The notes: generated by a model not told the origin, from the letters alone. DNA of 64,000 nucleotides from Paragordius varius (GCA_964247055.1 OZ176052.1:9486001-9550000), one strand, 5' to 3'. Positions 1-64,000 are shown, counted from the stretch's first letter. Program-made: numbers and translations.

Positions 1-786
1 TTACCGAAAATCACCTGTTTTTTATACTATACGGACGATACTACGTGTGTGTAATCTTACGCAATATCTCTCCATTTTATTATTCTAATTTATGATACTA
101 GTATAATTTGGTTAAACATTTAATAAGTTACAGATAAATATATTATATAATATAGGTTAATTTATTTTCTTGAGAAATCCATATAAGTATGTATAGATAT
201 ATATATATATGTATATTAAATATATTTAGATCCATTTTAATAATATATTTAAAAGTGTATTTGTGTCCAAAACATGTAGTATAGTATTAACAATTCCGAC
301 TTGCATAATATATATATAATGATATATATTTTGTGTATCAATACATGAATGATTTATTTATGTACACTTTTTGAAAAAAAATCCCAATCCAGTCATAGTT
401 AGTTAATGACAATCTCAAATTATCATGGTAATTTATTTTATAATCAAAATTTGTTTGTTTCAAAAAAAGTTTTGTATGTAAGAACATGTATATGGACACT
501 TGAAAATTAAATTTATATAGAAATATTATTACATAAATAGTGACACAAAGATACAAACAGCAATAAATTTTACAAAGATACAATTAGTTATTGGTTATTT
601 AATAAATGGATTTGTTGATAATGTTTGCCATCCCATGAGTTTTCGCGAAAGTGTCGTTATCTAATTAAATATAAATAGATGAATGACAAACACCGTTACA
701 AAATTTTAAAAATCATTACTCGTTAGCTCAATTAAAAATGTTATTAAAATTCAAAAATAAATTAATTACCATATTGTTCACGCCAT

Positions 787-3700
787 TCATTGTCGTATTT
801 GTGTTGAATTGCTGGATGAAATTGTTTGAAGCGGATAATTGTTTTGAGGACATGGCAGAGATGTACGGTATAAGTTTGTGCCAAAATTTAATTTGGATGA
901 TGTAGGTGAGAGCATGTTTGTACTACCGCCCGTATAATTCATAAGATTATTGTAATAAGATGAATCTGTATGGAATTGAAAATTATTTTGCCCCGAAACA
1001 TGATAAGGATAAGAGTGTGATGTTGCAGGCCCCAGAGGGGTTTGTGAAGATACCAGTTGTTTAGAAGTTAAGGGGGAATTGCTATTAATAGTAGCATACG
1101 TTTTATGCTGATTATGGTTCGGTTGTAAGATGGTATTATTGTTGCTCCCAACAGTAGTGGTGTTATTATTACTACTGCCAATACAAATACTACCATCAAA
1201 TGAACGTCGTAATGAAGGGTTAGGGTTATGATTATTAGAATTGGATAATGGATGATATGAGGCACCTCCACCATTGTATAAAACAGCAGCGTTTTCAGGA
1301 GCCATACTCGAGTGAAACGCGTGATAATTTGTCAAATTATTCCCAACACCGCCAGCATAGAAGAGAGATGAATACGGGTAAGGAGTTCGAAATTGCATGG
1401 GCACAACAGGAGGATTACTGTTCGATGAGGATCGGCTTCGAGCCTTTACGACACCCGGATTTGTTTCATCCAGATCCAAGATATTGTGATTATATGCAGC
1501 ATGATTTGTGTTATTGTTGGGGTACGGGTTATTGAAACCTGTGGAGGAAAGATTGATGCCATCACCATTGTTGTTAGTACTACCAATGTGTTGTTTGTAT
1601 GCCGCGGCGGCAGCCATTGCGAATGCATTTGGTCCAACCATCATTGGGTGATACGGGGATGCCCGAGGAAAGCTCGTAGGATTCATCAACAAACTTTGAT
1701 TGTGATACGACGGTAGAGGGAGGGAGTAATGTTGTTTCGTACTCAATGTATTATTGGTACTATTGCTGTTATAAGTATGATTAGTACTAATGAAATTATT
1801 GTTGGTTAGTAGGGATGGATTGATAGTTTGTGAAGTAGAAGAATGGTAATATGGTATATGGTGCGTACTAGAACTCCTGCTACCCATAAGGTTGTGGTTG
1901 TTGGTTGAATCATAAGCGGCCATAACAGCCGATAACCAAGAAGATGTAATGACATTGGCGTTATTATTATTATTACTATGGCTAGGAGCAGGGTTATTCA
2001 TCATTAGGTTTGAAAAATTTGAAAAAGATAGTTGACCACTTGGGTGTGAGGACTGAGAATCCGTTTGATTCGCATTTTTGTTATTGTGAATTAACGGCAT
2101 GGATATAATAGATGAGTCGGATATTGTAAATGATGTTGAACAAGGCGTAACGGATCCGGTTTTCCCATTCTTTTCTGTGCTATTGCTGGTGTCATGGTTC
2201 AAAGAACCAATTGATTTGTTCGTTGTGTGGGACGATGTATTAACCACGTTAGATTTATGATTAGCATCTTCACTAACAAAGCTACTGGTAGTGGTATTAG
2301 CATTATAAACCTGTTTATTAATGTTTGCTATTACACTATTTATGGCATTTTCAATGTTTTGATCGACGCGGTTTTTTTCCACAGTATCATCATAATTACT
2401 ATTTTGTGCCTGATGATGGCTACTTGATTCATTTATTTCAACAATTGTTTGCGTTGTGGTTAAATTTTGATCAGTGTTAGAACTCTTACGATTTTCCGTA
2501 GCAGGTTCAGTAGGAATAGAGTGGTTGTTTGAAAGTCCAGTGGCGGAAGAAGTCGTAATCAGTGTCGAAATGACTGGAGGCACTGGGCTACTGCCAGTCG
2601 CAAACGAAGAATTGGATTCATTGTAACAGCTGGCTGAATCGACCGTCGTTGTTCCCAACGGAGTGGCTCGCATATTATTGTTACTGCTATTTGTATTATT
2701 ATTATTACGTTTCTTTAATGGTTTATCCCAATCCAAATTTTTCGTAACAGGATGATGCTGCTGTAATGGAGGCACAATATTAGCGCTTTGTGCAGTTTCC
2801 GTACTAATAGATGCTAATGTCACATTAATAGACTGGGATTCTGAACCTTTAGATTCATTCATTTTAGTTGATGTTTTGGCTAATGATGGTAGGGTGTTAT
2901 TAGCAGATGATGATTGAATGCTACATGTTTCTTCCTTACCAGTTTTGATGTCAGACGTGTTGGTAGGAGGTGGAATACAAGAAGAATTTTTCAAGTTTGC
3001 AAGCGTTAGAGATGCACTAAGCTCCATATCAGTTTTTTCTAAATTATACACATAAAATAAATAAAAAAATGCATAAATATAATCAGTCTTAAACTAAAAT
3101 GGGCAAGAAACTGGACACTACCTGATATACTTCGCATTTTTGTGTCACCGGTACTGCTCGAAATAAAATTTGTCAATGTAACCGATGTTTGAATTGTTGA
3201 TGTCATAGTATTAGATGATAAAGAGGCTATTGTACTGTATGGTGGTGCTTGTGAATGCGACAATTTGTGACTTGGGCGACATTCTTTGTTGCTGCGTTTA
3301 AAGAATTTTTCAGGTTTAGCGTTTTCTGCAACATTTTCTTTTTCCGACTAAAAAATATCAGAAAATTAACATATGCATTTAAAAGATGTATTATTCGCTA
3401 CGCTATCATATCGTTTGTAAAAATAATTATATGTTTTCTTTTTAACCAGCATTTACTGTATAAAAAATATTTGTGAATAAATACATGCAACAAATATGTA
3501 GCAACAATAAATTAATCACTCAATAACGATAAACATTTCAAAATAAAAGCCCAAAAAGTAAAAATTTTCAGGGTTATGATACCTTAATTGGTAAAGTGGC
3601 ATTCATGGCCGTAGTTTGACTCAAAGATTGCGGTATGTGGGATTGCAAGCTACAAAATTTGAGTGTTGCTGGTAGGGTAGTCGACGAGTTAATCGAAACG

Positions 3701-6700
3701 CCTACAGAACTTGTTGCAATTACATTTACTTTTTCGTTGCTACATACGGTCAAGGTGTTATCTTTTTGGCCAGAATTATTTGTGCTGCAAATAGACGTAA
3801 GGATATTATTGGACACAACGGTGGTATTTGAAACTGTTCCAGTTATGACGGATTTTTCTGCCTTTGATGTAGTAGTATAACTGTTATTCGTCGCTGTAGA
3901 TGTGGATAAAGCGGAATGGGTAGTCAACAACTGTTGTGGGGTACAAGTTAAAATCGCTACGCTACAGTTATTGTGTTTAGTAGTGTTATTTGAATTGTTG
4001 GTGCATTCAATCATAGCCTTAGCAATGACACTTTTAACATAGGTGGCACAAGCCATGGGATCCTCCAAACCCGACAAAGATTTCGCAACATTATTAGGGG
4101 TGGTTGTAAAGGTTTGGAAGGATTTTACATTTTCAGTGTTATTTATGTTGCAAACTGACATTGTTAAAACTTTAGGGTTGTTTGATGGGATATTTTTATT
4201 AGTGTTACTCGCTCCTAATATTAAATTAGCTGTAGGGTTTGGTTTTAAGGGGTGTGTGGATGTTAAAGCAATTAAATTCCTATTATGAGATGAAGAAGGA
4301 GCGGAAGTTGTTAAATCGCCCATAGTTTTAATGGGTTTTGGGTAATTCGCAGCGTTATTGTTAGTAAGCTGGGCGAATATATTGTTAGCAAGCATGGTTG
4401 AAAATGTATTAGATGACATTAAAGGTAAGGTTGAAGATATATTTACCATTTTATATCCATTGTTCATGGATGTGTTAACGGAGTTTGGGATAGAGTTTTG
4501 CATGAGTGAAGCAAAATAATTTGATACAACCAGCGGGTTAATTGTTTGTAATGTTGAAAGGGTAATGGTAGGTTTTGCTACGTTAATGGATGAAGTATTC
4601 TGATTTCCACCAGGTATATTACCTTTATTTTGATTATTTCCAAAACTATTTGCTATGGTCGTGGTACCCAACATTAGCGGTATCAATTGATGGAGTGGCA
4701 ATAAATCAGTTTTTCCAACAAAATTATTCATACAATTACTATTTGCTGATGATGTGCAAGTCGTATTACCATTGGTTTTTGTAAAAACTGAATTAGTTGA
4801 TGATGATGTTGAAGATGATACTATGAGTTTTGATATGGGCAAAATTTTTGAATACGCAAGTTGATTAATGTTAGCCATGGAATTAGATGCGGACATAACA
4901 TTCTTGGACCCTAGTAAGGTTGTCGAGGTTACGCTTAACATACAAGTCGTAGATGTTGAAGATGATGGTGATTGATGTAATGTATGGGTGGAGGGAGTAA
5001 ATCTCCCTAAAAGTAATTTATTGAAATCATTTATGCGCTCTTTCAACTCACAATTCTTGGCACTAAGATATTCTACCTCAGTTTCGGCTTTTATAAGGGA
5101 TGCTTTAAGATTATGTTGGAGTTGTACGACATTCTTGGCAAAATTACTTAGATTCACGGGCTTAGTAATGGATATATCCAATTTATTCATTTTAAACTAT
5201 GGATAATTTGATAAAAATAAATTAGAGGGTGTATTCATATAGATATTTCCACAAAGACCAAAAAACATTAAAATAAAACAAACTTGTAATAATTTGGATA
5301 TTTCGGACATAATGTCACGCTTTGACTGTTCAGCAAGGGCTATTTTAGCGTACAAACTTTGGTTAGTTTTGGATTGCAAGGCTAAATCTGCCGTTATTCT
5401 GGCAGGTGGGGTAACTGATTTATTTAAGGCCATGGATAAGGTACACCATTCATCAAAGATTAATTCTAAACAAAAAGAATGAAATTTTAGACAAGCATAA
5501 GATAGCAAATTCTAACCGTTTAATTAACCGGCCTTAAGTTTCAAAATACCACATTTCATTACAATATGTTATCAGCTACTATTTATTTACTTGTGAAAGA
5601 TTTCAATTTATCAAACGTTTCTGTATCCATGTTGTCCGGTTTTGACAATACCAGTTTGTCTGCATCGTTTTGGTTAATCAAGGTGTTATGAGCTGTAATT
5701 TGCATTATTTTAGATCTATTTCCATCTGTGGCATTATTATTATTATTATTACTGGTAATTGTACCAGATATAACGTTTTGTATAGATGCATCGTAATTCT
5801 GTAGTTGTTTACCACCACCATCACCACTTAGTGTTTGATACGTAGAGTTGAGTGAGTTATGAAGTGTTTGGTCAGGTTGCATAGAATGCAACAAAGTATG
5901 TTCATGAAGGAGATCAAGCGAAGATTCAAAATCTGCAAAGAGATAAAGTTTTTGAAATATAACATAAAATATACGGGGGAAAAATTGATAAAAAAAATAA
6001 GAAAAAGCGAAAATAAACCTTCAAAGTTTTTCTTACGCCTCTTCTTTTGAGTGAGGAGGTTAGTATCGTTCAGCGTGCTAGCGGAATCTAAATTCCCGCT
6101 ATCTTTGGATAATTTAATGTTGTTGGATGATGGAGGGGATTCGTTGTTAAATAGGAAAGTAGGTAGGGGTGGTGACACAGGATTTATAATATTTTTAGTA
6201 GGCGAGTTCTGTTATTTATACCGCACAATATAAAAATTACATTTAAAGTGATATTTTACATTTAAAATAATTGAAGTAAAATAAATTTTATATTTAATAT
6301 AATCAAGCTAATAAAACCAAAGATTTTAACTATAAATAAAATATAAGCAAACCTTGTTGTGTGCAATAGAATTTATATTGGGTGATGTTTTAACAGGAGA
6401 ATCGATTTGAGTGATGGTAGAACGTTTGACAATTTTCTTTTTACCATCGGTAAATTCTGTATCATCAAAATTAACATTAATACAAAAATTGATTCAAACA
6501 TAATGTGTATATGCGATATAACAAGTGTAATTTGAATTAAAAAAATAAAATAATTTCAAACCTAAATAATAATCTGAACGATCTGTAATTTTTTCGACTT
6601 TTCCTGACAGGCCAAAAAATTCACCAGTTTTGCTAATTTGAACAAGGGAACCAATCTATATTGTTGGGATTAAACAAATTATTAAAAAGATTTTTTTTAT

Positions 6701-9700
6701 TAAAAAAAAAGTTTAAAAAATAAGGTCCAAGTACCTTGATTGGACCCTTGATTTCATCTTGATTTACAGTTACAAATTTATTGTCCTTCAAACGAACCTA
6801 ATGGAAATATTAATTAAATATATATATTTTTATTGCTCTAAGCGTATTATAAACCAATAATGACTTTTAGTTTTCCAGTAGCGTATGGCATAAAACAATT
6901 TTAGTCCATAAAATAATAAAAATGTTTTTTTAAAAAATAACCCTAGTTGTATATACACATATCCATAATATCCCCTTCTTATTTTAAAAAAAATTTTTTT
7001 ATTCTTTTATGGACTAACATTGTTTTATGTCATACGCTACTGTAAACTAATTTTAAAAGATTGAAAATGTTACATAAAACAAACTTTGATTTTTAAATTT
7101 AAACGAATCTTCTTAACAAAGGCTCTTTTGTTTAATTGAGGTGTGTTGGAGGTTTTATCGATTTGATATAATACATGCTTGCCATCCGGTATGTATGGTA
7201 TATTCGATAATACTGACTAAAAAATAATAAAATTATAAATGAAATATGAAAATAATTTCTCAAATAAAAAATATTTATTACTGTTATTGAGGATTTTCGA
7301 ACGGGTGATGTAACATTTGTTTTGGAGTTTTTACTGTTCTGTAGTGGTAAATATTCATCTTCTAATTCCATATCTTGACTTTGAGGTGTGTCATTTGTGG
7401 TAAAATCTTTTTTTTAATAAAAAGTAAAAAGTTTGATTATATTTTTACATCTAGTATACACACTTGAATAATTTAAATTCGCCCTAATAAATTATGTTTT
7501 TGAAATAAAAAATTACCTATATTTTTTGTTTTGAAAAGTAGGATTTTGTTTAATATTACATAATACAGACAAAAATGATAAACTGCCTAAAAAATAATGA
7601 AATAATTTAGATAAGCCCTAAAACAATTATTCAGGGAAAATTTAAATTGTTTAAAGACAAATATAAATTGTTCAAGGGTGAATTTGAGATGTAAATGGTT
7701 ATTGACACAAGTGTTTATAAATTAGAACATAGAAATCATACTTTGATATGTGCCATCAGTTTTTGATGAGACATTTTGATCTTGAGATCCTAGTCTAGAT
7801 CTATAAATACAAAAATTGTAAAAATGAAAATAAAAATGAATCTTTTTAAATCCAATAAAGTTTATTCCAAACTAGATATCAATAATATTTTACTTCAAAT
7901 TTAAGTGTTTCGCTAAAAAACTTAACTCCTTTGTTAGCGAATATATTTTTAAATTAACAAAAAAATGATTGAGAAGTAATAAAATTTTGTGCGAAAAATA
8001 ACCATGCAAATAAATTAATCCAAATGTGAATGCTAAACATTAGAGATCAAATAAAGGCGTTACAATATACTGACCAAAGCTTTCACCTTATACAGTATAT
8101 GTGAGTTATCAATAATTTAAACCCAAAGCCAAACAATTTTTCCTTCTCTGTCAGCCCTGAGCAGACGATTGACTTTAATAAAAAAAGTCAGAATGTAAAA
8201 TCAAAATTTGTGCCACACCTTCTCCTAATATTTTACAGCGGAGAAAAAATTTATTTTAATTTTACTTTGGTTTAGTAAAAAAATTAATTGTTTAATAAAT
8301 GGAAAAACTAAAGCCTTAAAGTAATGGTATTAATAAAATATTGCATATTTAACTTTACACGATACTAAAAAGAAGTAAAATATGTCACATCACTGCTGCT
8401 GCTATTATATTTATGGAAAAGATAAAATATTTACCTGGATTGTGGCACAGTTAAGGATGTAGAACTTTTAACCGTGGTGGAAAAAGAGGATGTATTAGGT
8501 ATTGATGTTTTATGGAGAAAAGATTTAGATCGACCACCATAGTTATGTAATAATAATGGTGTTGTCGACGAATGTTGGTTGTTATGATGATATGCAAAAT
8601 CAATATTACTGGTTGCGCTCATATTCGAATTATTAATCAATGTATCTTCATCAGCTAAAAAGCTTAATGAAGATGATGGAGTTGATGAGGTGGACGAAAG
8701 ATTGCTACAAAACGATAAATGTGTTATTAGACACTTGAATTTATTAGAAACAGTTTTATAATATATGTATATATATACAACTGTGGAGTCAAATCTATCC
8801 ATATACAAATCATTTTAATTTAATTTAAGAACATAAAAAATAAATGCGTTAGATTCAATAACCACAATAACAAGTATAATTAAATAAAATTTCTGCAAAA
8901 CAAACTACCCATCCTATACAAAATTAGTATTTAACCTGTATGATGCAGTTTTTTTGTCGTGGATCCGTTTTTTGTTTTGGCTCTTAATTTTATTGAATGA
9001 GTTACTACCAACTGTATCCAATAAGGAATCGGTACTATGAATGATTAGTTTTGAAAACTTATTATTGGCAGATGGTATAAGACCCGTTGATGATGGGCTG
9101 ATGAGACCATTAGGCAAAGACTGGTAAGAATGTTTTCTTTGGCGATTATGGTGGTTAGTGGTCATTGAAGTTTTAACCGATAAAATATTTGTGGATGACA
9201 ATGGGGTAGGCATTAATACACCTCCCATCCCAGGAAGCTGTGGTGAATTATCCTTTTCATTGTCAAACAGGGGAGATGTTGAGCGTTTTAAGGATAAATT
9301 ATTATTTATGTTGTAATTAGCAGTCGACATTACTAAATGGTTGACTCTCTTATCTTGCCCGTAGTCAGTAGTTTCATTTTCAGTGTTGTTATTGTATAGC
9401 AAACTTTCTTTCTTAATAGGTTGCGGTAAGATTGGTGTAGTGATAGATGTCGTCCCAATACCTGAAAACACAGCATGATGATTATGATGGGACGACAAAG
9501 AAATGACCGGTTTCTCATCAATCAGATCCTTAGTGTTAATATCATGATGTTGATTTTGTTTATTGAGCCTTTCTTTTGCCTTTTCACTGGCATTCAAAGA
9601 TTTAATGTTTGTCGAGTGGGATGAAGAAAGGTGTGAAGATGATGTGGTATCATCCGTATCATAATTATTTCTATGATCTCTATGTTTGTTTTTATGACGA

Positions 9701-12700
9701 ACATTATTATTCTTATCATGACTATTGTTGGGTAGCGATGAATTCGATAACGTTGAATACATGACATCACCATTAGTTAGTTTCGAGGTTTGCTGATGTT
9801 TTCGTTGTTTATGCCTATGAAGGATTATACGTTGTGGATTATCATCTCCCTCATAATCTAGGAGGGCATCATCATTGAGGCGATGATCTCTAGAGCCGAT
9901 TCCACCTCCCCCCAAAGAGGAAGCATTACTGCTATCCCGGGACGATGGTCGTTTCCGTTTGAAATCCTAATGAATGAAAACGTTAAGAATTAGATATTAA
10001 ACGAACTTAAATATTGACAGATGACCGATATAACCGACAGACGCAAAATTTTTGTTCGCCATGGTTTAAGTTTATAAGCTTAGACACTTAGTAAACATCA
10101 TTTAAACTTTTTACTCGCAAAAAATAAAACATTTTATATGTATCATTAATTAATTTAATTTAATTTATTCATAAAATAATAACATTTTCAATAATATTGA
10201 ATGAACCCCTTATTTTATATTGTGTCAAAACTTTGGTTAACAAATATAAAAAAAAAGTTTTCCCAACAAGTAAAATATTTAAAACTAATAAGTGGCAAAT
10301 ATATCGGGTAAACTATATAAAGCTCATATAGAAAAACTAATTGTATACCTGATTTTGATTAACATTGTCGTAATACTCTTGAAGCTATAATCATGAAAAA
10401 AAAAGAATTAATGTCATAGTTTAAAAAACACAAGTAAATGTAGAATTATAAAAATTAAAAAGTTGAGAAAAATTATATATAAATATATACCAATGATCGA
10501 TCAATAACTTGGATGTAATAAGGTAGAGCGTTTTGGGTCCAAGAAAATGCCCCAGTATCGCTCATGTGCTTAGAGACGCGCATCATCGCAGCCGGATCTA
10601 AAACAAGAAAATTTTAAAAAAACATGATTCAAATATGTGCATTACGGATTTTAGCTAAGATTTTGCATGCACAGCTTGTTTATTGATTCTATTAATATTT
10701 TAAATGTTAAGTGGGGGAAAATTTAAATGGGTGTGAGCAAGTATGAATTTTTTCCATATTTCATCATGCCCATCTAACCAATAATTTGGTTTATTGTATG
10801 TGATATAATTTATCTAAAACTTAAAACTATATCCAAGAATCATATAAATACATACCATCAAGATTTCGGTCTGAAATACGAAATGATTCAGGGCGAAAGG
10901 GATATGTTGAAATTATACGTGTATCTAAAACAAAAAAAAACGATAATATATAAATTAAAAAATCATGTAACTAATTTAACTTTGTAGTGATATATAATAT
11001 GGCTTACTGTCTCCCAAATTATGGAAATGACTTTTGAGTTTGTGGTTGACTTCCCGAAAAGCAAAATTATTAACGTATATAATTGAAGATTGGTATATGA
11101 GATCAATAAATTGGGGTTCAAGAAAATCACCAGTTATCAACTATCAAGAAAAGAAATAAAAATACTAAATTTTTGAACAATAAAAAAATTGATATTGTCA
11201 TTAATTCCATATGGTGCAATAAATATGATAGAAATCAAAATGTGGCCTAAAATTTTTGGTAATGACACATGAATCAAAATTAAAAAAACATATATTAATG
11301 AATATTAATTTTGAATTTTACAAATATTCCACATAAAGTAGATAATATTTCTGTAAATTATGATATTGTATAACCTGATATTTGCGATACTTTTTGCCAA
11401 ACCATTTCATAACATTGGCGAAATGTTTATCCATACTGAGAGCATAATGGGCCCTTGTGGATTCTTTCTCAATCCCTATGCAAGTTTTGCATTGGGTGGA
11501 TGCTGCTACTTGTAAAACTATATGGCCAATACCTAAACAAACGAGATTGAAAAAAAGAATGAATCATCAAAAAAAAAGTTTGACAAAATAGAAATGGCAC
11601 TCGTTTTCAAAATCTTTCATTTTAATATTTTGGTCAATATTATTTAGCGTCATATTAATCCATTATATGGGATTAATGTGGAAAAATTATTTAAGATTAA
11701 CAGAATAGAATAAAAACAATGGGCATATTAAAGTAAAAAAAAGAATTGACAGTGCATTTAAATTTATTTTTAGGACAGTTGATACCTAAAAATATTTTTT
11801 TTGTATTTTATGCCCATATTTTTCCCAATCCTGTTTTTTCTCCCCTTACTTTTTAAAAAGGGTTTTTTACGATTTATTCCTTTAATTATTTTGTAACATT
11901 CTTTTTATAAAAGGATTTCTTACCACTGCCTAAATCTATGAACGTGTCGTCCGGTTGTATGTTAATTTTCTGCAAAATTTTTCGGACCTGTTCATAATTA
12001 GTCTCCCCATACGTCTAAAAAATTAATAATTATTATTAATAATTTTGTGAGATTTGCCGCCTAAGATATTTTGAAATTATATTCATAAAAAATCCCAAAT
12101 ATTTAGTTATGAATCTATTTATCATATTTAATATTATAAAAACACCTTTTTTATTTTATTCCACAATTTTTACAAAGATTATCTTTCCTTGCTTAAGGCA
12201 AAAATAAATAAAAATAATAATAATATATCAAATAATATATATAATTTATATTTTATGTTTAAACAAATTTCTTTTTTATATATATATTTATAGTTAACAA
12301 CATTACAATTTGTTTATAATATTTATATTATACATAGAAAGAAAGCTCAATGAACATACAAACAAAAAAACAGGTAAAAGTAACAGGTAAATGTAAATTT
12401 GTAAAAGGTTATATACATTTGTATATTTTAAGGCGAATATATATATAAAATATGTATAATCTTAAGGCCTATTATGTTATCATTACATGATTTGTATATC
12501 GTCGTTAGGAGGTAAAATTGTTTATAAAAAATATAACTGTGAACAAAAAGTTGAATACGCAAAATTTTATTATACATTTAAAAAAATACTCAAATATATC
12601 CAACAAAAAATTTTATGTTTATTATAACAAATCATTAGATCATCCACTTTCATATGGATAATGCTTGTTTAAAATTAACCTTACACCAAAAAAATTTAAT

Positions 12701-15700
12701 ATCTTAAGGCAAATTTTTTATGCAACACATACATAATAATCTCGTTGTGTAATAATAAAATTTGTAATCATTTCTATACATATATATGCCTACAAAGGGT
12801 GAAAAGAATGGGGGTGGATATATTATATTTATCTAATAATGAGAGTTATTTAACGTGTAAAACGATGAATAAAACTTACTTCAGGTAACGCTGTAGGTTT
12901 GCACTTATTAAGTAACAAGGGTTGAGTGACTGCCCTCGTGTACACAAAATCTAAAATCCATTTGAGCAATTCGCTGGATGCTACAGGGTTCCCACACACC
13001 ATGCTTGTTCCCTTTGACTGTTAACATCAAAAACATTTTTTTAAACCATGACATAAAAAAAAAATTTTTATGGCGAACAACAAACATTAAAAGTAAAAAA
13101 AAATCGATTTTACAAGGTAGTATAGGATAGATAGCGTAATGTATAATGGTCAAGAGACAGTATGACTGCCTTTTTTACTTTGTTAACTTATGCGACAAAG
13201 GTGAAACAGCCAAAATCATTATTGTATGATAAATCATAAATATTTCAACTATCATTATATTTACTATTATATTATTATTATTATTAATATTGTTTATAAG
13301 GTGATTACGATGATGAAAATATATATATAAATCGTAAAGGTCGCGCGGTCAAACATGTCACAACAATATTATATAGATCTTTCATATACATATTATTACT
13401 TACAAATATATTTATATGATATGAAAGGTAAAAAAATAATCATAACGATCTCAACATTCGAATAAAAAATGTCGGCATTTAAAATTATTTTTTAGCCACC
13501 TATTGTTGTATATGTACATATCTTTTACATTGCAGACGTTTTATTCATCATAAAAAATGATTGCATAATGAAAGAATTATATAATCGCGGTTCAGTATAT
13601 ATAAAGTTTTTGAATATAATTAATATTGAAGTTTTTAGTTTGGTTTTAAAAAATTAAATATGTATAATAAAGTGTAAAAAATATTGATAGTTCACAAACT
13701 TACCATAGAGAGAAAAGTATCGATTACGTGATTGAATCGGCCACACAATGCTTGCATATCATCATAACTAGAAAAATTTATTTATACATATTATTTGATT
13801 AATAAATTCTAAGTTGTTAATAAACTCACTCGGCCATAGTTAATATTGTTTTACAGAAAAGAAAAAAAACCTAATGTAACCATCAATTTTTTATCTAAAA
13901 CCACTAAAAACAGTTATTGGGGGACAGCTATAAAAAAAGCATTAAAGTTTCCTCTCTCCACCAAATCCTACAGAGATGACAAATCATAAATATACATTTA
14001 CGCTATTTTTTTTGGTTAACATAAAAGGGAACAACTATTACACCATATACACATAACAGAAAATGATGAAGGAAAAATCGATAAAAACGAAAAAAAAAGA
14101 AATTACAGTAAATTCGATAAAAATACTACACGCTAAAAAAGCAATTTCATGTTAGATGAAATATTTTTTTACATTTTCATTAGCCAAGATTCAGGTGCCT
14201 GCTAACGATGATGAAAAACAACGTAAATATTGTGGTGTGTGCACAGAGAATCTCTATCTCTGCATTATGTTTAATGCATATTATATTGTATATATAAAAT
14301 CAATATATTTTAATTATCGGATTTTTTTTATGTTATACGAGAAACATTACAAAAAATATTGGATAGCAAGCAGTACGCCCCCGTATCTCTCCTCATAATA
14401 TATACTACTAAATCAAAAATTAAATGTATCAATCAATACGCTAAAATTTAAATCAATATAATTTCAACGCTAACTAATAAGACTGGAAATTTGGGCATAA
14501 TACAGGCTAAATTAAATACCTCTCAATAACCACACAAGTCAATAGTAAAATCAACATAGAGCATATGTTGGTTGTGGTCTTACAAAAAGAAACTATAAAA
14601 AATAATTACGAATATACAAACCAATATTAACATATAAAAGTGTATATGTTCAAACTTATCTGAGATACAAATAAATATCGAAAATCAATAAATGTATAAA
14701 GCTGCACGTAAAACAAATCTATGGTTAAAGATTGATATGTTTTACTATTTGCATTGCATGTTTAATATCCAAGTCTCTCTCTACTTAGTAAAATTTATTT
14801 TATATATTATTATATTTTTAAAGCATTATTTACCGATAAGAAAAAATGATTTTTTAACTCATTTGTTGCAAATTGATATACATATAAAACATGATTATAA
14901 AAAAATAAAATCAATATTTTAATTATTATTATTAAGAGCAAGAAAATATAGGGCAGTCATAGTAGAAAATGGAAATTAATTTGAAAATAAATACCTGGAA
15001 CGATCGATTGGCTTAATCACTTTTATGTCAATTATTGATTTGAGCACTGAATACTCCTTACAAACCCATCTATAAATATATAAAATATTTAGAAAAAGTT
15101 AGACATAAAATGTTTCATGGGATTTTTAAATAAACACTAAGTTTCGTTAGACATATACTTTTAAACTATATAAATCATAAATATTGAATGATAAAGTATA
15201 ACAGAGATTTATTAAACTTTTATCTGTAATCTAAAACTTTAGAGAGGATGGTTTATAATGTTACATATATTTTTTATAATATATCGATTTTTCAGGTTCA
15301 ATTTGTAAAATGTTTAATATAATCTATATCTATATAGGAAATATAATATAAAAAACCACCACAACAATGTTTAAGCAATTCTTTGCACAAATGCATGTAA
15401 AATTATATAAATCAAAAAACCACAATTTAAATTATATGTAATGTAAAATGTTTGCATTTTTGATATACAGGCGCGCGAAATCATATGTGTACCTTACATA
15501 CAAAATACGCATTTGTAAAAAAGAAAAACAATAATACTACACATCACATAGTACAACCAATTTTATAGCTTGAAGCTGTTTGAAATCAAAAAATTTTGTA
15601 AGATAAAAAATATGGATGGATGTAATCTTAAAATTTAGCTTTTTTTACAAAATTGTAAATGATTAAATTTTGACTTTTTGGCATAAGGATGGATAATTAA

Positions 15701-16841
15701 ATTTTTAAACGCGCATTCGCGTTACAGACATGATCGTATGTGACCAACCCAAATTTTTTTAAGATATTCCCTAATGAATGGAGTGTTATTTAAAATAAAA
15801 ATTTTTAAAATACGAAATATACTGACGTTATATATATATATATATATATATTTTGAAAAGAATTATGACAGCGCTGTAAAAAAAATTTTGATTCAAAAAA
15901 ATCCTCTGTTTTATTGCTTTTATAGAGTTAAACTTAATACATGAAGGCTCTAACATTTTATCAGAAGTAACAGCAATGATGGAAAAACTGTTTAATGTTG
16001 GGTATGGACTCCTTTATAACGCACCACTATAATTTTTTAAAACTCTACCATATATAAAATAATGATAAAATATGAGACACGGTAAAATTCACCATATTTT
16101 GATAAATAATCCCAAAATATGCAAATCTATACATTATATTATTATTTACACACCATATGAACATATGTGTATTAACTTTACACAGCCAGTTTAAGCCTAC
16201 TTTTATTTCCATTTAACAATAGTTATTGTATAAAACATACCACATATAACAAACAGTAGTGGGAAAATAATATTTATACAACAGTTTTTTTTTCATTTTA
16301 CTCATATAAACTAATAAACTATTGTAATAATGTAAATAATGAATATAAATTACACAACTGTAAAACGAAGAAAAACTCCAAATGCATCATAGCATTATGT
16401 AAACACACATGATGAGGGTATGACTATGCAAAAATTATCAAAACGCGCGAGCATAAATAATTTAATTTACAAAGTCGTTGGTTTATATATTAGCGAACAA
16501 AAATTACATTAACATATTACATACAATATTAAATGGTCATATCATCAAATAAGCCAGCCAGGCTTAAAAAAGCATATGATTTCTTTCATAATACACATAA
16601 GCGTTATATAAAATGATTAATGTTAAACTGTGCCAAGTGTCCCGTGATTTATGTATATATATATTATATATATACATAGATTAGCGATTTTATATTATAA
16701 AACTTAAATTTTTGCAACTAGATTATAATTTGGTATATTCTATTATTATACGCTAAAAATTTTACATAATGTTTAATGTATGTTAAAAACGAAAATAAAA
16801 TAGAAATGGACCGAGGTTATAACGCAAATTACACACACATA

Positions 16842-16874
<33 letters not shown>

Positions 16875-17319
16875 TAACATACATTTAAAAAACTCCTAAT
16901 TGTTATTTTATGTATGCAATTATAATATTTAACATTGTGACATATATATTATCTTTCATTGATCTTGTTTAAAATGCCAATTTTAGATTAAATAGCGGCA
17001 TACTATATATATATATATATATATATATTTGAATTCTATGATAAAAGTATATATTCGAATAGACCTAAAATAATCCCATCAAACCTATATTACAATAAAA
17101 AAATAGTTGAAACAATTTATTTCTACAAAAAATAAAAGATTACTTTAACAATTGAAAAAAAAAATATGTAGAGCCAGCCACCTATGTGTGAATATATATA
17201 CTATCTTTTTATACAATATAATATATAGATATATTGTTAAATACTGTGTGAGCATATTTTTATTTTTGATAAAAAAAATTAAGGTAAAAAGATTCATGTC
17301 GACTACTATCATATTTTTT

Positions 17320-17354
<35 letters not shown>

Positions 17355-18029
17355 AACAAAAATAAAAATGCATCCTTTTTTGTAAAACTTTTTACCATTG
17401 TAAAATAAATATAAGGGAGTAAAGGATAGAATATTGTTTACATTTTTATTTTTTAAGTATATGAAATGAGATGTTTAAGGTGTTTTTTGGTTTATTTAGT
17501 ATGCGTATTTTATTTTATAAACTATATTATAAAAATATTTTATAAATAATCAATATTATATATTATTTTTTATTTTATATATCAAGATTAATAAAATATG
17601 TATCAGAAAGTAAATTATTGATTAGATATATAAAAATACAATAATATAATGTGTATGAGTAACAAGGTATTCAGGCAAAATACTTGGACTTTTGTGGATA
17701 GAAAAAATTTAAATTGTTACAGTAGCCTTAAGCTAAAAAAGTATTTGATGACTGGCATTATAAAAATATTATCAGATGGACAAAAATTTTTGGAAAAAGT
17801 TTTAGAAAGTGTTTATTAATTTTATTATAAACCGATAATATTATAGATTTCAATAAAAATATAACCATAAAAGATGGTAATTTTTAAAATTGTATCAAAA
17901 ATATAACCTAATGGTTTCCATGATGGAATCCGATGGAAGTTTATTATTAACAGAATCATTCCATTCAAATGTGAGATAGCCTTGTCCACAAGGGCTTTTC
18001 AATTTAAGTAACGGTTTATGATCAGCCAT
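787..18029 (-). CDS. DOT1L: Histone H3K79 methyltransferase DOT1L (grappa) with internal ARID4-like Tudor domain, coiled coil and long low-complexity regions; 24 exons, about 2558 aa
   Basis: Phase-consistent GT-AG exons (minus strand): 17908-18029, 14995-15069, 13704-13767, 12880-13017, 11924-12014, 11375-11532, 11008-11140, 10856-10924, 10491-10597, 10349-10384, 8936-9966, 8435-8704, 7742-7800, 7282-7406, 7085-7216, 6735-6797, 6562-6655, 6353-6456, 6019-6208, 5591-5932, 5284-5465, 3583-5196, 3122-3347, 787-3038 (7677 nt including stop). The translation gives LKLKSPCG...METIRWVCKEY...YGETNYEQV...FIDLGSGIGHIVLQVAA...GIEKE...MKWFGKKY...GDFL...IYVNNFAF...RIISTYPF...FSWTQNALPYYIQVIDRSLLQEYY, collinear with the DOT1L catalytic domain (YGE, DLGSG, NNFAF motifs). 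The segment LLQFKMNKLDI...VVQLQHNLK (5284-5465 and about 5050-5196) resembles the DOT1L coiled-coil region. Confidence 0.93.
6403..7198 (-). other. ARID4A/B (RBBP1)-type interdigitated double Tudor domain encoded by four DOT1L exons
   Basis: Spliced translation PYIPDGKHVLYQIDKTSNTPQLNKRAFVKKIRLNLKIKVRLKDNKFVTVNQDEIKGPIKIGSLVQISKTGEFFGLSGKVEKITDRSDYYLEFTDGKKKIVKRSTITQI. It aligns with the recalled ARID4 N-terminal Tudor (PYLTVGTDV...VKVKV...VEVQDDHIKGPLKVGAIVEV...[27 protein letters not shown]). Confidence 0.8.
6868..7049. mobile_element. Foldback/MITE-like element in a DOT1L intron
   Basis: About 45-bp imperfect inverted repeats: 6868-6913 (tagttttccagtagcgtatggcataaaacaattttagtccataaaa) and 7005-7049 (ttttatggactaacattgttttatgtcatacgctactgtaaacta). 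Confidence 0.6.
16842..16873. repeat. (TA)n microsatellite, one of many (also about 15830, 17004, 17327, 20109, 24150, 25506, 62520)
   Basis: Directly visible TA dinucleotide runs. Confidence 0.9.
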
Positions 18030-21000
18030 TAATTATCGACATTTTACCAGCATTCTACTATCATTTTTATATATTTTTCGTTAAAATCCAAAGAATGTTG
18101 TAGTGGATATAATTACATGGTGGTACAACGTTCGATTTGTGTCTGGTAGAAAAAAAATAAACAATTTTACACAATGTAACTAAAATATGCCGAACAGATG
18201 ATTAATAAAAAAATAATTTGAATTTGAAATTATAATATGTTTTAGGGAACAGGTAGTTTAATAGACTGCATGTATTTCAGTATAAAGATGTCTAAGATGT
18301 AGTTTAATATAAAGTTAATGATTTGGATGACCATGTTTAATAATATTAAATATTAGTGCATATCTAAAAAATGCAATAACCCAATGTTTAATAATATTTT
18401 ATAAATTTGGATTAAATATAACAATATTTCTGAGGATATTTTTTTAAAGTAGCAATAAAATCCAATAAAAAAATGCGACTCATTGTGTCTTCCAATTTTT
18501 GAGTTCTTTCTATATAAAAAAATGGTTTAACATTTGACCATGAAACTTAATACAAGACATTTTTACAATAAAAACTAGAGGTCCTCATATATATATCATT
18601 CCATAATTATCCTAGATAATATCAAAATAGAATAAATTTTTACAGTATTTTCTGAGAAAAAAATTTCATATCCAATATCTTTCGATGCCCTCTTTATTTT
18701 AAAATTCGAGGTGTTAATTTGAGTTAATTTTTGTGCGCTCCTTTAAATATTAAATCTCTATTTTACAATCATAAAATAAAAAAATCTAAACATTTTACAC
18801 CAAATTTTTAATATTTTCATGCAACAATGTTATGTTAATGAAGTTGCACATTCCATAAAATATTAGTTTATCAGGCAGTTGGTCCGATTTCAATTTGTAT
18901 AGAAGAACATGTCATATATGTTTTAAAGTGATAAATTATACAGCACCTCGATTTAATTTAGGGTATCCAGACCCCAGACGATTTTTAAATTGGTATCTAA
19001 TTAAATATCAAATAAACTGAATTTTATGCTTAATTTAGTTTGAAAAATAAAGTTCTCTAAACCGCCTCAAGGCCATTTTTACTTTACATATGCAAAATGT
19101 CCTGGTAATTATTAGCTAAAATTTAAGCTAATTTTTCATTTGACACCCTATTTTCTCTTGGAATAGTTTATATCTCAGAGGATTTGGAATTTGACCTAAA
19201 GTAATAAGCTGAATTGAAAATATACTTTCTAGAGCCTTTTTGAGGCATTATGAAAAACATTTTAAAAAATGCATACTTTTAACAAATATTTAATTTTTTG
19301 CCAAATTTTGTTGAAGCCTATTTCATACTATTTTTAGACAGGATAAAACGCTTTTGGAAAGTAATCATTTTTTAAATATTTATTTTCTCATTAGCATATG
19401 TTTAAGAAATTTGTCGCGCAATCCCGTCATTTTTGTGTTTATTTTAAAAAAACTAGCCCGTATTGGGTAAACGAAAAAATTGGGACTTTCCAAAGCACAC
19501 ATATAAATAATCGTTGATTTTAATAAAGAAAACACAATTATTCAACATAATCTTGAAGACGAAAGAACAATTTAATTAAAATTCTGAGGCGATGAAAATT
19601 TCAGCATCATTGAAATAAATAAATGTTTATATAATATGTTGAAGCGTTTTTATACCTTCCATTATGCCTCAAAAATATTAATACGCTTCAGCAATTTCGC
19701 TTCAATTTAATTTTTGGAAAAAGTATGCATTTAAAAATATTTTTTGTAGATAAATTTAGCATATATTTAATATTTTTATCGTTCAATCTAGGCAATTTTA
19801 TAAAAACTAGTTTATATTAGAAGAGGGAAAAAAATTAATATTTACGGGAGCCCATATTTATAGAAAGATTATAAAAATATTTTTTGCCTTTTACATGTGG
19901 TTTATGATATTTAGTCATAATTTTAATAATCAGGCTTTAGCTTTCACCAAAAAAATTATATTAAAAAAATGTGCGCTAAATCAGCCAGTTTCTGATTTAT
20001 GGCTCTACCAAATAATTCATAATAACTTTTTTAAATCACTCGTAATGGCCAAAACCAAAAACATCATGATAATCTTGATTCATTTTCCTATCAAAGGGTA
20101 TATATAGATATATATATATATATATATTAAATTATTATAATTTATGGAAACTGTATTAAGAGTCAAAGATGTTTAAAGCAAAATAACTTTGTAATGTAGT
20201 AAAACCCCAAAACAAAATAAGGAATTATTTTGTAAAAACATAAAAAGTATAAATAATTAAATGATAGAGGTGTGAGAGGCAGAATGTCTATACATGACCG
20301 CATTCCATAAAATAAATAGTGTAAGCTATAAATTTTTAACGCTGCGATTTTAATTTGGGTGTCTAGGGTCTACGGCTTATGTTAAATTGATATTTCAAAA
20401 AAATAATGAAAAAGAGGTTACAATTCATATTGCCCTTGCCCTAATAAAAATTATTTAAATAAGCCAAAATATCCAAATAAAATTTAGTTTTAAAAAAAAC
20501 TTCATATCAAAATTAGACGCCTTTTCTAGTTTACAACATTTTTGCAATATATCATGTTTATATGATTACTGAAACTATTAATTTTTATTTAAATTAACAC
20601 TTCATTACATCACTCTTTGAGCTCGGCATTTTGGGGTATTTTAAATCCCAAAGCTCAATCTTGTAAATAAACATTTTAGTTAAAAATTAATTATCAAACA
20701 TTGTTCTTTAAAGTTTTGAGTCTTCTAGAGCCTAAAATTAGGACAATAACTGATAGACATTTTATGAACACCAACTGGAATTTATGAACTATAAAAAAAT
20801 ACCAAAAGATATAAAACGCAAATACATACCACTAGACAGAGTAATTTAAAGTTAATTATTGGTTTATAAGATCGTATTAAACATGATTAATACTGTTACA
20901 GTACAATAATATGCATTCGGAATCAAATTAGAATATTTATACGTTATATTTTAGAGAATATTAGATCTATTAAAGATTAGTATAATATTTAGGACATAAT

Positions 21001-21460
21001 TGATTAGATTTATTTTACTTGTAAATGCTAAATATATCTTCATTTTAATTTATTTTATATAAACTTATCATTATATCCCTAAAAATACACCCGACCCCCA
21101 ACGCAGCTTGACGGCTGTAAATACCATTACAGGTGTATGGAAGGGCGACAATGGAGGTCTTTTGTGGACAGTGGCGACATGGGTCTGCCACACCCTTTTC
21201 TTGATACACCTTGATTAATATCAAAATGTCTCAATTTTTGATGGTTAAGTAGAGCCTGAAGCTTTTAAATAAATATTTACATTTCCTACCATATTTCGCA
21301 TTTATTTGCCTGTTGCATTAGCGATTAAAAAAATTATAGAGAAAAATGGCGGCAAAAAAGTTTGAGATAAGATTTTTTTCAAAAAGATTTTTTGTATCAT
21401 GTACTTAAAAGACAAAAGAAAGCATATTTTTATATTCGGCTTAATACCTTAAATAATTTT

Positions 21461-21690
21461 ACTGTCATGTATCCTTTATTTTATCGAAAATTTATTTTAT
21501 TTCGTTAAATGGGTATAAATATTTGGTAAAGAATGGAAAAAAAGAGCTCTATGGTAATTCTTATACTTTTTCGAAAAATATGATATTGTTAATACCATAG
21601 AGCTCTTGTTTTTTCCATTCTTTAACAAATATTTATACCCATTTAACGAAAGAAAATAAATTTTTAATAAAATAAAGGATACATGACTGT
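21461..21690. mobile_element. Foldback MITE, about 230 bp
   Basis: About 95-bp inverted arms (actgtcatgtatcctttatt...gagctctatggta and taccatagagctc...aataaaggatacatgactgt) around a short spacer. Confidence 0.75.
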
Positions 21691-22019
21691 ATACTCAAAT
21701 TTCAAATGACATTGGGGTATAATACCCCAAAAGGTAATGGAATGCCAATATAAACAGAAAAAATGGTTTATATTTCATGATTTTTATATTAAGCAAATGC
21801 ACACATTATATGTTGACTAAACTTTTGCGTTGATATCCATACAATACGCAATATTAAGCTTTTCCAATAAATCTATTTTTATATTCGGTGCCTCTTGTTT
21901 AAAAGTGCATTTTGCAATGATTTTAAATTGTTCAATATTTTTTAGATGATTGATAAATCAGGCCTGGGATCCCCAAAGAACCCAAAGTGTTAAAATACAA
22001 ATTATTTTAGTACTCAAAT

Positions 22020-22785
22020 AAATTAATTCCTAAACGCAATTGCTTTATTACTATACTAGATTCCATATGCTCTCATTAGTTTTGAAAAAATTGCCTCAAA
22101 CTGAAAAATCACTCTATGGTGGCGCATTTTCAGGGCATGAAGGGCCTAATTAACTGCTAATTTTAAAATCCGCACGACCTAAAATTTTGCCTTGTTAAGA
22201 GTAATATTTTAAGCACCTATTGAACTCATATGGTCCGATAGGTTTTCTGTAAATTAGCCCTAAAGGCTCGCTATTTTGATATGAGGAAGCAGTTTTTAGC
22301 GGGTATCAGTTTACTCAGCAGCCAATATAAAAAACCGGATAAAATTTTTGCATTACAGGGAATACTTGGAATCCTCAGTGATTTTTACGGCCTCATACCT
22401 TGGGCGAATAGATTCAAAAAATTATTTTTGTGGATCATTCTTCTAAAAATATGGCATTTTACGGGGGGAGCGGGTAAAAAGAGGGCCAATTAAAAAACAA
22501 GCCTACTTGGTTCGGCGCAATTGATAAAAAATAAAAAAAATCATATTTGAAATCGAATGGTCCGCACGTTTTCCTGAAAATTGTCTCAAGACACGATTTT
22601 TGTGGACTTACAAAAAACCGTTTTTTACGCGGGTTGCGCCCGAGCTAGGGGCCTAATTCAAAAAAGGAGGAAGCTGTTGTCTGGGCATTTTTAAAATGAT
22701 TATTTTTTTCCACATGATTTGAATGGGTATACCGGTTTTCCAGAAATAGATCACACCAGCATTTTCCATTTTTATAAATATATAG
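22020..22785 (+). mobile_element. Repeat family A, partial copy (putative non-autonomous rolling-circle-type element)
   Basis: Shares internal unit motifs (atggtggcgcattttcaggg, cctattgaactcatatgg, taaaatttttgc) and the distinct 3' block (gttcggcgcaat...aaaattgtctcaagacacgatttttgtggac...accagcattttc) with 30300-32735. Confidence 0.6.
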
Positions 22786-22880
22786 ATTATGGCATGATTT
22801 TGGTATGAATATTTATACATTCATATTCATTTATTATTACAGATGGTTTAAATATCGTATTTTCTTGATGTTTGATTTTA

Positions 22881-25800
22881 ATGAACCATTTTACAAGGAA
22901 TAAAATTGATGTATTAAAATTTTTAATTTAGTTTGCCAAATTTATGCACCATGACGAAGCAGAGATCAATAAAAAATTGCCAAAGGAATTATTGTTAAGG
23001 TTTCAGTAATTTTTTAATTAAAGAATATTTTCCTTTCTTGACGTAGTTTCGCTCTGTCGTTGTGCCCAAGTTTCAAAGGTATGTTTTAGTTTTTGTAAAA
23101 ATTTATTTGATAATAAAATATATTCTATCTGTAAATTATTTGATAAACGCTACTTTATACAAATACAGGCATGGAATATTTTGGCTTTGGATGGAAGTAA
23201 TTGGCAAAGGGTAGACCTATTTGATTTTCAAACGGATGTTGATGTATAATTTTTTATATGATTTAATTTTCTTATCATTTTTTTAAATCTTGTTATTGTT
23301 TTATATCAGTCGTATTCACCAAAAAATTTTAATCTGCCGCAAAAAATGTTTATTATTTCCCAAGGGCCGTGCACCATATAATACCAATAAAACATAGTTG
23401 TTTGACACATTTTCAGATATTCATACTCAAATTAAGTATATCAAAAATTTAAAAAATAATTCAGGGTAGCATCCGGCCCACAGGCTGCGGTTTGAGTACC
23501 ACTGATCTACATATAACCTTATTTTTATTACGTAAAATTAAATTTTTTAACCATATATAGGGCAATGTGGTGGAAAATATTTCACGGCGTTGTGGAGGCT
23601 TTCTAAAATATTTAAGTCTCCGTGGTTGTCAGAGCATCGCCGATCCTGCATTAAAGTAATTAACTAAATATACGCATTCATGTTAGTTTATAATTAATTT
23701 AAACAATGTTTAATTTATTTTGATTGTTTTCATCGATTTTAAACAAAGGATATTTATTAGCTTACAATATAAAGGTGTGTATAGAATGTCAAAACCATTT
23801 AAGTAAAGTTAAAGAAGTGAAAAGAAAACTTTAATTCGAACAATTTAGGATTTGCTTTAAGTTTTTAATTTAAAAATCTGCATTAACGTGTTGTAGAAAC
23901 AAAATGTTTTTAGATAAAAAAAATTCTCACCTCCTTATAGTCTTTCCCTCTTACATTTTTAGGGTTTTTGCAGCATCGCTAATATAATTACCAATAATGG
24001 GGTATATTTTTTGATACCAATTTAAATTAATAAATTTGAATATACCTGCAATATTTTAAAATTATAATCTCAACTTCGATTTAATTGGATTTTAAAAGAA
24101 ATGGAAGGAAAACTATATTAAATAAAATTATATTTTAACCACCCTGGACATATATATATATATATATTTTTGTGGGATATAATATACTTGTATAATAAGA
24201 TTCGTGTTAACGTCGTGAATAATGAAAGAAAATAAAAATAAAATTATTATAGACACAAATTTTAATTTGTACTTTATTTTAAGTTTTTTCTTTTAACAAC
24301 TCCTGATGATGCCATTGGGCGAAAATTTGAGTCTATAATAAATTTATTTTTATTTTCTTTCATTATTCACGACGTTAACACGAATCTTATTTAACAACCC
24401 ATCGTCTTCACTCACTCAATTTATACATATATAATGTCTAAATTTAGATAATTAAATTTTAATATATTTTTATTTTTCTAAAGGTTCTTAAATTAGTTAT
24501 ATTAAAAGTGATTCAGATTTTCCCAATATTTTAAATAATTAAAAATTAAAAAACAAATGGTATATGAGATTAATTTTTTTTTCCACCATAATATATATTT
24601 TTCAGATGGGTATTTAAATTTTTTTATCTAAAATCGTATATTGTAGTAGAGAAAATACTGTACAGTTTTTACTTTGTGTAAATTTAAACAAGACAAAAAT
24701 TTATTATATTGCACGTTCAAAAAATATATTTTTTAAATATCATCGTTTTAATATTTATAATCTAAATGTTTTATTAAATACATTATCAAATTAATTTAGA
24801 TTATCCTTTTTAAATGCGCAACACATAAGATTCATATAAATAGGCTAGCCCCTATCAATAAAATTAGTATTTTAACCTATATCATCATCAATATATTACC
24901 CATATTTAAAAATGAATTATATATTATATATATGTTTGGATTTATTAGAACATTTTCCGAACAGTGCAATAACATTGAAGAATTGATTTTGAATGGATGC
25001 AAAAAAATAACGGACGAGTAATTTTTTTTTCTTGATTGAAATTTGAATTCACAAAAATATCGAGCACATTAAACATCAAATAATTGTCTAATTATATTGT
25101 ATTATATATAATTTTATGGAATTATATAGGACGTGCAAATATCTTAGTGAACATTGCCATAAATTACGTGTTCTTGATATAGGTTCCTGCTCACAAATGA
25201 CAGATTTATCACTTAAAGCGATCAGGTTTTTTATTAATTGTTTTTGTAAAAAAGGGATGTGTTAGATATTTTGTAAATCTGAAAACCTAACCCTTTTTAT
25301 TAATATCTTTAGGGGAAGTAATTTTTAGTGATTTTAATATAAAAAAGAGTGTAGTTTCATTTTTGCTGTTTTTACCTTATAGCCATTTAATTTAAAAAAA
25401 ATTTAAGTTAAATATAGTTTGAAGATTTCTTAATTATAATGCCCAAATGATTTTTATCGCTTGTTTATATCATTAATATTTTATATCGAGCATAACATTT
25501 TAATAATATATATATATATATATATATATATTATTTGTGTTAAAATTATCATATATATTTTAAAATATTTATTATTTGCATGCAGTGATAAGTGTTTCGA
25601 TTTAACCTACATCAATATATCATGGTGTGACCAATTTACCGAAAATGGGATAGAGGCATTAGTCAATGGATGTACCAATATATCTACGTTTCTCTGTAAA
25701 GGATGTATTCAAGTACTGACAATAATATTTTTATATGGCAAACTTTATTGTTTGTGTAATTAAAACTGGCTTATAATTGACACTTTTTTGGTTCTAATAT

Positions 25801-28208
25801 ATGTCTTTTTCTTTTTATTCACATTTTTTTATATATAAAATTTCGTATTTGTTAGCTTGGCGATAATGCCATTAGTCACATTGGAAGGCATTGTCCCCAC
25901 TTACAAACCTTGAATCTTAACAATTGCGTGGTATATATTTATTTATATATAAATTTAATTGTTTAAGATCTATTTGTTGCACTAATAAAGTTTAATTTTT
26001 CTATATTGAATTTTCAATAATTATATATCTTAAACATTTTAAAGTAAATGCCTGTTCTCGTATTTTTAAAAAAATATTACCGTAAAACTAAATTATTTGA
26101 ATAAACTTCCTTTGTCAGAATATCACTGATGAATCGGTTCAATTAATATCTGAAGGATGCAAAAATTTACAGCATTTATGTCTTTCCGGGTGTGCTCACA
26201 TTACGGATACATGCCTTATTTCTTTAGGTTCACACTGTCCCCATTTAAAGTAATGTGCTATTTAAAACTTTTTACCATAATTCTCTGAAAATTAAAATTT
26301 ATAAATATTTTATTATATATACCATTTACAGTTCAAATTCACCCTTAAACAATTCAAATTCACCCTTGAACAATTCAAACTCACCCTCGAACAATTCGCC
26401 CTAAAATTAAATTATGTCTTTTTTTAAGATTAAAAATTAACTTATTTTTTTCATATTTTCAAAATATGAAATTCTGTCTAAAATTAATATATTTCTGAAA
26501 AAATAATAAACTATATCGTAAAATATTTCATATTAATATGGGTTATATTAGCTCGAAAACACTTAATTTATTTTTAGGGTGAATTTGAATTCTTAAGGGT
26601 TGAATTTTTCAAGGGTATATATGTAATTATTTGAATATATTTGATGACATTTATGGAATAGAACGCTTGAAGTCTCAAGCTGTGCATTACTTACTGATAG
26701 TGGATTTCAGCATTTATTACGCGTAAGTATTGATGATATAAATTTTGTGAAAATAAACTTATACAAGAAAAAATATTTTGATCAAACATTAATATGCTCA
26801 ACGAAATATGTTATGTTTAACAATTTATTTTTGAAAGCATACAGATACTTAGTCTATTTTTGAATCTTAAAAAACGTACTTGAAATTATGATTATCTAAG
26901 CATTATATATATTATTTTCTTTTTGACGCTTTTAGAATAGCCATGAGTTAGAAAAAATGGATATGGAAGAATGCGTTTTAGTAATTTTTTTATTATTACT
27001 TTAATTTTATGTGTATATGTTTTGAGACGATTATACAATATTATTTTCTTATATAGATTACGGATCACACCTTGCAATATATATCCATGCATTGTCCTAA
27101 AATACAAATTTTAGTATGTTTTAATTAATTTTATTTAAATATAGAGGACATTTCTACGCTTACTTATATAAATTATTCTGTTTTTTTTTCATTTAAGAAT
27201 CTTTCTCATTGTGAATTGTTAACGGATGAAGGCATCAAATATTTGATGTCAGAACCACGGATTGTAGAAAATCTCAATACACTCGAATTAGATAATTGTC
27301 CCCTTATAACGGATTCAAGTTTGGATCGATTAGTTAAATGCTCTAAACTTACGCGACTTGAGTTGTATGATTGTCAATTAGTTACACGTGCTGGCATACG
27401 TAGATTAAAGGTCATATAACATTTAATTCGATTGTTGGGTTTTGATTTCATTTCACAGTAATTTTCTAATATGGAATTTTATTCACCTATTTGGGCATAT
27501 TTATTTTGCAACATCTAATTTTGTTATATATTAATATAATTATACATAATGATATGAGTTAGATTTTACCATAATTTTCAACTGAAATTGTTAAAAAATA
27601 GATGATATATGATATAGTTATTATTTTATATTCTATTTACCAAACATGTAAAATTTAATTTTTGTAATATAATTTTTAAAAAGAGCTATTACAAATCTGT
27701 ATCATTAAGATCTTTGGTTATTTTTTAATTATTTTTGGAATACAGACTGTTTTACAACATCTATAAAAAAATCTTTAATATTAAAAAAGTCGTTCATTAA
27801 AAATAGAAACATAAAAAATTTCTAGTATTAGGGATAATTGAAAGTAATAAATTTCTTTATATTATCCCGTGAATAACATCAACAAAAATTTTATTAGTTT
27901 ACTTAGATAATTGTAAGCGTTAACTCCAAATTCATGCAAATCGTAAATAATAATAAAATATACTCAATAAAATATCTAAATAAATAATAAGGATATATGT
28001 CAAAAAGAACATAATATTGAAATTCCTCCTATTAAACTAACCATCCATTGATATGTTTGCCAATTTAATAAATATTATATCAAATATATAATATTCATAG
28101 GGTCGCCTTCCCAACATCAAAATTCATGCATATTTTGCTCCTCTCACACCACCCGTTGCTGTTCCGCCTGTCCGGCAAAGTTATTGTCGATGTTGCAACA
28201 TTATATAA
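22881..28208 (+). CDS. FBXL20: F-box/LRR-repeat protein FBXL2/FBXL20 family, about 434 aa, C-terminal CaaX (CRCCNII)
   Basis: Exons 22881-22910 (start tentative), 22932-22999, 23024-23078, 23169-23243, 23561-23655, 24949-25017, 25130-25225, 25586-25712, 25856-25930, 26119-26249, 26662-26722, 26936-26980, 27057-27113, 27198-27410, 28101-28208. Translation DEAEINKKLPKELLLRIFSFLDVVSLCRCAQVSKAWNILALDGSNWQRVDLFDFQ...ELDNCPLITD...ELYDCQLVTRAGIRRLK...IHAYFAPLTPP is near-identical to FBXL2/20. The two paralogs cannot be told apart here. Confidence 0.93.
23308..23505. mobile_element. hAT-like MITE in an FBXL intron
   Basis: Ends cagtcgtattca...ggcccacaggctgcggtttgagtaccactg, with a CAGTG-type TIR. 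A related right end (gccgcggtttgagcatcactg) is at about 38135-38156. Confidence 0.5.
24194..24391. mobile_element. MITE with long TIRs in an FBXL intron
   Basis: TIR aataagattcgtgttaacgtcgtgaataatgaaagaaaataaaaataaa and its near-perfect reverse complement at about 24340-24391. Confidence 0.8.
26320..26626. mobile_element. MITE family D with subterminal 20-bp repeats (caattcaaattcacccttaaa)
   Basis: TACCATTTACA left end with tandem aattcaccct repeats, mirrored by agggtgaattt at the right end. Related copies at 59388-59620 (complete TIRs) and about 7450-7700. Confidence 0.65.
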
Positions 28209-29881
28209 TAATTAGCACATCATAAATTTTTAAATAACTATAATAATAATGGGTCCATTTAAAGAGAAACGATTTAATAATTTTCGCAATATCCATATAC
28301 AACCTACAATATACTTTATCTTAAATTTGCTCACCCCCTTATATTGCAGTTATCCTATCGTAGACACATGCATGTAAAAATTGAATATATATAATAGGGA
28401 AAACATGAATTCGAAAATAATATAAGGCTCATTATAATCACTGAGAAAATAATTAATTATCTATCGTATTGATTCCATATATTTTTATAAATAATATATG
28501 CAATTTATATTTACGAAATAGGACCTGTGTCGCAAATATTATTTAATATATTTCAGCATCTTACGCTTTTGTATTTTATAATTAGACATTTTTAAATATG
28601 ACTTTATACATCTAACTTATTGTATTGGAGAATTTAGTAAAATAAATATACATTTTATACATTATTACATACATATTTCTTTTGAATATTACCATTATAT
28701 TGTGTTAAAAAAGTTGTTAGAAGATTTTTATCAATTAAAAATTCTATTATTTAAAAATCTAAATCAAAGTTCGGATGTTATTATCGAAATATGGAGAAAA
28801 TGTGTGTATAAATATCTTACATGTGTCTACACCGTTTCTAATATTCTTTAAATCACCATAGACGTAGGCATTTTAAAATAATTTTTTGTTGTCATAAATA
28901 TAAAAATATTGTGCAAAATCAGCATTTTTCTTTCTATTAAAAAAGCTGGCCGATTTTAGAGGAGTCTAAAGGGCCGCCATTTTATGAATTACCCCCTCTC
29001 TCCACCCCCCACCAAGTTAAAAGGTTTCAAACAAATATTGGTTTTAAATTTCCCGCAATAGGAGTATATTAAGTTTCTATAATAATTTTTAAAATTATTT
29101 TACAATTGCACCAACAGTGACTAAGCCTATTTTTTGAATCAGTCCCTAAGCTCCTCTACCTCCATGTAAAAATAGCATTTTGAACAATTTTTGGTTTTGT
29201 AATACGATTCCGGAAAACGTGTGGACTCAGTCATTAATAGTGTAGTTCTTTATTGTTTTGCCGTCGCACCGAAAGTGACCAAGCCCTTTTTGTTAGAATA
29301 TTCTCTAAATTTAGACCCGCTCTGTGAAAATAGGAGGAGCTTTTAAATAATATTTTCGTTGAAGCAATTTTAAGCGTGCAGGTTTGAAAAAAAAAGAATG
29401 TTTTTATACCAAATAATTAAATAACCATATCTCCCTAATTAAGTTAAGATTTAATATTTTTATATTATTTTTGAATTAAATTTAGCGTGTCATACGGAAC
29501 ATATGATTCTTTTCTAGAAAATCTAAAACCTAGTTTCCAAGTTCTTCTATTTTAAACCTGAAAGAACACACCAAAAAACAGAATAAATGTTTTTCTCGCA
29601 TCAAGCTGATATATGTATTTAGTGGAATGAGTTCAAAAATCCAAGTGATATAAATTTTATTCGTAAATTATATATTATAAATTAAGTTATATAATACTGC
29701 CATATGGAGAATCAAATCCAAATATTCTTGTGTGATAGGCAAAAGTATTCTAAGTGATTTTCGGAACTAATCGAATACAGTTAAAGAAAACAGTGTATAT
29801 ACCATAAACAGTTGATAAAGGCTACACTTACTATACTATGCATATAAGGGATGCAAGCGTAGAAAACAATTGGTTTACATA

Positions 29882-32861
29882 CACTTGGATACAACACATT
29901 TATTTCAGTCCTTCGATTCAAACTGGGGCAGTTGGATACCCCAGGCCTATTTAAAATTAAACACTTTCTAAAATATGGAAGGCGAAAACCAAGTCAAAAT
30001 TTTGCACTTATATAACATTGTTAAACCGGAATATATAAAAATATTTATTAAAAAATACTTGATATTACTTATTTTTAGGTTAAACTTCAAGGTAATTTGG
30101 TCATGATATATGTGCATTGGCTAAATTGAAAATAAAGCAAAACCGCTCTTTCTATTTCTATCAATGTTAGATGTGATTTAAATAAAAAATTAGTTTTAAT
30201 TTTACCTTTAAGTTTATGAACACGATATTTTTTAAAATATAAATGGCGTTGAAGTAGTTTGACATGAAATTTTTTTCAAAACGAAATTTATTTAGATACT
30301 ATTGTAAATCTCGTCCTGCTAGCCAGAGGAAGTCCTTCGGACTTCTTGTGGGGGTGGAGAAGGGGGCGCTATTTGAAAAAAGGGATCAACAAAATTGCAT
30401 ATATGTGGATTATTTCGAAACATTATTTGATAGTTATGATCTCAGGATTTTCAAAACGGTGCTTCATATTTTAAAACTGTGCATTTGTACTAATATATTG
30501 TTTACTGGTGTGAAGACCTAATATTGACGGCCAACGGAAAGAACCGCTATACTATATTTTTTTCCTTTTTATGGGTAATATTTAAAGCCTTTAATTGAAC
30601 TCGGATGGCTTCTTAAGTTTTTTGAAAAATAGCTTCAAAACCACGCTATTTATGCATAGCGTATCAGTTTTAAATCGGTAGACCCCTACCCATAGACCTA
30701 TGTGGAAAAGGCACTGAGTAGGGCAAATATTTGGAATCATCTTTGATACCATCGTCTCATTGGTTATTCAAAAAAATACATCAAGATTGAATTATCGTTA
30801 TATGATGGCGTATTTTTGGGCATAAAGGCCTCAAATTTACGGCTAAAAAAACGCCTGACCTTATTTTTAGTTACGGGTAATATTTCCTACAATTTCTATA
30901 TAGTGGCTCAGTTTTTGGCGGGTAGCTCCTTACCCAGAAGCAGGTATAAAAAAAGCGTCATGCAAAATTTTTGCCTTTAGGGGAATATCTGGATTATCAT
31001 GGATTCCATATATTCCCATAATTTCTTGGTTGCATCAAAACTAAAAAATTGTTCTATGGCGGCGCATTTTTCAGGGCGTAAAACACTTAGCGACTCATTG
31101 ATATAACCTCTTATACTAAAATGTTTGTTCGTTAAGGGGTATTAAATATTTTAGCTTATTCGACTCACATAGTCTCATAGATTTTCTGAAATTTGGCTCC
31201 AAAGGCATGCTGTATCGATATGGTGACGCAGTTTTACGCGGGTAGCCCCCTTACCAGGGGCGACACAAAAAACGCTCGATTGAAATTTTTGCCTTAATTC
31301 GGGAAATACCTGGAATGATGATTGATTCTATATGCTCTAGATTTGCGAAAAATTGCCATAAAACCAAAGATTTTCTATGGTTTCGCATTTTTCAAAGCAA
31401 GGGCCTAATGAAGGGGTAATTTAATAAAACCGTTTTACCTAATTTTTCCTTTTACGGATATTTCAAGCCCTTATTAAACTCATATGGCCTGATAAGTTTC
31501 CTAAAATTTGCCTCCAAAGTCACGCTGTATCGATATGGTGGCGCAGTTGTAGGCGGGATATCCCCCTACCCAGAAGCCAATATAAAAATCTTTCCATAAA
31601 AATTTTTGCTTTTATAGGGGAGTACCTGGATTCATTATTGAATCCATTTAATAATTTTTGGAAGAATGGCTTCAAAACTAAATAATAGTTCAATGATAGA
31701 GCATTTTTAGGGAAGGGCTCAATTAACGGCTAATGTAAAAAACCGCTCTTAAATTTTTGGTTTTCTATGGATAATTTTAGACCCTTACTGCCTGATAAGT
31801 TTTCTTATAATTAACTCCTAAACAACGCAATTTCGATATGGTGGCGCAGTTATAGGCGGGTAGCTCCCTACCCAGAGGATGATACAAAAAAAGCGCATGA
31901 TTAAAATTTTTGCCTTTTAATACCTAAAATCATGATTGATTCCATATGCTCTCATTAGTTTTTGGAAAAATTGCCTCAAAACTAAAAAATTGGCGCATTT
32001 TTCAGGGTTTGAAGGGCTTGATTAAGGGCCAATTTTAAAAAACCTTACGACGTTAATTTTTGCCATGTTACGGGTATTTTAATCACCTATTGAACTCATA
32101 TGGCCTGATAGGTTTTCTAAAATTTAGCCCCAAAGACACGCTATTTCGATATGACGGGGCAGTTTTTATCGGGTATCTCCCTACCAAGCAGCCAATATAA
32201 AAAACTCACGACTAAAATTTTTGCCTTATAACACGGAATACCTGAAGTCGTCATTTTTTTGAATCTATTTTTCCCCCAATGTATGAGACTGTAAAAACTC
32301 ACTGACGACTCCAGGTATTCCGTGTTATAAGGCAAAAATTTTAGTCGTGAGTTTTTTGTGGACTTTTTTTTAATTAAATGGCATTTTACGGGGGGAGCGG
32401 CTAAAAAGAGAGCCTACATTAGAAAAGCGAGCCGACTATGTTCGGCGCAATCGAAAATAAGTAAAAAAAATCATATTTGATATCGAATGGTCCAACATGT
32501 TTTCCAGAAAATTGTCTCAGAGACACGATTTTTGTGGACTTTTGTTTTCAAAACAAACCAGTTTTTTACACGAGGTGGGCCCGAACTGGGGGTCCAATTC
32601 AAAAAATGCAAAGCTATTGTCGGGGCATTCATTAATGATTATATTTTTTCGACATTGGGATTCGAATGGTCTACCGGTTTTCCGGAAACAGATCATAAAA
32701 CCAGCATTTTCTATTTTAATAAATATGTATAACTTATTTATATAATTATTATTATTAGGATAGAAGAATAAATTTAAATTGGTACCGTTTTCTTCAGTAG
32801 TTTAAAAATATTAACTTAAATTTAGTCTGGGGTATTTATACCCTAATTTGAATCAAAGCGT
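29882..32861 (+). mobile_element. piggyBac-like MITE (family B) split by a 2.4-kb family A insertion
   Basis: Left part 29882-about 30295 and right part about 32735-32861 (ctggggta...aatcaaagcg followed by TTAA) together match the intact 570-bp copies at 35716 and 61229. Confidence 0.75.
30300..32735 (+). repeat. Family A element with an internal tandem array of about 315-bp dimeric units (two about 155-160 bp subunits)
   Basis: Alternating motifs atggtggcgcatttt (about 30800, 31057, 31376, 31693, 31991) and atatggtggcgcagtt (about 30897, 31219, 31534, 31837, 32149) recur with about 315-bp period. The 3' block is shared with 22480-22785. Confidence 0.75.
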
Positions 32862-33439
32862 TAATAGAAACATAACTATAAAAACGTAGTATTAAGGGAT
32901 TTTATCAAACCAATTAAATAGATGTTCAATAACGGAAACAAAGACAATGATATGGTTGATTTGTGCCAATTTAAAAGTTACATGTTTGATCAGACTCTAA
33001 TGGGAGTAGTCTAGCAGAAAACGAATCCATTGTAAAGGCATTTTTTATGAACAGAATAATGTGTAGGGACAGGGGTCGGCCCTTGCCAAGTGGGCGGAAA
33101 ATTTAAACCTTGGCCTCGGACCACAAAAGCATGAAAGAGATTCGAAAGCTTATTTATAATTTTTTAAATATGTCTCTTAATTTTAATTTTTTCCATGAGT
33201 ATCGGAAAATAAATTTTACTTATTTTTATATGTTAATATTTAAAATTATTTTAGTTATATACTCAGCTTAAAGCTGTTCGTTCTAATTAGCTGTTTTAAA
33301 TTTTCGCAAAATACCCGTATATAAAATCATATTTTTTGTTGGGGTAAATTTTATTAAAACAAATTTTGGGATTCCTATAATTTTAAGAATATTTTAATCA
33401 AAAAACAACTTTTATTAGCATATTTTTGCTTTATAAAGG

Positions 33440-33738
33440 AGATCGTTAATATGTAATCCTTTTATCCCTTTAATGTCCCGGGTAATGTGAGAACACAATT
33501 TTGTAAAACGAGATTCTCAAAAAAATCTAGATAGACAAAGAATAAATTTAATGGAAAGTTTTAATATGGTCACTTTTATAAATACAATACTTAAACCCCT
33601 AAAAGAATAGTGAAAAACATTTTTATTAAATAGGGTAAGTTTTGTTTTATATTTCCATTTCCGCTATATATTGCAAAAACTTTATTATAATAACTATAAT
33701 AAGACTTTGTCACGGCAAAGCGTGATAGGGTCAGCTAG
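33440..33738 (+). mobile_element. Non-autonomous Helitron
   Basis: Canonical 3' end: hairpin gtcacg-gcaaag-cgtgat followed by gggtcagCTAG then T (33738/33739). The 5' TC start near 33440-33457 is only approximate. Confidence 0.6.
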
Positions 33739-35715
33739 TTATTTAATGAAATTCTTAGGTGATAATGTTCAGCATCATCGAATTATATGAAAGTGTTTTT
33801 TTAATATTTTAAAGCGTTTTTAAACGGTCATCCATCCTCAAAATAGTATATGGCACTCTTAAAAAATTTTTTATAAAAAAATATTTTATTAAAATTTAGC
33901 CTATATTTAAAATTTTATCGCGCGCTCTCGACATTTGTGCGTTTACTAGCCAATTATAGAACAGCCACTAAATTTGGGACTTTTGAAGGCCCCGTCTAAT
34001 AATTAATCTTTTTTATATTATTTTGCTTTTAATATGCAGTTTATAATATTTTTAAGTTATATCCTTTTATAAACATTTGGCTTTCACCAAAAAAATTTAT
34101 TTAATATGGATAGTTTATTATCCTCAAGAGATTGGAAATTTAAATTAAAAGTATTTAAGCTACTAAGCCATAATTCAATATGCTTTCTTAAGCCTTTTAG
34201 GTGCATTATACATTTTTTTTAAAAACTGTAAAATTATTATAAAAAAAGTCTCACCTCATATTTATTTGTCGCCATTTTTTGCCATAAATTTTCTTAAATC
34301 GCTATAGAAACAGGCAAATAAATTTATATTATGCTTATAAAATCTAAATTATTAACTTTAAAAAGCTTCCATGCTAGATTTTACCAGCAATAACTTTATA
34401 TATATTGATTTTAATATCAGCTATTCGTTTCGATCGTGTTTTAGCTGTCCCAATTAACAAGTATATGAGAACAATATTTATAAATTTTAACTAAAATATA
34501 TTTCACTGTAGTTTATTTATAAGATTGAGCTCTAAACAAAACTACCACAAAAGGTAAACTAGGACAAAAAAAGTGAAAAGGTATTAAAGTGTTCAATTCA
34601 AAATTTTGCCAATAGCCGACATGGGTACCAAAAAAATAAATAATTTTTTTTGACATTTCATGATTTTTTCACTTTTTGCGATGACATATTGCAGTAATTT
34701 TATATCCCAAAGATCACTTTGGTAAATACACTATTATTTTAGAGAAAATTTAATTAACAAACGTTGTTCTTTTGTATTAGATATAAAAGCTTATATTTTT
34801 ACAGTTTTCAGATCATAGATTTAATAAAGTTAGTACAGGGCAAAACACAATTAAACTAAACAGATTTTATCACTATATGTTAAGTTTTATCTGGTAAAAT
34901 ACAATTTAGACGTTTTTTAAGATATTCAAATTTAAACCACTATATGTATATAAAACCACCACAAAAAAGTTAGGAAGTGTTAAACAAATTGCTTACTGTG
35001 ATTAAAACAGTATAATCGTTTTTAGTTAATATGTATGCCATTAATCTGACCTAAAACATTTTAAAAGTAGTCTTTTATTTATATCGCACATCCAAAATTA
35101 TAACTAGTGTTAAACCACTCATTTACCTTAATAATTATTTAAAATAATTTGAATCTAATCCAAACTTAATCAATAATAACTTTAATTAGGAGAGGTTACC
35201 TATTTTAAATACAAAGGCGATGAAATTTAGACAAAGGAGATATTAGTGATAGCCTTAAATACAGGATGAAATAGTAAAAATACCATGGACTAAAACACAC
35301 AATCAATTAAATCAATTTGAAGCAAAACAACAGTTATCTTTCCTTATTTAACCTGCGATGGCTTATGCACGGAATTCTGGCCTATGACAAAGCCTAATAT
35401 AGGTAAATTTAAAACTCTGATGGATACTCAAAACAATTCTTTTTGTCCAATCTTCAATTGATTTAATAGAGTCAAAAGACAAAGATAACCTGGTCATATA
35501 GATCTTAGACCTTCAGAAAATTATATCCACATAATAATATTTTACTCCGAATTCGCTCATGACCTGCGAGGCCCTTCAATAGCTGGCCCAGTACATATGA
35601 CCAATTTATTGAAGCCAAACTAAAAATAGAAGATGCGGAAAATAGAAACGTTTGGAAAAAAATATAAACCTATCTTAATTAAGTTACTTCAATATTGAAG
35701 ATAAAAGCAGCTTAA

Positions 35716-36284
35716 CACTTGGATACAACGCATTCGTTTCAGTCCTACGATCCAAATTGGGGTAGTTGGATACCCCAGGCCTGTTTAAAATTAAATAATC
35801 AAAAAAATATGGAATGAATTGAAACGATGGCAAAATTTTGCACAACTACAACAATAGTTAACCAAAATATATAAAAATTCTTTTAAAAATACTTGATATA
35901 ACTTATTTTTAGGTGAAACCTCAAGGTAAATTTTAGTCAACATGACATGTATGCATTAGCTAAATTTAAAAATAATTTGAAAACTACATTTCTGTTTCTA
36001 TCAATGTTAATAATGATTTGAATAAAAAATTAGCTTTAATTTTAGCTTTAAACTTAAAATACGATATTTTGCAAAAATGTTGCAAAATTAAAATGGCGCC
36101 TAAGTGGTTTGATATTAAACTTTTTTTTCAAAACTAAATTTTATTGAGATATTTGGGGTTATTTATATTTTTTTTGAGGATGAAAGCATATTTTTAATTT
36201 AGGACAGTTTTTTTCAGTAGTTTTTTAAAATATAAAATTAAATATTGTCTGGGGTATTTAGATACCCCAACTCGAATCGAAGTG
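35716..36284 (+). mobile_element. piggyBac-like MITE (family B), intact, about 570 bp
   Basis: Flanked by TTAA on both sides (35712-35715, 36285-36288). Termini CACTT...AAGTG with subterminal ggggta-N-tacccc palindromes in inverted orientation. Confidence 0.8.
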
Positions 36285-36336
36285 TTAAATGAAAAAATAA
36301 ATTTGGTCCGTTTTAACGAATGTATCATATTATGCG

Positions 36337-38766
36337 ATGTTTAAATATTTTAACCCCTCAAGAATAATATGGTAAGAACAATATATAAATTTTAGCAGAG
36401 GATTAAGAGATCTTGATGCTACGCAGCAAATAACTAGAAATGAGAAAATTACTGTTGATATTTTAAATCGCAAGTTTGAAGATGTTATAATGATTGATGA
36501 ATATAATATATTTGGATTCAAACTAAATAATGGAGTTAATGTATATGGGCCGATGATTATGTTACCACGTACTGTATTGCATTGGAATGTATTTTTTTTA
36601 TTAATATCAGATTGGTGGTTTTTATGATATCACGTTTAAATCATTGATATTATTTTCCATCCTTGCACCGAAACTAGGTATATATCGTTTTTACTTCTTA
36701 GATATGTTGATAGTTGGACTTGGTGATAAAAAATATTGTACGAAGTTTGACTCTAAAATTATACAAAACTTTCGCGATAAAAATATTACATTGGAAGCCC
36801 TACCAACGGTATATTAAATTAAAAAATATATTTTTAAAGTGTTTTCAACCCAAACAAGTTTTAAATATAAAATTTTTATTATAAAATATATTTTTACGAC
36901 ATCAAATTGTATCCAAAAACTTGTGATAAAAAATGGATTCTTGTAGGCGTTGATACATTTAGTTTTTAGATAAGGTGAAAAAATACTTGTCTATTTAAGA
37001 TAAAATGTCGAATAACTGAAATTCAATAAACTTGTCCATAAATGTTAAATGTAGATATACACCTAAACTAAAAATTGCAAATTATCATTAAAATAATGGT
37101 TATATTAGTTAAATATATTTATTTAACAAAAATCATTAATCGCAAAATAGCTAAATTTTAGAATACCAATAAAAGCCTTTAAAATTTACGCATGTTTTTA
37201 AAAATACGATGAGGTGCGGGAGTATCAACCTAAAATTTTTTCGACATTTTTAGAATTAGGAATTATTGAAAAATTCGATTATAATTTAATTTTTTTTGAT
37301 TAAATCTGATAATTATAACATATCCTAATTTAGTAAAATGCTTTTAGTTTATAAAATATTTGTTTTGCATGGTGCCAACCAATCATCCAAAATAATGTTA
37401 ATAGGTGGCTAATTGTTAATTAAACTCCATAAATATTGTTTTTCTTGTGTTTAATTTTTGTGTATATTTGGATGGGATGGCATTGCAAAATATTGGTACG
37501 ATATGACATATTAAATAATAATAAAACCCTTTTATTAAAACTCTACCGTTTAAAATAATTATTTTGATTTAAATGATAGTTAATTATCATTGACTTGGCA
37601 CGATACAATTTGCAAAAATGTTTTTTGTGTTTATTCTAAGTAAACATAGAAAAGGTAGTGAGGCTTGGCGCTAAATTAATCAATTCCAAATTTTATATTT
37701 ATTATCAATAATGTTTTGGAATTTTCAAAATTTTTGAATTTATTGGAATATTTAAATATAAAAAGGTGCGAAAGATGCCAATCAAATTTAACATGATATT
37801 TTTATTTTATAAAAAATTATCATTTTAAACAGCAGTTAATTTTTTTTATCAAAAAGTCCCCATAATATGTTAAGTCATTCTAAAAGCGGTATTTTAAAAA
37901 TGTAATATATTTCATTTTGATAAATAAATCTTACTCTTTGTCTATATGCTTTTAACTAAATTATATTATAATATGATGGTGCTCACAAAAAATTTCAAAG
38001 TGCCAAAAAAATATTTTTTGTCTCAAAGGTAGACATACCGATAATTTTTATATCTGTCTGACACATTTGGAGATATTTATTACCAAATAATAACATCAGA
38101 AAATAAATAATATATGGCCATAAAAAGCACTTGGGGCCGCGGTTTGAGCATCACTGATCTAGCTTATGCTAAATTTTTTATACCGCACCGCTTTTTTCCA
38201 TTTATTTTCTCCACATTTGCTTATTTTATTAGGTTTCAAAGATGGCTTTTTGGACTACACAATAACCTAATGCCCAAAAACTTTTTTTAACGAAATAGTT
38301 TGTTTTGAAGCATTTAGATTCTGCATTTTTTTGAAAAATACAGCGATTTGATTTTAACTAATTACGGAAAACGTAATATAACTCTCTTAATTTACTCGTT
38401 ATCCCTAAAACCAAAAACCCATTAAATACTGATACATTTATTGTAACTAAAATATGTTTTTTATCAACTCCGATTTGTGCTTTGTAATTGTAAAGATTTC
38501 TTTTGTTGTTTAAGGATCAGGCTATTTCCCTCTACAACACATTAATATATGAACGTCGATTAGTGGCAGGGGCCTTTTTACCACCTACGAAATTGGTTTT
38601 AACTTCAGATACACCACAATATGTTGAAAATGTCCCGCTAGATCCCGTATTCGCCAAAGTTGATGCTGAATACAAGCGTTTTGAACAACATGAGGTCGCG
38701 GCAAGGGAAAAAGCTTTGGAATATTACAACAAATTCAAGGAATCCGAAAAAGATCGCTATAAATAG
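36337..38766 (+). CDS. NDUFAF3: NADH dehydrogenase complex I assembly factor 3 (Mth938-like domain), about 217 aa
   Basis: Exons 36337-36371, 36396-36588, 36611-36677, 36702-36808, 38515-38766. Translation IDEYNIFGFKLNNGVNVYGPMIMLPRTVLHWNIGGFYDIT...LAPKLDMLIVGLGD...ITLEALPTDQAISLYNTLIYERRLVAGAFLPP matches the NDUFAF3 pattern. The basic N-terminus is compatible with mitochondrial import. Confidence 0.88.
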
Positions 38767-39120
38767 ATCTCTGTTTGTTTTGTACTCAAATAACTATGTG
38801 CACTGTAATTTAGTCTATTTATAATTAATTTTTTGTGATTTCTATAATAAATTGGTTTTCCTCCAACTATTAATCTTATCATTAATTTTGAAAGTAATTG
38901 GGAAGTACAATTATATTTAGTTAATTGTTAATGTGTTTACATAAAAAATAATTGATTTTCGATTGCGTTTTTGACTTGAACTTACAGGGTTAAAGTAATA
39001 TAAAATAAAAAATTTTAGCCAAGTATTCATTTTTATAATTTTTTCAGTTTAATACACTTTATTTTCTAACGTCAGCTAAATTTGTTAATATTCAATCATT
39101 CAAATTCAAAATATTCAGCC

Positions 39121-41920
39121 ATGAAAATTTTTATCTTTGCGGCCGTTCTTTTCCAAGCTATTAAATTCGGTATACACTAAAATATTATGATGTAATTATT
39201 TTAATACTTAGGTTGGATGCAAGGAAATCCATTTTTAAATGGTTTGTTGTTTCAATTCCTACATAATTTTATTACTTTATATAAATAATTAAAGGGAAGC
39301 ACAGATCTGTGAGTATCCTGTACATTTATATGTCTCAATCAAAAGAGGTTATCAAAAAAACGTTCGTTAATTAGGAATAACAAAATATTTTTGCAAAAAA
39401 GATTATAGAGATACAAAATATGAAAAATATAATTTTGGTTCTCATACAATTGTTAATTAGTTAAAACAAAACAATTGTATAAGGAACAAAACGCTAATAG
39501 CGATGCTTGCATTCGGCTATGACATGTAATATTAATTTTAGCCATTATCTCTTATTAATTCAGCCCTGTAAAGCTTCTTTATTTGCTGCTCATTACTCTT
39601 GGTATTTTTTCTAACTTTCAACCAGTTTACCCAAGAAAAGAAAGCATATTAAATAAAAAAATGTAATTTAGTGGACCAAACCGAATTTTCATTGCGAATT
39701 ATTTTATTTATCTGGTGTGTCTTTCAACACTTTAATAACTATATATCAAGGTAAAATACTTTAGTTGAGTTTTAGAGAGACTGAATGATGGGCTTTTTAG
39801 ATCCAAAAAAATTGTGCCCCTTATAACTATAAAGGCCAAAAACTTTATTGCGTTAAACAACTGGTTATAGGAATTTTTTATGAAGTGCAAAGCTTGAAGT
39901 TTTTATCATATATTTATATATTTGGTACCTAAAGAAGTTTCTACCAAAGAAGCTTCATTGATTTTTTACTTTTTTAAAGAAATATCAAATATTTTGCAAA
40001 GCTTTGGTCAAAATTTATAAAATTAATTTATTATATGCTAAAACTTTTGTAACACTTCGTTGCGATTTTAAAAAAATCGCCCGTGCGTTCACTTTTTAAA
40101 ATTTATCAATTCATAAATTTAACCTTGCATTAAAATCCATAACCAATTTTAAAGCATTAAAATAAACGCCATGATATGCTAAATTTCATTTATACACGGC
40201 AACGAACTTTATATAGGATTAAAAGTACAATTAACGAATTCTATTTTAAGTAAAGGTAATATAATAGCATTGTGGCAAAACATTAATATTTGGTTATACC
40301 ACAAACATATTTATAAAAAAATCTTAATTGGTCAATCGGAGTTTTAACTTCATACCAATTTTGGTTAAAAAATACCTACACACCCAGCCGTTTGGCATAT
40401 CTCTTGGTTTCGGCATCTTTTACTTTTTTAGGGTGTTTAAAACATTTTTGGTAATTTAAATTTTCACATGTGTCAATTTTTGCATTTATGATTGCTGCAT
40501 TTTATTTAACATAATTGAAAAATATTTTTTTTTGAAACAGGTAAATGACGGGACTCCTCAAACAACATAAATGAGTTAATATAGACTAAATGGTTAAGCC
40601 GATATAAATATTTTCCTTATTGTTTATCGAATTAATAAATTTTATAATACCCAAATCATAAATAAATATTTGTTAAAGCACATCATGTTGAGAATTTCAT
40701 AGAATCAATTATCTCCGTTGAATTATTCAGAAAAATAATGCTTCCCTACTATTTGCTTAGAAAAACAACCACAATTATTAAATTAGATGAGGCACATCTT
40801 ATAATAAGCAAAAGGTATTTTTATACACATTATGAAGAAAAATCATGATACCAATTCAGACCAAGTGGCCAACTAAAACACCCTGCAAGGTGATAAAGCT
40901 AATAAAAAATAGCAATCTTATCCGCATTTTTGTAAAATTATATAATTCTAATACATTAATAACCAGAAATTTGTTGGTCTCAGTCAAAAATATGGTTTTG
41001 AATCGATTTGAAAAACATTTATTAAGGGTGAATGAGAGAGAAAGATTCATAGACGCTGCAAGGATAAACTAACAGAATCGTTGGAAAATATGGTGTTGGC
41101 GAAAAACGTTAGCGAACATAATTTATACATGGAATCATTTGAATAATTATAAAATTATTTATCATCATTTCTATGGCAAAAAAAGAGATTTATACAATAA
41201 ACAATTCAAATATTCGTTTTTTAAAGACATTCATTTTAGGTTAATTTATTTAAAAACATTAAACGTTTTTACAACCAAACTATAAATCTCATAAAGACCA
41301 TTATAACGATAGTGTCACAATATATATATAAATTTTACCTATAATTCATTAGCACTACCGTACATTTTGAGTTTTTTGTTTTAGGCACTCATATGATTTT
41401 AAAAATGTCATCAGCTTTAAAATTTGGTTTCCTAATATTATTTGTATTTTATAATAGGGTATAAACATTATCTGTGCCAAAGTTATCTAAATTTAATATT
41501 TATATTTTGTTAATTTTTGTTAATGGTCAATATTTTGCATCAGGCGCGCCTCAATATAAAGCAGAAGTCCTAAACGATTCCCTAGACCACTTTGGCGCCA
41601 TAACTAACGGAAGTCATGTTTTGGGATATTTGAGTGGATATCGGACAAACGATTCAGCTTTCTTTGCCATTTACAATTTCACTCTAAATGAGCCAAACGA
41701 TGCCATATACATGCTGGGTTCACTGAACGCATCTAGTTGTAATGGAAAACAACTTAATCCTTTACCATTGCATGATGTGAATATCTTTGTAATTACAGTT
41801 CGTCCAAATGAATTATATGATAAATTTGAGCGTTTTGAAATTTGTCGGGGTAACGTATCGTTAGGAAGAAACTATCCAACCCTAGAGATGTTTCGACACC
41901 TATTGGGACAAAGCAGCTAA
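39121..41920 (+). CDS. Small secreted orphan glycoprotein, about 151 aa
   Basis: Model 39121-39169, 39212-39241, 41544-41920, all phase 1. Hydrophobic start MKIFIFAAVLFQAIKFGWMQG (signal-peptide-like), then a 125-codon terminal exon with six N-x-S/T sequons (NDS, NGS, NDS, NFT, NAS, NVS) and two Cys. No family recognised, and the exon joining is inferred. Confidence 0.5.
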
Positions 41921-42027
41921 ACATTTTTATTATTATGTATAATAAATTTATTTCAATTTTACAATTTTGTTTATGCGACGTTTATAAATGTTGTAAAAAG
42001 TAGGCACACCTATATGATTTAAATTAT

Positions 42028-42439
42028 TTAATCAATGTTTAATGACGCTATAACACTATGCCCATTACAAACTTTAATCATTTGCGCATTGTTAAAAATC
42101 CATTCATTAACATCCATTATTATAATATTGGATAATAAAATTTGAAAAACGTTGTCTATTTTTTGAGCAGACCTAAACCCACATTGATTTGTTGTATTTG
42201 CTTCTAGTGTTAAATTCCGTTCAAATAAAACGTAAAATTCGGCGTTATCCCAAAATTATATGCGACAGATATATTGACCAAAGTCCAAAAGTAAGAATCA
42301 TTTATGTTTGTCGACAACAATGTTCCTATGCTAATATTTCCATCAGTTTCAAACATGGTACCGATTTTTCGGGGCAAAATCATTGTATAGTTATTAGGAG
42401 TTGAAATATTTGAGTGATGTTGTGAGGTTATCAACAAAT
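42028..42439 (-). pseudogene. Frameshifted terminal exon of a probable paralog of the 39121-41920 protein (pseudogene or consensus error)
   Basis: After a phase-1 acceptor at 42440, frame 1 reads ...GNISIGTLLSTNINDSYFWTLVNISVAYNF. A one-base-shifted frame continues WDNAEFYVLFERNLTLEANTTNQCG...MIKVCNGHSVIASLNID* (stop 42028-42030). This loosely parallels GSHVLGYLSGYRTNDSAFFAIYNF...NDAIYML...FEICRGNVSLG of the neighbour. Confidence 0.4.
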
Positions 42440-43375
42440 CTAAATAAAAAATTTTTCATAAAAGATCTAAGATGATGCTTTTTATTGAAAGATATTTTTT
42501 GATGTTAATATCTACATGTTGGCGATTTGAAGTAATCTGATAGGCATCGAACCTAAACAGTAGTGAAACTATTTTTTACCACATGCAGGATGCGCTCAAT
42601 TTTATTCAAATTAATAAAATTTTAAAATATCGGATAAAATTGTATATATTTATTGTCAACGTGAAAATTATATTAAACCGAAAACTCTGTAAAAACTCTG
42701 CTTGATCTGAATTTTTAATTCGATATTCCATAACTAATAAATTTTATTCTGAGTCAAGCGTTAGTTCTAGATTAAATGAATGCGGATAAGAAAAATTCGT
42801 GTGGCAAAAAAATTGTTGATTAAAATTATAATCTTTACCTAAAACAAAAAACTGATGGATTGATCTTCTTTTAAAGATGTAATGCGAATATCAAACAATG
42901 TGTCAAATTCCATTTACTATGAAATTGGTCACAACATCTACCATCATTTTGCTCTGGTAGTCATATAAGTTGGATACAACTGTTTTATTATTTGCCATCA
43001 CATTACCTCTTAAGGTAATTTTATATCCAAGAACGATTCGTAATTTGAAAATAAAAGTATTTAAGGTAATAAGCCCAAAAATATGCTTTCTTAAGCCGTT
43101 TAGGCACATTATTTTTTTTTTAAAAAAAAATGTAAAATTGTAACCCTCATCTCAAACTTTTTGCTTTTTTTATATTTTTTTTTAATCGCTAATGCAACAG
43201 GCTAATAAATGTATATTAATAAATTATTAATATTAACTTTAAGAAGCTTTTAGACTACATTTTACCAGCAAAAACATGTATTTTCTTTTAATATTCATTT
43301 CAATCGTGTTTAGAAGCAGTCCTAATTTTATAAATATTTTATTTTATTGGTAAAATCGCCAAGTTGAAAACTACA

Positions 43376-43883
43376 ATTTACACTTCAAGAGTGTCGAACA
43401 CATCAAGTTGGCCCTTAAACTTTTCAAGTTGGTCCTTTGAGTTTTTTTTTAGTTTTATTAATCAAATGGTGTATCTATTCATCTATTTTAATCTATTTCC
43501 TTTATTTAACATAGACTTTAAATCAATAGCAATTTTTAATCATTCAGAAACAGTATATCTTTATTATGTTTGTAAAAATATATGAATTAAAATAAGATTT
43601 TACATATTTAAAATGTAAGTTTTGTTATTACTTATTTTATTAAAAACATTTATTAGTTAATAATTTTGTTACATGAAAAAATAGACTGAAAAGTGGTTTT
43701 AAATAAAATTTATTTTTAAAGGAAATATATAATAAATTAAGAAGAAAAAATACAAAAATAAATGGAAAAATTATGGTTCAATCCAGACTTATAAAAGTCT
43801 AGGACCAACTTGAAATGTTGAAAGACCAACTTAAAATGTTCAAGGAATTTTAAATTGTTCAAGGACACTCTTGAAGTACAAAT
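43376..43883. mobile_element. MITE family E with 21-bp subterminal repeats
   Basis: TIR atttacacttcaagagtgtc / gacactcttgaagtacaaat with repeated aagttggtccttgaaca units. A second copy is at 58726-59324. Confidence 0.7.
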
Positions 43884-45637
43884 GTTATAATAAAATTATT
43901 TGCCTGTTGAATTAGCGATATAACAAAATTATATGAAATTATTAAGGCAAAAAAAGTTTCGGACGAGCTTTTTTTAATTTTTTAAAATAGATTTTATGAG
44001 GCACCTGCCTAAAAACTATAAAATAAATTTTTATAAAATAGGTCCAATACCTAATACATTTTAAAAATTGAAATTAAGATTCTCTAAAAATTACCCCAAA
44101 AAGCATAAATTGTTAAATTAATAATGTTCAATACATCATTACGGGTAACAAATTTAAATTGGTGGGAAATAACGTAAATCTTGCACTTAATACCTGGAAA
44201 CAAGAGCCAGAATAAATATAAATACATACTTAAGTTTGGATAAATAAATTTATAACGTTTATGTGCTTTTATATAATTAACATATATCTAAAATAAGATA
44301 TATATTAATGACAATTCCTTATCAAGTTAGTACATATTCAACAAAAATATATGCGTTCAAGGACATGCTTTATCTACAATACCTTTTATTAGAAATTCCT
44401 AAAATCATATGTGCGATAAGATAGTGTTTTACTTTTATATGCGTTTCGTTTAAATATTTATTATAAATTTTTAATTAACCTAACCGGTTATAAAATACCC
44501 TAGAGTGACCGCTTTTAAAATAGAATCAATTTTTTGAATTTCATCGTATATCCATGGACAATTGATTGAAACTTAAACCTTTTGGGGCAGTTTAAAATTC
44601 AGAGTGCAAATAAATATACATGCATATAAATACATATATATATGTATTTATATGTAACTTTATATTGTGACAAATTAAAAGCATGAAGTCTTTAGGTGGA
44701 TCCCACAAAAAATATATTACAAATGATAATTACCCCAAAATTTTAGCCGCCATTTTATTGAATTTTTTTAATAACTAAAGAACTTGTAAATAAAAATGTA
44801 TTATGATTAAAAATAAATTAAATTATATTTCAACTTTTGATTATATATTTACCAAGAAGCTTTAATAATTACTTAAAATCAGCTGTTTGTTTTGAGTGGA
44901 CAAAAATGACATCCAAATTTTGGACTCCTAACTTACCAAATTGTAAATAATAAAAGCGTCTTTTTTATATGTATGTTTGACAATCATTTTTCAGTGAAAC
45001 CTTTACCATTATATTTATATTACAAATTTAAAAAACTCTTTTCTCTCAATGCTGAATTTCATAAATTATATCAAAAGGGGATAATGTTTTGATTAAAATC
45101 TGTAAAATTTTTAATCAATATTATCGTTAATCACCAAAATGGGTATTTTTATTTAATTTCAATATTTATTTGAATCAATTCACTCACCCTTTTGTCGTTT
45201 TTGTTACTTTTATGGTTATTAATTATGTGACCTAAGAGCCCGTCTATCTTGGATATTATTATTATTTTTAATATTCTTTAACAACAGAATTAACGATCAG
45301 ATATTTTATGTATTTAATGATTTGGAATATTTACATGATTGAGATAATTTTTCGCTATCCTATAATATTTGTTCTTTAAATTTTTTCAATTTTCATTTTT
45401 CCCATAAAAGTACTTCAAAATTTATTTTAATTTCAACATTAAGGAATGTGTTCAATCAAACATCACAAAAGCTATATTGAAAAAATATTTATGACTAATA
45501 AAAATAAATAAATAAATAAATATGCTTGATACTTATATAATAATTAACAAAATTTTGAATTATTAAATAAAAATGCTTTATTGACTGTGGGTACTATTAT
45601 GATCCGTTAGTTAAAATTTCTGCTTAATTTTTTACAA

Positions 45638-48600
45638 TTAACAATTGCATGATGAGGAGGATTGTGGCAATAGTTTGGGTTGATCGGCTAGGCGGGTTCC
45701 GGCTATTCTTGACGATGCGTTTATCATGGAAGAAGGATCGTTTTCTAAACTTTCGGACATTTTGTCACAAATTATATCCACCAATCTTTCAAATACCTTA
45801 GATTTTTTTAAAAAATAATCAATATTGGCATTGGATAAAAGTGAACACGTATTATATAGAATTATTTAGTGTAATTTATAAATTGAGGGAGCAAATTGGA
45901 AAAGTGATAGACTTAATCTGCATATATTATAGCCCGTATTGGTATATGTTAATAAAATTTATCAAATTAATTTATATTCTTGTAATGCATATAGGGTTGT
46001 GTATTTGACTGCTTTTTCACAAAACTCCGGTCAGACCATGGTCATGGTCATGACCACTTTACCAATGTAAATACCATGCGATGTTGGATTATGAAATTAC
46101 TTCTGAATCTTCAAATACTCGCTTTTAATACTGGATATTTTAAATAAAATTTTTCCTGTTTGTTTTACACTTGCTTTGATCATTGAAATATTCAATTATA
46201 AAATGTTTTTTCATTTTATTAGTTCAAATATATGGAATAATTGAATATTTTATAAAAAGTTGGATTGTTTTCTTTTTCGAAATAACTGGATATGCTCAAA
46301 TGCTTATGTTTAAGGATGCTGTTTAACAATTTTAAATTGTTAAATAAGCAAATTTAAATATTTATATATTTTTTTAAAAAATATATAAAAAAAAACTTAC
46401 TATTTTTCTCCAAAAAAATTACCAGCAATTTTTCAAAAAACAGCTGAAATGACCATGGTCAAAAAATAAATAGTCACTGACCTGGTCATGACCCGGTCAA
46501 TTGACCGGGTCATGACTTGGTCAGCACAACCCTAAATGCATATAAACATATATTTAAATAGGCAATGAGCCTTACCATTGAAAACGAAAGGCTAAGAGTA
46601 TTATTTATAAAATGCGAAAAGAGGCTTTTACACGTTAACTCTGAAGATAGCAAACATTACATCATTTCAAAAAATATACATTAACTGTGAGTGATTTTAA
46701 TCAAAATTTATTGGTATAAAAAGCCTTTTCCTTTTACCGCTTTAACGTTTATATTTTCTTTGGCAGATGATTCGAAAAATTCCATTCCTAACTGGTCGGC
46801 TAATTGTTTCCCTCTTTCGGTTGAAACGACTCTTTCATCCTCCATGTCGCATTTATTGCCAACCAAGATGACCTGAGCATTGTCCCATGAATATGTTTTA
46901 ATTTGAGTTGACCTTATATTGTATTGATATACAGTAAAGTATGGTACAAGAAAGTTTTCGAATAATTGAGTAAATAAAATTAGTTCAAAAAAATATAGGA
47001 TAATGTTTCATCAGTTATGATATAAAGTTGTTAGGGTGATTGACTTTTACACTATGCGTGTTATGCTCGACCAATCGCAAAATTCTTCTAACTTTCATTC
47101 AAAACTGTCAACCCAGGGAGGTGAATGTTAAAACTTTCATAGCCTTACCTTTAGATAATGTGACCAGATAGGCTGTATTTCGCAGTACAGTACTGGGTTT
47201 TCAGAAAAAAGCTGCGCCTGTACTGCGCCCACTTTTGTACTGCTTTTGAAATGAAAAATACTATTTTATCCTTTTATTTATTCAAAAAAAATATTTTAGA
47301 ATTTAATATAGTACCCTCTTTAAAAAAAACCCACATAATTTGTAAAGAAATGGTTCATTTTGCGGTAAAAACTATAAATTTGGGTTTTGGATCGGTCAAA
47401 CCGCTTAGGATTGCAGCCTTTCGCGCAGTGGCGAAACTATAAATCGCGGACTCAACCGTAAGATAGGCTAATGGCTCTTTGCTTCCGCAAAAAGAGGTGC
47501 CTCAAAATTTAAATTAGCAAAATTAATTTATGATATTTTAATAAATGTTCGATCAGGTTTAGAAAGTTTTTTTGTTATAATATCAAACGGAAAATTGTTA
47601 TTCCCGTAACATATTATATAAAATTTATTATATATGGCATATGATTACGAAATAACTTTTTTTCGTATTTAAAAAATTAATAGTTTTTACGTCTATACTC
47701 ATTAGGTGGGAGTTATAATATTCTTTTTTTTCCTAAACTTTCATTTTTAATTTCTTATTTTTTTGAATAAATAAATTCGAGATGTTTTATTGAAGCGTAC
47801 TTCAAACTATTTTGAAGCATGATCGAATAGGTATAACGCTTTAAGATATAATAAAAACTAATTTCTAAATAATTCGATGATGTTGAACATTACTATAGGT
47901 AAAGAATTTTAATTTAAAGGTTCGTTTGCTTGCAAATTTTGGAGAATTTTTGTAAAAAGACAATTTTTATTTAACATTAATTTGAAAACTAACGAGTATT
48001 TTAACTGAATGAGAAAAATGTTTAGCATTATAATCATATATATAAATGGTATAACATCTCAACCGTTTATATCGTTTCCATCATGCTCAAAATAGGAAGT
48101 GCGCTTCAACAAAATTTTACTAAAATTAAATTTTGAAAGTATGCATTTTTTAAAAAATATATTTAGCCGATATCAAAATTTTGCATATATTTAAAATTAT
48201 TGCAGAATGTCGGAATTTTTGCGTTTTTAATACAGTCCATTTTAAAAGAGCCAAAAAAATTTGGACTTTCAGAACCCACATCTAAAAATTTAAAATTTTT
48301 AAAAATATTGTTTTGCTTTTTATATGTAGTTTATGTTATATTTTAGTGATATCTTTTGAAAAAAGGCATTTAACTTCACCAAAACATATATTTGAAAAAA
48401 TTACGCACCTTTTGCAATTTTATACGGAGCACTTGTCACAAAAGTGTAAAAAACTTTCTTTGATAACTCGTAAAAGTTAACGAAAAACACCATGATAATC
48501 CTGATATTATTCGTATCAGAATATATATATTTCAAGGATATTTTTTTGTGGAAACTGTATAATATACCACACCGATGTTGTAAAATCAGGCAAAGTATGT

Positions 48601-51600
48601 TTTAATTTTGTACTGCGTCAAAGTTTAAAATATCTGGTCACATTACCTTTAGAGAAATAAATATGTTTTATACGCTAACAAAACTTTTTCCTAATTTTTA
48701 TATACGTATTCCTACATATTACTAATAGTAACCTATAATATTTAAAACATAATAACTAAATATGGGTGTTAGTAACCACTAGCATGTTATTGGATATAAA
48801 TTTATTTTATTGATTACAGATATCGTTTACATTGTGAATATATACAACAAGTACGATTTCAAAAGTCCTTGAATTAATAAGTTTAAATGCCAACCATATC
48901 ATTTTTAAGCACAGTAAAAATCAAATTTATTAATTAAAAATATAAGTTATACGAAATAACCTTAACGGTATAATCGCTTGTAAAATAAGATTTATGTAGT
49001 ATAGTAGATAACTTTAACATAGTCTGTGATATATTCAAGTTAATAAATGCTCGATTTCAAAAGCTTTAGACCGGAAAAATTGGTTATTATGATGGTAATA
49101 ATAAATGATGTATCGAGTTTATCAAATAATATTATTAAACTTATAAATTGTCAAATAAGGTAAAAACTCTCACGAATTAAAGTTTTTATCTATGTCAGAG
49201 GCATAGCTAGGGGGAAGGAAAGAGGGGCTGGGGCACCGGGCGCCATAGTAGAAGGGGTGCCGGATTCAAAAAAATTATAATTTTAAATCATGAAATAGGT
49301 ATTTAAAAGTTATTATTTAATACATAATCACCTTTTTATGTGCGCGGTTTGAATTTGATTATTTTTCTAAAATGCAAGGGGTTGCATGTATGGGGAGGGT
49401 ATATTTTGAAAAGTTAAATAGTATAAATAAGTAAAGTAATGTAGGATCAAATTTATGTGTTTAAATGAAGTTAAAGATATTTAAACATAGCACACAATTT
49501 TTCTAGCAACTTTCATATAAATTGGGTAGCTGATTACCTCAGGCCAACTTTCGATAGATATGTACTATTAAATATTACGGTCCCAAATTACATTGATTAT
49601 ATCTCAATAAAGGTAAAAATATTTACATAAATTTAGATGAGAAAAAAAAGTTCCATATTATGAAACTGTTTTGGCGCGATTTTCAAGTAATTTCTTTATT
49701 AAAGACATTGAGCAATAATTAAGAGAGACAAATTTACAAATATGGTTAAACAATACCTATATTCTTAGCTCATAAACTCATTTAATGCTGTATATATAAA
49801 TATTTGCCTTAAAAAGAAATATCAAGCCATTTTGGATAAATTTTTTCGGTGCAACAATGTTACATTCAACTTAGAATTAGATTCAAAACATTCAAAATTC
49901 AATTTCAAAAAAGAACCCCATTTTAATAAAGAACATGGAGATGTATGTAATTTGTAGTTAAATTTACAAAAAATACACAATATTTTAATGATATTCCCAC
50001 AAACCTTTTTTTAAAAACTATATATTAATTTATATTTGATGAGTCGAACTATAAAAAACGATTCTTTCCATTTACACATATAATTGCAAAAACATGTTGA
50101 TATTCTATATATAACTTAAATTTTACCAATCTTGGACACTGTTAAATGATTCTTCATTGCTTATATCATACATTAATATGAACCCCATAGCACCTCTATA
50201 ATAGGCAGTTGTAATTGTTCGGTATCGTTCTTGTCCAGCGGTATCCTTTTATTAATAGATAAACATTAAATATAATCGGACCAAATATTTTAAAATACAT
50301 CTTTCAGTATTCTGAAAACGTTCAAAATTTTATAACCCTAAATGAAACTTGATAATATTTATGCTCCAACTTTAATTATTTTTAGCTTTTTATATGTTAA
50401 GGACCTTAAGACTTTTGGCATAATTGATTATTATCGAATAAAATTAATCATATCTAAAAAAAAATACAAAGTCTGGCTTTAAATTTAAAAATATAGAGTT
50501 TTTCTCGTTTTAAAATTGCACACGGGATTCGTAATCAACTTTAAATATTAATTAAAATGCAATGAGTTATAAGTTATACTCAATTTAAAAAATATTAAAC
50601 ATTTGAAAATTGGATTTAAAAAGTATCTAATAGGTTTTTTATATTTTATATGAACTCTAACTAAATTCTGCAAATTATCTCTAGATGAAAACACTGCTCA
50701 ACAAGGTTTTGCACCACCTTATTATTTTTGCATTTTCTGATACCTAATGGCATGCATAGGCCAAAACAAAAAAGAAAATTGAGGCCAGCAATAGGATTTT
50801 TCTAAAATTTAATTTTTAAATTTGTATTTAATTCAAAAATAACAATCATTCCTCGTGTACATATATTTAAATATTCAAACAAGCAAGTCGATACAAGTAA
50901 TTTATCATGCACAAATTCTAGGCATTAAATAAGATACTAAACAAGCTAAGAGCCAAAGTATTAAAAATCTAAAAGGGCTTAGTATAGTGTGATAGATCCA
51001 GGCGGCTGCACAAGCTCTGCATATCCCCCAAGCGATCCTATAATTATGCCAGATGTGGCAAAGATAACAATAAGTAATCGTAAAGTCCGATAAGAGAGAC
51101 TTGCAAGCAAAATCCAGGCAAATTGACATGTCAAATTAACCAATTTACAGAATAAAGTTAGATAAATACAATTAAATTGAATATAAATTAGGTAAATACA
51201 AATGGTCCAACCCCATAACAGTAAATTCTACTAAAAGTGGCTAGACAACATCCATCTGAAATTCAAAATACAAAACAACCAATAATTTTAAAAAAATAAG
51301 GTATATCCACTAGGTATAAATAAAGGATTTTTTATAAGAACCAACTCAAGAGAAAAAGTCTAATAAGTACTCGAAAGAACGAAAACTAACAAAAAAAATA
51401 TAGCCTATCTGAAAGCTGAAGGTTTAAACCATAGAATGCCTTTTTTAGTATTTTTTTAAAAAAATTTTATAGGTGTTAAAAATTCACTTGAAAAAAAAAG
51501 ACTAAATTTTGACGTTTAAGTCCGTACTATTTTTTTCTCTCTGATATTTAAATGACATATATTCAAAAGATAGAGTTTAAAACGCTTTATTAAATGATAT

Positions 51601-53446
51601 TAAGTTTATAATATAATAACATTTTATTATAAAGTTATATTTAATTTTCTCTCAATTTTCACTTGTTTTTGAAATATTGAAAAACCTATAAAATTTCAAA
51701 ATTCTGATTGGCGGGATCAAAATTTTTTTTAAATTCGGTTTTAAAACACTGAAATTAGTCATAATTTAAAAAGTTTGAGTGGTGGTGCTTAAAAATGTCC
51801 AAATTTGTCGACTAGTGAAAGCCAGGTTATACATATTATTGACATGAAGCGCCAAACATTATTATGAATAAGCAGGCTCAAAATTAAATCAGTTTTATTA
51901 TTCGTTTTGAAGAAAAGGGGAAAAATTTATTTTTCAAAAAAGACCTATAAAGGTAGTTTCGTAAGCATCCCACAAAAAGGGTTCTTTTTGAGAAATAAAA
52001 TTTATTCCATAATAGGTTATGGATATATTTCTATCCATAAGTTATTATCGACACCGTATGACAGTTGCAAAAAATTTAAATTCAAAGGCGCCAATTTTTA
52101 ACGGCAAAGAGTATGTTTTATAAGTTCCCTTGTTAGGTGATCAACCAGTCTTGAAACAATTAATTATATTAAAGTATTTTTTATCTTTATCATCGGTATA
52201 AACCACATTTTCCAAAAATATTCCCGATATATTATAATATCATAATTTGTAGCAGCCTCGTTGTTAACAATTTAAAGCAGGGGTGTCCGACACAAATGGC
52301 TTCATGGGCCGCATTTTGGGTCAAAAAAACCGACGGGCCACATTTGCAAAATATATTGGAATTAACAAATTTTTTATTAGATTTTAAATATGAAATTGTA
52401 AAAACTACTATTTATTTTAAAAATTTTCGATAGTTCATTGCCAAAATTATGGAAGACTATTAAAAAATATGTTTAAGAAATTATTTATGCTTAGATTTTG
52501 TTACACTTTGTTATTAAATTTTCTCGCGGGCGGCGTATAATATGGAGGGTGGCATGTTGAACACAAGCTTACAAGGTAAAGGAATGAAATGACATAAACA
52601 ATTTGTGAAATTACTCTATTTTATGAGCTCATTTTTTATATTAAGGTGTTTTAAATTATATAATTATTATATTATTATATAAATAATATGAGAAACATAT
52701 GATTAACCCGTTTGTGAGATGGTGAAATAAAATATAATTTTAAGTGATATATAACCAAAATACTAGAATATTTATACTTTTTTTCTAAATAAACTGAATA
52801 AATTAGGCATTTTTAAACAAAAACTGATATCTGACCCAAATTTGTATTTTATCCACACACAATTTTGCAAAATATATCTGCTTTTATCAAAAATATTTTG
52901 ATTTTACGCTTTACTTTCAAAATTTTGAAGTTTATAGAAACAAAAATTTGGCCATTTTGAATCATAAATGCTCAAAAACAGCTAATTCCTTAAAATTTTT
53001 TCTGCCTCTATTCCTCATATGGAAACTCGACCACTATTTTTTTGAATACTATAAGCAAAAAGAATTTATTTTTATGAAAAATTCAAATAATTAAATCTAA
53101 AGATTAGAATTTTAAACTATACCCAAAATCTAAAAACTTTAGGCTAAATTTTAGGTTTAACCTGCGTATTCATGTTTAAAATGATGTAAAATAACACTAT
53201 TAATTAAGCTAAATGAATTACCCAGATTTGGAGTTTAATACGTTTGTCATGTCGGAATATAGTTTTAACTTTAAAATCAATACCGACCGTTGATACGAAG
53301 GCCGATGTGAAGGAATCATCAGCATAGCGGAATAAAAAAGATGTCTTTCCCACGCTACTATTACCAATAATTAAAATTTTAAACATATAATCAAAATTTT
53401 GATCAGCCGCGTCCTTTTGCCACCGATTTTCATTTCCATGGGCCAT
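45638..53446 (-). CDS. RAB3: Ras-related protein Rab3, 225 aa
   Basis: Exons 53222-53446, 50127-50245, 46738-46912, 45638-45796. Contains [42 protein letters not shown] and ESSAK motifs and a C-terminal CNC prenylation motif. Confidence 0.97.
45992..46534. mobile_element. hAT-family non-autonomous element with an 8-bp TSD in the last Rab3 intron
   Basis: TIR TAGGGTTGTG...CACAACCCTA with a perfect 8-bp duplication AATGCATA at 45984-45991 and 46535-46542. It contains many tgacca/tggtca motifs and a long subterminal palindrome. Confidence 0.88.
52278..52568. mobile_element. hAT (Charlie-like) MITE family C
   Basis: Left end caggggtgtccgacacaaatggcttcatgggccgca is close to the reverse complement of the right end at about 58468-58503. 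A third copy is at about 60116-60352. Confidence 0.65.
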
Positions 53447-56400
53447 TCTCTACGTATTAGTAAGGATGTAAAGCAGAAATATTAGTTAGTATTGATCGCG
53501 TGTTTGTAAGGGAAAATAAGGGTATGAAACGTAGGCAGTTTTAAAGATATATAGTCAAATAGCGCGAAAATTATATAAAATTTAAAATTGCAAGTATAGT
53601 TTTCATAAAACTAATCTCTTCTGGCAAATTAATTCAGGAATAATTTGTTTGTTTTTCTATCTAAAATCTTGTTTTTTCCTCTCTGTTTTTTGCCAATAAT
53701 ACAGAAGAGGGACTGAATGGGGACAAAAGAACTACACAACTTTTAACTGTTTTTTTGTCTAAGGACATATAAAAAATATATAGAGAGAGATAAAATGAAA
53801 TATAAACAATATGGAAAGAATGCTGAAAAAAAACAACACACCAATGTGGCTAAGTTGTTAGGCAATTCCTTTACGCAGCACTTTTGATAAAAAAATCTAT
53901 ATTGGCACAATAATAATAGTTGCAATGTTTGTATACATTTTATTTAGTCTATTTTTAAGTGTATAAATAGGTTTCACTGTATATTTACCAATAACACAAA
54001 AATATAGATAGATAAGACTTTGAAATAGGAATATATATATGGTAAGTCTTTTAAGGCTTTCAATAGAATTCGTGTAGCATAGCATATCCTTTTCAAAAAA
54101 TTGTGTGGTCACGGTGATGTTTATAAAATTTTAGCACATTCCATGCATATCCGATTATTACAAAGATGAGTTTTGTATATAATGATATACAAAGATATTT
54201 ATTTGGATGTCGAAAATTAAAGAGAATAAATTTAATATTGGGAATAATATACCATTATCAGGTATTATTCTTGCGCATGCAAAAATATAGCATAAACACA
54301 CACATTTACGCATTTAAATGGAAGTTAAACTAATGTATTTCAATTATTGAAAATCGATAAAAAAAATTATCCTTATATGTGTACACACTATGGTTCTCCA
54401 TAGGCTTGTTTTATACGTAATCTGCTTTTAAATACAAACTAATATGTATGAACAACCTACAACCCTTTTGTTTAAATAAGTCGAAATAATCCAATTCCTG
54501 ATAATTATAATTGAATTGTGATGCTATAGTTATAACAGATAAATAAATTTTAACCAATATTATATATTTTTCTTTTTATTCAGTAAAAGATAGCGCTCCA
54601 ATTTCCATAAGTTTAATTCGTAATAACCGCTAAAGAATTTTTATACATATTGAATACCCAATAATTATTAAATGACAATGACAATAGCACGGGGTACACC
54701 CCTTCGTACAATTGGTGAACCAATTGTCAGAGTACCGTGAGCTATATAAGTATTGGGAATATTTTTAATATAACTTTTTCTAGTAAAACTTTTATGATTG
54801 CAAATGTTTGTATATATATGTATGTAAATAAAATAGTATTATGATTTAATTTTTTTACTGTAAAGTAGTGTAATTAATTTTGCTTATTAGAAAAAAAGGA
54901 TTTATAAAAAAAACCGTACATAACCTGCGCTTTGGAAAGGGCATTATTGTTTGTTTTTGGAACATAGGTTTGATATTAATTGAGTTGTTGATAAGCGACA
55001 ATAGTTTTAATTAAATGAAACGTTATCGACAAAAACATTAATAATTTAACCGAGACGATAACCTAAATAAAATTTATAAGAGTATATGGTTAAAAGATTA
55101 TTAAATAAATAATTCAGTATAAAAAAGGTACCTATCTTTGATTTTCCTGTGGCATAGGTACTGTTCCCCTAAACAACTGAAGTTTTACGGGTGACTCAAC
55201 TTTTATTAAAAAGGAATTCATTTTCGAGTATCGCAAAACTTCATCAGGGTAATAAGCCTCTTTAAATTGCCGTCTTTACAAATAAAGAATCACCCATATT
55301 CCTAAAGTATAAATATATAAATATTTGATGGTTTTGCTGTGTTCTTATCATATTCAAAAGGCAGACGATTTTGACCGAATCGCCCAATAATTATTAAGTA
55401 AGAATAAAAATATTTCTAAATAATTCAGTGATTATCATGTTTTGGTTCAAGAGTGTAATCAAGGAAGTATGGTTATGCCCACAGCGTTATAAATTAAGAT
55501 TAAAATATTGTTTTTTATTATTTCAAAATTATTCTTGTAATTTTAGCAGTATCAATGCCCACCGCGCCGCAAATGGTCGATTTGTCTTTGTTAAAAGTCA
55601 TTTTCATTGATTACTAATCCATTTCTATTGCTCGTTTTTTCAAAAAAACGGTTTCAGCAATACGAATCTGGTCTAAATGATTTTGGTCAAACTGTTTGGA
55701 TTTCGGAATTATAAAAGATAGCTTAATTAACACAAATAAAATATAACCTCAAGTGCAAAAGTTTATTCTATATATATCTTTATGATACAAATAAAATATA
55801 AAGCAAGTTTTTATAGCTAATGAAATATTATTATAATTTTATTGAAACCGTAAGAGTCTGAAGTTACGGTTTTAAAAAGGTTTACAAAAATATTTTTTTG
55901 ACTTTTTTTGCTACCAGTTAAAATTAAAAGTTACGGCCCCATTACTCGATTTTCACATTGCCTAATTTAAAATATGTGATATATATATTTGTATTCCTGG
56001 AATTTAAGGGCTCGTATTTTTTTATCCATAAGCAACAACAATGTAAAATTTTGGTATATTGGGCTATTTTATTTTAACAAAACCCATATCATGTGACATA
56101 AAATTAGAGTTTTATTCCAATGACTATGGATTTGGCACAGTCAAAATGGGTAATGAAATAATTTTGGAAATTGCAATTGATTACACTGGTATATGCGTAA
56201 AGAATAAGTGAACGCTTTTAAACGCTATAGAGACATCAAAAGTGACAAGCTGGCGAACGTAAACTATTAGCCAATACTGATTCCATTTATATCCATTAAG
56301 TATTCAAACCCTTAGACCTGGCTTTAGAACCGCAAAGTGATTCTTCAGTAATAAAGGCCAGATACACATCTGATCATAAAGCTAAAACCTAAAAGTTTAG

Positions 56401-57424
56401 GCACTTATATATTTAAAAATGAGTTTTTACGCACGATAGATATATCCACATTAATTACTGAATCGCAAAAAATAATGTATTTGTTTCCACAGTTTCCATG
56501 TGAAAGAGCCTGAATAATGGCATTTCGGTTAAAAAGCCGGTTTAAATAACTTATATAGAAATGTCTCAAAAATTAGATAGGAAAATTTTGAGCCACTATT
56601 ATTGTGGCTCGAGAAAAATCAAAAATCATAACTCAAAAAGGGAAATATGATATGAGGCTAATTAACATGGACAAATTTAAGTGGGTACGATAATAAATCC
56701 GGTTATTGGCATAAAATTTAAAATTTGCATTTTGAGAACCTAATAGCTTAAAAGGAAGGAAAGTTGGTTTTAATGGCTGTATGGTTATGCGGCAGCCCAT
56801 AAATAGTTTTGATCTTCATATATTAATGATTTAGGGCTAATTAATCATTCGTGTATATCTAATTTGTCACAATTAACCGTATATTTTTTCGTTTGGGCAT
56901 ATAATTTATAATCATTAAGGATTGCAGTAACTAACTAAATAGAGGTTGAAAGCAAGTAATATTCTACCTTTGGAAATACAAATTTAGCTTCTTTTTGGTC
57001 CATATAACATATATAGACAAATATTTATTAATCACTTATATTTATAATATATTACATATAAATCTATTTTCCATAATTTTACAATAAGAATAAAAAAATT
57101 GCCAAATAAGGCTAAAAAATTCAATTTTGCATGATTGGTAAAAAATGTGATCCACAGTTTCATTAAGTATGTTTGTGCATAGTAATTAAATTAATGCGAA
57201 TAAAAAATATTTTTTTAACCAAATATAGTTTCAGTTAATTTTAAGGTCAATACAATGAATCGAAGATCTTTTAAACCAAGAGGATATTCGCATATGTTTA
57301 CTCAAAAATATTGTAATGTCATATAAAATTAATAGTACAAAAATAATGAGATAAGTATATAATTGCTTAAATCGATTGGGTAACCATATCACTTCATATT
57401 CAACCAAAATCTCCGTGTGATTTT

Positions 57425-60400
57425 CTAAACATATAAAGGAAAAGAATGTGATTTTGCAATAATTAACAATATTGACAATAAATTATAAAACTGTACTATA
57501 CTTTGTGGACGTAATCTCAATAAACCGCACCCAATTTTCGGCGTTCCCATGCGATAATTAAAGGTGGGAACATTAATTTCATAGACATATGGTTGATTGG
57601 GTGATATTATAAATTTTTGTGGCTTAGCAGGAGATTCATACGATGTGACCAAATGCTTAAAGCTATAATGCAAAGTTTGATTGATGATTGGTATTCGAAA
57701 TATCTGGCTCTAAAAAGCATGCATCATCAAAAAAATATTAATGACTAACCTAAGGATAACCCATTAGTAAATACTGAATAATGTTTAATAAATGACATCT
57801 CAAAATTATTAAAATACTTTGTGAGTATCGCCGGATAATATCAAATTCGGTTTGTAGATTTGCATAATCTATATATGAGTTTTTTCATAATTGTCAAAAA
57901 TATTTTAGATTATATTTTATTAAGTATATAAGCATAATACCATAATTATTGGATATAAAAATTGAGCTTAAAATTATAAAAAAAAGTGTTTTTTTTCCAA
58001 TTTTAAACATAAAACAAAAGTAACAAACTGTTTCAACAAAGCGTGGATGGCGATCTAATATCGTATAATGACTTAGCAATATAGTTTGATTTATTAATCG
58101 CATTTTGCCATCTGTATACTGTGTGGCACCACTCATGGCATAATCATATAGGGAATAAAAATCAAGAGTTGTAATCTAAATTAATTGATAAAAAATTTAA
58201 AAATTTTTTTTATAATAATTAAAAACAATTTATATTTTTTTACGAAAATAATTAAAATAAAAATAGTTAAAAACATGGATGTTCAACACGCGGCCCAACT
58301 CTTTTAGCGGACCGCAAAAAAATTGGACATTCATAATTTGCGAAACTATGCTTACAAATTTTTCTATAAAGTTTATTTAATTGACAAAAACTAAACAATG
58401 TTATATTGTGTTTGTACTTATGTTTAAATCTAATAAATTAGCTAGCAATGTCCATGTATATTTCAGATGCGGCCCACGAAGTCATTTGTGTTGAACACCC
58501 CTGTGAGAAGAATTAGTTATATTCAATATACATATTATGTATAAATAACTGATTATCATTCTGTACATTATATTTTAAAGGTCTTAATTGGTACATTTTA
58601 TCAAAATTATATTAAGGTAGGATCTGACCGGTTATGGTGAATTAATGATCGTATATACTGCAAATTAATAAAAAACTAAAACTTTTTTCTGATTACAACT
58701 TTAAATTTATATATAATTATAAACCATTTGCACTTCAAAAGTGTCTTTAAACATTTAAATTGGTACTTAAACACTTCAAGTTGATTTTTGAGCATTTTAA
58801 GTTGGTTCTTGAACAATTTAAGTTGGTTCTTGAACAATTTAAGTTGGTCTTTGAACATTTCAAGTTGGTCCTTGACCACTTCAAATAGGCCCTTAAACAC
58901 TTCAAATGTTTGGTTTTGAGCTTAAATCAGATCATGTATATTCATCTATTTTATCAATTTAACCTATTTTCTTTATTCAACATAAACTTTTAAATCAATA
59001 TCAAATTTAATCATTCGGAAACCGTATATTTTTATTGCTTTCGTCAAAAATATTTTTATAATAAGAATTAAACAAATAATTTAAAAATGCAAAAGTTTAG
59101 GAATTACAATGCTTTGAGCTTATATAAGGTAATATTGTTAAATTAGAAAAATTTAGTTTGAAACAAAAAAGTAGTTATTAAATGAAAATTTTATTTTTAA
59201 ATGAATAAATATATTATAAATAAAGAAAATTGAGTTAAAAAATAAAAAATACATCTTATAGATTAAAAATTAAAAATATTAAGGACCAACTTGAAGTGTT
59301 TAAGGACACACTTGAAGTGCAAATTATATAATAACATATGATGATAAATTTTTTTTTATTTGAATAATTAAAAGAACCCTAAATATATACCATTTACAAT
59401 TCATCACCCTTAAACGATTCGAATTCACACTAAAACAATTCAAATTCACCCTCAAATAAATTATATGTAAACGTATATTTTTAATAGTTAAAAAATAATG
59501 CCATGATATATATATTATATTGATAATGTAGTTCGAAAATACATAATTTATTTAGGGTTAAATTTTATTTGTTAGGGTGAATATAAATTGTATAAGGGTG
59601 AATTTGATCTGTAAATGGTATATTAAATGTTTTTAAAAATATCGTCCTGTATATTATATATATTAGCGAATACGACATCCATAGCAAAATTTTTATTTTG
59701 ACTGAATTCATGACAATAAAATATTTTAATATTTAAAGAATAATATTTAGGGTAAAAAGTCATTAATAAAGTGGAATAATTATGATAGACAAAATTGCTC
59801 AACCATAAAACACATCAAATAGAAAAGAAAATTAGGTAATGACAACTTTATGTTTATTGATTCATTAGTTTCCTAAAATAAATTATTTGGTGATTTACTT
59901 AGGGTTTAAGAAATCAGAATTAGAAAGATTGATGGTATTATCCAATAAATTTGATATTTGTTATTTTTATATGCCTTATTGAAATATTCTACATATAGAC
60001 GAAAGCCTGTTTCAAATAGCGTCAAAATTCGGCTTTTTTAATACAAAAGAGAAATGTAAAAATACCATATTAAACTCTAAAATATCAATTGATTTAGTTA
60101 AAAATGATCATTTTAAAGGAGTACCAACATGCGCCCTTGAAAAATATTTCTGCAGTCCGCAAAAAATTTCAAATAAAAAATTTTATGAATTCTAAGTAAA
60201 ATCGATTTAACACATACAAAATCTTTCCAAACTTTGGCAAACTAGCAAAGATATTTAAATAGATTTATATATTAAAATTTTAAAAGATATTTCTTAATAA
60301 CCATATATTCTGCGCTTGCGGCCCGCATAGCCATTTGTGTTGGACACTCCTGTTTTAAACAATTAATTGTTGGTAACTAACACTTTATTATATAACGGTT

Positions 60401-61116
60401 ATAACAGTTTTCATAATAATTTGGTAATTAATAATATGTTCAGGCAAATTTAATTTAGTGTTGTAAATTGGTATTGAGTTTTTTTGTGATTTGTTAAGCA
60501 AATTTAATTGCTAAATCGCATGCAAGTCTCAAATTATGCTATGGCAAATTATGTATGAATTTTGGTGAACAATTTTGGCACAATAGAAAAAAAAATAAAA
60601 TTATATAGGGAATATAATATCAAACCTTTGCTAGATTAATTATACTGTGATCCAGAGAGTTATTAAAAACCTTATTAAAGCGGGTTAGAGCTCGACTAGG
60701 ATATTTATTACGTTCTGTCACGTCATTATCCCCATCAATTATTATATACTATATTTAAAATTAACAGTTACTTGCTTTAGAAATCCAAAAACATATAAAA
60801 AACGTTGAAAATGTTCAAAAAACCCTTTATCATCCATAATTGAGCCTTGATCAAATATATCACCCAGAAAAACGACATATTCCGGTTCAATTTTATTGTA
60901 TATTGTTTTGTAATATTTTCGCATATAATTGTCGGAATCCCACATTGCAATATTATCAATTGCATTATGAAATTCCCTACCAACTAATTGAGGATCAGCA
61001 ATAATTAAATGACAAATATGGGGATTCTCACAAGTTTCAGGTATGTACAGCGTATAAAATTTTTCATAAAGTACCAATATTAATAAAAATATTACATATT
61101 TGAATAAGAAAATCAT
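57425..61116 (-). CDS. Metallophosphoesterase of the MPPE1/PGAP5 (Cdc1/Ted1) family, membrane anchored; one internal exon unresolved
   Basis: Exons 60772-61116, 60626-60748, [unresolved], 58029-58111, 57818-57868, 57425-57655. Motifs in order: N-terminal TM, IIADPQL, VVFLGDIFDQG, GDND, ILLSHY, ILSGDTH, EINVPTFNYRMG, C-terminal hydrophobic stretch. Confidence 0.8.
58274..58503. mobile_element. hAT-like MITE family C
   Basis: catggatgttcaacacgcggccc...tgcggcccacgaagtcatttgtgttgaacacccctg TIRs. Confidence 0.65.
58726..59324. mobile_element. MITE family E, about 600 bp
   Basis: TIR atttgcacttcaaaagtgtc / gacacacttgaagtgcaaat, with a 21-bp tandem array (ttgaacaatttaagttggttc) at about 58780-58900. 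Confidence 0.75.
59388..59620. mobile_element. MITE family D
   Basis: TIR TACCATTTACA...TGTAAATGGTA in a TA-rich site, with subterminal aattcaccct repeats. Confidence 0.75.
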
Positions 61117-61228
61117 TTAAAAGGGGCCCTAAGGCCCAAAAAACGATTGCAAAGTTATTCAGATGTTATATTCTCTTCCTTACATATGGTTATTATGCGA
61201 AAAATGGGATTTTTGCGGAGTTTATTAA

Positions 61229-61799
61229 CACTTGGATACAACACACTCATTTTAGTCCTTCGATTCAAATTGAGGTAGTTAGATACCCCAGGCCTGTTTA
61301 AAATCAAATGGTTTAAAAAGTATGGAAGGAATCGAAGCCATGGCAAAATTTTGCACTTATATAACATTAATAAACCAAAATATATAAAAAATTTTATTTA
61401 AAATAAATATTACTAATTTTAAGCTACAAGCGAAAGGTAAAAATTTCGTACACGTGACATGTGTCAAATTTTAAAATTAAAAAATAATACAAAATAAACC
61501 GCCTTTCCTAATTCCATCAATGTGAGATAGAATTTATATAAAAAATTAGCTTTAGTTTTACTCTTAAAATTAAATGAAGACAAAATTTTGCAAAAATTTT
61601 GTAAAATAAAAATGGCGTCGATGTAGTTTGAGATGGAACTTTTTTTTCAAAACAAAATTTTACCAAGATATTTTGGCATATTTATATAATTTTTATCAGG
61701 ATAGATGCATAAATTTAAATTGGTACCGTTTCCTTCAGTAGTTTTTTAAAAATATTAATTTAAATTTAGTCTGGGGTATTTACAATTTTAATCGAAGTG
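61229..61799 (+). mobile_element. piggyBac-like MITE (family B), intact, about 570 bp
   Basis: TTAA at 61225-61228 and 61800-61803, CACTT...AAGTG termini, collinear with 35716-36284. It lies just upstream of the MPPE1-like start codon. Confidence 0.8.
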
Positions 61800-62557
61800 T
61801 TAAGTTTAATAAAAATATATAATTATATGGTAATATAACTAAAAAATTATTTTTATGCATATATATATATATTAATAACAAATTTTTTTAAGTAGCTAAA
61901 ATTATGATGATTAATATAAATTTAAAACAGAGTAAATCTACTAAGTAGTAAATAAAAATATATAAAATAATTAGCTAATTTTAAATTTATGACTTTTCCA
62001 AGGAAAAAAACATTTAAGGGAAAATAAATTAGTAGGGCATTCTTTGATAAAACTTCATTTTTAATTTTATAGATATTCACATTTATAAAACATTTCCTGC
62101 ATGCGAACAAAATCAGAAATATAAAAATAAGATAATTAAATAAAATCATTAATTTTATGGTGCTTTTGTTTTTAGGCTATACAAACCTAAAAAAAGCTAT
62201 TTGTTTTTTTGCGATAATTTTGTTGTATAAAAATATAAATATATAACTTTGAGAACCTTTAAAATATCTTTTACTAATATTTAATTTTAATGTAAGCTTT
62301 TTAATTCTGTTTGGCGGCTAGCTAAATTTCTTGAAAGTAAAATCTGTAAAAAATATGTACAGGAGTAAGGGTTTAAAATTTTTATATCATTAGTTTATGA
62401 CAAATAAAAAAGTAATGAGATTCACTTCGATGTAAATGGTACCCCAGACTATATTTTAAAAAATATTTTTAGAAAACTACTGAAAGAAACGGTCCCAATT
62501 TCATCTATCATCGTAACCTATATATATATATATATTATATATATATTACAAAAAAAT

Positions 62558-63535
62558 TGTCCACAAAAATAATTTTTTAAATATATATTTTGCCCAAGGT
62601 ATGAGACCGTAAAAATTCAATAGGGTTCCAGGTATTTTATGATAAGCAAAAATTTTAGTGGTGCGTTTTTTTATATTGGCTGCTGGGTAAGAAGAGATAC
62701 ACTCTAAAACTGCGCCATCCTTTCGAAATAGCGAGCCTCTGGGGCAAAATTAAGCAATCCTATCAGGCCATAGTTCAATAGATGCTTACGTAACAAAACA
62801 AAAATTTAGGTCGTGCAATATTTTAAAATTAGCCGTTAATTAGGTCCTTGACCACCTGTAAATGCTTTACCATAGAATAATTTTTTAGTTTTCATACAAA
62901 TCCAAAAACTTTGAGAGCATATGGAATGTATCATGATTCCAGGTAATCTCCGTAAAAGGCAAAGATTTTAATCAAACGCTTTTTTATATCAGCCTCTGGG
63001 TGAGCTCCGCCTAAAACTGCCACCATATCGAAATTGCCTTGTTTAGGAGTTAATTTTCAGAAAATCAGGCCACATAAGTTTAATAAGGTCCTGAAAAAGT
63101 AGCCGTAAAAAAACAAAATTATAAGTCCGATTTTGAATAAGACGTTAATTGGCCCTTCTCTCTAAATGCGATATCATTGTACTATTATTTAATTTTGAAA
63201 CATTTTTCCAAAACTATTAGGAACATTTTTTCTCTAACGTATTTTTTATATTAGCTTCTGGGTAGGGGGCTATCCGCCTACAACTGCGCCACCATATCGA
63301 TACAGCGTGACTTTAAAGGCATATTTTAGAAAATATATCAGGCCATATTAGTTCAATAAGGGCTTGAAATATCACCCGTAAAAAGGCAAAATTTTAAAGG
63401 AGCGGTTTTATTAAAATACCCCTTATTTAGTCCTTTGTCCTTAAAAATGCGCCACCATATACTTTTTTGAGGCAATTTTTTGAAAATCCCAGAGCACATA
63501 GAATTAATCATGATTTCAGGTATTACCCAAATTAA
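62558..63535 (-). repeat. Family A tandem units in reverse orientation, preceded by an inverted family B right end (62423-62510)
   Basis: Reverse complements of the family A unit motifs (aactgcgccaccatatcga, aaatgcgccaccat, tccaggta, tatcaggccata) recurring at about 315-bp period. Confidence 0.7.
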
Positions 63536-63547
63536 GGTAAAGGTTTT

Positions 63548-64000
63548 ACTTGGATACAACACACTCATTTTAGTCCTTCGATACAAATTGGGGTAGTTGG
63601 ATACCCCAGGCCTGTTTAAAATCAAAGACTTTAGTATGGAAGGAATCGAAACCATGGCAAAATTTTGCGATTATTTAACATTAATAAACCAAAATATATA
63701 AAAAAATTTATTCAAAAATACTTGATATTACTTATTTTAAGCTAAAACCGAAACGTAAAAATTTCGTCAACGTGACATGTGTCAAATTGTTAAATTAAAA
63801 ATACAAAATAAACCGCTTTTTTTTATTTCTATCAATGTTATATATGATTTATATAAAAAATTGCTTTAGTTTTACCCTTAAAATTAAATGAAAACGATAT
63901 TTTTGCAAAATTTTGTAAAATAAAAATGGCGTCGGAGTAGTTTGATATGGAACTTTTTTTCAAAACAAAATTGTATCAAGATATTTTGGCATATTTATAT
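63548..64000 (+). mobile_element. piggyBac-like MITE (family B), runs off the window end
   Basis: acttggatacaacacactcattttagtccttcgatacaaattggggtagttggataccccaggcc... collinear with the 61229 copy. Confidence 0.8.

Follow-up and report, generated by a model that had tools for sequence, protein, structure and literature searches.

The window, a stretch of 64,000 nucleotides from Paragordius varius (GCA_964247055.1 OZ176052.1:9486001-9550000), carries on its minus strand the gene of a DOT1L, the predicted H3K79 methyltransferase of this horsehair worm, into which a double Tudor domain of the ARID4 type appears to be built. Taken as a whole, a DOT1L with such an in-frame cassette, belonging to the horsehair-worm lineage, is the best explanation of the data (probability about 0.78). 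That DOT1, Tudor and coiled coil follow each other in one DOT1L reading frame is, judged from the sequence, highly probable. The four-exon cassette would lie within the long disordered stretch that links the catalytic domain to the coiled coil, and would be read in the frame of DOT1L.

The open exon chain of the gene comprises 22 exons, which run from the ATG at 18029 to 3583 and add up to 1733 codons without a stop (Table 1). All exon borders are AG/GT, and the phases are consistent. The initial annotation had claimed such an unbroken, phase-consistent chain from DOT1 via Tudor to the coiled coil; an independent rebuild agrees with it, and the domain positions match its numbering: DOT1 at residues 1-331, the Tudor exons at 827-957 (core about 832-940) and the coiled coil at 1158-1239. 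Haplotype indels in the predicted exons (in the linkers at 7343 and 9197) are multiples of 3, while most of those in neighbouring introns are not. The closest database protein is a DOT1L model of 2097 residues from Gordionus sp. m (Nematomorpha), here called P0002, which has the same insert. It is annotated as an 'uncharacterized protein' with a DOT1 domain and is a BRAKER/TSEBRA prediction with RNA-seq hints, not a cDNA.

Table 1. Exons of the DOT1L gene in the window and counterparts of the Tudor exons in Gordionus sp. m (positions in locus L001, on OX940786.2)
Feature	Position	Strand	Evidence
DOT1L exon 1 (ATG at 18029; starts MADHKPLLKLKSP)	17908..18029	-	tblastn to P0002 aa 7-40, 91% identity; GT donor
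DOT1L exons 2-10, remainder of catalytic domain up to aa 331	10349..15069 (15069-14995, 13767-13704, 13017-12880, 12014-11924, 11532-11375, 11140-11008, 10924-10856, 10597-10491, 10384-10349)	-	PF08123 matches, AG/GT borders
Linker exons 11-14, aa 332-826, low-complexity and basic	9966-8936, 8704-8435, 7800-7742, 7406-7282	-	open, AG/GT, phase-consistent
Tudor exon T1, aa 827-870, 132 nt, phase 0-0	7216-7085	-	AG/GT; tblastn to P0002 667-701
Tudor exon T2, aa 871-891 (VRLKDNKFVTVNQDEIKGPIK), 63 nt, phase 0-0	6797-6735	-	58% identical to P0002 701-724
Tudor exon T3, aa 892-922, 94 nt, phase 0-1	6655-6562	-	48% identical to P0002 722-754
Tudor exon T4, aa 923-957, phase 1-0; end of double Tudor (FTDGKKKIVKRSTI) and short tail	6456-6353	-	AG/GT; aligns with P0002 753-789
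Exons k and l, aa 958-1134, with conserved motif DFESSLDLLHEHTL	6208-6019, 5932-5591	-	AG/GT, phase-consistent; tblastn to P0002 873-909
Exons m and n: coiled-coil module (aa 1158-1239), then low-complexity tail	5465-5284, 5196-3583	-	coiled-coil profile; 53% identical to P0002
Additional C-terminal exons of the DOT1L gene, approximate borders	790..3347	-	tblastn: P0002 1583-1601 (3311-3255, 89%), 1675-2094 (3027-1648)
Gordionus counterpart of T1	L001 27210-27353		same exon
Gordionus counterpart of T2	L001 28068-28130		63 nt, same borders
Gordionus counterpart of T3	L001 28243-28335 and one base of split codon		same borders and phase

The assignment to DOT1L is based on both ends of the chain. 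Matches to the DOT1 profile PF08123 are spread over several upstream exons and follow the order of the profile (22-52, 52-107, 106-148 and 176-205), and the joined window protein reads FIDLGSGIGHIVLQVA at the SAM-binding DxGxGxG motif. Profile and motif together make up a full DOT1 domain; P0002 covers positions 1-205 of the 205 in PF08123 (E 3e-57). Downstream of the Tudor, a coiled-coil profile built from 95 non-nematomorph DOT1Ls matches window residues 1158-1239 with 21.4 bits (E 2.5e-8), the maximum of 500 shuffles being 8.1 bits, and P0002 matches it at 981-1069 with 20.9 bits. Both worms, then, have the DOT1L coiled coil behind the Tudor. In mammals, this module has been reported to bind AF10. 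The initial annotation had argued that the Tudor is bracketed by two DOT1L parts, and the DOT1 matches upstream and the coiled-coil match downstream confirm it. With DOT1L/Grappa, the animal H3K79 methyltransferase, the gene shares the complete N-terminal catalytic domain including the DLGSG SAM motif, the basic stretch after it, the conserved coiled coil further on and the long low-complexity tail. It differs by a double Tudor of about 110 residues behind the catalytic domain and ahead of the coiled coil, and by the start of the latter, which is at residue 1158 in the window protein and 981 in Gordionus; in the rest of the surveyed DOT1Ls it is at about 410-690.

The region 6353-7216 on the minus strand consists of exactly four short exons, T1-T4. 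All four are bordered by an AG acceptor and a GT donor. Spliced together, they give an open stretch of 131 codons (393 nt), and the cassette is symmetric (phase 0-0) overall. The joined window Tudor matches P0002 666-752 with a phmmer E of 6.6e-20 and 47% identity. In a search of the PDB, P0002:650-790 in turn hit the Tudor of ARID4A (2MAM, residues 6-103, E 2.4e-11) and that of ARID4B (7DM4, residues 7-106, E 6.9e-11). These matches span both lobes (HTD-1 and HTD-2) with about 35% identity and indicate homology; the same search returned ARID4A/ARID4B only: no Tudor of the JMJD2 or any other type was retrieved. The link of the window Tudor to ARID4 is an indirect one via Gordionus, as the joined window domain was compared with P0002 only. 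Single exons T1, T2 and T3 yielded no ARID4 match in the PDB sequence search, being too short to score (21-44 residues). When the window exons were aligned to P0002 as four separate rows in MAFFT, T1 and T4 were misplaced, and this alignment was discarded.

The initial annotation had proposed an ARID4-type Tudor, and a match in a profile search was to be expected. The sequence matches to the solved ARID4 domains bear out the former; as to the latter, Pfam found no Tudor family in the single window Tudor exons, in P0002:640-800 or in full-length P0002. Since Pfam is not known to include a model for the N-terminal Tudor of ARID4, this blank is not counted as evidence against a Tudor. The neighbours of the domain in a protein language model are Tudor/Agenet clusters, which is a lead only. 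On the whole, sequence homology supports the putative Tudor in DOT1L as a predicted interdigitated double Tudor of the ARID4/RBBP1 type.

The cassette and its intron positions are conserved in a second nematomorph genus. The Gordionus locus has four Tudor exons with the same borders and phases as those of the window; in ARID4B numbering, the introns lie between K39 and V40 (phase 0), between K61 and V62 (phase 0) and at V92/F93 (phase 1). The exon borders in the catalytic domain, too, fall at the same residues in both worms. Identity between the window protein and P0002 varies by region: it amounts to 81% in DOT1, 14-18% in the upstream linkers, 48% in the Tudor and 53% in the coiled coil. As to origin, exon shuffling may have brought the cassette from an ARID4-like gene into an intron of phase 0, already in a common ancestor of the two genera. 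The symmetric phase 0-0 cassette is consistent with such shuffling.

The initial annotation knew of no Tudor in human, fly or yeast Dot1 proteins. In the survey, a Tudor insert was found in 0 of 166 other DOT1 proteins, 95 of which have the coiled coil; among the latter are molluscs, insects, a myriapod, crustaceans, a tick and a fish. Full-text searches of the literature found no paper on a DOT1-Tudor fusion. The DOT1L of horsehair worms is a genuine variant, specific to this lineage, of an enzyme already known.

With ARID4A/ARID4B, the worm protein has the homologous double Tudor in common (residues 6-106, E ~1e-11 for the Gordionus copy). It differs in the position of the domain, which is internal (aa 827-957 of the window protein) instead of N-terminal, and in the lack of RBB1NT/PWWP, ARID or chromobarrel domains after it. 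The latter had already been claimed; Pfam indeed finds nothing but DOT1 in full-length P0002. As a whole protein it is not a member of ARID4A/B; the domain alone is common to the ARID4 family. A histone-modifying catalytic domain and a Tudor module in one polypeptide are also seen in JMJD2A/KDM4A with its hybrid double Tudor, and SETDB1 (triple Tudor) likewise joins such catalysis to a Tudor-type module. The catalytic domains differ: the worm enzyme is a methyltransferase of the Rossmann type (DOT1), not a JmjC or SET protein. The JMJD2 Tudors are likewise interdigitated (PMC8038949). However, the worm Tudor has no PDB match to them.

Could the Tudor exons be an artefact of the gene model, i.e., a separate nested gene or a decaying ARID4 fragment in a DOT1L intron? 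The blank in Pfam would fit, as would the RNA-labelled sequencing runs, in which no contig over 5190-11150 (5961 letters) was found; matching contigs occurred only in runs that behave as DNA. Yet T1 has no Met and is preceded by a stop codon, and T4 stays open up to its donor, so that the exons cannot stand alone. Moreover, all four are open in both species with the same borders and phases, they are far better conserved than the upstream linkers, and DOT1L-specific parts lie on both sides. An artefact is very improbable.

A more serious objection is that the exons are coding and optional. They could be an alternatively spliced cassette, the main DOT1L enzyme then being devoid of Tudor, or they could belong to an isoform driven by a promoter inside the gene, close to exon 14, where an in-frame Met (DMELEDEY) might start a protein with Tudor and coiled coil and no catalytic domain. 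Skipping of the cassette would leave the frame intact, because its 393 nt are divisible by 3 and both flanking introns are of phase 0; T1 (132 nt), T2 (63 nt) and T3 plus T4 (198 nt) are likewise divisible by 3. The RNA-labelled runs, having no contig on the gene, are compatible with skipping. Word searches with the Tudor retrieved P0002 alone in the length range of the whole protein and nothing for a 211-residue piece; neither transcript-derived fragments nor ARID4 proteins came up in them. The Gordionus model, the only one available and built with RNA-seq hints, nevertheless has all four exons in a full-length protein, and their strong conservation implies that they are translated in some isoform. 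We consider optional exons distinctly unlikely and prefer a Tudor that is a regular part of DOT1L.

The function of that Tudor is a matter of analogy. The Tudors of ARID4A/B bind DNA, not methylated histone tails; in ARID4B, the contacts are K19-R21, K37, Q52, W88, R102, S104 and S105, of which K19-R21 (L12 loop) enter the major groove and W88 the minor groove (PMC8038949). According to the alignments, the basic surface residues K28, K37, K39, R103 and S104 of ARID4 are retained in the worm Tudor. Of the contacts, R102 is changed to K, Q52 to N and, in either worm, W88 to Asp. In place of K19-R21 in the L12 loop, Gordionus has E-N-D, and the loop of the window protein is extended by 7 residues. 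As in ARID4A-like proteins, there is no charge at position 50. Unlike ARID4B, which has T, G and A there, both worms have Phe at positions 48, 73 and 74. Both domains are basic, with a pI of 10.0 and 9.2.

A basic Tudor of this kind may act in cis as an additional anchor of low affinity to chromatin, most likely by binding DNA or nucleosomes as in ARID4A/B, which would prolong the dwell time of the enzyme on nucleosomes. This mechanism is a tentative one, with the odds somewhat against it. With the same architecture, the Tudor might instead recognise a histone mark or a partner protein through its middle lobe, HTD-2. The loss of the DNA contacts K19-R21 and W88 and the three Phe residues in both worms would suit this alternative, as does the precedent of the JMJD2 double Tudors, which read H3K4me3 via an aromatic box in HTD-2 (PMC8038949). 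It is opposed by the strongly basic character of the domain, by the retention of K37, K39, R103 and S104, and by PDB matches exclusively to ARID4A/B, which are not readers of methylated tails. A single-sequence AlphaFold2 model of P0002:660-775, made without alignment, is too poor (pLDDT 32) to support either the fold or a cage. Reading of a mark or a partner is thus rather unlikely, and DNA anchoring remains our preferred, if tentative, mechanism.

DOT1L is thought to be recruited to chromatin by partner proteins and H2B ubiquitin. To our knowledge, no chromatin reader has been recognised within DOT1L itself, which is unusual among histone lysine methyltransferases. We also know the ARID4 double Tudor from ARID4 proteins alone; the worm DOT1L is possibly its second context. 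The gain of a domain is lineage-specific here and concerns a little-studied phylum, the Nematomorpha, for which the loss of many metazoan genes has been reported. It is unlikely on present evidence that the Tudor, perhaps captured from ARID4, functions as a reader of a histone mark or of nucleosomal DNA and renders DOT1L a self-targeting H3K79 writer. If true, however, the recruitment of horsehair-worm DOT1L would be achieved in part via its own reader, as opposed to the separate AF10 and AF9/ENL-type adaptors used elsewhere. A natural DOT1L with a built-in Tudor in two nematomorph genera offers a test case of whether tethering in cis affects the placement of H3K79 methylation.

The DOT1L gene of the window can be read on the minus strand as a chain of 22 exons, starting with an ATG at 18029 and extending to 3583. 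When borders were set from the DNA, all of them proved to be AG/GT and the chain was stop-free over 1733 codons; more C-terminal exons, to about 790, were detected by tblastn of P0002, the DOT1L gene model of the horsehair worm Gordionus. The upstream exons contain PF08123 (DOT1) in profile order 22-52, 52-107, 106-148 and 176-205 (Pfam). Minus strand 8000-5200 was read directly, and its stop-free pieces were listed; here four Tudor exons (T1-T4) join to 393 nt, i.e., 131 stop-free codons. The limits of the initial annotation, 6353-7216, match these borders exactly, and its domain numbering agrees with the rebuilt chain.

Features of the window DOT1L and of its Gordionus counterpart
Feature	Sequence	Position	Strand	Length	Phase and flanks	Basis
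Tudor exon T1	window	7216-7085	minus		0-0; AG before, GT after	
Tudor exon T2	window	6797-6735	minus		0-0; AG before, GT after	
Tudor exon T3	window	6655-6562	minus		0-1; AG before, GT after	
Tudor exon T4	window	6456-6353	minus		1-0; AG before, GT after	
DOT1 catalytic domain	window DOT1L protein	aa 1-331				
Tudor exons	window DOT1L protein	aa 827-957				
Exon m	window DOT1L protein	starts aa 1135				
Gordionus Tudor exon 1	L001 (genomic locus)			144 nt	0-0	P0002 mapped onto locus
Gordionus Tudor exon 2	L001			63 nt	0-0	P0002 mapped onto locus
Gordionus Tudor exon 3	L001			94 nt	0-1	P0002 mapped onto locus
Gordionus Tudor exon 4	L001			113 nt	1-0	P0002 mapped onto locus

The introns measure 65-2838 nt, the two longest (2838 and 1227 nt) being the first two; micro-introns are not seen in the 22-exon gene (3583-18029). 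Two introns, T1-T2 and 13-14, are peculiar. At 6782-7179 and 7379-7776 the contig depth of the DNA runs rises 100- to 1000-fold. Many short joints occur there, along with 'opposite strands' joints at about 6916-7010, and ends are loose at 7044 and at 7699. Both stretches resemble repeats of high copy number that are probably palindromic (MITE-like).

P0002 (2097 aa; CAK9303194.1 / XP_065321511.1; Gordionus sp. m RMFG-2023) is the single close full-length match to the 53-residue DOT1 exon at window 11375-11533 (-), where it is 79% identical (full HMMER search). It is a BRAKER1/2 + TSEBRA prediction using RNA-seq hints, not a cDNA. By tblastn it is collinear with the window from 18008 down to 1648, with the Tudor exons in order, and across the catalytic domain and the Tudor the two genes are split at identical residues, including at the borders of all four Tudor exons. 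The G+C content is about 22-35% in the window versus 26.93% in the Gordionus assembly. Identity between the two proteins varies by region: 81% in the catalytic domain, 14-18% in the upstream linkers, 48% in the Tudor core (47% for the Tudor with correct splice sites), 22-31% in the post-Tudor regions and 53% in the coiled coil. The identity of the catalytic domains, the shared exon borders and the similar A+T richness make it very probable that the window belongs to a second nematomorph. The alignment shows the predicted Tudor as a conserved island amid fast-evolving linkers. Two short motifs are also kept in otherwise fast-evolving tails: EKFFKRSNKE[CS]RPSHKL at 3255-3311 (-), whose 19 aa show 89% identity with P0002 1583-1601, and DF[EQ]SSLDLLHEHTL at 5890-5932 (-), which opens exon l and is strongly conserved. 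Neither matched any other DOT1L searched; they may be partner-binding motifs.

What kind of Tudor is it? Taken one at a time, the Tudor exons of the window lack the length needed for a score. Joined, they find one match among 150 DOT1 representatives, P0002 666-752 (E 6.6e-20). The P0002 piece 650-790, run against all PDB chain sequences, matches the Tudors of ARID4A (2MAM, residues 6-103, E 2.4e-11) and ARID4B (7DM4, residues 7-106, E 6.9e-11) and no other Tudor type, which supports the earlier assignment to an ARID4/RBBP1-type double Tudor. The match spans both interdigitated lobes, with about 35 identical residues per 100 in the ARID4B alignment. The ARID4 link of the window Tudor itself, as judged from these alignments, is transitive through P0002. 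The P0002 piece has no Pfam match; to our knowledge, Pfam holds no model for the N-terminal ARID4 Tudor. The nearest protein-language-model clusters are Tudor/Agenet (0.80-0.88), which is a lead only, and AlphaFold2 without alignment gave a pLDDT of 32, too low to confirm the fold.

That the predicted Tudor belongs to DOT1L is supported by its downstream neighbour. DOT1L orthologues have in common a coiled-coil module of roughly 113 residues, for which a profile was started from another DOT1L, P0017, and rebuilt from 95 sequences with P0002 left out. This profile matches window aa 1158-1239 with 21.4 bits (E 2.5e-8), where 500 shuffles reach 8.1 bits at best, and P0002 981-1069 with 20.9 bits. 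The Tudor is thus bracketed by two DOT1L-specific parts, the DOT1 domain upstream and the coiled coil downstream, as had been proposed. Contigs of the sequencing runs X1 and X3, the latter under a second species label, lie on 5190-11150 and are a few percent off the window. Their indels in predicted exons (6126, 6202, 7343, 9197) are all multiples of 3, so the public data include a divergent haplotype or strain, or else a sister species. The indels in predicted introns (5979, 6236, 6258, 7248, 8776, 8799, 8814) are not multiples of 3, with the exception of one of 3 bases at 8886. The runs covering this stretch cover introns and exons alike and therefore behave as DNA. Among RNA-labelled runs that share this species label, no contig lay on 5190-11150, and word searches for transcript-derived fragments found none. 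Since the length of T1-T4 is a multiple of 3 and the flanking introns are of phase 0, in-frame skipping is possible, and the four exons could be an optional cassette.

An HMM built from the two worm Tudors and run with all filters off on 167 DOT1 proteins scores P0002 only (next best: E 0.1, 5.6 bits). Of these proteins, 95 others span the would-be insert interval, because the coiled coil is present in them. The named proteins come from bivalves, gastropods, flies, a moth, a beetle, a mayfly, a millipede, branchiopods, a tick and a fish; no nematode, priapulid or tardigrade was recognised in this named set. Within this survey, two nematomorph genera have the Tudor insert and the other DOT1Ls lack it. 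One surveyed protein is odd in another way: in P0001 of the cricket Gryllus longicercus (KAK7873280.1, 757 aa) the DOT1 domain is present twice and complete both times, at 113-315 and at about 530-730, which reflects either tandem duplication or the merging of two gene models.

As to function, the ARID4 proteins offer some guidance. Lacking the aromatic box, the Tudors of ARID4A/B show no binding to methylated histone tails; they bind duplex DNA weakly (KD about 10 to >100 uM), mainly via the lobe HTD-1 (PMC8038949). In ARID4B, DNA is contacted by K19-R21, K37, Q52, W88, R102, S104 and S105, and E50 weakens binding (PMC8038949). The worm Tudors keep K28, K37, K39, R103 and S104 and replace R102 by K and Q52 by N, which are conservative changes. 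Position 50 is Ser/Thr, uncharged as in ARID4A-like proteins and unlike E50 of ARID4B, and both domains are basic (pI 10.0, net charge +12; pI 9.2, net charge +4). In contrast, K19-R21 correspond to E-N-D in Gordionus and lie in a loop that is extended by a 7-residue insertion in the window, and both worms have Asp in place of W88. Positions 48, 73 and 74 are Phe in both, instead of the T, G and A of ARID4B. The best reading, to which we would give roughly one chance in three, is that the Tudor binds DNA or nucleosomes as a cis chromatin anchor and would thereby lengthen the dwell time of DOT1L on its substrate. That it instead reads a histone mark or binds a partner through the other lobe, HTD-2, is a serious alternative, judged somewhat less probable.

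The cassette comprises four exons, is of symmetric phase 0-0 and lies inside a disordered linker, which fits exon shuffling as a possible origin. The observation made initially is confirmed, and its interpretation is partly supported. No description of a DOT1-Tudor fusion was found in the literature searched. Within a known enzyme family, the predicted Tudor-bearing DOT1L represents a new variant that is specific to its lineage.
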